Of a stretch of 64,000 nucleotides of DNA, positions 1-64,000 are shown one piece after another (positions within the stretch are counted from its first letter, which is position 1; each line of letters begins with the position of its first letter). Under the pieces are notes generated by a model, which saw nothing but the letters and a program-made list of their open reading frames with translations, had not been told where the DNA came from and searched no databases. The DNA is taken from contig JAUMUF010000001.1 of the NCBI GenBank assembly GCA_030530825.1, forward strand, positions 322,757-386,756, written 5' to 3'. This DNA comes from a bacterium. Its GTDB lineage: Bacteria; Patescibacteriota; Saccharimonadia; Saccharimonadales; Saccharimonadaceae. The translations under genes were made by a program, and so were the position numbers.

Positions 1-41
1 TGATTTGAAAACATACTTGTAAAGCTACTAAGGAATCCCAT
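1..41 (-). CDS. 5' end of a gene of unknown product, truncated by the window edge (begins MGFLSSFTSMFSN...). It has its own promoter and SD, and it is not rplC-like.
   Basis: ATG at 41..39 preceded by an AAAGGAGGAA SD (48-57). A TTGACT-17-TATAGT promoter lies upstream on the minus strand. The N-terminus does not match the L3 start expected after rpsJ. Confidence 0.3.
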   Translation of the reverse strand, partial: MGFLSSFTSMFSN

Positions 42-72
42 TTTAGATTCCTCCTTTCTTAAATATAGTCCT

Positions 73-101
73 ACTATAACATTTTTATTCATAAAAGTCA
101 A
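73..101 (-). promoter_or_regulatory. sigma70-like promoter (TTGACT-17 nt-TATAGT) for the truncated gene at 1..41
   Basis: -35 agtcaa(rc) at about 96-101 and -10 actata(rc) at about 73-78, read directly from the sequence. Confidence 0.4.
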
Positions 102-103
102 TA

Positions 104-134
104 AACCGCCCTCTTTAGATAGGGGCGGCTTTAT
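104..134. terminator. hairpin (CCGCCC...GGGCGG) flanked by A/T runs immediately downstream of rpsJ. Likely the rpsJ terminator.
   Basis: The inverted repeat ccgccctc/ggggcgg with T-rich flanks was seen in the sequence. Confidence 0.4.
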
Positions 135-154
135 TCGAAAACTTCGAGTTATAA

Positions 155-466
155 TTACATCTTGATTTCAGCATCAACACCGGCTGGAAGACTTAGGTTC
201 TGAAGAGAATCGATAGTCTTTGGTGTTGCGTTGGTGATATCGATAAGGCGTTTATGAACGCGCATTTCATAGGCTTCACCACCTGGCTTGTAAACGTGTG
301 GAGACTTCACAACGGTGAAAGTGCTCTTTCGAGTTGGAAGCGGAACCGGTCCAGCAACAGTTGCGCCAGTCCTGATGGCTGTATCAACGATTTGCTTTGC
401 GCTTTGGTCAATAACTTTGTGATCATACGCTTTTAGGCGAATGCGAATTGTCAATCCTTCTGACAT
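155..466 (-). CDS. rpsJ: 30S ribosomal protein S10
   Basis: The 103-aa translation (RIRLKAYDH...GPVPLPT...KSPHV...) is a canonical S10 sequence. Confidence 0.92.
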
Positions 467-661
467 TTTTACTCCTTATTCTACATCCGTAACTTCTCCC
501 GAGACCTTAAGATAATCTTGGGCGAATTCTCAGATAATTTTATATTACTTTTATATTTTAGCATATTCCGTGGTTGATTTCAAGCGCTTTCAATATGGAT
601 TTTTTATTAAAAAAGATATAAAATAGAGGTATAGTTTTAATAAATCAGAGAAAGGATAAAG

Positions 662-1354
662 ATGGTAAAATTAGTTTTTGCGCGACACGGTGAGAGCGAA
701 TGGAATAAAGCCAATCTCTTCACGGGTTGGGCTGATGTAGATTTAAGCGAAAAAGGCGTTCAGCAAGCAGTTGATGCGGGTAAATTGATAAAAGAGGCGG
801 GGATCGAGTTCGGCTTAGCCTTTACTTCTGTACTAAAGCGCGCCATCAAAACCACCAACCTTGCCCTCGAAGCATCAGACCAACTTTGGGTTCCGGTCGA
901 AAAATCTTGGCGCCTCAACGAGCGCCACTATGGCGGTTTGACTGGTAAGAATAAGGCTGAGGCAGCCGCAGAATTTGGCAATGAGCAAGTTCACATTTGG
1001 CGCCGAAGTTATGATGTTTTACCTCCAGCAATGGATAAAGGTGACGAGCACTCGGCGCACAACGACCGCCGTTACAAATCGCTAGATTCAAGCGTAATTC
1101 CAGATGCAGAAAATCTTAAGGTTACTTTCGAGCGCGCCCTACCTTTCTGGGAAGACAAAATTGCGCCGGCCCTCAAGTCTGGCAAAAATGTTTTTGTCGG
1201 CGCTCACGGCAACTCAATCCGCGCGCTTGTCAAGCATATTAAAGGTCTTTCCGATGAAGAGATTATGGATGTAGAAATCCCTAACTTCCCTCCTCTTGTC
1301 TTTGAACTGGACGAAGATCTCAATATTTTGAACGAATATTTCTTGGGTGAGTAA
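662..1354 (+). CDS. gpmA: 2,3-bisphosphoglycerate-dependent phosphoglycerate mutase
   Basis: The RHGESEWN catalytic-His motif is present, as are the ~230-aa length and the C-terminal [10 protein letters not shown] motif typical of dPGM. An AAAGGA SD lies upstream. Confidence 0.85.
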
Positions 1355-1373
1355 AATTTAAGATAAAATAAAT

Positions 1374-1404
1374 AAACGAGCGATTTTCTGCTCGTTTTAT
1401 TTTG
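1374..1404. terminator. bidirectional rho-independent terminator between the convergent gpmA and 1408..1800 genes
   Basis: acgagc-gattttct-gctcgt hairpin with T runs on both strands. Confidence 0.5.
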
Positions 1405-1407
1405 GAG

Positions 1408-1800
1408 TTACAACGCGCTCCTGAGTTTTAACCCAAGAAGTTCCACAAACCTATCTTCTATATCGATAACTTTACAAAATCTCTCCTCGCCAAGCGCAAC
1501 GATTTTTCGATCATTATACACATAACCAATGACCTCATCGCCACCTACACTTACCGTCAAAGAATAAAACTCAGAATTCTCTCTGTGAGAATTTTCATCG
1601 CAGAAGATGATTAAAAGTTCTCGATTCTGCCCAGGATTTAAATGGACACCGATAGAAATCTTGTCTTCTACGGAATCATATATTTTATAAACTTTCCCAG
1701 AATGTGATTTTGCGACTGAAACTTTCACAGATTCAGGATTGTCGGTATTTATAACCTTTTGGACATCCCAATCTGTAAATTCCTTAAAAAAATCTTTCAT
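1408..1800 (-). CDS. hypothetical protein (130 aa)
   Basis: Clean ORF with no recognisable motif. Confidence 0.35.
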   Translation of the reverse strand: MKDFFKEFTDWDVQKVINTDNPESVKVSVAKSHSGKVYKIYDSVEDKISIGVHLNPGQNRELLIIFCDENSHRENSEFYSLTVSVGGDEVIGYVYNDRKIVALGEERFCKVIDIEDRFVELLGLKLRSAL

Positions 1801-1874
1801 AAATGTACGACCCCATTTCTTTAATATGAATTTTATTATAACATTTTAAGGCAGAAAAATCAATCAAAATAAAA

Positions 1875-1905
1875 CCGCCCTCGTATAAACGAGAGCGATT
1901 TTTAG
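1875..1905 (-). terminator. rho-independent terminator of tuf
   Basis: On the minus strand: CGCUCUCG-UUUAUA-CGAGGGCG hairpin (one G-U pair) followed by a U-rich tract. Confidence 0.5.
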
Positions 1906-1929
1906 TTTTAAGAAATCTCTTGAAAACTA

Positions 1930-3114
1930 TTATTTGATGATTGATGTAACAACACCAGCACCAACAGTTCGGCCACCTTCGCGGATAGCAAAGTTCAAAC
2001 CCTGCTCCATAGCGATAGGCGCTTGAAGTTTAACCTTGAAGGTTACATCATCGCCAGGCATAACCATTTCTTTGTCCGCTGGAAGTTCAACTTCACCAGT
2101 AACGTCAGTTGTTCGGAAGTAGAATTGTGGTTTGTAACCCTTTGAGAATGGAGTGTGTCGTCCACCTTCTTCTTTTTTCAAGATGTAAACTTGAGCCTCG
2201 AACTCTGTGTGTGGAGTAATTGTGCCAGGAGCAGCGATAACTTGTCCACGCTCGATTTGTTCGCGGTCAATACCTCGGAGAAGAAGACCAGCGTTGTCAC
2301 CTGCTTGACCTTGGTCAAGAGATTTTTTGAAGGCTTCGATACCAGTAACGACAGTCTTTTGTGATTCTTTAAGACCAACAATTTCAACTTCGTCGTTAAG
2401 TTTAACGATACCTTGCTCAATACGACCAGTCGCAACAGTACCACGACCTTTGATTGAGAAGACGTCTTCGATAGGCATCAAGAATGGTTTGTCCATGTCT
2501 CGTGCTGGCTCTTCGATGTAAGAATCCATCGCAGCAACCAATTCCATAATAGCGTCTTCGTATTTAGCATCACCTTCAAGTGCCTTCAATGCAGAACCCT
2601 TAATAACTGGTGCGTTGTCGCCATCGAAGCCGTTGTTTGAAAGAAGCTCACGAACATCCATTTCGATCAATTCAACGAGTTCTTCATCAGCCATGTCCAT
2701 CTTGTTCAAGAAGACAACGATCTTAGGCACACCAACCTGCTTAGCAAGAAGAACGTGCTCGCGAGTCTGTGGCATTGGGCCGTCAGTTGCAGCGATAACA
2801 AGAACCGCACCGTCAACCTGCGCAGCACCAGTGATCATGTTTTTAACGTAGTCGGCGTGACCAGGCATGTCAACGTGAGCGTAGTGTCGGTTTTCTGATT
2901 CGTATTCTTGGTGAGAAGAAGCGATGGTGATACCACGAGCTTTTTCTTCTGGTGCGTTGTCGATTTGATCGTACGCAACTGGTTTGTTAACTTCTGATGG
3001 AAGTTTTTTTGCAAGAACTGCTGTGATAGCCGCAGTAAGAGTTGTTTTACCGTGGTCAACGTGTCCCATAGTACCAACGTTTACGTGTGGCTTTGAGCGG
3101 TCAAATTCTGCCAT
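1930..3114 (-). CDS. tuf: elongation factor Tu
   Basis: The [10 protein letters not shown] and DCPGHADY motifs and the rest of the sequence are canonical EF-Tu. An AGGAGA SD lies upstream. Confidence 0.98.
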
Positions 3115-3199
3115 TTAGAATTTCTCCTTTATATTATTTATTATTATCTCGCATCGCACGGCTCGGCTTTTCCAAAACGCACGATGCGACGCTACCTTA

Positions 3200-3228
3200 A
3201 TTATACTCGATTTTTTTCAAAATGTAAA
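3200..3228 (-). promoter_or_regulatory. sigma70-like promoter of tuf (TTTACA-17 nt-TATAAT) followed by a structured ~75-nt leader
   Basis: The hexamers and 17-nt spacer were read from the sequence. The leader contains an 8-bp inverted repeat tcgcatcg/cgatgcga (about 3148-3190). Confidence 0.5.
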
Positions 3229-3241
3229 GAGTGAAAAACGC

Positions 3242-4333
3242 TTAATTTTGCGGTTTATACAAGCCTTCGTGGCGCTTGCCGTCATAAATCGAAGTCGGAA
3301 TCCGCTTAGTCTTGACCTTTTCTTCAACAATTTGGCGGTTGCGCTCGAGTTTACTGGTTGTTTTTTCAGACTTGGCAGACTTCGAAATATCTTCAATCTG
3401 CCCAGAAGAAAATCCAGCCTCACCCAACCAATCACTTAGTTTCTCTTCAACCTTATCGGAAGTCATCGCTTTAAGCGTCTTGCCATTAAAATTCTCCTGC
3501 CACACAACACCTTGTGCGTCTTTTCCCGTGAAGATCTTTTCAACCAAAAACCATTCTGCGGCCAATTTTGGTCCATTTTCCGGCTGAAAATCTCGCACGG
3601 CTTCAATATATCGCGCCAAAAGGTCTGAATTGGCGAACTTATCACCATTTCCTCCACGAATCACGTAAGGAACCAAATGAGTTTTATATTTTTCAAAGAA
3701 TCCGCTCGATTTTTGAGAAGCAAAAGAATTTCTACAAACTATACAGCCAGGGTCGAAGAAATCAACTGCTGCACCATTGGAGTTTTCTGATTTTTCGCTA
3801 AATTGACCGTAAAAGTGGGAATTTTCGACCATAAAATCTTTTGCCTTAAAAGTCATAAATTTAGTCGGAATAGCATTAAAAATCTCACCCCACTCTTCAA
3901 ACCAATTAGAAACAGGATTTCCACCAGAAACATCATCAATAGAGCAAGCCTCAGCCGACGACAAAGCACAGGCATCTGGCTTACGCACATCACAGGTGCC
4001 AAAGGTCCATAATGCAAGCCCCGATTTAACCAAAGTCAAAAGTGACCAGACCGATACGATAATAATCACCAACGAAGCACCCTCAATCGCAACAGAGACG
4101 GGCTTGACCCAATTCTTATGCTTAACGATGATTTTGGAGAGAATCGAATTCTTGATTTCATCACCAAAATTACTATCACATGCCTTAAAAGTTGCTCGCC
4201 GAGTGAAACAATGGAGAGATTTTTTGAATAATTTAGAAATAGAGTCAGCCAACTTTTTTTGACCAACAAGACGCAAGAATGGCGTAAATAGCCAAATTAT
4301 TAAAAATATAACAAATGCCGCAATACAAATCAT
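3242..4333 (-). CDS. membrane-anchored thioredoxin-fold (DsbA-like) thiol:disulfide oxidoreductase
   Basis: Two N-terminal TM helices are followed by a Cys-rich segment (TCDVRKPDAC...AEAC) and a C-terminal domain. That domain carries FFDPGCIVCRNSF (CxxC) and a cis-Pro-loop-like IPTSIYDGKRHEG motif, as in DsbA-family proteins. The start overlaps the upstream cysteine desulfurase by 4 nt (ATGA). Confidence 0.4.
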   Translation of the reverse strand: MICIAAFVIFLIIWLFTPFLRLVGQKKLADSISKLFKKSLHCFTRRATFKACDSNFGDEIKNSILSKIIVKHKNWVKPVSVAIEGASLVIIIVSVWSLLTLVKSGLALWTFGTCDVRKPDACALSSAEACSIDDVSGGNPVSNWFEEWGEIFNAIPTKFMTFKAKDFMVENSHFYGQFSEKSENSNGAAVDFFDPGCIVCRNSFASQKSSGFFEKYKTHLVPYVIRGGNGDKFANSDLLARYIEAVRDFQPENGPKLAAEWFLVEKIFTGKDAQGVVWQENFNGKTLKAMTSDKVEEKLSDWLGEAGFSSGQIEDISKSAKSEKTTSKLERNRQIVEEKVKTKRIPTSIYDGKRHEGLYKPQN

Positions 4334-5475
4334 CCGAGTATCCTTTCCAAAACCTGTCTTAATTTGACAATATCTTCTTTTGTGTTGTGAAGACCAAGCG
4401 AAATCCTCACTAAATGGGGATAGTTCTTAACTTCTTTGAGATAGTAGTGACAGCAAAAATATCCGCTTCGAACCATAATTCCTTCTTGAGAAAGCGCTTG
4501 AGCGATTAAATGCGCATCCAGATCTTTATGGTAAAAACTAATCACCGGAGAAGATTTCTCATTCAATACCACAACATCTTTTTGCTCTTTTAGAAAGTCA
4601 AAAATTTCTTGCGAAAATTCTGTGATTCGGGAGGATTTTTTGGCTTTTTTTAGCCACTCGAGTGCCGGCTTAAGTGCAATAATCTCCGCCCACGCCTGTA
4701 GTCCCGGCTCAAAAATCGCGTGGATATGATCGCCGTCCAACATCTCGAAATCATCAGCAGTTACGCCCGAAACCATTCCACCGCCAACAAAACTAGTTTT
4801 GATAAATCTGGTCAAATCACGACGCACAATCATAACGCCAAGGCTGGCAGAATATGCTTTATGCGCAGAAAACACAATCGCATCGGCAGGAACTTTTTGA
4901 AGAAGTTCAAAATTAGAGCCAATTGCTTGCGCTGCATCCAAAATAACAAATCCACCCTGTTTTTTAATCTGCTTCACCAACTTAGCCACATTTTCAAGAC
5001 GCCTTCCATCGATATTGGAGACAGCGTTAACAACAACCAAACTGTCCGAAAAATTATTTTCAAGAGAAATAGATCCGTCGATCTCTCTTGGCAAAATAAT
5101 TCTCTCCACACCCGTTCTCTTAGCAAAAGCGATAGTCGACAAAAAAACAGAGTTGTGCTCAATCTCAGTCGTAATAATGCGAGAAATCGGTAGTTCGAGT
5201 TGGCTCAGAAGCAGATTCAATCCATAAGTCGTATTGAGCGTAAAACTTACAAAATAATCGCGCTTTCTTAATTTCAAAAGGTCAATAACAGCCTCTCGAC
5301 TCTCCGCAACCTTTTCGTCAACTTTGCGACCCCAAGCGTATTTCACGCGCTCGCCACAAGAGTTGTACTGCGTAAAATATTCATTCATGACATCCATAAC
5401 AACTCGCGGGCGCAAAGTTTGGCAAGCCCCGTCAAAATAGTGATGATTCTCGCCTAAATAATCAAAATCGTTCAA
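4330..5475 (-). CDS. cysteine desulfurase / class V aminotransferase (SufS/CsdA-like)
   Basis: Contains the PLP-lysine motif SAHKAYSASLG and the catalytic-Cys loop RSGYFCCHYY (compare SufS RSGHHCA). The start codon is TTG, with an AAGGAGGAA SD and an extended -10 (TGaTAAAAT) upstream. Confidence 0.75.
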   Translation of the reverse strand: MNDFDYLGENHHYFDGACQTLRPRVVMDVMNEYFTQYNSCGERVKYAWGRKVDEKVAESREAVIDLLKLRKRDYFVSFTLNTTYGLNLLLSQLELPISRIITTEIEHNSVFLSTIAFAKRTGVERIILPREIDGSISLENNFSDSLVVVNAVSNIDGRRLENVAKLVKQIKKQGGFVILDAAQAIGSNFELLQKVPADAIVFSAHKAYSASLGVMIVRRDLTRFIKTSFVGGGMVSGVTADDFEMLDGDHIHAIFEPGLQAWAEIIALKPALEWLKKAKKSSRITEFSQEIFDFLKEQKDVVVLNEKSSPVISFYHKDLDAHLIAQALSQEGIMVRSGYFCCHYYLKEVKNYPHLVRISLGLHNTKEDIVKLRQVLERILG

Positions 5476-5515
5476 AATTCCTCCTTAACTCTCACCATTT
5501 TATCACAAATTTTCA

Positions 5516-5545
5516 TAAGCGTAAAGAAACCGCCCGAAATTTCGA
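5516..5545 (-). terminator. terminator hairpin (CCGCUCGAAAUUUCGGGCGG) after the small ORF 5557..5772
   Basis: A near-perfect inverted repeat followed by a U-rich tract on the minus strand. Nearly the same sequence recurs at about 40686. Confidence 0.45.
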
Positions 5546-5556
5546 GCGGAAATGTG

Positions 5557-5772
5557 CTAACTGGCGTTAATTTTGGCACGAAGTTTGGCGCGATTGCGGC
5601 GTAAATTTTTAATTTCAAAATAACTTTCTCCTGGGAATAATTTTTCAAAATCACAAACCGCCAAACCGCAAGTTCGCATTAAGCGATAAGCGACATTTTT
5701 ATCTTTCAAATCCGCATTGGAATAGCGACGCTCAGAACTTCGTTTTATATCAATAAGGGCTTGGTTTTTCAT
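5557..5772 (-). CDS. small hypothetical protein (71 aa) with a CGLAVC cysteine pair
   Basis: Its own consensus promoter (TTGTCA-17-TAAAAT at about 5819-5847) and an AAAGGAGGG SD argue that it is a real gene. Confidence 0.5.
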   Translation of the reverse strand: MKNQALIDIKRSSERRYSNADLKDKNVAYRLMRTCGLAVCDFEKLFPGESYFEIKNLRRNRAKLRAKINAS

Positions 5773-5818
5773 AACTCAGCCCTCCTTTCTGAAATTTTCA
5801 AGGTAAAACCTCAGTCTG

Positions 5819-5847
5819 ATTTTAACACATCTTTTGTTTTTTGACAA
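5819..5847 (-). promoter_or_regulatory. sigma70-like promoter (TTGTCA-17 nt-TAAAAT) for the 71-aa ORF
   Basis: Hexamers were read from the sequence. It is preceded by the terminator of the upstream gene (gccagcc-ttgt-gctggc + T5). Confidence 0.45.
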
Positions 5848-5893
5848 ATATTTATGAAAAAGCCAGCACAAGGCTGGCATTAAACTGGAGGTT

Positions 5894-6427
5894 TTATGAG
5901 ACCCGCTTAGAGCGGATACTGAGGCGGTCGGCTTCCTTGCTTCGACGATCATAGTTCCTCTCGAAGCGATTAATCTCCCGATCGATAAAATTCACCGCGC
6001 CTTTAGCGAACTTGTTTTGGCGGTCCCGATTGATCAGCCCTTTCTTACGGGCACCATCACGACGGCCAATTTTGGCTTGGACCGCATCAAGTCTCATTCC
6101 GCCAAGATACATAAGCTCGCCATCAAGGGAATCTTTTGCTTTCTCGATACTGAGGATAATCGACCTACCGCCAAATTTTGAGATAGATTCTTTAGCGGAT
6201 CGAAAAATAGATTGAGCCCTTCCGCGCATTTTTGAACTGCGACGGCCAACTTTTCTAGAATTTTTATGCCACTCTTCATAAAGCTCTGCTCTCAAATCTT
6301 CATAATAAGACTGCGCCACAGCTAAATCCGTACTGTTGGCTGGAGTTTCTGGGGTGTTGTACGCATAATCATACAATTCGCCAAGCTGATCGCGGACAAG
6401 GGCTTCAAATTCTGCTTGCTTTTTCAT
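5894..6427 (-). CDS. hypothetical basic protein (177 aa)
   Basis: Own promoter (TTGACT-17-TAAAAT at about 6483-6511) and a GGAGGTG SD. No recognisable domain. Confidence 0.45.
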   Translation of the reverse strand: MKKQAEFEALVRDQLGELYDYAYNTPETPANSTDLAVAQSYYEDLRAELYEEWHKNSRKVGRRSSKMRGRAQSIFRSAKESISKFGGRSIILSIEKAKDSLDGELMYLGGMRLDAVQAKIGRRDGARKKGLINRDRQNKFAKGAVNFIDREINRFERNYDRRSKEADRLSIRSKRVS

Positions 6428-6509
6428 AAAAAAGCACCTCCATGAATAAATTTAGAACTTCTTTCGAAATTCTATCTTCTATATTTTAACACTTTATCAG
6501 AAAAAAGTC

Positions 6510-6545
6510 AACAAAAATCGCCCCTTTTACGAGAGGCGATTTGTT
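6510..6545 (-). terminator. rho-independent terminator of fusA
   Basis: AUCGCCUCU-cguaaa-AGGGGCGAU hairpin + U5 on the minus strand. Confidence 0.5.
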
Positions 6546-6557
6546 CGAAAAAACGAA

Positions 6558-8648
6558 TTATTTAGCATTGCGCTTTTCGATGATTTCTTGCGCGACATTA
6601 GGTGGAACTTCTTCATACTGAGCGAGTTCCATTGTAGAAGCCGCACGACCCTTACTCATTGAACGAAGGTCAGAGGTGTAGCCAAACATATTGGCAAGAG
6701 GCACGAAGCCACGAACCAACTTTGAGCCACCCATGAGGTCATCCATTGAGTCGATTCGACCACGGCGAGAGTTAAGGTCTCCGATCACGTCACCCATGAA
6801 CTCTTCTGGAGTGGTGATTTCTACCTTCATTACAGGCTCAAGAAGAACTGGCTTAGCATCCTTAATACCTGCACGAGTTGCGAGAGCACCAGCCAACTTA
6901 AAGGCAAGTTCGCTTGAGTCGACATCGTGGTAAGAACCATCATAAAGAGTTGCTTTAACATCAACTACTGGATATCCAGCGATAACACCGCCTTCGAGAG
7001 TTTCTTTAATACCTTGCTCAACAGGCTTGCGGTACTCTTGAGGAACAACACCACCTTTGATTTCATCAATAAATTCAAAGCCTTTTCCGGCTTCATTTGG
7101 TTCAAACTTAATCCAAACGTCACCGTATTGACCACGACCACCAGACTGCTTAGCATGCTTACCTTGCGCTTGAGCAATACCGCGGATAGTTTCACGGAAA
7201 GCAACTTGAGGTTCACCAATGTTGGCTTCAACGTTAAACTCACGCTTCATTCGGTCGATTAAGATGTCAAGGTGAAGTTCACCCATACCAGACATAATTG
7301 TTTGGCCGGTTTCTTCATCAGTATGAACGCGGAAAGTTGGATCTTCTTCAGCAAGTCGTTGAAGTGCGATACCCATCTTTTCTTGGTCAGCCTTGGTTTT
7401 TGGCTCAACGGCGATCGAAACTGGAGGCTCGGCAAATTCGATACCTTCGAGAATGATACCGTGGTTGAGATCACAAAGTGTCGCACCAGTTGTAACATCC
7501 TTAAGACCCACAACAGCCGCAATGTCACCAGCGCCGATTTCTGTGATATCCTCACGCTTGTCAGCATGCATTCGAACAAGTCGTCCAACGCGTTCTTTTT
7601 TGCCAGTCATAGTGTTGAGAACATATGATCCAGCCGTAATTTTACCACTATAAACACGGATAAAGACAAGTTTACCAACGAATGGGTCAGTAGCAATCTT
7701 AAATGCCAAAGCAGAAGTTGGCTCAGTTATAGATGGCTTACGCTCGATAGCGTCACCAGTCTTAGGATCAGTTCCTTGAATGGCAGAAACATCAAGTGGG
7801 CTTGGTAGGTAATCAGTAATAAGGTCAAGAACCTTTTCCACGATCACACCGCGGCCGTCACCACCAGTTACAAGGAAGAAGTCACCCGCCAAAACCCGCT
7901 TGCGTAGCGCGGCTTTAAGTTCTTCGGTAGTAATGCTTTCTTCACCTTCATCAAAGAATCGCATCATCAACTCATCATCAGCCTCAACAGCGTTTTCAAC
8001 AAGAAGCGAACGAGCATTTTTAGCCTTCTCAAGCATATCTGCTGGGATTTCACCAACCTTCAATTCGTGGTCAGCGTAGTTGTCGTAGGTGTAAGCCTTC
8101 ATATCGATAAGATCAACGACACCGTTGATTTCTTGCTCGAAGCCAATTGGAAGGTGAATTGGGAACGCCTGTCGGCTCAATCGCTCGTGGATAGATTGAA
8201 TAGACTTGTAGAAGTCACCACCAGTTTGGTTAATTTTGTTGATAAAGCAAACACGAGGCACGCCGTATTTGTCAGCCTGTCGCCAAACAGTTTCGGACTG
8301 CGCTTCCACACCCATTTTACCGTCGAAAACAGTCACAGCACCGTCAAGAACGCGAAGTGAGCGCTCAACTTCCGCCGTAAAGTCGATGTGACCTGGGGTG
8401 TCGATGATGTTGATTTTATGGTCTTTCCAGAAACAAGTCACCGCAGCAGACGTAATTGTAATACCGCGTTCTTTTTCTTGTTCCATCCAGTCGGTTGTCG
8501 CACCGTCACCTTCACCACGAACAACACCAATTTTATGTGTCAAACCTGTTCGGTAAAGGATACCTTCAGTTGTGGTGGTCTTACCAGCGTCGATGTGCGC
8601 GATGATACCAACGTTTCGGAATTTTTCCAATGGAGTATTTTTATTCAT
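6558..8648 (-). CDS. fusA: elongation factor G
   Basis: 696 aa with AHIDAGKTT and DTPGHIDF motifs. The whole length is EF-G-like. Confidence 0.98.
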
Positions 8649-8795
8649 TTGATTCCTCTTAAATTTATTATTTAATAGTTGTTCTGGGCGTCAATTTATT
8701 GTTTCGAATTTCGAAATTCAAACCGACACAAAAACAACGCTTCGCCTTTAATTTTAGCATATTTCGAGATTAAAGTAAAGACAAAATTAAGCATC

Positions 8796-10028
8796 CTAAA
8801 CCCGCTCACCCTCGCGCGCACGATTCGCCCATTCATCCGCCATCTCGTTGAATTCATGCCCAGCATGGCCTCTTAACCACTTGATCTCTGCGTGAGAATT
8901 TTGATAAAGTTCAAAGAGAGGCTTGACGATATCCAAGTTTTTGATCTCACCTGATTTCTTTTTCCAGCCAGATTTTTGCCAAGCGGGCGCCCATTTTGTC
9001 AAAACATTGAGCCAAAACTCGCTATCCGTCCAGATCTCCGCCTCCTGTCTGCTCAATATCTCAAGAGCGGACTTAAGCGCCAAACCTTCCATTCTGATAT
9101 TAGTAGAATTTTCCTCGCCGCCAAGAAAAATCGGCGTGCCGTTTTCAATCACCGCGAACCCTCCTGGTCCAGGATTAGGGCTGGCTGAGCCATCGGTATA
9201 AAGCACTCGCTTTTCAACTGATTTTTGAAAAGACTTTTGCTCCTTCTCGAATTCTTCCAACAAAAACTCCGCATCCGCCAACTCTTCTTCGTTAAAGGTT
9301 CCTTCGGCTAATCTAAGAGAAGTTTTATCGTCCAGGCAAATTTCACACCGGCCTTCTTCATACTCCATATCGCCACCATTGACGATTTCGAAATAATTTT
9401 TCTCAACTTCCGCCCAATCGACGATATTCCAAAATGCGTCCACATAATCGGCGCGACGATTTTGATAATTCAAATAATACGCGTGTTCCCAGACGTCAAG
9501 CCCAAGAATCGCACCCGCCCGATAATCTTGATTTGGTGAAGAATCGATCGTCAGATTTCCGTCAATATCCGCAACAAGCCACGCCCAGCCCGAGCCAAAC
9601 CGGCCCAAAGCGGCCTGCTTGAATTGCGCCTGAAACTCAGAAAAAGTGCCAAAATTCTTTTCAATAATCGATAAGAACTTGCTCGATGGAAGATTTTGGC
9701 CGTCGCTGGCAGGTCGTAGAATTCGCCAAAACAGAGAGTGATTAAGATGACCGCCACCATTATTCTCAATTTTAGCAAGAAGCGCGTGGAAATCTGCGCC
9801 AAATTCGAGCGTTTTTCTTTCAAACATGGAACTACTTCTCATTTTAAGCACATTTTCAAGCGACATTTTGGCTATTTCTGGGAAATTCTTTTCCAATTCA
9901 GACCACGCAGCGTTCAAGTTGTCAATATATGCCTGATGATGCTTGGTGTAGTGAATTTCCATCGTTTTTGCGTCTATAAATGGTTCCAACGCATCATACT
10001 CGTATCTTAATTCTGGTAAATTAAACAT
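8796..10028 (-). CDS. fusion protein: Fe/Mn superoxide dismutase (N-terminal ~205 aa) joined to RNase HI (C-terminal ~150 aa)
   Basis: The N-terminal half reads LPELRYEYDALEP...HYTKHHQAYI...GGGHLNHSLFW...FGSGWAWLV...LDVWEHAYYL and carries all four metal ligands. The C-terminal half reads YTDGSASPNPGPGG...RMEG...TDSEF...WLRGHAGHEFNEMADE, the RNase HI DEDD motif. A ~60-aa acidic linker containing CEIC joins them. The likely start is the ATG at 10028 (MFNLPELRY), since the ORF track extends further upstream. Confidence 0.8.
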   Translation of the reverse strand: MFNLPELRYEYDALEPFIDAKTMEIHYTKHHQAYIDNLNAAWSELEKNFPEIAKMSLENVLKMRSSSMFERKTLEFGADFHALLAKIENNGGGHLNHSLFWRILRPASDGQNLPSSKFLSIIEKNFGTFSEFQAQFKQAALGRFGSGWAWLVADIDGNLTIDSSPNQDYRAGAILGLDVWEHAYYLNYQNRRADYVDAFWNIVDWAEVEKNYFEIVNGGDMEYEEGRCEICLDDKTSLRLAEGTFNEEELADAEFLLEEFEKEQKSFQKSVEKRVLYTDGSASPNPGPGGFAVIENGTPIFLGGEENSTNIRMEGLALKSALEILSRQEAEIWTDSEFWLNVLTKWAPAWQKSGWKKKSGEIKNLDIVKPLFELYQNSHAEIKWLRGHAGHEFNEMADEWANRAREGERV

Positions 10029-10761
10029 TTTTTCCTTCCATAAAATTAACTTTTTCAGCAATCGCCCGCTCGACATCTTCCGAGTTGACAAAATAATCTT
10101 CTATATTATCAGGATTGACAAAAATTGCAATTGGTGTAGGATTGGCCAAATATGCCACCAACGCGCCGTGAGTCAGCCCATCGATAGTATCACTGCGGTG
10201 GATCTTCTCAATTCCGCCAAATGTCTTAGCCCTAATCATCGCCTTAGCGCGATCGCCATCAATCACTTCAATATCGACAATCTCACCCCAAATCTGCACA
10301 CCAGTCCGCTTGAGAATGGCCACTCGCTGCTCGTTTTCGCCATCATTCTCAAATGAAATTTGGGGCTTTTTTATTATTTTTTTGACAACAGCAAGCAACA
10401 AAACCGCTCCAGCCAGAATCAGCACAAATCCTATATTGCGCCAAAAATCAAACCGCTGAACAACGGCATTTTCCGGATTAGAATTTTCAAAAATAACCGG
10501 AACCTTTTCACCGATCTGCGGAAGTTTATCAGTTTTTTCTAAAGTGCGCTGGAAGACATTCGAGCCGATTTCGAAATTTATTATTGGCTCATACTCGATT
10601 TTTTCGCCGTTCAAATGCTTTTCAAAAGCAGTAATCTCTGCTTGAATCTTTTGCCAGCCAAGAATATTAGACTTAATAAAGATATCCAGATTGGGCGCAA
10701 CCATAATTCCACCTAAAATCAGCAATATCGCACCCAGAATAAGACTATTATAAGACTTCAT
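10021..10761 (-). CDS. membrane protein, TM-domain-TM-domain topology, paralogue of 10748..11557
   Basis: Two predicted TM helices and the same architecture as the upstream paralogue. The ATG at 10761 (MKSYNSLILG) is preferred over the TTG at 10809. The stop lies 4 nt before the start of the SOD-RNase H gene. Confidence 0.45.
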   Translation of the reverse strand: MKSYNSLILGAILLILGGIMVAPNLDIFIKSNILGWQKIQAEITAFEKHLNGEKIEYEPIINFEIGSNVFQRTLEKTDKLPQIGEKVPVIFENSNPENAVVQRFDFWRNIGFVLILAGAVLLLAVVKKIIKKPQISFENDGENEQRVAILKRTGVQIWGEIVDIEVIDGDRAKAMIRAKTFGGIEKIHRSDTIDGLTHGALVAYLANPTPIAIFVNPDNIEDYFVNSEDVERAIAEKVNFMEGKNV

Positions 10762-11557
10762 CTTTAGACCCTTCACTTTGCGACATCGCCATTTGTTTAA
10801 CGAAATCAAGTGCGCTATTAGAAACCGCTATAATTGACTCTTCTTCAACATAAAATTTTGTCGGATTGCGCCGATCGAAATAAACCGGAATCGGAGTTGG
10901 ACTCTTAAAATAATCGTGCAAATTAGCCTCCGTAATCCGAGTCATAACGCACTTTGTTTCCATATACTGCCCTTGATATTCAAATCCGATGACAACATTG
11001 ATATTTTCCACATTATTAATCCTAACACCGGTATCCTCAAGCCTAACGATCTCACCATTTAGGATATCGCCAGAACTACGAGCATTTTTGATGGCTTTTT
11101 CTTTATTCTTCTGCTTAATAATCGAAGTCGCAATTATCGCAACCCCCAACATACCAAGAGCAAACAATCCACCAGAAATTATCAGCACCGTTGTTGAATG
11201 CTCCCTCATATTATTTGGATTCTTGGGGTTATAGACTATTTCCTTAGTCTCGCCAATGTGATATTCTTGACCAATTATGTACGCACCGTTATTTCGATAT
11301 TCTATACCATCAACAAAGATCTGAAAAACTGGATAAGTTGTGGTATATCTCCTGCCTTTTTTATCGGTATTTTGTTGGGCGTCAATATTCACTACCTTAG
11401 CGTTTGTTTTCTTCCATCCAATAATAGACTTATATTCAGCGGTAGAAGAAAATATATAAAAAGCAATAACCATAGGAGTCAACCCTAACAAAATGCTTGT
11501 GATTCCCATTTTTTTCTTTCTAGGCTTTCCAGCAATCATACCCATTTGGCCAATCAT
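10748..11557 (-). CDS. membrane protein, TM-domain-TM-domain topology (DUF3592-like arrangement, uncertain)
   Basis: Basic N-terminus, two TM helices, and a GAGGAGA SD 13 nt upstream. Confidence 0.45.
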   Translation of the reverse strand: MIGQMGMIAGKPRKKKMGITSILLGLTPMVIAFYIFSSTAEYKSIIGWKKTNAKVVNIDAQQNTDKKGRRYTTTYPVFQIFVDGIEYRNNGAYIIGQEYHIGETKEIVYNPKNPNNMREHSTTVLIISGGLFALGMLGVAIIATSIIKQKNKEKAIKNARSSGDILNGEIVRLEDTGVRINNVENINVVIGFEYQGQYMETKCVMTRITEANLHDYFKSPTPIPVYFDRRNPTKFYVEEESIIAVSNSALDFVKQMAMSQSEGSKDEVL

Positions 11558-11635
11558 ATTACAAATCTTATCTCCTCAAATTTTAATCTTTATGCTTTAA
11601 TTTTACCATAATTACACTATTGAAGCAACCAAATA

Positions 11636-11670
11636 AAACGCCAGCCAAAGCTAGCGTTTTATTGGATTTA
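11636..11670 (-). terminator. rho-independent terminator of rpoC
   Basis: ACGCUAGC-uuug-GCUGGCGU + U-rich tract on the minus strand. Confidence 0.5.
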
Positions 11671-11676
11671 AGCAGA

Positions 11677-14600
11677 TTATAGTTCTGCATTTTCAGCGAA
11701 GTCGGAAGAAACTTCATTTTCTTCTTCGAAAGCCTCATCTTGCGCTTCCGCATTTCGAGCGCCAGTTCCCACAGGGATCTTGCGTCCGATGATGACGTTT
11801 TCTTTGAGACCGTGAAGTTTGTCAACTCGACCAGATACAGCCGCGCCGATAAGAACGCTGGTTGTGTTCTGGAACGATGCAGCAGACAAGAAACTGTCAC
11901 TGTAAATCGAAACTTTAGTGATACCAAGAAGTTGTTGTTTGAATGAAACAAGTTCTTTACCCTCTGCGGCAAGTTGCTTGTTGGCTTCAACAGCAGCAGC
12001 CTTGGATACGATATCACCAGTTACAAAGTCAGAATCGCCAGCATCTTCGATCTGAACTCGGCTAAACATTTGTCGAACGATGATCTCGAGGTGCTTAGAC
12101 GCAATGTCTTGACCTTGGGCTGCGTAAATTCGCAAAATTTCGTTCATAATGTAGCGCTGAGTTGCTTCGATACCTTTGAGTCGCATCAAATCATGAAGAT
12201 TGAGCGAACCGATTGTGAGGCGATCGCCAGCTTCGACAAAATCGTTTTTCGAAACTGTGAGAGCGGCTGTATTTGGAATTTGATATTTGACAGCAGATGA
12301 TTCTGCGGCGGTCAAAATCAACGTATCGCCATTAACTTCAACATTACCATCAAATGGAGCAATGATAGACTTCACGCCATTCTTGTGAGCGATGATGTCG
12401 CCAGTTTTCACGAGAGCGCCGGCTTTGACAACGACATTTCGACCATCGAGAGAGATTTTCTCTTTTCGGCCAGTTTGAGGAGTGATTTGGATGATGTTAA
12501 ATTGTCCGTCTTCCCAAATATCCACAACACCAGCAACTTCTGTAATGTAGGCTTGACCCTTTGGAGTGCGGGCTTCGAGCAACTCTTCAACACGAGGAAG
12601 ACCCTGCGAAATCGCACCAGATCCAGCAACACCAGATGAGTGGAATGTGTTGAGTGTCAACTGCGTTCCAGGCTCACCAACAGATTGGGCGGCAATCACA
12701 CCAACTGGTTCTGCGTTTTTAACGAGAAGGCCAGTCGCCATATCGATACCGTAAGACTTCTGCGGGATTCCTGAAAGGTTAGATGTTGAAAGAACGCTTT
12801 GGATTTTAACACTTTGGATTTTGTCATCCTTCTCGATGGCATTAGCAATCTCTCGTGTGATGAGTTGATCGGCTTCAATGTGACCTGGAACTGCTTCAGC
12901 AGTGAAGCGTCCGTAGAGGCGGTCACCGAATTCGATCATAGTCTCTTTGGTTTCATTACGGTAAATTGCGAAGCCTTCGTCATCACCTTCTTCATCAGCA
13001 ACAGAGAAGACATCCTGAGCCACGTCAACAAGACGACGAGTCAAATAACCAGAGTCGGCAGTCTTGAGAGCCGTCGAGATAAGACCTTGACGAGCACCAC
13101 GAGTCGCCACAAAGGCTTCAAGCGATGACATACCGTGTGTGTAATTTGAGCGGATAGGCAACTCGATTTCTCGGTTGGTTGCGTCCACCATAATTCCGGT
13201 TAGACCAGATGCAAGACGAATATTGGTTGCATTACCACGAGATCCAGAAACTGCCATCAAACCAACTGGACTGTCAGCACCTTCAGTTGCGACGCGGTTT
13301 TTAATTTCAGCGTCAACCTTATCAATTGCTTGATGCCAGTTGTCGATGATCAAGTTGTATCGCTCTTGATCAGTCAAAAGACCTTGGTCATATTGCTCTT
13401 GGATCAAAGTAGTCTTATCGTCACCCTCTTTGATGATTTCTGGGATCTTTTCAGATTCATAAACTGTATAATCCTCTTTACCGATAGAAAGACCAGATTT
13501 TGTAACAAAACGGAATGACAATCCCTTAATTTTGTCGGCGATTTTAACGGTCATTTCTGGGCCGTAAATCGCAAACATATCAGCGAGAACCTTGTTGATT
13601 TCTTTCTTGGTTTGCGGATTGTTATTGTATGGGTAATCGCTTGGCAAGAGCTCATTGAAGAAAACTCGACCGAGTGTTGTGTTGCGGATCTCACCCTTAG
13701 CATAAACACGGATTGGAGTTTGAAGCGCAATCTTGCCAGCGTCGTAGGCCATTTCGGCTTCATAAACTGAGGCGAAAGGCTTAACTTCTTTCGAAGCTTC
13801 ACTTTGCTTTTCGTAAGTCAAGTAGTAGTTTCCGTAAACGACGTCCTGGTCGACAGAAAGAACTGGCTGACCATCGGCTGGCTTCAACAAGTTGTGCGAA
13901 ATGCTCATCAAATCGCGAGCTTCAGCCTGAGCGGCGTCAGAAAGCGGCAAGTGAACAGCCATCTGGTCACCGTCATAGTCGGCGTTAAATCCGTTAGCCA
14001 CGAGCGGGTGAAGTTGGATCGCTTTACCGTCAACGAGTTTTGGCTGGAAGGCCTGAATACTTAGGCGGTGAAGTGATGGAGCGCGGTTTAAGAGGACATA
14101 TTTATCCACGATAACTTCATCCAAAGCGTCCCAAACTTCAGCAGCACCAGCGTCAATCAAACGAGTTGCGCTTCGAATGTTATGCGCGTAGTCTTTTTCA
14201 ATCAACCAAGAAATAATGAACGGCTTAAAGAGTTCAAGCGCCATTTGCTTTGGAAGACCGCATTGATGAGCCTTAAGGGTTGGACCGACAACGATCACAG
14301 AACGACCAGAGTAGTCAACGCGCTTACCAAGAAGGTTCTGACGGAAGCGACCCTGCTTACCTTTGAGCATATCGCTGAGTGACTTGAGTTTGCGTCGACC
14401 GCCAGTTGTGTTGGCGCTTCGACCGCTTCGAGAAGCATTGTTGTCGATGAGTGAGTCAACGGCCTCTTGGAGCATTCGCATTTCGTTGCGCTTGATTACC
14501 ATTGGGGCGTTAAGTTCAATCAACTTCTTCAAGCGGTTGTTGCGGTTGATAACTCGGCGATAAAGATCATTGAGATCAGATGTCGCAAAACGACCACCAG

Positions 14601-15534
14601 TAAGTTGAACCATTGGACGAAGGTCCGGTGGAATCACAGGGAGAACAGTCAAGCAGAGGCTTGAAGGCTTGATGCCTGCAGATTGCATACCTTCGATAGT
14701 TTTGAGACGCTTCAAGATTTTCTTCTCGCGTTGACCTTTGGCCTTTTCTGCTTCTTCTTTCAAAGAATCCACGAGTTCATTGATATCAATCTCATCGAGA
14801 AGTCGCTTGATGGCTTCACCACCCATACCAACTTCGATGATTTCATCGTATTCTTCTGGAAGTTCTCGATAGTCAGTTTCACTCATTAGAGAGCCTTTAA
14901 CGAGGCTGTCGAGTTGAGATTTTTTCTCTTGATATTTGATGTTCAAATCTTCAATTTCTCGAGTTTGCTCTTCCGCCAAAGCCTTGATGTCAGCACCAGG
15001 CTCTTGAACGGCGTTTTCATAGCGAAGTTTAATCGCCATTCTTGCAGCAGAATCTTCAGCCTCAAGATCGGCCAAAAACTGCGAGCGTTTTTCTTCATCA
15101 ACAGAAAGAACAACATAACTTGCAAAGTAGACTACGCGCTCGATATTTCGAACAGTCATACCAAGAAGTAGGCTCATCGCACTTGGGGCGCCCTTCATAA
15201 ACCAGATGTGAGCAACTGGAGCAGCAAGAGCAATGTGGCCCATTCGCTCACGACGAACGATAGATTTAGTAACAATCTCACCATTTTTGTCGACAGCAAC
15301 TTCACGGCTTCGGACACCTTTGAGTTTGTTGTCGTACGGATTGATATCTTTGCTTGGTCCAAAGATTTTTTCGCAGAACAAACCATCACGCTCAGGTTTT
15401 TGCGTTCGGTAGTTGATAGTTTCTGGTTTGGTCACCTCACCGTGAGACCAGTTCAGAATATCTTCTGGACTGGCCACAGCAAGACGCACAGCATCAAAAT
15501 CAGAAATCTGATTGGTGTTAACAACCTTGGCCAT
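11677..15534 (-). CDS. rpoC: DNA-directed RNA polymerase subunit beta'
   Basis: 1285 aa. Contains the NADFDGDQMAVH-like catalytic motif (NADYDGDQMAVH) and is beta'-like throughout. Confidence 0.98.
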   Translation of the reverse strand: MAKVVNTNQISDFDAVRLAVASPEDILNWSHGEVTKPETINYRTQKPERDGLFCEKIFGPSKDINPYDNKLKGVRSREVAVDKNGEIVTKSIVRRERMGHIALAAPVAHIWFMKGAPSAMSLLLGMTVRNIERVVYFASYVVLSVDEEKRSQFLADLEAEDSAARMAIKLRYENAVQEPGADIKALAEEQTREIEDLNIKYQEKKSQLDSLVKGSLMSETDYRELPEEYDEIIEVGMGGEAIKRLLDEIDINELVDSLKEEAEKAKGQREKKILKRLKTIEGMQSAGIKPSSLCLTVLPVIPPDLRPMVQLTGGRFATSDLNDLYRRVINRNNRLKKLIELNAPMVIKRNEMRMLQEAVDSLIDNNASRSGRSANTTGGRRKLKSLSDMLKGKQGRFRQNLLGKRVDYSGRSVIVVGPTLKAHQCGLPKQMALELFKPFIISWLIEKDYAHNIRSATRLIDAGAAEVWDALDEVIVDKYVLLNRAPSLHRLSIQAFQPKLVDGKAIQLHPLVANGFNADYDGDQMAVHLPLSDAAQAEARDLMSISHNLLKPADGQPVLSVDQDVVYGNYYLTYEKQSEASKEVKPFASVYEAEMAYDAGKIALQTPIRVYAKGEIRNTTLGRVFFNELLPSDYPYNNNPQTKKEINKVLADMFAIYGPEMTVKIADKIKGLSFRFVTKSGLSIGKEDYTVYESEKIPEIIKEGDDKTTLIQEQYDQGLLTDQERYNLIIDNWHQAIDKVDAEIKNRVATEGADSPVGLMAVSGSRGNATNIRLASGLTGIMVDATNREIELPIRSNYTHGMSSLEAFVATRGARQGLISTALKTADSGYLTRRLVDVAQDVFSVADEEGDDEGFAIYRNETKETMIEFGDRLYGRFTAEAVPGHIEADQLITREIANAIEKDDKIQSVKIQSVLSTSNLSGIPQKSYGIDMATGLLVKNAEPVGVIAAQSVGEPGTQLTLNTFHSSGVAGSGAISQGLPRVEELLEARTPKGQAYITEVAGVVDIWEDGQFNIIQITPQTGRKEKISLDGRNVVVKAGALVKTGDIIAHKNGVKSIIAPFDGNVEVNGDTLILTAAESSAVKYQIPNTAALTVSKNDFVEAGDRLTIGSLNLHDLMRLKGIEATQRYIMNEILRIYAAQGQDIASKHLEIIVRQMFSRVQIEDAGDSDFVTGDIVSKAAAVEANKQLAAEGKELVSFKQQLLGITKVSIYSDSFLSAASFQNTTSVLIGAAVSGRVDKLHGLKENVIIGRKIPVGTGARNAEAQDEAFEEENEVSSDFAENAEL

Positions 15535-18500
15535 TTACGCCTCCTCCTTAATTTCATCAATTTCATCAATATCTTGAATATTCATATCATCTTCGAAAAC
15601 GCCATCGGCTTCATCGAGAATAGTTTCCACAGAGTCGTCTTCTTCGAGTTTGACAGAATTTTCATCCTTATTTCGAACAGAGATCAACTCTTCTGCGTCA
15701 ACTTGCGCACCTTGATCAAGGAGATCTACGCGAAGTCCAAGACCTTGGAGTTCTTTAACCAAGACATTGAAGGACTCAGGCAACTTAGGACCAACGATTT
15801 CGTTATTCTTAATAATACTTTCATAAGCCTTGGAGCGGCCGATAACATCGTCAGACTTGATTGTGAGCATCTCTTGAAGCATATTGGCAGCACCGTAAGC
15901 CTCAAGCGCCCAAACTTCCATTTCTCCAAAGCGCTGACCACCGTTTTGTGCCTTACCACCGAGCGGCTGTTGAGTCACCATAGTGTAAGGACCAGTTGAG
16001 CGGGCGTGAATCTTGTCCGCAACAAGGTGGTGAAGTTTAATCATATGCATAAAGCCAACTGTTGTTTTCTGCTCGAATGGCTCACCAGTTTGACCGTCAT
16101 AGAGTTGAACTTTACCATCGCGGGAAATTCCTGCGGCTTCAAGTTCATCACCGAGAGTTTCTGCATCAACACCGTCATAAGTTGGAGTTGCAACTTTGTA
16201 GCCTTGAGTTTTGGCAGCCATACCAAGGTGAACTTCGAACAACTGACCAAGGTTCATACGAGATGGGACACCGAGAGGTGACAAAATCACATCAATTGGA
16301 GTTCCGTCTTCCATAAATGGCATATCAGCCTCTGGAAGAACCTTCGCAACAACACCCTTGTTACCGTGACGACCGGCCATCTTGTCACCAACCATAATCT
16401 TGCGAGCCTCAGCAACGAAGATCTGAATCTGCTTAAGAACGCCAGATCGCATTTCGTGACCGTTCTCTCGAGAGAAAATCTTCACGCCGATGACTTTTCC
16501 GCTTCCTGTGTTCTTCATTCGAGTTGAAGTGTCGCGGACATCTTTTGCTTTCTCACCGAAGATTGCTCGAAGGAGTCGCTCTTCGCTTGAAAGTTCTTGC
16601 TCACCCTTTGGAGTGATTTTTCCAACAAGCACATCACCAGGCTTGACCTCTGATCCAACTTGGACAATTCCATCTTCGTCCAAATGTCGAAGTGCATATT
16701 CGCTGGCGTTAGGAATATCGCGAGTGATAACTTCTGGGCCGAGTTTGGTTTCTCGAACTTCAACCATATAGTCTTTAATGTTGATATTGGTCAAAGCGTC
16801 GTTTTTAACAAGCCGGTCAGAGATGATAACGGCGTCGTCCATGTTGAATCCGCCCCAAGACATAAACGCCACACGAAGGTCACGACCAAGCGCGAGTTCG
16901 CCATCTTTGATTGATGCGCCTTCCGCCAAGATGTCGCCCTTCTTAACCTTTTGGCCACGAGAAACAACAACTTTTTGGTTGTAGCAACGATCATCCGCGG
17001 TTTTTTCGAAGTGCTTGAGTTCGTAAGATTTCTCGCCAGATTTGTATTTTACAGTAATAGTATTGGCGTCGGCTTTAGCAACTTCACCGTCTTCTTCAGC
17101 CAAAATAATTTGCGAAAGGTTGCGGGCAATGTCAGCCTCAACACCAGTTCCGACAGTTGGCGCTTCAGACCAAAGAAGTGGCACAGCCTGCTTCTGCATC
17201 GAAGAACCAGTTAGCGCGCGGTCGATACGGTCGCGCTCGAGGAAAGGAATAAGCGACGCAGCCGCACCAAGAACTTGGCGGTGAACGGCGTCCATCAAAG
17301 TAACTTCGCTGGCTTCAACCTGAGAAGGAACAAGGTTTTTTCGGGCAGAAACTTGTTCTTCGACAAAGGAGCCATCATCATTCAACTTGGAGCCTGCGTC
17401 AGCAATGATTTCTTTAGCCTCAGTTGCAGCGTCGAGATAGACAACTTCATCTGTAACTTTACCATTTTTAACACGGAGATATGGCGCTTCAATAAAGCCA
17501 TATTCGTTAATTCGAGCAAAGGTTGCAAGGTTGGTCACAAGACCCACGTTGGCACCTTCTGGTGTTTCAACAAGACAAATTCGACCGTAGTGAGTTGGGT
17601 GGCTGTCGCGAACTTCAAGACCTGCGCGGTCGCGAGTAACACCACCAGGACCCATTGAAGAAAGTCGGCGTTTGTGAGAAAGTTCAGAAAGCGGGTTAGT
17701 TTCATCCATAACCTGCGCCAACTGAGATCCAGCAAAGAATTCTCGAACTGCAGCAACAACTGGGCGCGCATTAACAAGTTGTCCAGGGGTCACGCTCTCA
17801 ATGTCGGTCAAAGACATACGGTCCATCGCGTTTCGTTGCATCCTGAGCATACCAACACGGAATTGACGCGCAACGAGTTCGCCAACCAATTTAACACGGC
17901 GATTGTCAAGACTGTCGATGTCATCAACTTCACCCTGAGTATTGTTGAGACGGATAATTTCTTTCAAAATTGCGTAAAGGTCTTCCATCTGGAAAGTTCG
18001 ATTTTCAGGAGTGTTGGAAGTCTCAAGATTGAGTCGCTTATTGATCTTGTAACGACCAACTCGACCATAGTCATAGCGCTTAAAATCGAAGAACATTCGC
18101 TCAATCATCGAGCGGGCGTTGTCGATTGTAGCCAAATCACCTGGACGAAGTCGGCGGTAAACTTCAATCAAAGCCTCATTTGGACCCATCGAGTTATCTT
18201 TTTCAAGAGTGGCTTCAATAAATTTAGTCTCGCCATTATCTGTGTCCTTGAAGATATTGCGGATTTCGCCGTTACCAATTCGAGCCAAAGCACGGATAAG
18301 AGTTGTAGCAGGCAACTTACGACGGCGATCAATCTTAACATAAATCACACCCGTCTTTGGGTCGGTTTCAAATTCAAGCCAAGCGCCACGAATAGGGATC
18401 ACCTTTGCGCCATAATAATTTTTACCATCAACGCCAGTTTCTGCGTTAAAATAAACACCTTCTGATCGAATCAACTGAGAAACAACTACGCGTTCCGTTC

Positions 18501-18879
18501 CGTTAATGATAAATGTTCCCTGATCTGTCATCCAAGGGTAATCACCAAGGTAAATCTCTTGTTCCTTGATCTCGCCAGTAACTCGGTTGGTCAATTCAAC
18601 CTGAACATGAAGCGGAGCCTCAAAAGTGATATTGTTTTCTTTTGCAAAATCCTTGGTAGTTTTAGGATCTTGAAATTCATATTTTTTGAATCGAAGTTCC
18701 AACTTTTGACCGGTGTAGTCAGCGATTGGATTCAATTCACTAAAAATCTCGCTCAAACCAGAATCAAGCATATCTTTCCAAGATTCTTTTTGGTGAGCAA
18801 TCAAATCTGGGGTCGCCAAAATATCGTCGTGCTTGTTAAAAAACACTCGACCCGCGGCGTTTGTTCGCTTTTGCGCCAT
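15535..18879 (-). CDS. rpoB: DNA-directed RNA polymerase subunit beta
   Basis: Beta-subunit sequence. The start is taken as the MAQKRTN ATG at 18879 with a GGAGA SD. The rifampicin-cluster residues are wild-type (Q, D, H, S). Confidence 0.97.
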   Translation of the reverse strand: MAQKRTNAAGRVFFNKHDDILATPDLIAHQKESWKDMLDSGLSEIFSELNPIADYTGQKLELRFKKYEFQDPKTTKDFAKENNITFEAPLHVQVELTNRVTGEIKEQEIYLGDYPWMTDQGTFIINGTERVVVSQLIRSEGVYFNAETGVDGKNYYGAKVIPIRGAWLEFETDPKTGVIYVKIDRRRKLPATTLIRALARIGNGEIRNIFKDTDNGETKFIEATLEKDNSMGPNEALIEVYRRLRPGDLATIDNARSMIERMFFDFKRYDYGRVGRYKINKRLNLETSNTPENRTFQMEDLYAILKEIIRLNNTQGEVDDIDSLDNRRVKLVGELVARQFRVGMLRMQRNAMDRMSLTDIESVTPGQLVNARPVVAAVREFFAGSQLAQVMDETNPLSELSHKRRLSSMGPGGVTRDRAGLEVRDSHPTHYGRICLVETPEGANVGLVTNLATFARINEYGFIEAPYLRVKNGKVTDEVVYLDAATEAKEIIADAGSKLNDDGSFVEEQVSARKNLVPSQVEASEVTLMDAVHRQVLGAAASLIPFLERDRIDRALTGSSMQKQAVPLLWSEAPTVGTGVEADIARNLSQIILAEEDGEVAKADANTITVKYKSGEKSYELKHFEKTADDRCYNQKVVVSRGQKVKKGDILAEGASIKDGELALGRDLRVAFMSWGGFNMDDAVIISDRLVKNDALTNINIKDYMVEVRETKLGPEVITRDIPNASEYALRHLDEDGIVQVGSEVKPGDVLVGKITPKGEQELSSEERLLRAIFGEKAKDVRDTSTRMKNTGSGKVIGVKIFSRENGHEMRSGVLKQIQIFVAEARKIMVGDKMAGRHGNKGVVAKVLPEADMPFMEDGTPIDVILSPLGVPSRMNLGQLFEVHLGMAAKTQGYKVATPTYDGVDAETLGDELEAAGISRDGKVQLYDGQTGEPFEQKTTVGFMHMIKLHHLVADKIHARSTGPYTMVTQQPLGGKAQNGGQRFGEMEVWALEAYGAANMLQEMLTIKSDDVIGRSKAYESIIKNNEIVGPKLPESFNVLVKELQGLGLRVDLLDQGAQVDAEELISVRNKDENSVKLEEDDSVETILDEADGVFEDDMNIQDIDEIDEIKEEA

Positions 18880-18996
18880 TTTTCTCCTCGCTTTAAGTGT
18901 TATTAGAATCGGCCCGAAGATTCTCCGCCTGCGTTTTTCGAAATCTTGCCATCGTTTTCGAAAATCTCCTCGCAGACACACTACTTCTTATCGCCC

Positions 18997-19025
18997 ATTT
19001 TATCACAAAAAATCAATATTTTCAA
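18997..19025 (-). promoter_or_regulatory. dedicated rpoB promoter (TTGAAA-17 nt-TGaTAAAAT, extended -10) with a ~110-nt leader
   Basis: Hexamers were read from the sequence. The leader carries two TTTTCGAAA(A)TCT palindromes at about 18921-18960. Confidence 0.5.
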
Positions 19026-19144
19026 GAGAAAAATTGCGGAAAATTTATGAATTTCCACAGATTTTACGAGTGGGTTATTTTTCGGATTTTCCGCAGGCTC
19101 GCCGAGGACTTTTCGAAAAATAACTCATTCACCAAACGCTGAAA

Positions 19145-19173
19145 TTGACTTTTCTCACCGTTTATTCTATAAT
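19145..19173 (+). promoter_or_regulatory. sigma70-like promoter (TTGACT-17 nt-TATAAT) of the secreted-protein gene
   Basis: Read from the sequence. An AGGAGG SD lies at 19225-19230. Confidence 0.5.
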
Positions 19174-19238
19174 TAGAGTATATTTAGCACCTTTCATTTT
19201 TAAGATTATTGAGAGCGTGTTTTAAGGAGGAAAATCTT

Positions 19239-19928
19239 ATGAAGAATTTACTTAAAAAACTCGCTCTCGGAGCGATTGTTATGTTGTCGATCGGCGGAAA
19301 TGTCGTTCATGCTAACACTGATGAACTTCGAAATCAGTTGAACGATATCTTCAAGGATACGCCGCTTGTCCAGCCGGAGCAAGTCGAATCTTGGACGGAA
19401 AAAGGCAAAGAAAAATGGTCCGAAATCCGTGACAAGGCACGCGAAAAATTCCCCGAGTGGAAGGAGCGCGCCGCTGATACTTTTAGCGAAAGCAAGGAGT
19501 GGATCAAGACCTACTCCGACGCCAAAGGCATTTCAAGCGTGCCGGCGGAAGGATTTGCGTTCTTCGACCAAAATGGCGATAAAATCACCGAGCAGATCTT
19601 TGTCGCAGCGGAGAATAAAACTGTCCGCCGCCCAGAGATTTACTTCACTCGGCAAGATGGCTCTCGTCTCGAGAGTTTCACCTTCGAAGATGTTTTTGAT
19701 GAAGTTAACGCGACGCATCGATTTTTAAGAATCACCAGCCCACGAAAAATTCGCTCGCGGATTTTTCACTCCTTCGACATTTTCAAGGATAGCGCCTACT
19801 ATGTTTGGGCAGAACTTGAGTTTGAAGGTGTGAAAATCGTCCGCCCCGTGCCAGTTTCGAAAGAAACTTTCAAGGCTCTCAAAAAGTCAGCCGAAGGTAC
19901 GGAGTTTAAAGCGCTATATCAGAAGTAG
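19239..19928 (+). CDS. hypothetical secreted protein (signal peptide, VHA|NT cleavage site)
   Basis: The N-terminus MKNLLKKLALGAIVMLSIGGNVVHA is a typical Sec signal peptide. A strong SD and a terminator hairpin with a T run follow at about 19940-19975. Confidence 0.5.
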   Translation: MKNLLKKLALGAIVMLSIGGNVVHANTDELRNQLNDIFKDTPLVQPEQVESWTEKGKEKWSEIRDKAREKFPEWKERAADTFSESKEWIKTYSDAKGISSVPAEGFAFFDQNGDKITEQIFVAAENKTVRRPEIYFTRQDGSRLESFTFEDVFDEVNATHRFLRITSPRKIRSRIFHSFDIFKDSAYYVWAELEFEGVKIVRPVPVSKETFKALKKSAEGTEFKALYQK

Positions 19929-19937
19929 TGCTCACAC

Positions 19938-20003
19938 CAACCCCATTTCGACAGAGATGGGGATTTTTATTTTATAAAAAACGCCCACCAAAGTGAGCGT
20001 CGA
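19938..20003. terminator. pair of back-to-back terminators for the convergent genes 19239..19928(+) and 20008..20760(-)
   Basis: ccccat-ttcgacagag-atgggg + T run on the plus strand, and ACGCUCAC-uuug-GUGGGCGU + U6 on the minus strand. Confidence 0.5.
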
Positions 20004-20007
20004 GATT

Positions 20008-20760
20008 TTATTCTATCGCAATCATTTTGTTGCGCATAGGAATAATTTTATCGGAAGATTCTCGGCAAGAATTTAAGATCTCCTTAAATTCATCTTCATC
20101 AATCCTACTAAATAGCAAGTCTCTTGCCACAACAATGATCCGCCCAAGGAAGAATTGATCCAACTTTTTGAATAAGGTAAGAATTTTTTCAAACTCCCGA
20201 TCGTTAGAAACCGACAAGAGAATCGCAAGCTCCTTCAGCTTGCTCTTCTGTAAAGAATTAGCCTCCTTGCGATTGATTTTGGCAATATTCTTCTTGATTT
20301 CACCAATCAGCTCTTCAAGTCGAACATTTTTGCCTTTCGAAATAAGAAGTAACTGATAGAAATCGTTAGAAAAACCATTCCTCGCAAGCATCAGGACCTC
20401 CTCAGCAGTAATTGAGCTGTCATAGATAAGCTCATACCGCGTCCGCTCATCAAAGATATTGCGGAATTCGACCAGATACTTGGCCTTTTGTTGATCGATT
20501 GGCTTTTCCGCCAGAAATAAAGTTTTATTATAACCGATAAGCGCCAAGAAAATTTCAATCTGGTATTGTTCTTCTTTCAGCTCGAAGAGATCTTTTTCAA
20601 GATATTCGCTAATCTCAGGAAATTCGGTCTGAAGTTCATTTTCGACAAAGTCCCGAATTCTCGCAGCAATAATACTGCCAACATTAGAGAATTCTTCAAG
20701 CTTGCGCATTTCTGCATCAAAGCCAATCTGAAGAGAGCGAGAGAGATTGATTTGTGCCAT
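20008..20760 (-). CDS. hypothetical protein (250 aa, helical), third gene of the 22255->20008 operon
   Basis: ATG at 20760 (MAQINLSR) with an AGGAGGTG SD. No recognisable domain. Confidence 0.45.
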   Translation of the reverse strand: MAQINLSRSLQIGFDAEMRKLEEFSNVGSIIAARIRDFVENELQTEFPEISEYLEKDLFELKEEQYQIEIFLALIGYNKTLFLAEKPIDQQKAKYLVEFRNIFDERTRYELIYDSSITAEEVLMLARNGFSNDFYQLLLISKGKNVRLEELIGEIKKNIAKINRKEANSLQKSKLKELAILLSVSNDREFEKILTLFKKLDQFFLGRIIVVARDLLFSRIDEDEFKEILNSCRESSDKIIPMRNKMIAIE

Positions 20761-20877
20761 AAAGCACCTCCTAAATTTACTAACAGCTCGCGCGAGCCAT
20801 CGTTCAGTCAAATTTTAACATTTTATCGCAATAAAGTCAAGATTAAGCAAAATAAAAGACGACTTCAAGTCGCCTTA

Positions 20878-21768
20878 TTACTTCGCTACAACTCTTCTCT
20901 TGAAGAGTTTGGGGAAGTTTTTCTTTTTGAGGGTTCCGCGGTTTTTGGCGATGGATTTTAGAATCCCCTTCATCACCTTATCGCCACGATTTTCATCAAA
21001 ATCATACTCCGACAAAAGTTGCTCAGCCTCCAAAAACGCAAAATCTTTGAGATTAACGCGTGATGCCAACACAACCTGAATCGTGCGGAGCTTCAGCTCA
21101 ATATCTTCAAGGCGCTCCTGCTGCTGGCTGAATTTATCAAATTCTTCATCAATAATCTCGGCGACACCCTGATCTTCATCATCGTAATCTTCTTCCGCCA
21201 TCATAATCCGCTCAATCTTAGCATCAACTTGCGCCGCGCAAAATTTAGAATAATTGACAACTTCACAAAAATTGACAAAACAGCTCTCGAGCGACATCTC
21301 AAAGATCTCCGTAAATCGACACTTTAACGCGCTAGCGCAAAGTTCCGACTCTAAAGCCTCATCCCATAGCTCTTGACTCTCAAAAAACTCCGTCCAAGCG
21401 CTCAGATCATCTGCAATCTCGGTCAATCTACCGCCAAATTCGACAGAATTATCAGGATTTTTAGCCCAACTTTTAGCTCGAAGGATCGCAATTCTCCCAT
21501 TTAGTAATTCAAACTCATCTAAATTGCGCGGATCTTGGCTTGATAAATCATGGATATATGTCGCTAAAATCTCACAATGATCACCAAAATAAACGCCCTC
21601 TCCTCGCTCAATCTCCTCCAGAATTTCCAAAGTGCGAAAAAGCTCCTCGATATCTCTATAATTGGCGAGTTTGATCAGATTTACAATCCCTTGCTTGACA
21701 GCGTTGATTTTATTGCTATCCAAGTCCCGCTCCATTTTTAGCAGAACCTCCTGAACTTTTTCGCTCAT
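20878..21768 (-). CDS. hypothetical acidic protein (296 aa)
   Basis: Clean ORF, 4 nt after the stop of the upstream gene. Highly acidic Asp/Glu runs and no motif. Confidence 0.45.
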   Translation of the reverse strand: MSEKVQEVLLKMERDLDSNKINAVKQGIVNLIKLANYRDIEELFRTLEILEEIERGEGVYFGDHCEILATYIHDLSSQDPRNLDEFELLNGRIAILRAKSWAKNPDNSVEFGGRLTEIADDLSAWTEFFESQELWDEALESELCASALKCRFTEIFEMSLESCFVNFCEVVNYSKFCAAQVDAKIERIMMAEEDYDDEDQGVAEIIDEEFDKFSQQQERLEDIELKLRTIQVVLASRVNLKDFAFLEAEQLLSEYDFDENRGDKVMKGILKSIAKNRGTLKKKNFPKLFKRRVVAK

Positions 21769-21772
21769 AATT

Positions 21773-22255
21773 TCACCCCTTTTCTAATTGAAAACGCCCG
21801 TCCATAAATTCATCCTTGGGGCGCGCCCAGATAGTGTCGTCGGTTTTATCAACACACTGGTAGTTCAGAAAAATTGATCCTGTGGCATCGATTTTACTCT
21901 CAAACAGCAAGCGATACCTTTCGCCCGTCTTCATATGACGATAAATCGCGCCGATTTTAACCTTTTTTAGCGGCGGAAATGGGTTTTCACCAAGAACTTC
22001 TTCAATCATCGCTTTAATTTCAAGCGAACAGTCGTCCTCTCTATCCGGCTCAACTTCACCTCCATAAACTAAAAAACTCACGGTTTCCCGCATATCGACA
22101 AAATAAACGCTCAAATCCATCTCGCGAAGACTCTTCGGTACGGCGGAAATCCGCACTCGAGCGCCAAATTTTTTATGGATCACTCCTATAATCTGCCGCT
22201 GAATCGGCGAGTAATCGTGCGAGCCCTTCGCAATTTCATCTCTGATTGGCTCCAT
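21773..22255 (-). CDS. DUF1653-domain protein with ~90-aa N-terminal extension
   Basis: The C-terminal GAIYRHMKTGERYRLL...WARPKDEFMDGRF matches the DUF1653 signature (YRHYKGG..Y...W.RP...F). A GGAGGAAG SD lies upstream. Confidence 0.45.
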   Translation of the reverse strand: MEPIRDEIAKGSHDYSPIQRQIIGVIHKKFGARVRISAVPKSLREMDLSVYFVDMRETVSFLVYGGEVEPDREDDCSLEIKAMIEEVLGENPFPPLKKVKIGAIYRHMKTGERYRLLFESKIDATGSIFLNYQCVDKTDDTIWARPKDEFMDGRFQLEKG

Positions 22256-22397
22256 ACAACTTCCTCCTTAAAGTGCTTTCGAAATTTCGAAATAATATGC
22301 GCATATCTTACCACACTTTTCTCAAATAATCAACAAAATCAACCCGCCGTTCAACGAGTTGATTTTATATATGCGATGGTTCAAAGCTATTATTTTA

Positions 22398-23681
22398 TTA
22401 CTTCGAGTTGAGTTCGACAAGGCGGTCGACAGCCTTTTCGGTCAGGATTTGGTTAGCGAGATCGCTTCGAACGGCATCGCTTTCGAGTTGTTTGAGCGCG
22501 TCTTTGTTCTTGCCGTATTGAAGTTTGAGTTGCGCAATACGAGCATCAACTTCTTCCAAGGAAGCCTCGATCTTTTCCGCTTTGGAGAGTTCCGCCAAAG
22601 CAAGACCGGCCTTAACACGAGTTTCTGCCACCTGTTTTACATCTGTTTCTAGCCATTCGTCACGAGTCTTGCCCATTCTTTCAAGATACTGCTCAAGCGA
22701 AAGTCCAGAGTAGAGCAAATTTTGGTTCATATCAAGTTCGATCGAGCGCTTTTGGTCTTCGAGCAGAATTTCTGGAACTGGAACAGTTGAGATCTCAGCA
22801 AGTTCCGCCACGAGAGCGTCCTTAAATTTCTCATCCGCTTCGTGATTTTTGCGTTCGAGAAGATCAGACTCAATCTGTTTTTCGAAGTCTTCTGCGGTCT
22901 TGAAATCTCCCAATTTCTTGAGAAGTTCCGCGTCAAGTTCTGGGACGACACTCTCTCTAACTTCGTGGATTTTTACTTCAAAAACAACTTTCGCGCCAGC
23001 GAGATCTTTTGAGTGATAATCTTTCGGAAATTCGAGGTCAAGCGCGAGTTCTTCGCCGGCTTTTTTACCTACAAGACCATCTTCGAAGCCAGGGATAAAG
23101 GAGTTGGAGCCAAGTTCGAGCGGGAATTTTTCCGCTTTTCCGCCATCAAACGCCACGCCGTCTTTTTTGCCCAAAAAGTCAATCAAAACCTCATCGCCGT
23201 TCTTGGCAGCACGATCAACTTTTTCTTTTTTGGCAAAGTTTTTCTTGATCATTTCAAGAGTTTCTTTGATTTTCTTTTCGGAAACTTCGACCTTGTCTTT
23301 CTTAGTCTTTAGTTTTTTGTAATTTCCGAGCTTAACTTCTGGCAAAATTTCTGCTTCCGCCGTGAATTCAATCTCTTGACCAGGCACAAACTTGGTGATT
23401 TCAACCTCTGGTCGATTAAGTGCGCGGATTTCCTCCTTCAAGAATGCCTCAGCGACAGCCTTCGAAATCGCATTTTCCATAGTTTCATTAGTCAAAGTGG
23501 CAGGATCGATATTTTTCGCAACCGCTTCAAGAGGCGCCTTGCCCTTTCGAAACCCACTTACTTTAACATCTTTAGCAAGTTTTGTCAAAGCAACTTGCTC
23601 CGCTGCGGCAATTTCTTCTTCTCCAAGAGAAATCGTCAAGCGAACTTTTACATCTGAAATTTTCTCAACTTGTGTCTTCAT
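22398..23681 (-). CDS. tig: trigger factor
   Basis: 427 aa. N-terminal MKTQVEKISDVKVRLTI, a central PPIase-like region (GFRKGKAP) and a C-terminal helical arm. Confidence 0.9.
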   Translation of the reverse strand: MKTQVEKISDVKVRLTISLGEEEIAAAEQVALTKLAKDVKVSGFRKGKAPLEAVAKNIDPATLTNETMENAISKAVAEAFLKEEIRALNRPEVEITKFVPGQEIEFTAEAEILPEVKLGNYKKLKTKKDKVEVSEKKIKETLEMIKKNFAKKEKVDRAAKNGDEVLIDFLGKKDGVAFDGGKAEKFPLELGSNSFIPGFEDGLVGKKAGEELALDLEFPKDYHSKDLAGAKVVFEVKIHEVRESVVPELDAELLKKLGDFKTAEDFEKQIESDLLERKNHEADEKFKDALVAELAEISTVPVPEILLEDQKRSIELDMNQNLLYSGLSLEQYLERMGKTRDEWLETDVKQVAETRVKAGLALAELSKAEKIEASLEEVDARIAQLKLQYGKNKDALKQLESDAVRSDLANQILTEKAVDRLVELNSK

Positions 23682-23772
23682 ATGCTTTCTATTTTATCAC
23701 GAAAAAGATTTTTTAGCAAAATTCGAACAAAATAAAAAAAGCCCGAAGTATTAAACTCCGAGCGAAGATGGA

Positions 23773-24054
23773 TCAGTCATAATTCTCTATATTGTCAGAT
23801 TTAAAAATATACAAAACAATCAGCGCAAAGATAAAATAATAGCCAACCCATAAAAATACTAAATTCCAACCAGAGATTGACAAAAGCATCATCAAAACGA
23901 TGGGAGTAAAAAACCACAAAATAGTAAAAAATGCTATAACTTTACCGAGATGATCAATAAGCTTATCGCCAATTAAATGCGAAAATCCAAACATAATGCC
24001 TATAAGCATAATAGAAACAACCAATCCGCCAAAAAATGAAAGAACTAAACCCAT
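23773..24054 (-). CDS. small membrane protein (93 aa, 3 TM)
   Basis: Hydrophobic ORF with its own TTGACA-17-TAAAAT promoter and a GGAGGTGG SD. Confidence 0.4.
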   Translation of the reverse strand: MGLVLSFFGGLVVSIMLIGIMFGFSHLIGDKLIDHLGKVIAFFTILWFFTPIVLMMLLSISGWNLVFLWVGYYFIFALIVLYIFKSDNIENYD

Positions 24055-24129
24055 AACCCACCTCCAAATTTTATTTTCGAAGTTCTGAATATTGAGAACT
24101 TCAAATTTTGAATTATGATTTCGAAAATA

Positions 24130-24158
24130 ATTTTATCAGATTATTGCTATTTTGTCAA
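24130..24158 (-). promoter_or_regulatory. near-consensus sigma70 promoter (TTGACA-17 nt-TAAAAT) for the 23773..24054 gene
   Basis: Read from the sequence. A TTTTCGAAAT palindrome lies just downstream of the -10. Confidence 0.5.
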
Positions 24159-24707
24159 ATTATGGCGACGGACAAATTCATACATCACGATCCCGCTCGC
24201 CACGCCAACATTAACACTGCGAGTTGAGCCAAATTGCTCGATCGCCACCATCTTTTCACAAGAGTCAATCATCTCTCTTGACAAACCATCGCTTTCATTG
24301 CCGAATATAAGGACAGAATTTTCTGGCAATTCCGTCTCAGAAAGATTCTCGGCGCCATTCTGATTATCAATGGCTATCATTTTTAAGCCAGAATTCTTCG
24401 CCCAAGAAACAAAATCCTCGACCGTCTTATGATGAAAAACATCCATATAAGCCTCTGTTTTCATCGCGCCGCGGCGATTCCAATGTCGACGCCCAATGAT
24501 ATGAATTCCGCCAGCATTAAAAGCATTGGCGTTGCGAGCAATCGTACCAATATTAAAGTCATGCTGGAAATTTTCTATTGCAACATGAAAACAATTCCTT
24601 GATTTGTCAAGGCGAGATTTAACCTCTTCCACACTCAACCCCTTAAATTTATCAATAAGATTGCGTGTATCATTTTGTGGAGTTAAGTTATTTTCCGCTT
24701 CGGACAT
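24147..24707 (-). CDS. SpoU/TrmH-family RNA 2'-O-methyltransferase
   Basis: The C-terminal motifs VFGNESDGLS and NVGVASGIVMYEF are typical of the SPOUT class. Confidence 0.75.
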   Translation of the reverse strand: MSEAENNLTPQNDTRNLIDKFKGLSVEEVKSRLDKSRNCFHVAIENFQHDFNIGTIARNANAFNAGGIHIIGRRHWNRRGAMKTEAYMDVFHHKTVEDFVSWAKNSGLKMIAIDNQNGAENLSETELPENSVLIFGNESDGLSREMIDSCEKMVAIEQFGSTRSVNVGVASGIVMYEFVRRHNLTK

Positions 24708-26286
24708 TCTTGACCAACTCTTTGGCGTTAACCAAGCCTTTGACGCCTTTGTTCAAGATGTTATTAGGGTCAAAAATTTCTCGAACTTCGTCAAAAACTT
24801 TAAGCACATCGTCATCCAAATATCGCGCCACAAAACTTCCGTAAATCCTGCCCTCACCCGCACCAAAGCCGAATTCCCCATCGACAGTCGCAAGAAGCGC
24901 GTTGAGATCTGTGATAAATTGGAGAGCCTTACGCCTATCGCTCACCTTGGAAAAGTCAAATTCTGCCAAAATCTCAAACACATTAGTCAAAGCAGAGCCT
25001 TGAACGGGCGCCGGAATGCTATGCTTAAGCGCCAATTTCTGAAGCCCAAGATAAAATTGCTCAAATCGCTCAAGAGGCACATAAACACCTTGAATCGGAT
25101 AAATCTCCTCTTTAATAACGCCTGCACGACTGCGCAAAATCTCTCGCACATCACGGATAGTTTCAAGTTCCGCCTTTTCAGCCTCGCTATCATCAGGAGC
25201 CCAAGTTGTCGCCCCATCAAATCGCTCCGCCAGACCCTCAATTTTCTTAAAGGTCTGCTTAATCTTTTTCGAAGTTTTATCAGAAATTCCAACCACCAGC
25301 ACAAGTTTAGTAGCCAACTTTTTCGAAACGCGGTCAAGATAGAAGTCGTATTTTTTCCCGCTCGCCACAGCCGCTTCAAACATTTTTCCATCGAAAAGTT
25401 CAATAATATTGGGCTGGAATTTTTTACTTAGATCAATAAAATCGCGCGCATCATCCCTATTAGAAAACGCCACAACCATAAATTTAGTCTCATCAACGAT
25501 ATATTCAGCACGGAAATCCGCCTCTGTAATCACGCCAAGCGTTCCGAGAGAGCCAAAAAATAGCGGAGTAAGGTCAAAACTTCCATCAGGTAATTTAACC
25601 TTAGTAAGACCGTTATAGCCATAACTAGCATCGGCATCAATTTTGCTGATAGCACTTTGGCTTTCTTCAATCAAAGCATCGAGTTTGCGGTAAACTTCTC
25701 CTTCAAAATCTTGCTGCGCCAACTTTTCACCAAGTTCCTTTTTACTAATTCTGCCCGTTTTAATGACCGAGCCATCACTCAGAATAACTTCAAGGCTTCT
25801 GGTAACATCTAAAAGTGTCCCGTGATTGAATTTCTCGCTCGGAAGATTCATCGCGATCGCACCGCCAACAGTTAAGCGCTCGCCAGCGGGGCTCGACAGA
25901 ATACTCATCGCCTGAGATGCAATCGCCAAATTTAACTTAGAAAAATTAGCCCCAGCCTGAACTTTAACGCTTCTCGTTCTGATATCGAGTTCTTTAACAT
26001 TATCCATATGGCGAGAGATATCCAACACGATACCATTGGTAATCGACGAGCCATCAGTGCTTCCGCCAAAACCGCGTGCAGTCACGGGTATGTTATGCCC
26101 CTTTTCTGCTAACTGCCAAGAGAAACGCATGATTTTGCGAATATCATCCGCGATTCTCGGAAAGACAACCAGATTTGGCTGGATTTTCAAGATGCTTCTG
26201 TCTGTCGAAAAATTCCGCAATCGCGATTCGCGCGCAGAAACTTCGCCCAAAATATGTCCATTTAGATATTTCGCAATTTTACTCAT
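24688..26286 (-). CDS. FAD-linked oxidase (GlcD / D-lactate dehydrogenase-like, PCMH-type FAD-binding domain)
   Basis: ~530 aa with N-terminal ILGEVS...P.LVVFP...VTARGFGGS FAD-binding motifs. Start placed at the MSK ATG at 26286, or the MVAM ATG at 26295. The -10 element TGTGATAAAATGG overlaps the start, so the mRNA may be leaderless. Confidence 0.65.
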   Translation of the reverse strand: MSKIAKYLNGHILGEVSARESRLRNFSTDRSILKIQPNLVVFPRIADDIRKIMRFSWQLAEKGHNIPVTARGFGGSTDGSSITNGIVLDISRHMDNVKELDIRTRSVKVQAGANFSKLNLAIASQAMSILSSPAGERLTVGGAIAMNLPSEKFNHGTLLDVTRSLEVILSDGSVIKTGRISKKELGEKLAQQDFEGEVYRKLDALIEESQSAISKIDADASYGYNGLTKVKLPDGSFDLTPLFFGSLGTLGVITEADFRAEYIVDETKFMVVAFSNRDDARDFIDLSKKFQPNIIELFDGKMFEAAVASGKKYDFYLDRVSKKLATKLVLVVGISDKTSKKIKQTFKKIEGLAERFDGATTWAPDDSEAEKAELETIRDVREILRSRAGVIKEEIYPIQGVYVPLERFEQFYLGLQKLALKHSIPAPVQGSALTNVFEILAEFDFSKVSDRRKALQFITDLNALLATVDGEFGFGAGEGRIYGSFVARYLDDDVLKVFDEVREIFDPNNILNKGVKGLVNAKELVKNVRSGK

Positions 26287-26368
26287 TGCCACCATTTTAT
26301 CACAAGCGCAATCAAAAAACAAGAGCGTTTTATTTTGCGCAAAACCCAATTTATGATAAAATAGAGTC

Positions 26369-27220
26369 ATGTATTCTCGAGCAACGCCTTTGGAGGGCTT
26401 TGACAAAATCATCGGCACGCATCAAAAAATCGACCGCGCCGCATTTTTAACATTGAGAAAATTACGCAAGCAGACATTGCCTCAGTCCAAAATCCACTTT
26501 CCGAGTATTGAAGAAATTTTACGATTCGAGGGCTCCGGCGGTCCAGACGGTATAAAAACCAAGTTGCCGGGCAAAGATGAGCCTTGGCATTTTGTCGACC
26601 CTTACGGCGACAATTCGCAAATGAAAAATTATGTTAAAAACCATTTGGAAAATTTGTCAAATGCTCTCGTTGAAAAAAATTATGTTCGAGCAAGTTTTGA
26701 GGCGGGCTGGATGGCGCACGCAATTACTGATGCGCTAACCCCTGCTCACCAGTATCCAATGGAGGACAAAATCATCGAGATTTCTGGCAAACACCCCAGC
26801 GAGCGCGTTAAACTCAATCAAAAAATGTTCCTTCCGGGAGAAACCATCCGTCGTCGCCTCACCAACAACTGGAAATATCTCGGGCCTAAAGGCGTGATGT
26901 CCTCACATATGCTTTACGAGATGGGCGTGGCAGTTCTCATTACCTCAATCGCTCCCAAAAGATTCTCAAAAACACCTCCAGAAGAAGAAATTCAGCGCTT
27001 GATTGACGGCAATTTTATAACACTTTTTGAAGAGAAAATCAAATTTGTCGCAGACCAGCGCCATTATCAGCGTTTTATCAAAAAAGGCTGGAATTCTCGC
27101 CTTGCCCGCGAAACCAAAACCGTGCTTTTGCCAGAGATCTCATCCGTCGTCGCGCTTGCTTGGCTTGAAGGTATACGCCTCGCGGAAGCCAAACTTAACA
27201 CCAAAAAGGAAAAATTATGA
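26369..27220 (+). CDS. zinc-dependent phospholipase C / P1-nuclease superfamily protein (cytoplasmic type)
   Basis: H-x3-D-x3-P-x-H (HAITDALTPAH) matches the PC-PLC HYLGDVNQPMH zinc site. WHFVDPY matches the HFYDPD motif. No signal peptide. Confidence 0.5.
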   Translation: MYSRATPLEGFDKIIGTHQKIDRAAFLTLRKLRKQTLPQSKIHFPSIEEILRFEGSGGPDGIKTKLPGKDEPWHFVDPYGDNSQMKNYVKNHLENLSNALVEKNYVRASFEAGWMAHAITDALTPAHQYPMEDKIIEISGKHPSERVKLNQKMFLPGETIRRRLTNNWKYLGPKGVMSSHMLYEMGVAVLITSIAPKRFSKTPPEEEIQRLIDGNFITLFEEKIKFVADQRHYQRFIKKGWNSRLARETKTVLLPEISSVVALAWLEGIRLAEAKLNTKKEKL

Positions 27221-27795
27221 ATATTCGCTTAATTTCTGGAATTTTCAAAAATCACAAAATCACTGCACCAAATTCTCGGCAAACCCACCCGATGAGCGAG
27301 CGCGTGCGAAATGCGATTTTCAACTCAATCCAGCACCAGATTCCAGAGGCAGAAGTCTTGGACGCTTTTGCAGGAACAGGAGCGCTGGGGCTTGAGGCAA
27401 TTTCTCGCGGGGCAAAATCCGCCACTTTTATCGAAAAAAACCGTCTCGCGCAAAAGATTTTAGCAGAAAACTTGACAATTCTTGACAAAAATGTTGAAGC
27501 AGGCTCCGCAAAACTCATCCGCGCGGGCGTTTCTGGCTGGCTCAATTCTACCCAAAGCCAGTTCGAAATTGGTGAAGTCACAGAAATTCCAACCTTCGAT
27601 ATCATTTTTACTGATCCACCTTATTACGACCCCCAATTTCCAACTATCGAGCGCCTCGCCGAGCGACTTCGAAATGGCGGAATTCTCATTCTTTCTCAGC
27701 CCAAAGAACTGGAAGATTTCTCCGCACCAAATCTACAAATCTTAAGCCAAAAAACCTACGCCGGCGCCAAAATTATCATTTTCGAGAAAAAATAA
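27217..27795 (+). CDS. rsmD: 16S rRNA (guanine966-N2)-methyltransferase
   Basis: DAFAGTGALGLEAISRG (SAM motif I) and the DPPY motif. Overlaps the upstream gene by 4 nt. Confidence 0.8.
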   Translation: MNIRLISGIFKNHKITAPNSRQTHPMSERVRNAIFNSIQHQIPEAEVLDAFAGTGALGLEAISRGAKSATFIEKNRLAQKILAENLTILDKNVEAGSAKLIRAGVSGWLNSTQSQFEIGEVTEIPTFDIIFTDPPYYDPQFPTIERLAERLRNGGILILSQPKELEDFSAPNLQILSQKTYAGAKIIIFEKK

Positions 27796-27816
27796 AAGCC
27801 CCAATTGGGGCGGAAA

Positions 27817-28113
27817 TTACTCCCCAGATTGACGCTTCATATATTTAATCTGAGATTTCAAATCACTAATTTCGGCTTGCCTAAACATGATCTTAGTAGC
27901 AAGCATATCGCGAATCATAATTTCAGTAAAAAATGAAACCATCAAGGCAATCATCGTCGCTACAAGAAAATCAGTCTTAGTGAACTTCTCCGAGAGCAGC
28001 TCCCAAGTAATAACTATAGCGGCTTTAACCCAAATATATCTAATGAACGAATTGAGCAGTAGCCACCGTGTAATCCAACTACATTTTCCGTAGATTTCTT
28101 CAAAGTCTTTCAT
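27817..28113 (-). CDS. small membrane protein (98 aa)
   Basis: Own TTGACA-17-TATATT promoter (about 28150-28178) and an AAGGAGGT SD. Confidence 0.4.
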   Translation of the reverse strand: MKDFEEIYGKCSWITRWLLLNSFIRYIWVKAAIVITWELLSEKFTKTDFLVATMIALMVSFFTEIMIRDMLATKIMFRQAEISDLKSQIKYMKRQSGE

Positions 28114-28213
28114 AAAAAGACCTCCTTCTGTATTTTTTAAGCAAACCAGAATCTAATTTTGGAATGTGCTAATAGAAAATATAACATATTAGAACGCTTT
28201 TGTCAATTTATCT

Positions 28214-28852
28214 TTATTCTTTCTCGAAAAGATTTTGGAGAGAAATCATCACCGGCAAAATAATCAGAAAGAAAATCTCAACTTGCGGAGCAATCACAGA
28301 AATTACTAATATCAACACAATCCATATAAAAGTCAATAGCATTCTGAGCGCTTGACGCCTACGACCATAACTTTTGTGAAGATTATGAAACAGCCCCGAG
28401 CCATCCTCGCGAGAGGAAAGATAAATCCAGCGAAGGCAAAAATCATTAAAGATATAAGATAAGGCGTAGCAAAATGCTGGCAAGATTTCTCCCGGAAAAC
28501 TAATAATCCACTTCATCAAAAGAGGAATTAGCGATAGCGAAAACAGATAAATCATATTCTTCCAGATGAAAGAGTTGCTTACTTTTTCAACTCGCTCCAA
28601 AATATGATGGTGGCGATTCCATTGCAACCCCACAACAATAAAACTGGCAAAATAAATCAAAATAGAAAGCCCAAAAGTGGCGATTTCGGCCGTATTGCTC
28701 ATAGATTTTGGTACGGGAATCTCCAGCACCATCAGCGTAATAATAATCGCAATAAATCCATCCGAAAGTCCAACAAGACGATCTTTGGAAATTTTTCCAC
28801 CTCTGTAAATTTCATGAATTCGCCCCAACGGCGCAGTCAACTTCTTCTTCAT
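28214..28852 (-). CDS. TMEM175/DUF1211-family putative K+ channel
   Basis: The RLVGLSDGFIAIIITLMVLE signature matches RxxxFSDGV(F)AIAITLLVLE. ~6 TM helices. Start at MKKKL (28852) with an AGGAGAAAA SD. Confidence 0.6.
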   Translation of the reverse strand: MKKKLTAPLGRIHEIYRGGKISKDRLVGLSDGFIAIIITLMVLEIPVPKSMSNTAEIATFGLSILIYFASFIVVGLQWNRHHHILERVEKVSNSFIWKNMIYLFSLSLIPLLMKWIISFPGEILPAFCYALSYIFNDFCLRWIYLSSREDGSGLFHNLHKSYGRRRQALRMLLTFIWIVLILVISVIAPQVEIFFLIILPVMISLQNLFEKE

Positions 28853-28883
28853 TTTTCTCCTAAAATTAATGCTTATGCTCAAT

Positions 28884-28912
28884 ATTTTAGCAAAATTTGA
28901 CGCAAAAATCAA
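28884..28912 (-). promoter_or_regulatory. sigma70-like promoter (TTGATT-17 nt-TAAAAT) for the TMEM175-like gene
   Basis: Read from the sequence. The spacer resembles that of the rpsL promoter. Confidence 0.45.
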
Positions 28913-28920
28913 TCTTTCAA

Positions 28921-28955
28921 AAAAGAAAACACCCTCGATATAAATCGAAGGCGTT
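28921..28955 (-). terminator. rho-independent terminator of the rpsL-rpsG operon
   Basis: CCUUCGAU-uuau-AUCGAGGG + U-rich tract. Confidence 0.5.
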
Positions 28956-28972
28956 TCTTGGTTGCTTCGAGA

Positions 28973-29452
28973 TTAGCCTCGAGCAAAGTGCGCAAATGCG
29001 CGGTTGGCTTCTGCCATTCGGTGAGTATCTTCTTTCTTCTTGAAAGCAGCACCGGTTTCGTTGTAAGCGTCAACGATCTCCAAAGCAAGTCGTTGGCTGT
29101 AAGGCATACCTGAGCGTGCGCGAGCAGATTGTACAAGCCAAGAGAATGCGTAATGAAGTTGTCGGTGACCAGCAACTGGGAATGGAATCTGGTAGTTAGC
29201 ACCACCAACTCGGCGAGATTTAACTTCGAAAGAAGGTGAAACATTCTTCAATGCTTTTTCAAAAACTTCCAAAGGATTTTCGCTTTCAAGTCGGCGAGCA
29301 GCTTCTTCCAAGGCTTTGTAAACAGCCTTTTCTGCTACCAATTTCTTACCGTCAAGCATAGATTTGTTGATAAGTCGTTGAACCAAGATTGATTGGTATT
29401 TTCGGTCTGGGTTCAATTCTCGTTGTAGTTTTTTGGTTACTTTGCGTGGCAT
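28973..29452 (-). CDS. rpsG: 30S ribosomal protein S7
   Basis: MPRK...KYQSILVQRLINK... is canonical S7. Confidence 0.95.
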   Translation of the reverse strand: MPRKVTKKLQRELNPDRKYQSILVQRLINKSMLDGKKLVAEKAVYKALEEAARRLESENPLEVFEKALKNVSPSFEVKSRRVGGANYQIPFPVAGHRQLHYAFSWLVQSARARSGMPYSQRLALEIVDAYNETGAAFKKKEDTHRMAEANRAFAHFARG

Positions 29453-29455
29453 AGA

Positions 29456-29866
29456 TTATTTCTCCCTCTTCGCACCGTATTTCGAGCGACCTTGTTTTCG
29501 ACCATTTACACCTTGAAGGTCCAAAGCACCACGAACGATGTGGTAACGAACACCTGGAAGGTCAGGCACACGTCCACCGCGGACAAGCACAACTGCGTGC
29601 TCTTGAAGGTTGTGACCTTCACCACCGATGTAAGCCCAAACTTCGTGACCGTTAGTTAGACGCACACGAGCAACTTTTCGAAGCGCTGAGTTAGGCTTTT
29701 TAGGTGTTTTAGTTGTAACTTTGACACAAACACCGCGCTTAAGTGGGGCATTTTGTGCGTAATATTTGGTTTTTAGTGCGTTGTGAATTCGTCCCAAGGC
29801 TGGCGATTTTGATTTTTTCGCAGCAACCTTACGAGGCTTTCGCACTAACTGATTGATTGTTGGCAT
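29456..29866 (-). CDS. rpsL: 30S ribosomal protein S12
   Basis: [10 protein letters not shown]...[10 protein letters not shown] is canonical S12 with wild-type K at the streptomycin site. ATG at 29866 with an AAGGGAGAA SD. Confidence 0.95.
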
Positions 29867-30035
29867 CAATTCTCCCTTATTAAATTTATTATTTCGAAGT
29901 CGCCAGAGTGATAAATTCCTTCAACTTCGCCTCATATTTCTTCAAAACAGCATTTTCGAAGAAATGTCTTTACCTTTTTGCTTTCGAAATATCCACACAC
30001 GAAATCTCGAACCAAAAAGAGGAAACTCACTAGAT

Positions 30036-30064
30036 ATTTTAGCAAATTTCCTCCATAAAATCAA
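30036..30064 (-). promoter_or_regulatory. rpsL promoter (TTGATT-17 nt-TAAAAT) with a ~160-nt leader
   Basis: Read from the sequence. The long AT-rich leader contains several TTCGAA motifs. Confidence 0.45.
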
Positions 30065-30073
30065 GTATTTTGC

Positions 30074-30973
30074 TTATTTAACTTGAAAACTCTTCCCGAG
30101 TCTGGTGTAATCTTGGTTGATCGCATTGTGAGACTCTGGATTTTGCGCAAGAGTAATGAATTGAATCATTTTCCTGCCACCCGCCGTATCGATAAAGAAT
30201 GCTCGATAAAATGCTTTTTGCTTAAAATCTTCACTCTCGAAAATCAACTCGCGAGACACATTTCCGCGGAATTTATCAGAATTTTGCGAGATTATCTTCA
30301 TCTTGGCAAATTGTGGTGAACTGGAACCTATGTTTTTAATCCCCTCGTCCAATGCTTGACTAAGACCAGCTTCATCCAATGATCCAAATACTGGACTTTC
30401 CGCCTCGAATACGGTAGTCGCAGATCCAGCAGAAGCACAAATTAACGCATAGCCCTCAAGTTGAGCTATACCATTATCTATATCCTGTTTAAGAGGAGAA
30501 ACGCAGGGCAATTCTACTGTGAACGATCCTTCATTATTGGCATATTTATAATATTTTTTACCAGAATAAAAGTTATCTTCGAATGAAGGAGATTCTTGGT
30601 GTTGGCTATGGTCGCGATTCTTCACACTTGAACCAATCTCAGAATTTTTACTTGATATAAATAATCCGACAACAGTAAAAATAGAAACAAGCACAATATA
30701 TAGAAGCATCGTTACAATTCCCCAGATAAAGCTTTTCTTGACTTTACCAGAGGCATCTTGGTCGTTCTTTACGGCAGGCTTAATTGTAATAAAGTATAGT
30801 AAAACACCAATCCAGCCAAGCCCAATAGGAGCGAAAAACGCCGCCCTTTTAGCCGTTTTTAGAGTTTTTGGGTTTTGGCTTGAAAATTTGATCAAGAAGA
30901 CAATTGAGGTTATAAAAAACGCAATGCCAACGATCGAAATTAAAATCATTAATAAAATTGGTAAAATTTCCAT
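30074..30973 (-). CDS. membrane protein with 3 N-terminal TM helices and an extracytoplasmic C-terminal domain
   Basis: Hydrophobicity pattern. No recognisable domain. Confidence 0.4.
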   Translation of the reverse strand: MEILPILLMILISIVGIAFFITSIVFLIKFSSQNPKTLKTAKRAAFFAPIGLGWIGVLLYFITIKPAVKNDQDASGKVKKSFIWGIVTMLLYIVLVSIFTVVGLFISSKNSEIGSSVKNRDHSQHQESPSFEDNFYSGKKYYKYANNEGSFTVELPCVSPLKQDIDNGIAQLEGYALICASAGSATTVFEAESPVFGSLDEAGLSQALDEGIKNIGSSSPQFAKMKIISQNSDKFRGNVSRELIFESEDFKQKAFYRAFFIDTAGGRKMIQFITLAQNPESHNAINQDYTRLGKSFQVK

Positions 30974-31036
30974 AAATTCCTTTCTTTTTATGGTTTAATT
31001 ATAGCACGGGCGGGCAAAATTTGCTATACTATTTTT

Positions 31037-31333
31037 ATGAAATCATCACCGCAAAAAATCATCGAAATGGAAAATCGCCTCAATAAAATAGTCGATATTT
31101 TGAGTAGGCTGGAAGCAGATTTGGACGAATTTGAAAAAATCAAGAGCGAATTTGATATTTTAGAAAAATATTATAAAAGTAAAGATTGGCAAAATGACTT
31201 CGAGGCGGACGAGAGAGGAGAATTTCCGCACGATTTACCTCGCGGGGTTTTGAGCGAGGACGAAATCTGGAACGCATTGGCGATCCGCGATGAGATTTTA
31301 GACAAGATGAAGCAAATTTCATACAAAAGATAA
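31037..31333 (+). CDS. small coiled-coil protein (98 aa), leaderless
   Basis: TGCTATACT sits 6 nt before the ATG. There is no SD. Confidence 0.4.
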   Translation: MKSSPQKIIEMENRLNKIVDILSRLEADLDEFEKIKSEFDILEKYYKSKDWQNDFEADERGEFPHDLPRGVLSEDEIWNALAIRDEILDKMKQISYKR

Positions 31334-31335
31334 AA

Positions 31336-31569
31336 TCAATCTTCAACTTCAAAAATCTTAATCTTAGATTTCTTGCCCTTTCGAAGCGAGATTTTGCTCT
31401 TCGAAACGCCACAGAACTCCGCTAAAATCTCTTGTACGGCCAAATTTGCCCGTCCATCAACCGCCGGCTCGCGCGTAAAAATCTCCAAAATTTCACCAAT
31501 TTCATCAGAACTTTTAGCAACCATCGGGCCCTTTTTAGAGTTGGGTTTAACTCGAACACGAATTTTCAT
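31336..31569 (-). CDS. DUF167/YggU-family protein
   Basis: IRVRVKPNSKK...DGRANLAVQEILAEFCGVSKSKISLRKGKKSKIK matches the YggU pattern. Confidence 0.55.
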   Translation of the reverse strand: MKIRVRVKPNSKKGPMVAKSSDEIGEILEIFTREPAVDGRANLAVQEILAEFCGVSKSKISLRKGKKSKIKIFEVED

Positions 31570-31644
31570 TCTTCAATTATAACACCTAAAAAATTAATAT
31601 TAAAATTTTATTTTAGGGATGATGTATGCTATAATTTAACTGTT

Positions 31645-32364
31645 ATGAAAAAATATTCCAATAAGTTATACTGTTTTTCGCCCGGCGTAATGCTTGTGAC
31701 TTTTTTGTTTGAAGTTTTTGCGGCTGGGGTTGCACTTTTTCGATATAAAAATTCAGAGACTAGACGGCTGATCGTGTATATCTTGCTTGCGCTGGCGGGA
31801 TTTCAGGCTGCAGAATTTATGGTCTGTGGTGGATTTGGCTGGACTGGTGTTGAGTGGGCGCGATTTGGTTACGCGGCAATCACCCTCTTGCCTCCGCTCG
31901 GGTTGCATCTAACCCACAAAATCGCTGGACGAGAATCTAAAAAATTGGTGCCATTCGCCTATTTTACAATGATTGCGTTTATTGTATATTATATCTTCGT
32001 AACTAATGGCGTTGCACTCGACCATTGTCGCGCCAACTACTCAGTGTTTAATGTTCCGCAAATCGCATCTTGGATTTATGGTTTATACTATTACGGCTGG
32101 ATGATTGCTGCAATTTTTATCGGATTCAATGCAATAAAATCAAATAAAAATCAAGAGTGGAATTTGCCAACAAACAGAATTTCTGCGCTCAAATATTTGA
32201 TGTTTGGATATCTGGCGTTTATTCTGCCGACGACCTATGTTAATATCATCGATCCACAAACTATTGAGGGTATTCCATCAATTATGTGTGGTTTTGCGAT
32301 AATTATGGCGATTGTTTTGCTTGTCTCTGTCGCTCCTCGTGTTCTCGAAAAGAAGTCCAAATAA
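31645..32364 (+). CDS. polytopic membrane protein (~7 TM), leaderless
   Basis: Start at the MKKYSNKLY ATG. TGCTATAAT lies 9 nt upstream. The upstream part of the ORF-track ORF is antisense to the DUF167 gene. Confidence 0.45.
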   Translation: MKKYSNKLYCFSPGVMLVTFLFEVFAAGVALFRYKNSETRRLIVYILLALAGFQAAEFMVCGGFGWTGVEWARFGYAAITLLPPLGLHLTHKIAGRESKKLVPFAYFTMIAFIVYYIFVTNGVALDHCRANYSVFNVPQIASWIYGLYYYGWMIAAIFIGFNAIKSNKNQEWNLPTNRISALKYLMFGYLAFILPTTYVNIIDPQTIEGIPSIMCGFAIIMAIVLLVSVAPRVLEKKSK

Positions 32365-32434
32365 CACTTTATTCTAACAAAAATCGCTCGATGTTTTATC
32401 GGGCGATTTTATTTTTGGAGGATTCTGATCAAAG

Positions 32435-33832
32435 TTATTTTTCCCAGATTGTGCCGCTTGGCGTGTCTCGAATCGCAACTCCATAAGCAGATATCTCTTC
32501 TCTAAGGCGGTCGGATTCTGTCCAGTTTTTTTCACTTCGAGCAGAATTTCTTGCGATAATTAATCTCTTGACTTCTTCCGTAATATCTTGTGTAGTTTTA
32601 AGCAGGTCCAAGCCCAAAACTTCATCCAAAAAATCAAGAAATTCGAGCAAATTATGGTGCGATAGTTTTTCTAAAGGTGCTTTTGAAATTTCAGCAAAAA
32701 TCTTATCTATCTCCGACAGTGCCTTGGGCGTATCAAGATTGTTGTTCAAGATTTCAAGAATGAAATTTTTAGCGGCAAGTGATGGAAGTTCACCATTCTT
32801 ACCTTTTATTTGATGGCGCAGTCGAGCAATATTTTGCCAATTTTCCAAGCGATTTTGGGCAGCCTGAAGACTTTCGAAATTGAAATCTCCACTAGTCTGG
32901 TAGTGACTTTGCAGAACAAGCATCTTAAAATCGAGCGGGCTAAAACCTCGTTCCGCTAAATCGACCAAAGAATAGCCATTACCAAGACTTTTACTGATTT
33001 TCTTACCTTCAACCATCATATGGTTACAGTGAAGCCAGAAATTGGCGAATCTCTCTCCAGTATGTGCCTCACTCTGAGCGATCTCATCAGTGTGGTGAAC
33101 AGGAATATGATCGATACCGCCAGTATGTATATCTAGCGTGCCGCCGAGAGTATTGAGCGCAATAGCGGAGCACTCAAGGTGCCAGCCAGGAAAACCCTTT
33201 CGACCCAAGTAATCCCACTCCATATCACGCCGAGCGTCTTTCGGCGACCATTTCCAAAGAGCAAAATCCGCCAAATTGCGCTTTTCTGGATTAAAGTTAA
33301 CGCGCGCGCCAGCCTTGAGATTTTCAAGGTCGAGCCCAGCAAAATCGGCGTAACGCGGAAATTTTGAAGTATCAAAGTAAATTCCGTCAGAAGTCTGATA
33401 AGTAAAGCCTTTAGCAGTCAGGTCATCTACGATCGCAATTTGCTGAGAGATAAAATCTGTCGCTTTGGACAAATTTTGGGGCTGAATCAAATTAAGTGCA
33501 CGCATCCCTTCGATAAATTCATTGGTATAAAATTCTGCTACTTGCCAAGCAGTTTTGCCTTCACGGCGGGCGCCTTTCTCTAGTTTATCTTCGCCATCAT
33601 CTTCGTCAGAAACAAGATGACCCACATCTGTAATATTCATAGTTCTATTGACTGTCAAACCATTGGTGACAAGAGTCCTAACCAAGATATCCCAGTAAAT
33701 ATAAGCCACCCAGTTGCCAATATGGGGCGTAGCGTAAACCGTAGGTCCGCAAGTGTAAATCTTAATATTCTGCGGATCCTGCGGAATGAAAGTTTCTATT
33801 TGTTTGGTTGGAGTGTTGTAGAATTTTATCAT
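32435..33832 (-). CDS. cysS: cysteinyl-tRNA synthetase
   Basis: CGPTVYATPHIGN (HIGH motif) and KMSKSLGN (KMSKS motif). Confidence 0.92.
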   Translation of the reverse strand: MIKFYNTPTKQIETFIPQDPQNIKIYTCGPTVYATPHIGNWVAYIYWDILVRTLVTNGLTVNRTMNITDVGHLVSDEDDGEDKLEKGARREGKTAWQVAEFYTNEFIEGMRALNLIQPQNLSKATDFISQQIAIVDDLTAKGFTYQTSDGIYFDTSKFPRYADFAGLDLENLKAGARVNFNPEKRNLADFALWKWSPKDARRDMEWDYLGRKGFPGWHLECSAIALNTLGGTLDIHTGGIDHIPVHHTDEIAQSEAHTGERFANFWLHCNHMMVEGKKISKSLGNGYSLVDLAERGFSPLDFKMLVLQSHYQTSGDFNFESLQAAQNRLENWQNIARLRHQIKGKNGELPSLAAKNFILEILNNNLDTPKALSEIDKIFAEISKAPLEKLSHHNLLEFLDFLDEVLGLDLLKTTQDITEEVKRLIIARNSARSEKNWTESDRLREEISAYGVAIRDTPSGTIWEK

Positions 33833-33834
33833 CT

Positions 33835-35304
33835 TTATTCCTTGTGGATACCGTATTTGCTATTAAGATTAATGTCTGGATGAAATTCAAGGCTGATAGG
33901 CTCACTTATCACATTATGTCTCAGCAGTAATTGCGCGATATGCTGAGTAGTACGAACCGACAACGGATAATTGTCTGGGCCGTTAAATTTAGGAACATTG
34001 ACTGTGATACTTCTATCTCCCCTATTGTATTTCTCAAGTAAATCATTCAGCCAGTCTCGACTAATTTGCTGAGCGACTCTTCCGTTTACTCTCGCTGGAT
34101 TTACTGGTCTAAATGTAGTCGAACTCAACGGTTTAGACTCAAAAAACATAACCATAACAATAATCGGAAGGATATTAACGATCGCTCTGTGCTCGTGTAT
34201 AATTTCAGCCCAACCAAAAATTGCAACGATGAATATATTTAAGAATATAATTCCCGTAACTTGCGTATTTCCAATTTTACCAGAGCCAACTCTAGCGCAT
34301 AGTATAATCTCAAATAATATAATCAAAATTGAATTAAAAAGCAACTTAACCATAAGTAACCTATTGGGGTTGCGTTTTTCCATTATAGATTTAATAGAAA
34401 ACAATATACCCATCAGTAAGAATAGTCCAGCCAACAGATTAACCCCAGAGAAAACACCAGCGAGAATCTTTATAGATCGCTTTATCTCTGTTAATAAATT
34501 TATATTATTAAAGTCTCCAGCCCTGCCTCCAGAAGATTCGAAAATTAACGAAACAACAAATAAAAATATAATAGCCAAATTGATCCAATTGTGTTTGATT
34601 ACTTCTATATACGTTTGTTTTTTTCTTTTGATGATATCGATAAACAAACTTAAAACAGCCCAGCCCAAAAGTATAACACTAGTAAATAAATTAGAGAATA
34701 CTCCAAGATATACCAACAATATTAGCCATCCCCAATATTTATTGGCCTTCGATAAGTCATTTCTTTCGTAAATCATCAGCACTATAACTATATCGAGCAT
34801 CGCCGGTAGTGTGTAAAAATAAAACAATATATGATTATCGAGTGCAAAAACTGAAAGATTATTGGTGGCACTCGTTTTAAAAATCAATAAATTCAATATA
34901 GTTAAAATAGTAGCAAGAAATCCCGCTTCTAATATTTTTAATGAAAAACGCTTCACCAGAAATCTATAAATAAATGTAGAAAATGCGGCAATAAAGAGAG
35001 AAATAACTATACTATGACCAACAACTAAAGAGTCGAGATAATCTCCAATAAATGGCTTTAGCGCCCAATTAGATAAATCAGCAACAAAAGAGTTAGCAAC
35101 CTCAGGAAGAACTCTAGAAGGATTCCATTTGCCAAATTCAGGATACAGACCTCTAGTCACATTATTATGGGTCCATTCATCCATTTCGAAAACAGAAAGC
35201 GGACTAATTTGAGTAAAAAACACAAAAAAGAAACCAAAAACCACAAAAAAGAATATAACTATAGGCTTCATACTAGAGGTGTGTAGATTCGTAACAGATT
35301 TCAT
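33835..35304 (-). CDS. large polytopic membrane protein (~12 TM) with a C-terminal soluble domain. Possible GT-C-fold glycosyltransferase.
   Basis: Acidic EMDEW in the first loop after TM1, as in GT-C enzymes. The assignment is otherwise unsupported. Confidence 0.35.
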   Translation of the reverse strand: MKSVTNLHTSSMKPIVIFFFVVFGFFFVFFTQISPLSVFEMDEWTHNNVTRGLYPEFGKWNPSRVLPEVANSFVADLSNWALKPFIGDYLDSLVVGHSIVISLFIAAFSTFIYRFLVKRFSLKILEAGFLATILTILNLLIFKTSATNNLSVFALDNHILFYFYTLPAMLDIVIVLMIYERNDLSKANKYWGWLILLVYLGVFSNLFTSVILLGWAVLSLFIDIIKRKKQTYIEVIKHNWINLAIIFLFVVSLIFESSGGRAGDFNNINLLTEIKRSIKILAGVFSGVNLLAGLFLLMGILFSIKSIMEKRNPNRLLMVKLLFNSILIILFEIILCARVGSGKIGNTQVTGIIFLNIFIVAIFGWAEIIHEHRAIVNILPIIVMVMFFESKPLSSTTFRPVNPARVNGRVAQQISRDWLNDLLEKYNRGDRSITVNVPKFNGPDNYPLSVRTTQHIAQLLLRHNVISEPISLEFHPDINLNSKYGIHKE

Positions 35305-35331
35305 ATAATAAGTATACCATGAAATTAAAAT

Positions 35332-36003
35332 TTATTCCCCCAAAATTCTCACAATTTCGCCGATTTCGGACAGGATTTTTTGCCTGCCGACAATTTTGGA
35401 GAGAATCCTTGGCTCGCTCGAAACTAAAAGTCGTAAGAATTTAATATGCGAAGCATCATATCGCCCCTGTTGACGCTCCACAAAAGCCTTTTCGAAATTA
35501 TCAAAATCATATCGCGCATCCGCTCGAAGGCGCTCACCCATCACATCGCTCTCAAAATTTAAACTCTCGCCACGCGCCACCGCCAGATTGAGAGAGACCC
35601 AAGCACAAATCAGGCTCTCATCAATTTCAAAGTCGTCCAGTGCCACGAAAACTGTCCGCAAAATTTCAAAAAACTCCACCGAATCAACCATTTCGCTCGC
35701 TCTCCCAACCTGCTTTATTGCCCAATAAGCAGTCTCCGTCCGATCATAGTCACGCACAATTTGAGAAAAAAACTCCTTACTCCGCGCGGAAATCAGCGTT
35801 TTTAGGTCGCTTTTTCCGTCCATTACCACAATTTCGTTCACGCTAAAAACTTCAATTCCGCCAGCCATTTTAGACTTTTGCTTTCTAACGCCTTTTACCA
35901 AGGCCGCGATACGCCCTTTTGGCGTCAAAAAATTGACGATTTTATCAGCCTCGCCATAATCTGTCCGACGCAAAACTATCGCTAAAGTTTTAATTTGTTT
36001 CAT
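35332..36003 (-). CDS. recO: DNA repair protein RecO
   Basis: The N-terminal OB-fold region (AIVLRRTDYGEADKIVNFLTPKGR...KGVRK) is RecO-like. Overlaps the upstream RR gene by 14 nt. Confidence 0.65.
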   Translation of the reverse strand: MKQIKTLAIVLRRTDYGEADKIVNFLTPKGRIAALVKGVRKQKSKMAGGIEVFSVNEIVVMDGKSDLKTLISARSKEFFSQIVRDYDRTETAYWAIKQVGRASEMVDSVEFFEILRTVFVALDDFEIDESLICAWVSLNLAVARGESLNFESDVMGERLRADARYDFDNFEKAFVERQQGRYDASHIKFLRLLVSSEPRILSKIVGRQKILSEIGEIVRILGE

Positions 36004-36400
36004 TCAAAATTTCCTTCGCCGTCCGCAAAATTTCACCCGGCCTCATTTTACTTTTGTCAAAGATCCGCACAACGCCGTATTCTCGCAAAAGTTCTTCTCC
36101 TAAATTTTCTGTCATATCTGAGCAGATCATAACGGGCGTGCGCAAAGTGTCCGCGTAAGTTCTGAGTTCGTTCAAAAAAGCAAACGCCGAGTGCTCGCCA
36201 AGCAAAATATCAAGCCAAATTAAATCAGGCGCAAAGTCACCCACCTTCACAATTGCCTGCTCGGCAGAAAAAGCACTCCTAACATCAAAATCACGCGAGA
36301 ACACATCAGCAAAATACTCCGCCAATATCTCATTATCTTCCACAACCAGTACTTTTGGTCGAGAAACATTATTCGAAAACTTGCTAAATCTCAAACTCAC
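35990..36400 (-). CDS. single-domain response regulator (receiver only)
   Basis: KVLVVEDNEIL...DLIWLDILL... has the phospho-acceptor Asp and is 136 aa with no output domain. Confidence 0.7.
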   Translation of the reverse strand: MSLRFSKFSNNVSRPKVLVVEDNEILAEYFADVFSRDFDVRSAFSAEQAIVKVGDFAPDLIWLDILLGEHSAFAFLNELRTYADTLRTPVMICSDMTENLGEELLREYGVVRIFDKSKMRPGEILRTAKEILNETN

Positions 36401-37119
36401 AATAAACTCAATTGCTCCGATTTTAAGAGATCAACATAAAATGTGCTACCATCACGATGTTTAATTACACCCACTTTAGCGCCCATTTTTTTAGCAAAAT
36501 TTTTAGAGATATAGATACCAAGACCGCTACTTTGCGGGCTAGATCCAGCGCGAGCGACCTCTGCTGAGCCTGATTTTACCGCACGCCAAACTTCTTTCGG
36601 CAAAACTTGCCCGTAATCACGCACCGCAATTCGAATGCGGTTTTCTTTTGCGGAAACTGAGATCTCGGTAGTCGATTTTTTGTTCGAAGCCACAAGCGCA
36701 TTATCCGTAAAATTGAGCAAAATCGATCGAAGTAGGTCGTAATTCGCCAAGATTAAATCTGACTTTTTGGGGCGCTTAAAAGCAATTTTTCTCCCAGAAA
36801 TCCTGAAAACTCCGTCAACTTCGCGCAAAATATCATCGCAAACTTTACTACAATTTATCGGCTCCATCTCAAAAAGCGCATCTTCAAGCCGAGAAATTTT
36901 GGTCAAGTCAGAAACAAGACGGAGCGCACGTTCACTTGTGCTTGAAATCTGCGCAATCATCCGCCGCTTTTGCTCGGGAGAAAATTCCAGTGCGTCATCG
37001 CCCAGCGCCAGACTGAGTTGCCTCACGATCGAGAGCGGTGCCTTCATTTCGTGGGCTGCAACCAAAAAATTGGCGTCTCTCGCACCCCAATTTTCAGCAA
37101 TTTCTCCACTCCATTCCAT
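36397..37119 (-). CDS. soluble sensor histidine kinase (HisKA + HATPase_c, no TM)
   Basis: H-box HEMKAPLS, N-box and GLGIYI G2-box. The TGTGATAAAAT -10 lies 6 nt before the ATG, so the mRNA is probably leaderless. Confidence 0.7.
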   Translation of the reverse strand: MEWSGEIAENWGARDANFLVAAHEMKAPLSIVRQLSLALGDDALEFSPEQKRRMIAQISSTSERALRLVSDLTKISRLEDALFEMEPINCSKVCDDILREVDGVFRISGRKIAFKRPKKSDLILANYDLLRSILLNFTDNALVASNKKSTTEISVSAKENRIRIAVRDYGQVLPKEVWRAVKSGSAEVARAGSSPQSSGLGIYISKNFAKKMGAKVGVIKHRDGSTFYVDLLKSEQLSLL

Positions 37120-37229
37120 AACTTAATTTTATCACAAGTCCGCCAAAATCTCAAAATTCACTTTATAAAATTTGCTAAAATCATCAAAATATGTTAAAAT
37201 TATTTTGAAAAATTCTCAAGGAGGAAATT

Positions 37230-37916
37230 ATGAGAAAGTCCTTTACCGCTCAGCAAATGGTGATTAGTTTTAATCGTGCTTTTACAGATCAAAATCTGCT
37301 AAGGATCGCCGATTGGTTTGATTCTTTGAGAGAAAATGAAAAGCAAACTTTTCAAAATTATTGCCAAATGGGCAAAATTGACAGTTTTAATTTTGCTCAG
37401 ATCGCCAGTCAGGCCAAAAATAACCCAGAGATCCACCCGGAAATCTGGACACAAAATCGATTAATTGAAGAGATCTTCAAATTGGTTGAAAATTTCACAG
37501 AGAATCAGATTCCGCAAGCAGAAATTGCGTTAAAATTGCTCAATCTTATCTGGTATAATCGAATGCTGTCCAGCGCAGAAAATGTTTTTTCAGAAAATCT
37601 GGAGATTTTTGTAGTAAATTCTGTGTCTATGATGGAGGCCTTTACTCAAAATCTTTTGCGCCTACATTATTTTGATCGCGCACTGGAAATCGCATTTCAA
37701 TGCTGGGATAATCTCAACTTAGTTTCTGGCGAAAAAATTAACGCCTGGAAAATCCAAATTGCGCTAGATATTATCAAAATTATCCGACTCAAAAAGTCTC
37801 TTCCAGACCAAAAAATATCACCAGAAATGCTGGAGATTCTCAGACAAAATCTAAAAGTCGTCTCTAAAGACTATTTCTGGATGAAGCGCTGGGAAAAATT
37901 CTCCAGCGCCGCTTAA
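37230..37916 (+). CDS. hypothetical protein (228 aa)
   Basis: An AGGAGG SD and TAAAAT -10 lie upstream. No motif. Confidence 0.45.
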   Translation: MRKSFTAQQMVISFNRAFTDQNLLRIADWFDSLRENEKQTFQNYCQMGKIDSFNFAQIASQAKNNPEIHPEIWTQNRLIEEIFKLVENFTENQIPQAEIALKLLNLIWYNRMLSSAENVFSENLEIFVVNSVSMMEAFTQNLLRLHYFDRALEIAFQCWDNLNLVSGEKINAWKIQIALDIIKIIRLKKSLPDQKISPEMLEILRQNLKVVSKDYFWMKRWEKFSSAA

Positions 37917-37949
37917 TCTCTCACTTTTGAGAGATTTTCTTTTCATAAA

Positions 37950-40001
37950 CTAATTCAAAACAGTCAATCTCTGATATTTTTTGAGCGAAGATTGTCTTGT
38001 GTGTAAATACTTTTCGAATTCGGTTGAATTTTCCGCCAACAAATCCACCGCTGATTGCGCGCGAGAAATTGTCTCGGTATCACCAAGGCTAGCAAACTCT
38101 AGTCGCAATTCACCACTTTGCGCTTTACCGTAAATTTCGCCCGGGCCCCTTAACGCGAGATCTTTTTCTGCCAAAGCAAAGCCATCATCAGTCTTTTCAA
38201 TCTCCAACAGACGCTCAGGTGGCTTGCTCGTCCCGCTCATCACAAGATAACAAAACGCGTCCGCTCCGCCACGCCCCACTCGACCGCGCAACTGATGAAG
38301 TTGACTCAAGCCAAATCTGTCGGCATTTTCAATCACCATCACGCTAGCGTTAGGAACATCTACACCAACCTCAATAACAGTAGTAGAAAGTAGAATATCT
38401 GATTTTTTTGCGAGAAAATCAGCCATCACTGCGTCCTTTTCTTCTGCGGGCATTTTGCCATGAAGTTGGGCGATTCTCAACCCCGAGAATTCTTTTTTCA
38501 ATCTTCGAAATTCAGTCTCAATACTTTTAATTTCATCATTCGAAGACTCCCTGATCGCCGGCACGATCACAAACGCTTGGCGACCTTTAGAGATCTCATC
38601 CTTAATTTTAGCGACCATAGGTGTGCGCGAAACGGGAGAAATTATCTCGGTCAAAATCGGCTTTCTACCCTTTGGTTTTTCGCGCAAAACAGATACAGAC
38701 AGATCGCCAAAAAGCGTCAATTGAAGCGATCGCGGAATCGGCGTAGCAGTCATCGCAAGGAGATGTGGCATTTTTTGACGAGACTTTTCAAGCAATTTCT
38801 GGCGCTGACTGACGCCAAAACGATGCTGTTCATCAATCACAACAAGACCTAATTTTTTGAACTTGACTTTTTCTTGAATTATGGCGTGCGTCCCAACCAA
38901 AATGTTGATTTTTCCCGCTTCCAAATCAGCATAAAGTTGCTTTTTTGAGACGCCTTTTATGGAAGAAGAAAGAAAAGCCACACGTAAATTTTGGCCAAGC
39001 AGATTATTGGCAAAATTCTCTGCCAACTGCGAAGCCAAGATCTCAGTAGGCGCAAGAACTGCCACTTGAAAGCCCGCACGAGCCGCATTGAGCGCCGCGA
39101 GGATCGCCACCATCGTCTTGCCCGACCCAACATCGCCTTGGAGAAGCCGGTTCATCGGCGTGCCCAATTTCATATCTTGGATAATCTCCCACGATGCCAT
39201 TCTTTGAGAATTTGTCAAATCGAATTTAAGCAAATCTGTGAACTTCTTGACCGCTTCCAAATCAAACGGAATCTGCCAACCCTCCAACTTCTCGTTGTCC
39301 ATTTTATTCAATTTCGAAGCAAAGATAATCTCAAAAATCTCCTCAAAGGACAATCTCGCAAGCGCTTTCTCAAAATGTTCGCCGCTCGGCGGAAAATGCG
39401 CCCACTCGATCGCTTCGGCACGAGAAATCAAGTTTTCGCGCGACACGATTAGCGCTGGCAGAGTTTCTGGTAAAATCTTCATCATCGGTTTGAGTTCAAG
39501 CAGTATTTTTCGAACGACCTCTGTTTTCAATCCCTTAATTTGTCGATAAATCGGAACAATCTCACCCGCCTCGCCCTCAAAATTCTGGCTCGAAGGCAAT
39601 TCTTCGCGCTTCATTACGCGCGGATTTGTGAGTTGATAACGATTATAGGAGAAAGAAAATTCGCCCGAAAAATAAAATTCATCGCCAGATTTAAGTTGCG
39701 CCACGCGATAGGCTTGGTTAAACCACACAGCCTTAATCTTGTCTTTTCCGTCCGCAAGCACCGCCTCAACAACAACCATCCCGCGCCTCACGCGACGACT
39801 CGACACCTTCTCGGCGCGCGCCCTGAACAAAACTTTACCAGGTCGAATCTCGCTAAGATTAGTTAGACTCGCAAAATCTTCATGCTTGCGTGGAAAAAAC
39901 GCCAAAATATCACCAACTGTGCGCAAATTAGCGGCCGCCAATTTTTCAAGCGTTTTGGGACCGACGCCGCGGACTTTTTCAAGAGAAGAGTCGAGATTCA
40001 T
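37950..40001 (-). CDS. recG: ATP-dependent DNA helicase RecG
   Basis: N-terminal wedge domain followed by the helicase motifs GDVGSGKT, DEQHRFG and QLRGRVGRG. Start placed at the second ATG (MNLDSS, 40001) because the first ATG lies inside the -10. Confidence 0.9.
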   Translation of the reverse strand: MNLDSSLEKVRGVGPKTLEKLAAANLRTVGDILAFFPRKHEDFASLTNLSEIRPGKVLFRARAEKVSSRRVRRGMVVVEAVLADGKDKIKAVWFNQAYRVAQLKSGDEFYFSGEFSFSYNRYQLTNPRVMKREELPSSQNFEGEAGEIVPIYRQIKGLKTEVVRKILLELKPMMKILPETLPALIVSRENLISRAEAIEWAHFPPSGEHFEKALARLSFEEIFEIIFASKLNKMDNEKLEGWQIPFDLEAVKKFTDLLKFDLTNSQRMASWEIIQDMKLGTPMNRLLQGDVGSGKTMVAILAALNAARAGFQVAVLAPTEILASQLAENFANNLLGQNLRVAFLSSSIKGVSKKQLYADLEAGKINILVGTHAIIQEKVKFKKLGLVVIDEQHRFGVSQRQKLLEKSRQKMPHLLAMTATPIPRSLQLTLFGDLSVSVLREKPKGRKPILTEIISPVSRTPMVAKIKDEISKGRQAFVIVPAIRESSNDEIKSIETEFRRLKKEFSGLRIAQLHGKMPAEEKDAVMADFLAKKSDILLSTTVIEVGVDVPNASVMVIENADRFGLSQLHQLRGRVGRGGADAFCYLVMSGTSKPPERLLEIEKTDDGFALAEKDLALRGPGEIYGKAQSGELRLEFASLGDTETISRAQSAVDLLAENSTEFEKYLHTRQSSLKKYQRLTVLN

Positions 40002-40009
40002 ATGTTTAT

Positions 40010-40038
40010 ATTTTAACAAAGACTGGCTGGATTGTAAA
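40010..40038 (-). promoter_or_regulatory. recG promoter (TTTACA-17 nt-TAAAAT). The predicted TSS coincides with the ATG at 40001, so the transcript is leaderless.
   Basis: Read from the sequence. Confidence 0.45.
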
Positions 40039-40113
40039 ATATTTTCGAAAAGTCCTCGGCAGAGCCTTGCGGAAAATTCGAAAATATTCCATCAATCCGC
40101 CAGTCGGTCAAAT

Positions 40114-40142
40114 TTGACTTTCAATAAATTTTGCGATATAAT
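40114..40142 (+). promoter_or_regulatory. ogt promoter (TTGACT-17 nt-TATAAT) with a GTCAAATTTGAC palindrome overlapping the -35
   Basis: A perfect 12-bp palindrome at about 40107-40118. ATG 10 nt after the -10. Confidence 0.5.
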
Positions 40143-40152
40143 TTTATTCGAA

Positions 40153-40656
40153 ATGTATAGTCTAAAATCAACAAAAATCCAAACTCCTCTCGGTGAAATG
40201 CTCGCGGTTTCGCATGATGAAGCGCTGGTTTTGCTGGAATTTACAGATAACGAAAACATAGAAAAGGATATTTCGCAAGTGGAAGAATTCTTCCAAACAA
40301 AAATCGAAGAAGGCGAGAATCTGATTTTGAAACAAATTTCTGCAGAAATCGAGGATTATTTTAAGCATCCGACAACCAATTTTACTACGCCAGTTGAGAT
40401 GATTGGAACCGACTTTCAAAAGTCAGTTTGGGCGGAACTAAGGAATATTCAATCTGGAAATATAACTTCATACTCAGAGTTGGCGGAAAAACTAGACAAT
40501 CCCAATGCCGCACGCGCTGTCGGCAACGCCATCAACGCCAACAAACTCTCAATCATCGTGCCGTGCCATCGTGTTTTGACTAAAGATATGGAGATCGGTG
40601 GCTATAACAGTGGTGAAAATCGCAAAAACTGGCTTCTCCAGCACGAAATTTTCTAA
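40153..40656 (+). CDS. ogt: methylated-DNA--protein-cysteine methyltransferase
   Basis: IVPCHRVL active site. 167 aa, starting at MYSLKST. The longer track ORF (from 39739) is antisense to recG. Confidence 0.8.
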   Translation: MYSLKSTKIQTPLGEMLAVSHDEALVLLEFTDNENIEKDISQVEEFFQTKIEEGENLILKQISAEIEDYFKHPTTNFTTPVEMIGTDFQKSVWAELRNIQSGNITSYSELAEKLDNPNAARAVGNAINANKLSIIVPCHRVLTKDMEIGGYNSGENRKNWLLQHEIF

Positions 40657-40679
40657 ACTCAAATCTTTTTCAAAAAAAT

Positions 40680-40712
40680 ACCGCCCGAAGCATTTCGAGC
40701 GGTTTTTATTAG
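40680..40712. terminator. bidirectional terminator between ogt and the galU-like gene (CCGCCCGAAG-cat-TTCGAGCGG)
   Basis: Inverted repeat with U runs on both strands. Same stem family as 5516-5545. Confidence 0.45.
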
Positions 40713-41626
40713 GCGACTTCTGCCCACAACTTTGCGTAATCAGCGTGATTGCCTGTGTCGTGGTAGTTTCCATCAATCTTAACGGCGAAAAACGGCCAAC
40801 CGTGATCAATTGCTTGCTGGATCATCGGCTGAATCATATTTTCTTCCGCGCTATTGAATCGGCTCGTCTCCTCTTCGACAATCTGCCACATAATCGGGTC
40901 AAAGATAAAGCCAGAAACACTCGCCAAATCACTAGGCGCGGCGGCCTTGCCCGGCTTTTCGATTATGGTTGAAACTTCAACCAATTTTCCACCTGTGCCC
41001 TCAACAGCACGGCCATCAACGATTCCGTATTGATCATACTCTTTATCCATAATAACTCGCTTAGTCGCAAAAATCGATCCGCCAGTTTTTTCGTGAGCCT
41101 CGATCATTTGTTCGATATCATTTTTGCCATCAGTCAAGAACAAATCATCTGGAAACATATATAAGATCCAACGAGCGGTGCCGATTTTTTTCGCCGCAGA
41201 ATCAAGCGGTGTGGCATTACCGTAAGGGCCAGATTGTAAAATAAATTGCTCATCTGGGATAAACGGAATTTCTTCAACACTTTGGGCGAATTTTTCTTTG
41301 CCTTTATCGCGAAGCTCCGCTTCCAACCTTCGAGTATCTTTTTGGAAATAATTCTTAATATCATCCTTTTCATCAGATATCACCAAAAATATATTCTCTA
41401 AAATGATCCCCGCTTTGAGCGCTTTATCGATCAAATCGTGAACAGCCGCTTTAGTAAAACCATTGGATGGTACAGGAATTAACTCCTTAGCGATCCGTGA
41501 ACTCCAAGAACTCTGGCGTGTGCCATTACCCGCACACGGAATTACCATAACAATTTCAGACCGCAAGCCAACTGACGCAGGGCGTTTGACAGAAAAATCA
41601 AACCTCGTCGCAGTACTAATTGACAT
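40709..41626 (-). CDS. galU: UTP--glucose-1-phosphate uridylyltransferase-like sugar nucleotidyltransferase
   Basis: VIPCAGNGTR matches the GalU IPAAGLGTR motif, and the central KAGI...VI region is GalU-like. Start at the MSISTATRF ATG (41626) with an AGGAGG SD. Confidence 0.55.
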   Translation of the reverse strand: MSISTATRFDFSVKRPASVGLRSEIVMVIPCAGNGTRQSSWSSRIAKELIPVPSNGFTKAAVHDLIDKALKAGIILENIFLVISDEKDDIKNYFQKDTRRLEAELRDKGKEKFAQSVEEIPFIPDEQFILQSGPYGNATPLDSAAKKIGTARWILYMFPDDLFLTDGKNDIEQMIEAHEKTGGSIFATKRVIMDKEYDQYGIVDGRAVEGTGGKLVEVSTIIEKPGKAAAPSDLASVSGFIFDPIMWQIVEEETSRFNSAEENMIQPMIQQAIDHGWPFFAVKIDGNYHDTGNHADYAKLWAEVA

Positions 41627-41736
41627 ATAATCGTCCTCCTTTTTTATAAAGTGCCAAGGCAGAGATCCACCCAAGGCCTAACAACTATATTATAACATAA
41701 AAATCGCCCTTTTGAAAGAGCGATTTTAATTAAGTA

Positions 41737-42954
41737 TTATTGATTTTCTCCGCCGAATTTTTCTCGATCTGGCTCATCGCCATCAAGTTCTGCAACGACT
41801 TCTGTTTCAGAGGCTTCGTTTAGCGCGTCAAAGAGACCGTCCTCGATATTGCCCCGAGGCTTTTTCTCTTCAACTTTAGCAGTTTCAACATCAAGTTCAA
41901 AGCCAGTCAAGCGAGAGGCGAGTCGCACATTCTGACCGCCACGACCAATTGCAATACTTTGCTGATCTTCTGTAACAAAAATCTTGGCGCGGTTTTTACC
42001 CTCAACAATCTCGACTGAAACAACTTCCGCTGGGCTAATTGCTTCTCGGATAAATTCGCTATTATTCTCGCTCCAAACAACGATGTCGATCTTCTCGCGC
42101 TCGCCGATTTCGTTCATCACGGAATTAACGCGCATACCGCGACCACCAACAAAGGTTCCGACAGGATCAACGCCATTCATCAGTGATCGAACAGCCATCT
42201 TGGTGCGACGACCAGCCTCACGAGCAATCGCCACGATTTCAACCATGCCGGTTTCGAGTTCTGGAACTTCTTGTTCGAATAGAACTTTAACAAAGTTAGC
42301 ATCTGCTCTAGAAACGATCAATTCTGGCGCACGACCTTCGCGCTCGATATCCTTAATCAATACCTTAACACGCTGACCAACAGAGAAGTATTCACCCATA
42401 ATCTGCTCGCGTGGAGGCATTACACCAGTTGCTTTACCGAGGTCAATCTTGACAATTGTAGATTCAGGGCGATTGCCACGCGCTGGTAGGCGATCAACCT
42501 TAGAAACAGTTCCGCTGACGATTGTGCCAATTTTGTCTTCAAATTCTTCCAACACGATCTCGCGCTCAGCCTCACGAAGGCGTTGAAGAACAACCTGCTT
42601 GGCAGTTTGCGCAGCCACGCGACCAAAAGTCTCCACCTTGAATGGGCCTTCTTCAATAAATTCACCAATTTCGATGTCGGCTTGCTTGACGCGGGCATCT
42701 TCGAGGGCGATTTCGCTCACTGGGTTGTAGGCTTCTTCGCCGTCGACAACTTCATACTGGACGAAAACTTCCGCTTCACCAGTGTTAATATCAAGCACAC
42801 CGCGCACATTTTGACCGCGCTCACCGTGCTCGCGTCGCCAAGCAGCAGCAATCGCCATCTCAATAACTTGAAGAACTTTCTCTTCTGGGAGGTTTTTTTC
42901 TTCAGCGATAGTTCGCGCTGCGAGAAGCATATGTTTGATATTTAGATCTTCCAT
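41737..42954 (-). CDS. nusA: transcription termination/antitermination factor NusA
   Basis: N-terminal domain, S1 domain and two KH domains (GRGGQNVRLASRLTGFELDV). Confidence 0.9.
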   Translation of the reverse strand: MEDLNIKHMLLAARTIAEEKNLPEEKVLQVIEMAIAAAWRREHGERGQNVRGVLDINTGEAEVFVQYEVVDGEEAYNPVSEIALEDARVKQADIEIGEFIEEGPFKVETFGRVAAQTAKQVVLQRLREAEREIVLEEFEDKIGTIVSGTVSKVDRLPARGNRPESTIVKIDLGKATGVMPPREQIMGEYFSVGQRVKVLIKDIEREGRAPELIVSRADANFVKVLFEQEVPELETGMVEIVAIAREAGRRTKMAVRSLMNGVDPVGTFVGGRGMRVNSVMNEIGEREKIDIVVWSENNSEFIREAISPAEVVSVEIVEGKNRAKIFVTEDQQSIAIGRGGQNVRLASRLTGFELDVETAKVEEKKPRGNIEDGLFDALNEASETEVVAELDGDEPDREKFGGENQ

Positions 42955-43010
42955 AAATTCCTTTCTCTTCTTTACTAAAAATGCCGACCCGCTGGCCGAC
43001 TTATGTTTTT

Positions 43011-43039
43011 ATTTTAGCACGAATTTTTTACAAAATCAA
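43011..43039 (-). promoter_or_regulatory. nusA promoter (TTGATT-17 nt-TAAAAT)
   Basis: Read from the sequence. A ~50-nt leader with an AGAGAAAGGAA SD follows. Confidence 0.45.
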
Positions 43040-43091
43040 GCGTTTTTGCGTAAATAAAAGAAGCCGCCCGAAGGAGACTTCTTCTAAATGC

Positions 43092-45173
43092 TTAAACCTT
43101 ATTCACCACCGGAATCACAATCGGCGTATGCCCTGTGCTATCAAAGAGTAAGTGCGAAACATCGTCCTTGATTTCCTGCTTGAGATCAGCGATTTCAATC
43201 TTACGGTCGGTTTCTTTCTCAGTTTTAACGCGCAAGTAGTGGCGGATCTTGCCGATCAATTCCTCGCTATCTTTGAGATAAACAAAACCGCGCGAGATCA
43301 CATCTGGAGTCTTGAGCAATCTACCTGTCTTCTTACTTATAGTGAGAACAATGATAAAGATTCCCTCTGTTGAGATATGGAGACGATCCTTAACGACTGC
43401 GTCATGAACGGTATTGCCCGTATTATCGTAAAGGATTGAGCCAATTTGAACGCGACCACCTTTGCGGATAGAGCGATCCTTAGTTAACTCAACAATATCG
43501 CCAGAGTCCGCTACCAAGATATTCTTGCGAGGTAGGCCGAGGACCTTTTGCGCCATTTCTGCGTTGTGTTGGAGCATATAGAATTCTCCGTGAACTGGTA
43601 AGTAATTATTTGGTCGAAGCGTTTCGACAAGTTTAACATGATCGTCGTAGTACGCATGACCAGATAGGTGAAGTGGTCCAATACCGTGATAATGTCCGCG
43701 TCCGTGCTGAATCACGCCAGAGCCTTCTCGAATCAAGCCGTCAACGGTCGAAGCCACTCGAGGCTCGTTTCCAGGGATTGGACTCGAAGAAAATACTACA
43801 ACATCAGTCGCTTTAATCTTAATGAAGCGGTGTGCGCCCGTAGCCATTCTGTTAAGAACAGCGTTAAGTTCTCCTTGCGAGCCGGTACAAACTACCGTCA
43901 CCTTTTCATCATCCAATTTGACGATATCTTCCATTTTCATAATGACATCTTTTGGAACTTTAATTTTGCGCGCACGAAGAGCAACTTCGATCGCATTAAT
44001 CATTGAAAATCCAGCAAAGGCAACCTTTCGATTATGCTTGGCGGCTTCTTCGAGAATCAATTGAAGGCGATAAATCTGGCTCGAAAAGCACGAGAAAATC
44101 AGGCGCGAGTGCGGATAAGCGTCCATAACTTCGCCAACAGATTCACCAATAGCATACTCACTGTGTGGGTGCGTACCAGGGGTGTCGATGTTGGTGGATT
44201 CATTCATCAAAAGATCGATGCCTTCTTTTTGCGCAACTTCGGCGAGGCGAGGCATATCAAACTGTGTGTCGACTGGATCATTTTCGAAGCGCCAGTCGCC
44301 CATATGAACAATATTTCCGTTTGGTGTTCGAATAATCATCGCCACGCAACCAGGAATCGAGTGAAGAACATGGACAAATTCCATTGTTAGATGCTCTGAA
44401 ATTTTAATTTCTTCGTGCTTAAATGGATCAACAACTTGATAATTCGGGCTGACTTCCGCGACAGCCTCTTCCATCTGGCGCTTAATCATACCGATCGTGA
44501 AATCAGTCGCATAAATCGGAATATTATTGCCAAATTCTGGCAGAAGTTGCCGCACCGCACCGATGTGGTCAAGGTGGGCGTGGGTAAACGCAACAGCCTT
44601 AACTTTGTGCATATTATCTTTGAGATACGTGATGTCGGGCGTCATGAAATTCACACCAGGATAGTCTTCATTAGGGAAAATTGAGCCCATATCGATAACG
44701 AGGATTTCATCCTTATACTCAATGGCAAACATATTTTTACCGATGCCAAATTCGCCAAGACCGCCAAGCGGAATCACCTTAACGCTGTCTTCGGCCGGCT
44801 TCAATTTTTTAAGAATCGAAGGCGTCAATTGCTCACCGTTAAATCCGTTGAAAAGCGATTTATTGACAGGTATATTCACGATGTGCTGAGTCGCGCGAAG
44901 ATTGATATCGTTGCTAACCATCCGTTGCGCACGCACAACCGCGCCACGACGAGTGGTTGTTGGCAAATTAACTTTTTGCGCGTCAGATTTCTTGGAATTT
45001 TGCTTGGAAGCCTTTTCTTTCATCTTGGAAATTTTAGCCTCTTTTTTAGCCTTCTCCGCCTTTCGAGCGTCAGCGTTTGGGACATATTTTTCGCGATTTT
45101 TCATTAAATCTTGCGCCTTTTTTTGTAAATTTTGCCGAGAGCGCGCGGCTTTTTCATTAAAATTATTATTCAT
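43092..45173 (-). CDS. rnj: ribonuclease J (metallo-beta-lactamase/beta-CASP) with a ~130-aa Lys-rich N-terminal extension
   Basis: HTHAHLDHIGA zinc motif and beta-CASP region. The N-terminus is rich in K/E/A. Confidence 0.85.
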   Translation of the reverse strand: MNNNFNEKAARSRQNLQKKAQDLMKNREKYVPNADARKAEKAKKEAKISKMKEKASKQNSKKSDAQKVNLPTTTRRGAVVRAQRMVSNDINLRATQHIVNIPVNKSLFNGFNGEQLTPSILKKLKPAEDSVKVIPLGGLGEFGIGKNMFAIEYKDEILVIDMGSIFPNEDYPGVNFMTPDITYLKDNMHKVKAVAFTHAHLDHIGAVRQLLPEFGNNIPIYATDFTIGMIKRQMEEAVAEVSPNYQVVDPFKHEEIKISEHLTMEFVHVLHSIPGCVAMIIRTPNGNIVHMGDWRFENDPVDTQFDMPRLAEVAQKEGIDLLMNESTNIDTPGTHPHSEYAIGESVGEVMDAYPHSRLIFSCFSSQIYRLQLILEEAAKHNRKVAFAGFSMINAIEVALRARKIKVPKDVIMKMEDIVKLDDEKVTVVCTGSQGELNAVLNRMATGAHRFIKIKATDVVVFSSSPIPGNEPRVASTVDGLIREGSGVIQHGRGHYHGIGPLHLSGHAYYDDHVKLVETLRPNNYLPVHGEFYMLQHNAEMAQKVLGLPRKNILVADSGDIVELTKDRSIRKGGRVQIGSILYDNTGNTVHDAVVKDRLHISTEGIFIIVLTISKKTGRLLKTPDVISRGFVYLKDSEELIGKIRHYLRVKTEKETDRKIEIADLKQEIKDDVSHLLFDSTGHTPIVIPVVNKV

Positions 45174-45210
45174 AATCTCCTTGTGAAATGCTCTTTCGAA
45201 AAAACTTCGG

Positions 45211-46098
45211 TCAATAAAACAGACTTTCGAATTCAGAACAAGAGTTGATATTTAATGTTTCTATTATATCGAACTTAAGATTTTTTGTCAATAAAAAAGC
45301 CCTCTTTCGAAAATATGGCATATCGAGATTGAAGCCTACTACACGAAACATCCGAACAGCCTTGATGCGACAACCGAATTTAAGACTCTCAAAATCAACC
45401 ACACTGGACACATCCTGATCAATCTGAAATTCCAGAGCAAACATCTTATCGATGCGAGCAAAAATTTCTTCAAAAGAAAACTTAGCCCTAAAAAATATCG
45501 ACGCAATAAACATCAATAAGGTCCAGGCAGTAAATCCCCATGTCGCATAATTAACAATGACAATCACCGGAAAAGCTATCTTGATAAGCATCTCGAAGAA
45601 ATTTGAAAGCTTAATCGCAGAATAATAATTTTCTCTATAGTAAAAATTCATTACGCCGTTGATCGAATTATCGTAGAAGTCAACTTCGAAATCCTGATTT
45701 TCGCCATAAGCAATAATTTCAACATTACAAATTCCAAAGTCATCATCCTTTCCAACAAGACGAGCGGGATAATTATCGATCCAACAAATCGGAACATCTT
45801 GATTAGTACTCAGCATAATCTTCGCGGTATTGCTCTCTTCGTCAAAACTTTCTACGTGATATTCAGCATCCTGAGAACTTGGGAAGCATTTTTTCCAAAA
45901 ATATCCCGTGAAGATTTTAACTCCAAAAAATGTCAAAATAACTCCCCAAAGCGTCATTTTTAAGCCAAAAGCAAGATACAGACCAGCATTAATGATCGCC
46001 GGCAGAAAAACATCAATTATATGAAAAATAATTCTCCATAAATTTCTACGACGATTAATCCATCGATCAGCCAGCTCGAAAGTCGCAAAAACTTTCAT
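45211..46098 (-). CDS. hypothetical polytopic membrane protein (295 aa)
   Basis: Hydrophobic segments, and CxxxC-like ICWIDN and FGICN motifs. No family recognised. Confidence 0.4.
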   Translation of the reverse strand: MKVFATFELADRWINRRRNLWRIIFHIIDVFLPAIINAGLYLAFGLKMTLWGVILTFFGVKIFTGYFWKKCFPSSQDAEYHVESFDEESNTAKIMLSTNQDVPICWIDNYPARLVGKDDDFGICNVEIIAYGENQDFEVDFYDNSINGVMNFYYRENYYSAIKLSNFFEMLIKIAFPVIVIVNYATWGFTAWTLLMFIASIFFRAKFSFEEIFARIDKMFALEFQIDQDVSSVVDFESLKFGCRIKAVRMFRVVGFNLDMPYFRKRAFLLTKNLKFDIIETLNINSCSEFESLFY

Positions 46099-46159
46099 AA
46101 AATCACCTCTTTCTAAATGTACTGTCAGAATTATAACATATTTTAAGATATGTGTAAAG

Positions 46160-46188
46160 TTGAAAGCTTAGATTTTTTCTGATAAAAT
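46160..46188 (+). promoter_or_regulatory. consensus promoter (TTGAAA-17 nt-TGaTAAAAT) 6 nt upstream of the COG0523 ATG, implying a leaderless transcript
   Basis: Read from the sequence. Confidence 0.5.
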
Positions 46189-46194
46189 ACTATT

Positions 46195-47304
46195 ATGAAT
46201 CCAGACTTCGAAATTCCAGAAATCAACGGCGATATCTTTGATGATTTCACCAAGAATCTCGCTACTCGCGACAATTCTTCGAGCGAGAAAAAAATCCCAG
46301 TCATTATGCTTTCTGGTTTTCTGGGCGCTGGCAAAACCACTTTCTTAAACAATATCTTGCGAGAAAATCAAGATCTAAAAATTGGTGTAATTGTCAACGA
46401 TTTTGGGCAAATCAACATCGACAATCGACTAGTTTCCGGTGCGTTTAATGAGACGCAAATCGAACTCACCAACGGTTGTGTCTGCTGTATGATTGGCGAC
46501 AATGGATTGGCGGAACCGCTCAATATTTTAGCCAATGAAACCTCAGAACTGGACGCGATCGTTATCGAGGCAAGTGGTATCGCCGAGCCGTATGATCTGA
46601 TGAACACACTGAGATATTCTGGCAATAATTTTACTTTTTTTGGCGGTAATATTTACCTGATCGACGCCGTTAATTTTGACTTGGCGAGACAAGACTTTCC
46701 ATCTCATTTCAAAAAATGCCTCCAAACTGCGGATATTCTTGTCATCAATAAAATAGGATTGACAAATCCAGAAAAGGTGTCGGAAATTCATCAATTTGCG
46801 AGAGAATTAAATAATCGCGCACCGATCTTCGAGACATCAGAGGCGCGGATCGATTGGCGGATTATTTTTGCGCCATTTCATAAAAATCTTCACACCGATC
46901 ATCGTCACCATTGCGATGAAAGTTGTACCCATCATCACCATATTCACCACGATTTTTCTTCGATCTCTTTTGAAAATGCCGCACCGCTCGATCCGCAAAA
47001 ATTCATCCAATTTTTAGATAATTTACCGCAAAATCTGTTCAGAATGAAAGGCTTTTTGTATTTTGGCATGAAGGGTTACGAGCAAAAATATACACTTCAA
47101 ATTGTGGGTAAAACTATAAATATCGGCGCGGAAGAATGGGGTGAAGAAACGCCAAAAACTGAGCTCGTCCTAATTGGTGCCGGGATGCGAGAAGAGGAAG
47201 TTCAAAACACTATCCAAAACCTAATCGACACTACACCAGAAGATATCAGCCCCGAGAATATGATGAATTTCGAGAGGTTTTTCCAAAAAAAATCGAACCA
47301 ATAA
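46195..47304 (+). CDS. COG0523/CobW-family G3E GTPase (putative zinc metallochaperone)
   Basis: GFLGAGKTT P-loop, GCVCCM CxCC motif and the His-rich HHCDESCTHHHHIHHD stretch. Confidence 0.75.
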   Translation: MNPDFEIPEINGDIFDDFTKNLATRDNSSSEKKIPVIMLSGFLGAGKTTFLNNILRENQDLKIGVIVNDFGQINIDNRLVSGAFNETQIELTNGCVCCMIGDNGLAEPLNILANETSELDAIVIEASGIAEPYDLMNTLRYSGNNFTFFGGNIYLIDAVNFDLARQDFPSHFKKCLQTADILVINKIGLTNPEKVSEIHQFARELNNRAPIFETSEARIDWRIIFAPFHKNLHTDHRHHCDESCTHHHHIHHDFSSISFENAAPLDPQKFIQFLDNLPQNLFRMKGFLYFGMKGYEQKYTLQIVGKTINIGAEEWGEETPKTELVLIGAGMREEEVQNTIQNLIDTTPEDISPENMMNFERFFQKKSNQ

Positions 47305-47325
47305 TAGGTTCGATTTTTTGTTTTT
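47283..47325. terminator. bidirectional terminator (AATCGAACC-aataata-GGTTCGATT + T run) shared by the COG0523 gene and pepN
   Basis: 9-bp perfect stem. The COG0523 stop codon lies in the loop. Confidence 0.55.
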
Positions 47326-47333
47326 GTAAGGCC

Positions 47334-49856
47334 CTACCGCAAGAGCTCGGCTTCAACGCCCTGCTTTTCTCTAGCGATAAGGTCAATTCGCCCAGCAATC
47401 TCCCGCTCGCCCATTTCGATTGAACGCTTCAGACTTGGATCGGATTTTTTATCTTTGAAAAATTCCACAAACTCCGCCAGATGCTTCTCGGTACGCAAAA
47501 TTGCCCCAGCATAACGCGGAAAGTCAGAATAACTCTTGTCACCGTCAAAAATCTGGCACAATTGCGCCCAATTTTCACGCATCCAAGCCCAAGTCTGCTC
47601 GCGCGAAGTCTGGTTGCGCAAGAGTTGAACAAACCATCCCACAATATCCTGTGGTCGCACAACTTGTGGATTGGTCAAATTTTTAAGCAAAATTTCAACC
47701 GTTTTAGGGTTCTTGGTTGAAGTAATTCCAGCCAAAATATCATTTCGAAAATCTACATCTGCTGTATTTTTATAGAGATTTAGTAGGTTCGAAATCAATT
47801 CTGGAGTTTCCCAATAGCGCACTTTGGCAGAAATAATTATCGGTCGAATCTCAGCATCAATTTTACTAATATTAGTCGCGTTTTCATCAAAAATCTGATC
47901 AGCTCGAGCCAGAGCATCCGCATTTTCCGCATAGATCATCTGCCCCAAAATCGTCGGGCGAAGTTCCGTCTGTTCTTCTGTCTCGTTTTCTTTCTTTTCA
48001 AAGCCTAAAATTTTGAAAAGTCCGCGCGCCAGTTCTTCGCAAAATTGCTTCATTTTAGCCTCAGCAGGCGAGCCTTCATCCAAGAAAATCCTGATATCCC
48101 CGAGTAAAATCGTCATCATATCCCACACATTAAGCGAAGTTTCATCTCGGTAAAATCGCAAAGTTTTGAGCAAATCAGCACTCGAAACCGCACCACCGCG
48201 AGCCAAAAGCGACCGCTCTTGGAGAATCTGAAGGCGCGAAATCGTATCGAGGTTTTTAATCTGAGTGAGCAATTTTTCGAAGAGTTCTGAAGAGTAATTG
48301 GAAATAAAATGCGAGATATTCCCCTCATTAAGTTGAACAAAATCACCGCTAAATTCAGACTCCAATTTCTCGGTATCCATAATTTCGGGCAAATTATCCT
48401 GATTAGAGCGCAGAAGAATTGGCCAAATTTTGCCCGTATCTTGACCTTCACCCACAAAAAACTGCTTTTGATGAAGGCACAATTTTTCGCCCTTTTCCTC
48501 CGCTAAAATGCTCGGATAACCGCTCCTGAGAATCCACGCGTTCATAAATTCCGCCACATTTTTACCAGAACTTTCGCTCAAACAATCCCAAAGATTTTGG
48601 CCAACCGTATTTTGGTACTTAAAATTCTTAAAATAACTTCGAAGTCCATCTCGAAACGCCTTGTCGCCAACAAAATTTCTGAGCATATTCATCAATCGAG
48701 CACCCTTGGCATACACAATCGCTCCATCAAAAATTGTTGAGATCTCATCTGGCTGATGAACTGGAACATGAACCGCCTGAACGCCGTCAATCGCATCGCG
48801 CCGCAAGGAAAGAATTGCCTCATTTACGGCAAATTCTTCCCAGATACTCCACTCAGGCTTGATATTGTCGACCGCAAAATATTCCATCATCGTCGCAAAA
48901 CTCTCATTGAGCCAAAGTTCGTCCCACCATTTCATAGTAACGAGATTGCCGAACCACTGATGGGCAGTTTCATGAGCGATAACTAATGCCACATATTTTT
49001 TGCTTGAAATTGAAGAATTTTTCCCCGCTAACATCGCTGTTTCACGATAAGTAATCAGTCCCCAGTTCTCCATTGCACCACTGCTAAAATCCGGCAAAGC
49101 AATATGGTCACACTTTGAAAGCGGGAATTTCTCGTCAAAATATTCTTCGTAAAATTCAAGAACTTTAGTGGCAATCTCTAGCGGAAAATCAAGAAGTTCC
49201 GGACTCTGAGCACGCGTCGCCCAGACATTAACCTGAACGCCAGATTTAGTCCGAGCAGACTTTTTTTGAAGATCGCCAATCGCAAACGCCAAAAGATAAG
49301 TGCTCATTTTTGGAGTTTTTTCAAAAGTCAACGTTTTGCAATTGTCGTCTTCTACCCGATAAATTTCTGAAGTGTTAGCAAGAACTTCAACTCCACGCGG
49401 AGTCTTTAGCGTTAAATCAAACGTTGCCTTAGCCTCAGGCTCGTCAATACAAGGAAAGACCTCACGAGCATGATGACTCTCAAATTGCGTAGCGAAGAGT
49501 TCTTTTTTCTCGCCATTTTCCTTATAATAACAAGGGTAAAGACCATGCATCGCATCTGTGATCTTACCGCTGAATTTAATTTTTATTCTCAAAGTCTCTT
49601 CTAGAGAGAAAGTCTTATCGCCAGCCAGAATCGCCAATTCATCATTTTCTCGAAATTCGAATTTAAGATTCTCACCCTCAAATTCAACACTCAAAACGTC
49701 CAAATCTTTAGCGTGGAGTACAATCTCACGATCGTTTTTGGCCCGCCCAGAAACTTCAACTTCTCCGTCAAAAATCCTTTTTTTTCCCTTTGTCAAGTCC
49801 AAAAAAATCTTATAATTTTCTGGATTAAAATTCTCAAATAATCTGTTTACGCTCAT
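47334..49856 (-). CDS. pepN: aminopeptidase N (M1 family zinc metallopeptidase)
   Basis: GAMENWG and HETAHQWFGNLVT...WLNESFA (HExxH-18-E). Confidence 0.85.
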   Translation of the reverse strand: MSVNRLFENFNPENYKIFLDLTKGKKRIFDGEVEVSGRAKNDREIVLHAKDLDVLSVEFEGENLKFEFRENDELAILAGDKTFSLEETLRIKIKFSGKITDAMHGLYPCYYKENGEKKELFATQFESHHAREVFPCIDEPEAKATFDLTLKTPRGVEVLANTSEIYRVEDDNCKTLTFEKTPKMSTYLLAFAIGDLQKKSARTKSGVQVNVWATRAQSPELLDFPLEIATKVLEFYEEYFDEKFPLSKCDHIALPDFSSGAMENWGLITYRETAMLAGKNSSISSKKYVALVIAHETAHQWFGNLVTMKWWDELWLNESFATMMEYFAVDNIKPEWSIWEEFAVNEAILSLRRDAIDGVQAVHVPVHQPDEISTIFDGAIVYAKGARLMNMLRNFVGDKAFRDGLRSYFKNFKYQNTVGQNLWDCLSESSGKNVAEFMNAWILRSGYPSILAEEKGEKLCLHQKQFFVGEGQDTGKIWPILLRSNQDNLPEIMDTEKLESEFSGDFVQLNEGNISHFISNYSSELFEKLLTQIKNLDTISRLQILQERSLLARGGAVSSADLLKTLRFYRDETSLNVWDMMTILLGDIRIFLDEGSPAEAKMKQFCEELARGLFKILGFEKKENETEEQTELRPTILGQMIYAENADALARADQIFDENATNISKIDAEIRPIIISAKVRYWETPELISNLLNLYKNTADVDFRNDILAGITSTKNPKTVEILLKNLTNPQVVRPQDIVGWFVQLLRNQTSREQTWAWMRENWAQLCQIFDGDKSYSDFPRYAGAILRTEKHLAEFVEFFKDKKSDPSLKRSIEMGEREIAGRIDLIAREKQGVEAELLR

Positions 49857-49942
49857 CTTTCTCCTTTTTTATATTTTAACAAATTTCAGCCCAAAAATCA
49901 AAATCCTTGCGTTTATCTGCAGAAAATGCTATAATATTCTCA

Positions 49943-50230
49943 ATGAAAAAAGTAGCAAAAAAAGTCGGCAAAAAACTCGCCGACGACAACGCCAAAGGCG
50001 CGCAGATCAGTATGATCGAAGAACTTTTCTTTGATCTTTATCCCAACCGATGGGAAATATATAAAGTAAACTTTTTCCGCGGGATATCATTCGGATTTGG
50101 TTCAGCAATTGGTGCAACAGTTCTGGTGTTTGCGGCAATTTGGCTCTTAAACCTATTCGTCAACATTCCTGGTGGTATAGGGGATTTTGTCCAAGCCGTA
50201 ATCAATGCAATGAACTCAAGAGTAAAATAA
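49943..50230 (+). CDS. small membrane protein (95 aa), leaderless
   Basis: TGCTATAAT lies 7 nt upstream of the MKKVAKK ATG. Confidence 0.4.
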   Translation: MKKVAKKVGKKLADDNAKGAQISMIEELFFDLYPNRWEIYKVNFFRGISFGFGSAIGATVLVFAAIWLLNLFVNIPGGIGDFVQAVINAMNSRVK

Positions 50231-50256
50231 ATAGCGATATATGTCGCTATTTATTT

Positions 50257-52974
50257 TTATGGTGTAACATCTGCTGGACCAGGATAAGTTTTAGATTCAG
50301 TATACCCTAACTCATCAGTAACTTCAATTAATACTTTTTGAGAAGATGAAGAAAAATTGAAATCAACCGAAAATTCTGAAGAACTTGGTGTTGCTACAAC
50401 AGATCCGTCAACTTTTATCGTAATTGTTTTAATGTTAGACTTACCCCTAATAACTTGACCAGATATCCTATAAGAATTGCTTGATCCGTGCCTACTGTAA
50501 CTTACGCTCGAAACTTGCGGTTTAGAATCGGAGCAAGAATGTACATCATCTTCCGCATTAGGATCGTAACCATCCGGCGCAGAAAGTGTCTTTTTCTTAG
50601 TTAGAGGATCTGTAATTTCCGCAACAGTTATCTTAACTCGGGTCGATTCTGGAGTACATTCTGTTGCTTTCTTCTTAGAAACGCTGTCAAATTCCATTTC
50701 GATAGAATTATAGTTTGATTTAGCCTTACTCCACCAAGATGGACAAATGTCATTTCTGCCACCAATCGAGCAATTTTGAATTCCACTAGGGCGAACCACT
50801 TTATCCCCAGCCTTCCACTTTCCGTTAGCAGCGTAAAGATTATGGTGAACTGCCGTCATATAGTCATGCATAACTCTTCGCACGGTGTCATTTCTCGATG
50901 TTCGAAGCGCAGACCCATCATGATTTCCACTCCATACACCGGTCGCCACAGCAGAAGAGTAACTCATCATCCAAGAATCTTTAGCACGCCCTTTACTGTC
51001 GTCGGTAGTTCCGGTTTTAGCCGCTGTCCATACATTAGGTATAGCGAAGCCAAAACTTCGAGCCTGAGCGCCAAAAACCATCGAGCGAGCATTAGCGTCT
51101 GATAAAATATCACTCACCATATAAGCGGCTTGCGGATCGATTGCCTGTTTAGGAGAGTCTTTCCATTCTTTTAGTTTTTCTCCAGATGAATTTTTAACCT
51201 CAAGAATATAACTTACAGGTTTATAAACTCCTCCTCGCCCCAAAGACGCAAACGCATTAGTGTGCTCATCTTGCCTGACGGAACATCCACCACCAATCGC
51301 CGCAGAAAGACCGGCTTCAGCATTTCCTGCACAGTAGGAAACATCACCAAGTTCTCTTGCGGTAGCAATACCTTCCTTAGGTCCAACAATTGCCAAAGAT
51401 TTTACGGCAGCAATATTGAGCGAGTTACCAAGACTTTGCCTAATAGTGACATCTCCATAGAACCTTCCCGTAAAGTTACGCAGTTGACATTGACTAGAGT
51501 TTCCGCCACAATAAAGTCTGTCAATGTTTTCATCACGAAGAATAGTTCCTGGTGTGTAAACTGCATCTTGCTTGTTGAAAAGAGGCGCATAGTCAACTAT
51601 AGGCTTAATACTCGATCCTGGGTCGAGAGTAGAAGTTGCCGCATTAGTCTGACCATATCCTGCTTTATGATAGTCTACTGATCCAACTTGAGCAATAACC
51701 TGACCAGTCGCAAGATCAACTGAGGTCAACGCAATATTATCAGCGCCCGTCAAATACAAAGTACCAGCACCACTAGCCACGGCAGATTCGGCAAAACTCT
51801 GGGCTTTCGAATCAAGAGTGGTCTTAACCGTTAAACCTCCCGCACGAATCACCTTAACACCGAATTCTTCTTCGAGTTTCTTCTTAACTTCTAAGACAAA
51901 ATGTGGCGCCTTGATATCTTTATACTGGTCTGTTTCTGGCTGAATGGAATCCAAGATCGCCACCTTTTTAGCCTCGTCAGCCTGAGCACGGGTAGCATAC
52001 CCCATATCAACCATATCATCCAAAACTTTATGCTGACGCTCAATCAAAGATTTATTAAATTGAGTGTTGTATGGGTTATAGACGGCTGGATTATTAGGGA
52101 TAGCAGCAAGAAGCGCAGCCTCCGCCAAAGTCAAATCTTTAGCAGACTTCTTGAAATAGGTCTGAGCACCAGATTCAATACCGTTTCTGCGTCCGCCGTA
52201 TGGAGACTCGTTAAGATAAAGTGCGATAATCTGGTCTTTGCTATACATTCGCTCAACCTCAATCGCGAGAATCATCTCTTTAATTTTTCGAGGAATACCC
52301 TTCAAGCCTCGCTCTGCTGCTTCATCAGCGAAGAAAACTTGCTTAACCAACTGTTGAGTCAAAGTTGATCCACCCTGAGTTGCGCCACCCTTAAAGTTAT
52401 TAATAGTTGCACGCAAAATCGCCGTCAAATCAATACCTTTATGCTTGTAAAACTCGCGATCCTCAATCGCCACTGTGGCCTTCTTTGCCCAGTCAGAAAT
52501 CTCGGATCCCTCAACAACCAACTTATAATCACCAGTACCTTTATCTTCCCAAAGGAGTTCGCCATTTCTGTCGTAGTATTTAGAAACGGTAGTTTGAACG
52601 CGCTTTGAAAGTTCAGACGGACGGATCTGATTGAGATCCTTTTGATAATACAAGAAAAGTCCACCAACAAGAAGAACCAACAAAATCACAGAAATAGCCG
52701 CAAATTTCAAGAAGAAAAACAGCCCCCTTTTCGAAAAGATAAACTTAAAAACTCGCTTAGGATGAAGCCGATAAAAAAATCTCTTCACCGGATTTTTAGG
52801 CAAACTCGCCAAATACTCCGCACGCTTTCTCGCCGCAGCGTCTTTTTTAGAACGCCTTTGGTGTGCAAGATTAGCATACAAACTAAGGTTGCTATCTGAT
52901 TTTTTATTACTTCGAAGCGGTTTTTTCAACTTCGAGTTTAACTTCTCCTTGGTTTTCTTCAACTTTTCCGTCAT
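50257..52974 (-). CDS. class A penicillin-binding protein (transglycosylase + transpeptidase) with a ~190-aa C-terminal extension
   Basis: GT51 motifs EDREFYKHKGID and GGSTLTQQ. Transpeptidase SxxK (SSIKP), SLN and KTGTT motifs. Confidence 0.85.
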   Translation of the reverse strand: MTEKLKKTKEKLNSKLKKPLRSNKKSDSNLSLYANLAHQRRSKKDAAARKRAEYLASLPKNPVKRFFYRLHPKRVFKFIFSKRGLFFFLKFAAISVILLVLLVGGLFLYYQKDLNQIRPSELSKRVQTTVSKYYDRNGELLWEDKGTGDYKLVVEGSEISDWAKKATVAIEDREFYKHKGIDLTAILRATINNFKGGATQGGSTLTQQLVKQVFFADEAAERGLKGIPRKIKEMILAIEVERMYSKDQIIALYLNESPYGGRRNGIESGAQTYFKKSAKDLTLAEAALLAAIPNNPAVYNPYNTQFNKSLIERQHKVLDDMVDMGYATRAQADEAKKVAILDSIQPETDQYKDIKAPHFVLEVKKKLEEEFGVKVIRAGGLTVKTTLDSKAQSFAESAVASGAGTLYLTGADNIALTSVDLATGQVIAQVGSVDYHKAGYGQTNAATSTLDPGSSIKPIVDYAPLFNKQDAVYTPGTILRDENIDRLYCGGNSSQCQLRNFTGRFYGDVTIRQSLGNSLNIAAVKSLAIVGPKEGIATARELGDVSYCAGNAEAGLSAAIGGGCSVRQDEHTNAFASLGRGGVYKPVSYILEVKNSSGEKLKEWKDSPKQAIDPQAAYMVSDILSDANARSMVFGAQARSFGFAIPNVWTAAKTGTTDDSKGRAKDSWMMSYSSAVATGVWSGNHDGSALRTSRNDTVRRVMHDYMTAVHHNLYAANGKWKAGDKVVRPSGIQNCSIGGRNDICPSWWSKAKSNYNSIEMEFDSVSKKKATECTPESTRVKITVAEITDPLTKKKTLSAPDGYDPNAEDDVHSCSDSKPQVSSVSYSRHGSSNSYRISGQVIRGKSNIKTITIKVDGSVVATPSSSEFSVDFNFSSSSQKVLIEVTDELGYTESKTYPGPADVTP

Positions 52975-53084
52975 ACTGCTTATAATTATAATTTATTTCG
53001 AAAAAAATTTCAAGAAATTCGAACAAATTATGCTTAAAAATTCAAGTAAAATATGGTAAAATAGTCTTAATAAAAGGAGAAAAA

Positions 53085-54296
53085 ATGAAACTATCAGAAG
53101 AACTAAAATGGCGTGGATTTTGGAATCAAACCACTTTTACAGATGAGAGCGTTATAGACAATACCAATTTTACACTTTATCTCGGCACTGATCCTAGTGC
53201 GGACAGCCTTCATGTTGGGCATTTGGCAGTCTATATGATGGTTCGAAGATTCCTCGATCGGGGTCATAAAGTCGTTCTGCTCGTCGGTGGCGGTACCGGC
53301 GTAATTGGTGATATGCGCGACACCGAAGAGCGTGAATTATTGGCGCTCGAAGAAATTTCGAAGAACACATTGGCGCTCTCCAATCAAGTTTCAAAATTAT
53401 TCTCCAGCAAAGATTTTACGCTCGTAAATAACCACGACTGGCTAAAAGATCTCCAACTTTTACCTTTCCTTCGCGATGTAGGCAAGAAGTTTAATATGGC
53501 GGAACTTACCTCTCGCGATTTCTTCAAATCACGCATTAAAAATGGTGGTGGTTTGAGTTTTGCGGAATTTTCTTACACGCTACTTCAAGGCTATGATTTT
53601 CTTCACCTTAATCGAAATCTTGGCGTTAATCTTCAGATTGGCGGTAGCGATCAATGGGGCAACTTGCTTTCTGGTGTAGAACTCATACGCAAATCTGACG
53701 GAAAAGAAGTCTACGCGATGACCGCCCCACTCGTGGTCAATAAATCCACTGGCCGAAAATTTGGCAAATCCGAGGGTGGCGCCGTTTGGCTCGACGAGTC
53801 CAAAACCAGCGCTTATAAGTTCTACCAGTTCTGGCTTAACTCAGACGACGCCGGCGCAATCGACTACCTAAAACTCTTCACAACACTTTCAAAAGAAGAA
53901 ATTGAAGACATCCAAGCCCGCCATACAGCCGAACCACACCTCAGGATCGCCCAAAAAACTCTTGCGCACGAAGTCACCACGCTCATTCACGGCGCCGACC
54001 GTGCTCTGGAGGTCGAAAAAGCCACCGAAATATTGTTTGGTCGGGGCGATTTTGAACAGATTTCGCCAGAAGTTATCGAAATCTTGACGCAAGAAATTCC
54101 AGTCGCAAGTGACACACAATCCGTAATTTCGGCACTAACTTCAACAAATACAGCAAAATCAGCAGGCGAGGCTCGCCGATTGATTTCCGGCAACGCCATA
54201 TCAGTTAATGGCATCAAAATCACCGAAGATCAGCAAATCGCAACGACCTCACTCATCAAAAAAGGTAAAAACACTTTTGTTTTGGTAAAAATTTAA
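53085..54296 (+). CDS. tyrS: tyrosyl-tRNA synthetase
   Basis: HVGHL (HIGH) and KFGKS (KMSKS). An AAAGGAG SD lies upstream. The upstream region (about 110 nt) is too short for a T-box leader. Confidence 0.9.
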   Translation: MKLSEELKWRGFWNQTTFTDESVIDNTNFTLYLGTDPSADSLHVGHLAVYMMVRRFLDRGHKVVLLVGGGTGVIGDMRDTEERELLALEEISKNTLALSNQVSKLFSSKDFTLVNNHDWLKDLQLLPFLRDVGKKFNMAELTSRDFFKSRIKNGGGLSFAEFSYTLLQGYDFLHLNRNLGVNLQIGGSDQWGNLLSGVELIRKSDGKEVYAMTAPLVVNKSTGRKFGKSEGGAVWLDESKTSAYKFYQFWLNSDDAGAIDYLKLFTTLSKEEIEDIQARHTAEPHLRIAQKTLAHEVTTLIHGADRALEVEKATEILFGRGDFEQISPEVIEILTQEIPVASDTQSVISALTSTNTAKSAGEARRLISGNAISVNGIKITEDQQIATTSLIKKGKNTFVLVKI

Positions 54297-54305
54297 GGAG
54301 AGATT

Positions 54306-54527
54306 ATGAGGAAAAACGAGAAAATCATCAAGGGCAGCGAGAAAAACCCAAAAAATAACGCCGAACAAAACAAAGCCGCAAAAATCCTCTACGGAATTAC
54401 AGCAATTTGCGCACTTCTTGCGTACATTTTTAGCGTAATTAACGGCAAGCCAAATCTAATCTGGTTTATGATTTTCGTAATCTATGGTATAACTTTGCCA
54501 GCCACGCTCAAAAACAAGCAAAAATAA
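54306..54527 (+). CDS. small membrane protein (73 aa)
   Basis: Two TM helices, and a GGAG SD 9 nt after the tyrS stop. Confidence 0.35.
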   Translation: MRKNEKIIKGSEKNPKNNAEQNKAAKILYGITAICALLAYIFSVINGKPNLIWFMIFVIYGITLPATLKNKQK

Positions 54528-54569
54528 CAAAATCTCCCGTATTCCGACGGGAGATTTTCATTTCGAGAA

Positions 54570-54914
54570 TTAGTCTTTCTTTTCGACTTTTTTCTTGAGG
54601 TTTTCGACAGTGTTTAGAGCGCGTTTTTGAAGTTTTTCGCCCTCAAGTTTAGCCTTTTCTGTGACTTCGCCAACTTTTTTATCTGCGTCTTTTTTGAAAA
54701 CATTGAATTTTTCTTTTGCTTCTGCGCCGAATTTTTCAACATTTTTTCCTGCTTCGTCCAATTTTACCTTGGCGTCGTCAGCAAATTCTTTACCCTTCTT
54801 TTTCAAATCTTGTCGGGTTTCTTTACCGGATTTTGGCGCTGTTAAAATTCCCGCAATTGCGCCGACAGCCGCACCAAGCACTAATCCAAGACCAAATTTA
54901 CCTTTTTTACTCAT
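54570..54914 (-). CDS. YtxH-like protein
   Basis: MSKKGKFGLGLVLGAAVGAIAGILTAPKSGKETRQDL matches the YtxH N-terminal consensus. Confidence 0.55.
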   Translation of the reverse strand: MSKKGKFGLGLVLGAAVGAIAGILTAPKSGKETRQDLKKKGKEFADDAKVKLDEAGKNVEKFGAEAKEKFNVFKKDADKKVGEVTEKAKLEGEKLQKRALNTVENLKKKVEKKD

Positions 54915-55167
54915 TTTTTTCTCCTTTTTTCTTTAAATTTTTGAAAATGTCGATCATCGCTTTTCCAATAATTATGGGCGATGAAATCTGTGCTATATTC
55001 TGGACCACATTATCCACGCCGTTGGAAATATTTCGAAAGTTTTCCGCAACATCGCCAATTTGTTTGCTTACCCTGATAATCAGGATAAAAGTAACGATGC
55101 CAAGCGCGATAAAGATCGCCAGAAAAATAGATAGAATTACGACTAAGATCTCCGCAGCCGAACTCAT
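54907..55167 (-). CDS. DUF948-like small membrane protein
   Basis: N-terminal TM helix followed by a coiled region. Usually paired with a YtxH gene, as it is here. Confidence 0.45.
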   Translation of the reverse strand: MSSAAEILVVILSIFLAIFIALGIVTFILIIRVSKQIGDVAENFRNISNGVDNVVQNIAQISSPIIIGKAMIDIFKNLKKKGEKNE

Positions 55168-55308
55168 CTTTCTCCTTTAATTTATTTTATAGTTTTTATT
55201 TTGATTTTTGCAAATCAATAACTGCATTATAGCACAAAATAATTCTTATGTCAATAGGTTTTAGGCTAAAAATAAAATCGCCCATATATTTTGAGCGATT
55301 TTAAGACT

Positions 55309-56823
55309 CTACAACCTCTCTCGAATCAACTTCTGCGCAAGAGCCGGATTAGCTTTTCCTTGAGATTTTTTCATGATTTGACCAACAAGGAAGCCGATCG
55401 CTTTATCGTTGCCCGCGCGAATGTCTTTGACCGCTTTCTGTGAAGCCGGATCAGCGAGGACTTCATCGACGATTTTGGCGATTGCGCCCTCGTCAGAAAC
55501 TTGAATCAAATTCTTCTCCTTGGCGATATCTTCTGGCATTTTACCCAAGTTTTCATTTTCGAAAAGCGCCATAAAAATCTCTTTCATCGCGTTAGAAGAA
55601 ATCTTGCCCGCGCGTGACAATTCCGCCAATTGCGAAAGTCGCTTTGGACCCACGTAGCCCTGATAAACCTTGTCGAGATCAATTTCTTCAATCGGAGTCG
55701 AAGCAAAAAGGTTGAAGATTTTCTTCATATTTTCATGGTGATTTTCGAGCGAATAATCTTTGATTTCGTAAGATTTAATGATTTCTTCTTGCGAACTCGC
55801 CCAGCCCTTGCCCCAAGTGGCAAGCATCAACTCTGCTAGACGATAATCGGACAAAATATAATCAATCACCGATTTGTCAAGATTAAACTCCGAGAAGTAT
55901 TCCCTGAATTCATCCGGCATTTTAGGGAAGGTAAGTTGCATTTTGGCGATTTCTTCATCAGTCAAAATAATCGGCGGAATATCCGGATCGGGCATATAGC
56001 GATAATCCTGCGCCTCTTCCTTGCTACGCTGAGAAACCGTTTTTTGCTCGTCGTCCAGCCAGCCACGCGTTTCTTGCTTGATTTTTTCTCCCTTTTCAAG
56101 AAGTTTGACTTGGCGCTCGAATTCATATTGCGCCGCTCGCTCAACACTTCGGAAACTGTTGAGATTCTTGATTTCTGTGCGTGTGCCGAGTTTTTCTTCG
56201 CCCAATTTTCGAGCAGAAATATTAACGTCGAAACGCATATTGCCCTGATAAAGATCGCCGTCGGTGACTTCGGCAAAGACCATTCGTTTGTGAAGTTCTT
56301 CAGCATAAGCGCGCGCTTGCTCGGCGGAATGAATATCCGGCATTGAGACAATTTCGATCAGCGGCGTACCGGCGCGGTTGAGGTCAACCAGTGAATAATC
56401 GCCGTGGTGCGTGAGTTTTCCGGCATCTTCTTCAAGATGAGCGTGCTCAATCCTAACATCAAAAGTCTCCCCATTCGGCAAAACCGGTGTTATTTTTCCT
56501 TCACCGATAATTGGCTGATACAACTGTGAAGTCTGATAACCCTTTGGCAAATCTGGGTAAAAATAGTGCTTTCGATCAAATCGGCTAACGTTCGAAATTT
56601 TGGCATTCAAAGCCTTGCCAGCTCGAACCGCAAGTCTAACCGCCTCTTTGTTCAAAACTGGCAACATTCCTGGCAAGCCAAAATCAATTGGCGAAGTCGC
56701 CTCATTGGGCGTCTTCTCTCTCGCATCATTATCACTTCCAGAAAATAATTTAGTCTTGGTTTTTAACTGAACGTGGCATTCGATGCCGATAGTTATTTCG
56801 TAGTTTTTCAAAATTTCTTCCAT
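55309..56823 (-). CDS. gatB: Asp-tRNA(Asn)/Glu-tRNA(Gln) amidotransferase subunit B
   Basis: ITIGIECHVQLKT... is canonical GatB. Confidence 0.92.
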   Translation of the reverse strand: MEEILKNYEITIGIECHVQLKTKTKLFSGSDNDAREKTPNEATSPIDFGLPGMLPVLNKEAVRLAVRAGKALNAKISNVSRFDRKHYFYPDLPKGYQTSQLYQPIIGEGKITPVLPNGETFDVRIEHAHLEEDAGKLTHHGDYSLVDLNRAGTPLIEIVSMPDIHSAEQARAYAEELHKRMVFAEVTDGDLYQGNMRFDVNISARKLGEEKLGTRTEIKNLNSFRSVERAAQYEFERQVKLLEKGEKIKQETRGWLDDEQKTVSQRSKEEAQDYRYMPDPDIPPIILTDEEIAKMQLTFPKMPDEFREYFSEFNLDKSVIDYILSDYRLAELMLATWGKGWASSQEEIIKSYEIKDYSLENHHENMKKIFNLFASTPIEEIDLDKVYQGYVGPKRLSQLAELSRAGKISSNAMKEIFMALFENENLGKMPEDIAKEKNLIQVSDEGAIAKIVDEVLADPASQKAVKDIRAGNDKAIGFLVGQIMKKSQGKANPALAQKLIRERL

Positions 56824-57236
56824 TAAATCGCTCCTAAATCCTTCAATGCTTGCTTAAAACTCGCCAGTGCGCGACGCGTTTGATCGTAGTTGATCTCCGC
56901 ATCAGCCTCGTGCGCGATAACGTTGCGCAGTTTGTGTGCATGCCACAAAGAGTTGGGCGAAGAAAATTTCTCGCGGGCAGATTTCAAGCGCTCCGCCATT
57001 GTTTGACCGTCAAAATTCAACTCCCTAAGCGTCGTATCAACCAATTTATCCGCATTAATTATCGCCAAATGCCAACTCGCGGCGTTATCTTTTTGGATCG
57101 AATTTTCAATCTTAAGCCAATTGGTCTGGTATTTTTCTTTATTTAAGCGAATCGTCTCTGGCTTGGTGATATTTAGCACAAAGAAAAGCAGCGCCCCACA
57201 GATCAAAATCGCAACACCAAGCAATAAAACATCCAT
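56823..57236 (-). CDS. hypothetical single-TM protein (137 aa) embedded between gatA and gatB
   Basis: TAATG stop/start overlaps on both sides. N-terminal TM helix. Confidence 0.5.
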   Translation of the reverse strand: MDVLLLGVAILICGALLFFVLNITKPETIRLNKEKYQTNWLKIENSIQKDNAASWHLAIINADKLVDTTLRELNFDGQTMAERLKSAREKFSSPNSLWHAHKLRNVIAHEADAEINYDQTRRALASFKQALKDLGAI

Positions 57237-58636
57237 TATTTTTCCTCCAAACTATCAGCCAAAGCCAAAATTGAAGCATCTGATTTCATTTTACCAATAA
57301 TCTGGACACCAACTGGCAAGCCGTCAGAAGTTTTGCCCGCCGGCACACTCACCGCAGGCAAGCCCGCCATCGACGCTGGCACACTCATAATATCCGCCAG
57401 ATACATTTTGAGCGGATCGTGCGCGTTTTCGCCAATTTTGAAGGCAGGCGTTGGCGCGACCGGACTAATCAAAAAGTCATAATTTTCAAAAAGTTTGTTA
57501 AATTCTTGAATGAGGAGAGTGCGCGCTTTTTGCGCTTTAAGATAATATGCGTCATAAAATCCGCTCGAAAGAACATAACTCCCTATCATAATTCGGCGTT
57601 TGTTTTCTGCTTCAAAGCCCTCATCACGAGAAAGACCATAAACTTCGTCCAAAGATTTGGCGGTTTTTGAGCGAAGTCCATAACGCACGCCATCATATCG
57701 CGCCAAGTTAGAAGAAACTTCCGCCGGAATAACGATGTAATAAATTGCCAATGCATATTTGCTCATCGGCAAACTTACTTCTTCAACCGTATGACCAGCG
57801 CTTCGAAGCCTTTCGATGTAATCTTCTGTCAATTTTCGAACTTCCTCATCGACACCTTCGCCCATAAATTCTTTAACGACACCAATTTTGGCATTCTTTG
57901 GCGCTTGAGCAGTCTGCCAAAAATCCGGCAAAGTCATCATATCTTTCTGGTCAAGACCACTCATAATTTCCATCACAAGATCAGCCTCTTTAGCGGTCTT
58001 AGTAAATACACCAATCGTATCGGTTGAAGATGCCATCGCCACCACGCCAAATCGTGATACCGTACCATAAGTCGGCTTAACACCATAAACACCGTTGAAA
58101 CTTGCCGGCTGCCGAATCGACCCACCAGTGTCCGTACCAAGCGTAAAAGGCACAATATCAAGCGCCGCCGCAACAGCAGAACCACCAGATGAGCCGCCCG
58201 CAACGCGAGTTTGGTCGAGCGCATTTTTAGTCACACCAAAAGCAGAGTTTTCTGTTGAGCCACCGTGAGCAAAAGCGTCCAAATTAGCCTTACCGATACA
58301 AATAGCACCTTCCGCCTCCAATTTCTCCATCGCCGTGGCTTGAATTGGCGTTTCGAAGTCGCCCAACATTTTGCTCGAGGCAGTCGAAGGCGCGCCAAAT
58401 GCCAAGAAGTTATCTTTAGCGATAAACGGAACGCCCGCAAGTCGTCCAATTGTTTCGCCAGCGGAAATTTTAGCGTCAATTTCATCCGCCCTTTTAAGCG
58501 CGCGCTCTTCTGTTAAACTCGTGAGTGCGTTAAAGTCAGCCAAAGTTTTAGCCTTTTCGAGTGCCTTTTCAACTTCTTTTCGAGCGGAAGTTTTACCACT
58601 CAAAATCATCTCTCTAATTTCAAAAATATTCGTCAT
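57236..58636 (-). CDS. gatA: glutamyl-tRNA(Gln) amidotransferase subunit A
   Basis: Amidase signature GGSSGGSAVAAA. Start at the MTNIFEI ATG (58636) with a GGAGAA SD. Confidence 0.9.
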   Translation of the reverse strand: MTNIFEIREMILSGKTSARKEVEKALEKAKTLADFNALTSLTEERALKRADEIDAKISAGETIGRLAGVPFIAKDNFLAFGAPSTASSKMLGDFETPIQATAMEKLEAEGAICIGKANLDAFAHGGSTENSAFGVTKNALDQTRVAGGSSGGSAVAAALDIVPFTLGTDTGGSIRQPASFNGVYGVKPTYGTVSRFGVVAMASSTDTIGVFTKTAKEADLVMEIMSGLDQKDMMTLPDFWQTAQAPKNAKIGVVKEFMGEGVDEEVRKLTEDYIERLRSAGHTVEEVSLPMSKYALAIYYIVIPAEVSSNLARYDGVRYGLRSKTAKSLDEVYGLSRDEGFEAENKRRIMIGSYVLSSGFYDAYYLKAQKARTLLIQEFNKLFENYDFLISPVAPTPAFKIGENAHDPLKMYLADIMSVPASMAGLPAVSVPAGKTSDGLPVGVQIIGKMKSDASILALADSLEEK

Positions 58637-58643
58637 AATTCTC

Positions 58644-58934
58644 CTACAACACCTTTGGAACTTTAATTTGATCGCTCGCAACATTCTCGCCAGAGAGCGC
58701 CAAAAGTTCTTGCTTTTCAACGCCGTAATTGTCGATTTCGTCATTGCGCCAAATGTTTTGATTTTCCGAGACTTGATAAGTTGGCTCAACATTCTCGGTG
58801 TCGAGTTTGTCAAGTTGCTTGATGTAATTTACGATATTTTCAAGATCGCCGCGGAGATTGGAAATTTCTTCTTCGCTCAAAGAAATATTCGAAAGCCGCG
58901 CCAAATGCTTAACTTCTTCTGTGGTGATATTCAT
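58644..58934 (-). CDS. gatC: glutamyl-tRNA(Gln) amidotransferase subunit C
   Basis: 96 aa, GatC-like (MNITTEEVKHLARLSNISLSEEE). TGGTATAAT lies 7 nt before the ATG, so the transcript is leaderless. Confidence 0.8.
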   Translation of the reverse strand: MNITTEEVKHLARLSNISLSEEEISNLRGDLENIVNYIKQLDKLDTENVEPTYQVSENQNIWRNDEIDNYGVEKQELLALSGENVASDQIKVPKVL

Positions 58935-59004
58935 ATCTTAAATTATACCAAAATTCGGAAGAAAAATAAAGAAAAACGACCAGTTTTATCTGATCGCTTC
59001 TCTT

Positions 59005-59089
59005 TGGTACACGAGAAAGGACTTGAACCTTCACGCCAATTGGCACTAGTTCCTAAGACTAGCGTGTCTACCAATTCCACCACTCGTGC
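59005..59089 (-). tRNA. tRNA-Leu (anticodon UAG), CCA encoded
   Basis: The minus-strand sequence GCACGAG...GGTAGA...CUUAGGA...GGTTCAAGTCC...CTCGTGTACCA folds as a cloverleaf with a long variable arm and the A73 discriminator. Its own promoter is TTGACT-17-TAAACT at about 59101-59129. Confidence 0.8.
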
Positions 59090-59100
59090 TTAACTTCTCT

Positions 59101-59129
59101 AGTTTATCAAATTTTTTAAAAGAAGTCAA
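59101..59129 (-). promoter_or_regulatory. promoter of tRNA-Leu (TTGACT-17 nt-TAAACT)
   Basis: Read from the sequence. Confidence 0.45.
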
Positions 59130-59143
59130 GATTTTTATGAATT

Positions 59144-59710
59144 CTATTTCAAAGATAAATCACCCTTGATCGAATACTGACTAATTCGCCCAACCTCTTC
59201 AAGGACGCGATTTTTCGAAATTTCACCATTCCACCAATCTTCTGGTCGAATATTTCGCTCGTCAATAGTCGGAAGAAAATAGTAGTTGATATTTTCTGGC
59301 AAGAAATTTTTAGCAGTCATCAAAGATCGGCGCGTATGAAAATTCAGGCACACAATCATAACATTTTGTAAATTCGAAAAATCTTTATTTTCGGCAAAAA
59401 TTTTGGCGACATTTTCAAAATTCTCTTTTGTATTTGTCGAATTAGGTTCTAAAATCATCGCTTCACGCGGAACCCCAAGTTCCAGACCACGCTCAAAAAA
59501 CCTCAAAGCTTCTGGCTTTTTATCTGAATTTTTGCTATGCCCAGACAGGATTATCTTTTTAATCTTGTCAGATTTCCAGACTTCGAAAACATCGACCATT
59601 GTTTCGACATGATCATTTCCAAGAACAATCATCGCATCGATATTGGGCAGATCTTCTCGCTTAGTTTCTGGGATGAAAATAAAATTCGTGATAGATTCAA
59701 TCGTGTTCAT
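59144..59710 (-). CDS. DUF218 (YdcF/ElyC-like) protein
   Basis: ILSGHSKNS...EAL...LGVP...ILEPNSTNTKENF pattern. Confidence 0.55.
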   Translation of the reverse strand: MNTIESITNFIFIPETKREDLPNIDAMIVLGNDHVETMVDVFEVWKSDKIKKIILSGHSKNSDKKPEALRFFERGLELGVPREAMILEPNSTNTKENFENVAKIFAENKDFSNLQNVMIVCLNFHTRRSLMTAKNFLPENINYYFLPTIDERNIRPEDWWNGEISKNRVLEEVGRISQYSIKGDLSLK

Positions 59711-59737
59711 ATGTAAAATTTTACATCTTTTCGAGGC

Positions 59738-61717
59738 TTATTTCAACATCTTCTTTCGAATTTCAGCAATCTGATCGCGAAGATCTGCCGCCAATTCAAA
59801 TTCAAGGCTTGCCGAAGCCGCATTCATCTGCGAGGTCAAATCCACCACTAAATTCTGCCACTCATCGCGCGGAATACGCTTAAGATCGAGTTTCCGCTTC
59901 TTGTCTTTAGCCGGCAGAATCGCTCGCAATCCCTCTTTGATTTCACTGGCGACACTTCGAGGCGTGATGCCATTTTCTTGATTATATTTTTGCTGAATCT
60001 CGCGACGCCGAGAAGTTTCGTCCAAAGCCGCCCGCATTGAACGCGTGATTTTGTCGGCATACATCAAAACTTTTCCCTCCTCGTGGCGCGCCGCACGACC
60101 GATTGTCTGGATTAGCGCACTTTCACTTCGCAAAAATCCTTCTTTATCCGCATCAATAATCGCCACCAAAGACACTTCAGGCAAATCCAAGCCCTCTCGA
60201 AGAAGATTGATGCCGACCAACACATCGTAAGTTCCATTTCGAAGGTCGCGCAAAATATCACCCCGCTCCAAAGTATCAATTTCACTATGAATATATGCCG
60301 TTTTAACGCCGTTTTCTTCCAAAAATCCGCTCAAATCCTCAGCCATCCTTTTGGTCAAAGTAGTCACCAAAACACGCTGGTTTTTAGCCACTCTTTGACG
60401 AATTTCCTCCATCAAATCATCAATCTGACCCTCAATCGGTCGCACCTCAATCACAGGATCGAGCAGTCCAGTTGGGCGAATTACCTGCTGAGCGGGCGCC
60501 GGCGAATGTTCAATTTCGAAATCGCCCGGCGTCGCCGAAACATAAATCGCTTGATTTATATGACCATAAAATTCATCAAAAGTCAAAGGTCGGTTATCAA
60601 GCGCTGACGGCAGACGAAAACCGTTATCAACCAGCACAGTTTTCCGCGAGCGATCACCTCTAAACATCCCACGAACCTGCGGTAAGGTCATGTGACTCTC
60701 ATCAACAAGAAGTAAAAAATCATCCGGAAAATAATCCAGAAGCGTCGCCGGCTGCTCGCCCACATTGCGCTCAGTCAGATAGCGCGTGTAATTTTCAATA
60801 CCTTTAACAAAACCAGTCTCACGGAGCATTTCAAGGTCATATTTGGTGCGCTGAGCAAGACGCTGGGCTTCGAGAAATTTCTCATTTTTTTCGAAATACT
60901 CGTGGCGCGCGTAAAACTCTTCTTCAATCTGCGGAATAGCACGCTCAATAATTTCTCGCGGTGTTGCGTAGTGAGAATTAGGAAAAATATCAAAATGCGC
61001 CGGCTTTTCTAAAATTTCGCCAGTCAAAGGATTGATCAAAACAAGCCGATCGATCACATCGCCAAAAAACTCAATCCGCACAGCCAAGTCAGAACTCGCC
61101 GTCATCACATCAACCGTGTCACCTCGCACACGAAAAGTCCCGCGCGCAAAATCCACATCATTTCGATCATATTGAATATCTTTAAGATGTCTAAGCAACT
61201 TTTCTTGCTTATAACGATCGCCAACTTTAAGATGAAGCGCCATTTCCTGATAACTCGCAGGGCTACCGATGCCATAAATACAACTCACGCTCGAAACAAT
61301 AATCGTGTCGCGCCGAGTCAGGAGCGCCTCGGTGGCGGCGTGACGGAGACGCTCGATTTCTTCATTTATGCGCGAGTCCTTTTCGATATAAGTATCTGTG
61401 CTGGCGATATATGCTTCAGGCTGATAATAATCAAAATACGAGACAAAGTAGTGAACCTCATTTTCAGGGAAGAACTCCTTAAATTCAGAATAAAGTTGCG
61501 CCGCGAGCGTTTTGTTGTGAGCGAGAATCAGCGTCGGTTTTTGGGTTTTTTCGATGATATTCGCCATCGTAAAAGTCTTACCAGAGCCAGTCACGCCAAG
61601 GAGAGTCTGCTCTCGTTCGCCCCTCTCAAGACCAGCAACAAGTTGAGCGATCGCTGTAGGCTGATCACCGGTTGGCCTATATTTTGACCTTAACTTAAAC
61701 TTCCGCTTGGCTATCAT
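59738..61717 (-). CDS. uvrB: excinuclease ABC subunit B
   Basis: [10 protein letters not shown] Walker A, beta-hairpin region and the C-terminal UvrB domain. Confidence 0.96.
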
Positions 61718-61723
61718 TATTTT

Positions 61724-61752
61724 ATTTTACAATATTTTGCGTAAAAAATCAA
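61724..61752 (-). promoter_or_regulatory. uvrB promoter (TTGATT-17 nt-TAAAAT) 6 nt upstream of the ATG, implying a leaderless transcript
   Basis: Read from the sequence. Confidence 0.45.
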
Positions 61753-61784
61753 AACCGCGTTTAAAATATATAACAATAAAATTA

Positions 61785-62525
61785 TTAACGCGGGCGGGAT
61801 TTGGCGATTTGGCGAGCCATATCTGTAATTTGTTGAAGTTTTTCGAAGTCGTCTCGAAATTCCGGCAGAACTTCAAGCAAGCTCTCACCCTTATTTTTAC
61901 ACGCTTCTCGCAAGAAAAATTCGGTAATCGCAGGATTTTTGGGCAAAATTGATCCGTGAAGATATGTTCCGATCACATTTTTATAACGCGCGCCCTCGGT
62001 ATGGTTCTCGGGATTGTTGCCATCTCCGCTCGAAACTCGAGCAAGAACTTCAGTGTTTTTCGAAATGAAAGTCTGTCCGCTGTGGTTTTCATAGCCGATA
62101 ATTTCGCCAAACTCGGCAGAATCTTCAACAATATTACCAATCATTCTAGTTTCACCAGCAACGGTTTTCACACCTTGAAAAAGGCAAATTCCGCTGATTT
62201 TTTCGCCCATAGAAGTCTCAAAATACTCGCCAAAAAGTTGATAAAGCCCACAAATCATCAACATCGGAACACCCTTCTTCGCCAAATCTCGCAAGATTGG
62301 CGCAATCTTAAGAAGGTCGTCCTGAATTTTGCCCTGCCCGCTATCCTGACCGCCACCGCCAATCACAATATCCGCATCCAGTGGAAATTCATCACCCTCG
62401 TTATACTGGACAATCTCAGGCTTAATTCCGCGCATTTCAGCCTGTTTTTTTAGCGCCAAGATATTGCCATAATCACCGTAAATGTTCATATTCTTGGCAT
62501 AGAGCCACACAATTTTTAACTTCAT
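61785..62525 (-). CDS. gatD: lipid II isoglutaminyl synthase, glutaminase subunit (CobB/CobQ-like GATase)
   Basis: 246 aa with the MICGLYQ catalytic-Cys region. Overlaps murT by 4 nt. Confidence 0.7.
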   Translation of the reverse strand: MKLKIVWLYAKNMNIYGDYGNILALKKQAEMRGIKPEIVQYNEGDEFPLDADIVIGGGGQDSGQGKIQDDLLKIAPILRDLAKKGVPMLMICGLYQLFGEYFETSMGEKISGICLFQGVKTVAGETRMIGNIVEDSAEFGEIIGYENHSGQTFISKNTEVLARVSSGDGNNPENHTEGARYKNVIGTYLHGSILPKNPAITEFFLREACKNKGESLLEVLPEFRDDFEKLQQITDMARQIAKSRPR

Positions 62526-63808
62526 AAAATTTTCTCCACCTCTGTTAATTTAGAAATTTCTTTGCGAATCTCAAGCATTGCCGTATAGGTGGCAAAAATC
62601 TTTTTCTTATCGCCATCTTGACTCAAAAACTCTTCTACCGCTGAGCGGATATCCGTATTTATATCAGTATTTTCGAATGGAATTTCATCATGAAACAATC
62701 TCAGCGCCATATCATAAGCGCGAATTCCTGAGATTTTAGCAACAGAGCCGTCAAGCATTTTGGAAAATTCGACATCCCACAGCCAACTCATATCTCGCCC
62801 ATCAGCATAGTTGTCGTTAATCGCAATCATAATTTGCGCATTTGTCAAATCGGCACTTTTCAGATTGGAGCGAAAGCCAGCAGGATTTTTTACCAACATA
62901 ATTTCAACTTCTTTTTCGCCAATCTTAATAATCTCGCCACGACCAAACGCAGGCTTAATCTCTGAAATAGTCTCTTCAAGATCCTCCTCAAGAATTTTTA
63001 TTTTTTCCGATTTCAGAATTTCTCTCACCAGACCATAGGCAGCGGTCAGATTGAGAATATTGTGGATTCCACTAATCTGTAAATTGAAGTTCTTGCGAGT
63101 TTCTTGGTGAATTATTTGCGCTGATGTTTTGGAAAAATCTTCAAGCAAATAGTCGATATCCTGCGGATGTTTTGAACGCAAGTCTGAAGAATTATCGCCA
63201 TGAATCTCTTCATCATTCGGGAAGAATTCCGCCAACTTCTCGCTGGCGCCAAACTTCACAACCTTTACAAAGCCCTTCGAAAAATCTTTTCGAGAAAGAA
63301 GATTGTCGCCGCCGTTCAAGAAAACTAAATTGCGAGTATTTTCACCAATCTTTTGAAGAAGGCCGGCCGTGAAATCGATCTCGCCAAAGCGGTCAAGTTG
63401 GTCGCGCATCACATTGAGCAGGAGTGAATATCGCGGGTGGATTTGCTCCACAAAGTGAACTGCGTGCGCCTCGTCCAGTTCAAGAACGGCGATGTCCGCA
63501 GGCAAAATCCCGCGCAAGTTAACACTTTCTAATGCGGCGGCGGCCACACCGCGGACAAAATTGGAACCAGTCTTATTGGTAAAAACTCGCAAATTCTGGC
63601 TTTCGAGAAGTTCAACTACCATCTTGGTGGTGGTAGTTTTTCCATTAGTTCCAGAAATCACAACCACGCCGTATGGCAGACTTTCAAGAGTCCGAGCAAG
63701 AAATTTAGGGTTGAATCTCTCCATAAAAAGCCCCGGCAGGGCAGATCCACCTCCACGAAGTCGGGCGATTTTTTGAATGATTTTTCCTAAAAATATTGAT
63801 AATTTCAT
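62522..63808 (-). CDS. murT: lipid II isoglutaminyl synthase, Mur ligase-like subunit
   Basis: VISGTNGKTTTTKMV Mur-ligase P-loop and ~430 aa. An AAGGAAA SD lies upstream. Confidence 0.75.
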   Translation of the reverse strand: MKLSIFLGKIIQKIARLRGGGSALPGLFMERFNPKFLARTLESLPYGVVVISGTNGKTTTTKMVVELLESQNLRVFTNKTGSNFVRGVAAAALESVNLRGILPADIAVLELDEAHAVHFVEQIHPRYSLLLNVMRDQLDRFGEIDFTAGLLQKIGENTRNLVFLNGGDNLLSRKDFSKGFVKVVKFGASEKLAEFFPNDEEIHGDNSSDLRSKHPQDIDYLLEDFSKTSAQIIHQETRKNFNLQISGIHNILNLTAAYGLVREILKSEKIKILEEDLEETISEIKPAFGRGEIIKIGEKEVEIMLVKNPAGFRSNLKSADLTNAQIMIAINDNYADGRDMSWLWDVEFSKMLDGSVAKISGIRAYDMALRLFHDEIPFENTDINTDIRSAVEEFLSQDGDKKKIFATYTAMLEIRKEISKLTEVEKIL

Positions 63809-63820
63809 AATTTTATTTCC

Positions 63821-64000
63821 TTATTTCTTTTGCTTAGTGATATTGGCGGATTTTCCATAAAAAATTTCTACTATTTTATGATCTTCGCCGTTTTTCAATT
63901 TACCAATTGCTAGTTCTCGCCAATCCTGGCGTAAATTTTCTTCACCAATTTTTGAAAAGTCAGAATTGGAGACCCCAACGATTGGGATTTTCAATGCGTC
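63821..64000 (-). CDS. 3' end of a gene truncated by the window edge (...VEIFYGKSANITKQKK*)
   Basis: The open frame continues to the window end. The stop lies 13 nt before the murT start. Confidence 0.25.
   Translation of the reverse strand, partial: DALKIPIVGVSNSDFSKIGEENLRQDWRELAIGKLKNGEDHKIVEIFYGKSANITKQKK

Follow-up and report, generated by a model that had tools for sequence, protein, structure and literature searches.

A single uninterrupted open reading frame (ORF) of 410 codons in the genome of a saccharibacterium encodes a complete Fe/Mn superoxide dismutase (SOD) joined in frame to a complete ribonuclease HI (RNase HI). The fusion is real and not an assembly artefact, and it is apparently a new, hitherto undescribed domain architecture of two ordinary, well-understood enzymes; by itself it does not indicate a new kind of system. 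The ORF lies on the reverse strand of the stretch of 64,000 nucleotides that was analysed (the window; Table 1), which is part of a 578-kb contig of a metagenome-assembled genome at NCBI. The EF-Tu of this genome is 96-97% identical to proteins of Candidatus Nanogingivalis, Ca. Nanogingivalaceae and Ca. Saccharimonas, and judged by this similarity the host is a saccharibacterium close to Candidatus Nanogingivalaceae (Saccharibacteria/Saccharimonadota). We consider it likely that the polypeptide is a bifunctional SOD-RNase HI that originated once by loss of a stop codon, and that its two activities are independent of one another and are held together for co-expression rather than for coupled chemistry.

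Table 1. Positions of the fusion gene, its parts and its neighbours in the window
Feature	Position	Strand	Remarks
Promoter-like TTGACG-16-AATAAT between fusion stop and fusA	8667..8694	(-)	Consensus match only
sod-rnhA fusion ORF, 410 aa + stop	8796..10028	(-)	ATG to stop, uninterrupted
RNase HI domain, residues 274-404	8817..9209	(-)	Pfam PF00075; D279, E314, D335, H388, D398; basic protrusion KWAPAWQKSGWKKKSGEIKNLD
Acidic variable linker, residues 217-272, ~56 aa	9213..9380	(-)	pLDDT 37-55
CEIC (C228-E-I-C231)	9336..9347	(-)	Only two cysteines in the protein; part of [FY]EEGxC(x2 or x4)C
M221 codon, start of deposited 190-aa 'ribonuclease H' (MDO4902275.1)	9366..9368	(-)	Not conserved in homologues
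Fe/Mn SOD C-terminal domain, residues 115-211	9396..9686	(-)	Pfam PF02777; Q167, D178, E181, H182, Y185
Fe/Mn SOD alpha-hairpin domain, residues 2-104	9717..10025	(-)	Pfam PF00081; H26, H30, Y34, G93, H97
Overlap of fusion start and upstream DUF3592 stop, ATGTTTAA	10021..10028	(-)	AAGGA Shine-Dalgarno-like motif just upstream
DUF3592-like membrane protein, 246 aa as annotated (MDO4902276.1)	10021..10761	(-)	Upstream neighbour of fusion
DUF3592 membrane protein, 269 aa (MDO4902277.1)	10748..11557	(-)	Distant paralogue of MDO4902276.1

The domains of the 410-aa protein follow one another as a Mn-type Fe/Mn SOD (residues 2-211), an acidic linker (217-272) and an E. coli-type RNase HI (274-404). 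Pfam finds only Sod_Fe_N (PF00081; 90.4 bits against a gathering threshold of 27), Sod_Fe_C (PF02777; 121.5 against 20.9) and RNase_H (PF00075; 99.1 against 25.8), and no Pfam family matches the linker. A 431-aa version of the protein starting from an upstream TTG was rejected: Fe/Mn SODs canonically begin with MFNLPELRYEYDALEP, and in the alignment this sequence coincides with the N-termini of all fusion homologues, every one of which begins there. In the AlphaFold2 model both enzymatic domains have a pLDDT above 90 (about 90 for the SOD alpha-hairpin domain), the linker (221-271) falls to 37-55, the overall pTM is 0.57 and no inter-domain interface is predicted. The model thus indicates two well-formed domains that would have no defined mutual orientation.

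The four metal ligands of the SOD half (H26, H97, D178 and H182) are, as we take it from our own alignment to the known sequence, the counterparts of H26, H81, D167 and H171 of the E. coli enzyme. They are invariant in 12 of 12 fusion sequences, as are the outer-sphere residues H30, Y34, Q167, W180, E181 and Y185, of which the first two are the gateway residues and the last two the dimer-bridge residues. Enzymes of the Mn type are recognized by a glutamine in the C-terminal domain (NQD) and by a glycine that replaces glutamine in the GGH motif. Both hallmarks are present and invariant in the fusion, as Q167 (in PNQD) and G93 (in GGGHLNH), and from these signature residues we infer that the SOD half is of the Mn type. 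The best matches in the PDB are all MnSODs (E 1e-49 to 1e-59), and MnSOD is also the model that NCBIfam ranks first, at a score (NF008177, 188 bits) that lies below the equivalog cut-off of 363. Judged by these family models, the SOD half is a divergent member, assignable at the family level only. With bacterial MnSODs (SodA; E. coli 1D5N, Thermus 1MNG, Bacillus 2RCV) it shares both Pfam domains, the four metal ligands, the H30/Y34 gateway, Q167, G93 and the WEHAYY dimer bridge; it differs from them in the C-terminal linker and RNase HI domain that the fusion adds, and in missing the NCBIfam cut-off for MnSOD.

The RNase HI half is equally complete. Residues D279 (TDGS), E314 (RMEG), D335 (TDSE), H388 and D398 (MADE), which align to D10, E48, D70, H124 and D134 of E. 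coli RNase HI, are invariant in 12 of 12 fusion sequences, and the basic protrusion KWAPAWQKSGWKKKSGEIKNLD aligns without gaps to the WIHNWKKRGWK... region of the E. coli enzyme. In the PDB, E. coli RNase HI gives the best matches (E about 1e-23), and RNase HI heads the NCBIfam ranking (NF001236, 105.7 bits, below the equivalog cut-off of 160). The DEDD and histidine set, the basic protrusion and a size of about 138 aa are thus common to this domain and RnhA of the E. coli type. The fused domain differs from RnhA in being the C-terminal part of a SOD polypeptide, in having no start codon of its own, with a lysine in place of the methionine, and in missing the NCBIfam RNase HI cut-off. No second SOD, RNase H or thymidylate kinase (Tmk) was found within the 64-kb window.

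The initial annotation had described an in-frame fusion of two complete enzymes and had named a chimeric assembly as a danger to this description. One ORF with both catalytic sets intact bears out the description, and the danger has receded. Two sequencing runs (SRR24915806 and SRR24915833, in their Logan assemblies) independently gave a 410-aa ORF identical to that of the window, no break in GC content or skew was seen at the junction of SOD and RNase H, and changes of linker length among homologues are always in frame. Among 5.8 billion protein clusters searched, 11, defined at 90% identity, have the same three-domain architecture; their proteins are of 369-416 aa and 54-97% identical at a query coverage of 100%. 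These clusters are seen on more than 100 contigs, and some have dozens of members on tens of contigs. Since the same ORF occurs in two assemblies and 11 clusters share one architecture, a chimera or a frameshift is excluded for practical purposes.

Both halves of the fusion are, as judged by substitution rates, under purifying selection. The window and L157 are the closest pair whose dS is not saturated, and between them dN/dS amounts to 0.10 (SOD), 0.05 (linker) and 0.03 (RNase H); in divergent pairs the dN/dS of the linker exceeds that of both domains. Lineages that keep the fusion differ from one another in RpoC by up to about 15%. As to whether the domain pair is conserved, which the initial annotation had left to a search, it is: the 11 clusters come from a narrow clade of Saccharibacteria and all catalytic residues are invariant in them. 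By the sequences recovered, the fusion is confined to this clade and to a fixed locus. In a profile search of 1.84 billion cluster representatives, none of the best 150 was a further protein with matches to both halves; the fusion family was apparently absorbed there into the cluster that the Tmk-RNase H protein P0018 represents, and the search supports absence elsewhere only weakly. When genome contigs were scanned with the fusion alignment, the matches listed comprised only stand-alone SODs of at most 52% identity, in a scan that was dominated by the ubiquitous SOD motif DVWEHAYY and is uninformative on GTDB species. None of the 80 stand-alone SOD loci among these matches had a fused RNase H.

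The suspicion that the fusion had not been described before was well founded. No description of a SOD-RNase H or a Tmk-RNase H fusion was found in the literature searched, and none of the matches that bear a UniRef or NCBI protein name has this architecture; the fusion clusters have no UniRef or NCBI name and carry the JGI label 'Fe-Mn family superoxide dismutase'. Other RNases H are joined to unrelated enzymes. Mycobacterial RnhC (Rv2228c) is a fusion of RNase HI and a CobC acid phosphatase (bioRxiv 10.1101/2022.11.09.515703). It resembles the present protein as a bacterial RNase HI covalently joined to an unrelated enzyme, and differs from it in its N-terminal RNase HI and in having a phosphatase of the His_Phos_1 family as partner. 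In Mycobacterium smegmatis, RelZ (MS_RHII-RSD) unites RNase HII with a (p)ppGpp synthetase, and a model that ties R-loop removal to stress has been proposed for it (PMC7591505). RelZ is thus similar in that RNase H activity and a stress-response enzyme reside in one polypeptide (PMC7591505), but its RNase H is of type 2 and its partner a RelA/SpoT synthetase, whereas the RNase H of the SOD fusion is of type 1. Moreover, the isolated domains of RelZ are reported to be inactive, while the RNase HI module of the SOD fusion stands alone in relatives. Pfam finds none of the partners of RnhC, RelZ and HBD-RNase H1 (His_Phos_1, RelA_SpoT, hybrid-binding domain) in the SOD fusion.

The locus of the fusion is stable. 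In the seven fusion lineages compared for synteny (L081, L082, L087, L096, L098, L099 and L157) rpoB and rpoC are followed by one or two DUF3592-like genes, the fusion, sometimes a cupin gene, and fusA. The two DUF3592 proteins of the window are 20% identical (E 4e-6). The start of the fusion overlaps the stop of the upstream DUF3592 gene by 8 nt, an arrangement that is kept in five of the seven lineages (L081, L082, L096, L099 and L157) and suggests that translation of the fusion may be coupled to that of the upstream gene. Between the fusion stop and fusA, the promoter-like element suggests that fusA could have its own promoter and that the fusion would be the last gene of its unit; scans for terminators and promoters gave nothing decisive on the boundaries of the operon. 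An operon with two paralogous membrane proteins, as first proposed, is therefore plausible, given the 8-nt overlap in five of seven lineages and the distant relationship of the two DUF3592 paralogues.

Relatives of the host hold other versions of the same locus. When metagenome contigs from JGI and ENA were scanned with the RNase H half, 56 loci were obtained. At the same position after rpoC, relatives have Tmk-RNase HI fusions or stand-alone rnhA genes whose RNase H shares 77-80% identity with that of the SOD fusion, the stand-alone gene, of 138 codons, being found in close relatives; a DUF3592-like homologue precedes the RNase H gene in all three variants of the locus. The Tmk-RNase HI fusions (P0014-P0018, 356-363 aa) belong to sister Saccharibacteria. 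They share with the SOD fusion the arrangement of rpoC, a small DUF3592-like protein and the fusion, a C-terminal RNase HI that is 77-78% identical, the presence of an N-terminal partner and a ...KR[IV]LYTDGS junction; they differ in having Tmk instead of SOD and in an unrelated linker. No homology was found between the linker of the SOD fusion and either the Tmk half or the Tmk linker. In one of the 56 loci, L123, rpoC is followed by a 221-aa sod (4329..4994, stop TAG), the triplet GCT and a 138-aa rnhA (ATG at 4998), such that the two are separate genes, 3 nt apart and in the same reading frame. One substitution in a sod stop codon of this kind would yield a SOD-RNase HI fusion. In the more distant L093-L095, sod lies about 2.4 kb upstream of rnhA. 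The initial annotation had held that homologues with the two domains as adjacent, separate genes would speak against the fusion; such a pair does occur, in one outgroup (L123), but it explains the origin of the fusion and does not refute it.

Trees of the individual proteins point to one fusion event. In the SOD tree the SOD halves of the fusions are monophyletic (86% bootstrap), and their sister group (94%) consists of the SODs that L123 and L093 encode as separate proteins; from this relationship, vertical inheritance of the SOD and a single fusion event would follow. The tree of RpoC places L123 as the most divergent taxon. The basal split of its ingroup has SOD fusions on either side, and the lineages with the Tmk fusion and with stand-alone rnhA are sisters (100%) nested among SOD-fusion lineages. 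The RNase H tree is poorly resolved, and the main Tmk-fusion clade is not nested inside the SOD-fusion clade in it. The most parsimonious series would lead from adjacent genes to the fusion, and from the fusion to loss of the SOD or its exchange for Tmk in one sub-lineage; this order of events is provisional because it relies on neighbour-joining trees of one protein each, among which the short RNase H tree does not settle it. Animal-associated Saccharibacteria are depleted in Fe-Mn SOD (PMC8406219), and a series that ends in loss or replacement of the SOD fits that depletion. The locus would thus offer a clean, traceable birth of a gene fusion and its subsequent loss or replacement in an ultra-small genome.

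These observations can be assembled into the account that we regard as likely. The stop codon between tightly packed sod and rnhA genes would have been lost once, and the linker would have grown afterwards. Translation would proceed from the SOD start, coupled to that of the upstream DUF3592 gene. The SOD half would dimerize through the conserved E181/Y185 bridge and dismutate superoxide, while the RNase HI of each subunit, on a flexible acidic tether, would cleave the RNA strand in RNA:DNA hybrids. Neither activity would depend on the other. The fusion would be retained as a guarantee, at no regulatory cost, of the co-expression of two enzymes that a minimal genome needs. An opportunistic fusion, brought about by the packing of genes in a minimal genome, is thus the best explanation.

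The fusion was originally thought to link defence against oxidative stress with the processing of R-loops or primers, and this idea has fared poorly: sod and rnhA are separate genes in L123, Tmk or nothing takes the place of the SOD in sister lineages, the linker varies from 18 to 62 aa, and the structural model has no defined inter-domain geometry. A replaceable N-terminal partner, a variable linker and the lack of a predicted interface make an obligatory mechanistic link less likely. Retention of the fusion over a divergence of RpoC of up to about 15% could nonetheless reflect a selective advantage of physical coupling. In one form of such coupling, the RNase HI would use its basic protrusion to anchor the SOD dimer on the nucleoid, at replication forks or at R-loops, so that superoxide would be removed beside DNA; alternatively, the SOD dimer would make the RNase HI bivalent. 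We think this improbable, even though the fusion and both active sites have been kept over considerable divergence, RelZ provides a precedent for an RNase H fused to a stress-response enzyme (PMC7591505), and 1994 work, as cited in PMC3784963, counts in its favour. At the same locus in nested sister lineages the SOD module is dispensable or replaceable, by Tmk or by nothing, the genes are separate in the outgroup, no interface is predicted and the length of the linker is unconstrained. A combined adaptive reading, also rather doubtful, would have the RNase HI tether the MnSOD dimer to RNA:DNA hybrids and the nucleoid, with the cysteine pair of the linker as a redox-sensitive or inter-subunit metal site that alters the presentation of the RNase HI under oxidant load. 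If true, an organism that has hardly any regulatory repertoire would couple oxidative stress directly to the processing of R-loops and primers. Coupling is the less likely reading; if the activities were coupled, the protein would be a compact natural system in which to study the interplay of oxidative stress and the processing of RNA:DNA hybrids.

That the idea of coupling is not dismissed altogether is mainly because the cysteine pair in the linker is unexplained. The linker of the window protein contains 18 acidic (D+E) against 6 basic (K+R) residues, and the linkers of all fusion homologues are net acidic. The CEIC motif noticed at the outset is present, as C228 and C231, but it proves to be only a semi-conserved pair whose spacing is x2 or x4 and which is incomplete in two lineages. 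In most fusion lineages the sole cysteines of the whole protein are this linker pair, within the motif [FY]EEGxC(x2 or x4)C; the motif is absent from P0010, which has an 18-aa linker, and is reduced to a single cysteine in the P0011 group, and both keep the fusion. Conservation of the pair could reflect a redox or metal site, or chance. As the only cysteines of the protein, the pair suggests that the linker may not be merely a passive tether. The Rad50 zinc hook is a model for an inter-subunit metal site built from two CxxC motifs, and RNase HI of the present protein might likewise be gated, by a disulfide within the cysteine pair or by a metal bound between the two CxxC motifs of a SOD dimer, so that its availability or geometry would switch with the oxidant load. 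This proposal draws on the fact that the motif, which supplies the only cysteines in most lineages, directly follows the SOD domain in an otherwise variable linker. We hold it to be quite unlikely, given the lineages that keep the fusion with one cysteine or with no motif, the varying spacing, the low AlphaFold2 confidence in this region and the lack of any family match to the linker.

The preferred account of one bifunctional polypeptide also has to be set against the deposited annotation. The NCBI records run from MDO4902274 (EF-G) through 275 (the 190-aa 'ribonuclease H'), 276 and 277 (the DUF3592 proteins) to 278 (RpoC), and the SOD half has no protein record. The ORF could then, in principle, give rise to two proteins, the RNase H being made from the internal start at M221 that NCBI chose, 4 nt downstream of a weak GGTGG, and the SOD-RNase H polypeptide being minor or absent. 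A conserved internal start was rejected on the ground that neither M221 nor any other in-frame start ahead of the RNase H domain is conserved among lineages. Furthermore, the lysine that aligns with the start methionine of the stand-alone RNase HI is found in all fusions, and linker changes that are in frame only are the pattern expected if the RNase H needs read-through from the SOD start. We accordingly give very little credence to an internally started RNase H. Least credible of all is that the ORF arose from chimeric assembly or from a frameshift in sequencing, or that it joins rnhA to a SOD pseudogene in decay, for although an annotation pipeline may leave a region that it deems defective without a protein record, as happened to the SOD half, the identical ORF from two runs, the 11 clusters from many samples and assemblers, the unbroken composition, the invariant SOD ligands and the SOD dN/dS of 0.10 all contradict it.

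The deposited records thus expose a blind spot of annotation. Only the RNase H part of the fusion was called in this metagenome-assembled genome, and the NCBI annotation splits the Tmk-RNase HI fusion likewise (MDO4868061.1, 163 aa). Surveys of gene content, such as the one that reported the depletion of Fe-Mn SOD (PMC8406219), could overlook or mis-assign genes of this kind.

In the deposited annotation (MDO4902273-MDO4902278), the SOD half of the 410-aa SOD-RNase HI open reading frame has no protein record, and the sole product called from the frame is a 190-aa RNase H that starts at M221, an internal methionine in the linker. The metagenome-assembled genome (MAG) therefore seems to lack a SOD at the protein level. 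Sister Saccharibacteria (L083-L086) carry at the same rpoC-proximal locus a fusion of thymidylate kinase to RNase HI, 356-363 aa in length (P0014-P0018). This second fusion is common, with 37 cluster members found on contigs of up to 489 kb; it is labelled only 'dTMP kinase' by JGI, and the NCBI annotation splits it, yielding a 163-aa 'ribonuclease H' (MDO4868061.1). A search of the literature for a description of the Tmk-RNase HI fusion found none.

In the related locus L123, sod and rnhA are separate genes that lie directly 3' of rpoC and share a common reading frame, with no more than the stop codon TAG and a single GCT codon between them. This arrangement is likely the precursor state of the SOD-RNase HI fusion. 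Both in L123 and in L093, a further relative with separate genes, rpsL and rpsG are located between rnhA and fusA, whereas in the window the two genes (137 and 159 aa, respectively 95% and 89% identical to their L123 counterparts) are approximately 20 kb from fusA. The classical str operon is thus broken in the fusion clade.

Positions of features in the window and at homologous loci
Locus	Coordinates	Feature
Window	9366-10028	SOD half of the fusion
Window	10021-11557	two DUF3592-like membrane protein genes
Window	28973-29869 (-)	rpsL and rpsG
L083/L084	8001-9092	thymidylate kinase-RNase HI fusion gene
L123	4329-5414	separate sod and rnhA
L093	2535-4703	His_Phos_1 gene and stand-alone rnhA
L090-L092	~10290-13260	HamA and helicase genes
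L083	11700-17092	recG-fusA block
L085	7360-12727	recG-fusA block
L001	6001-7354	tandem SOD genes
L014	6001-7291	tandem SOD genes

The RNase H gene is always preceded by that of a DUF3592-like membrane protein (window, L081, L082, L083, L087, L090, L098 and L099). This protein is ~240-270 aa long in the SOD-fusion lineages, where it possesses an additional conserved C-terminal domain (...GEIVDIEV...NPTPI...), and is truncated to 150-178 aa in the Tmk-fusion and stand-alone-rnhA lineages. In L093-L095, a 533-aa histidine phosphatase (His_Phos_1) gene lies directly 5' of the stand-alone rnhA, reminiscent of mycobacterial RnhC, an RNase HI-CobC (His_Phos_1) fusion; the same block contains a stand-alone sod ~2.4 kb upstream.

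Just 3' of fusA, the stand-alone-rnhA lineage (L090-L092) bears a Hachiman-type pair of defence genes, one for HamA (PF08878) and, after it, one for a DEAD/ResIII helicase. In L083 and L085, an insertion of small genes lies between recG and fusA and codes, among others, for an exonuclease of the YqaJ type and for an SLT lysozyme-like protein; L084, which is otherwise identical, does not have it. The insertion is probably a prophage or other mobile element.

P0310, a 300-aa match from the profile search of 1.84 billion cluster representatives, has an N-terminal RNase HI domain (residues 3-138) followed by ~160 additional residues, and is a possible further fusion of RNase HI. In two unrelated MAGs (L001 and L014), of an uncultured and a Marinilabiliaceae bacterium, Fe/Mn SOD genes occur as tandem duplicates.
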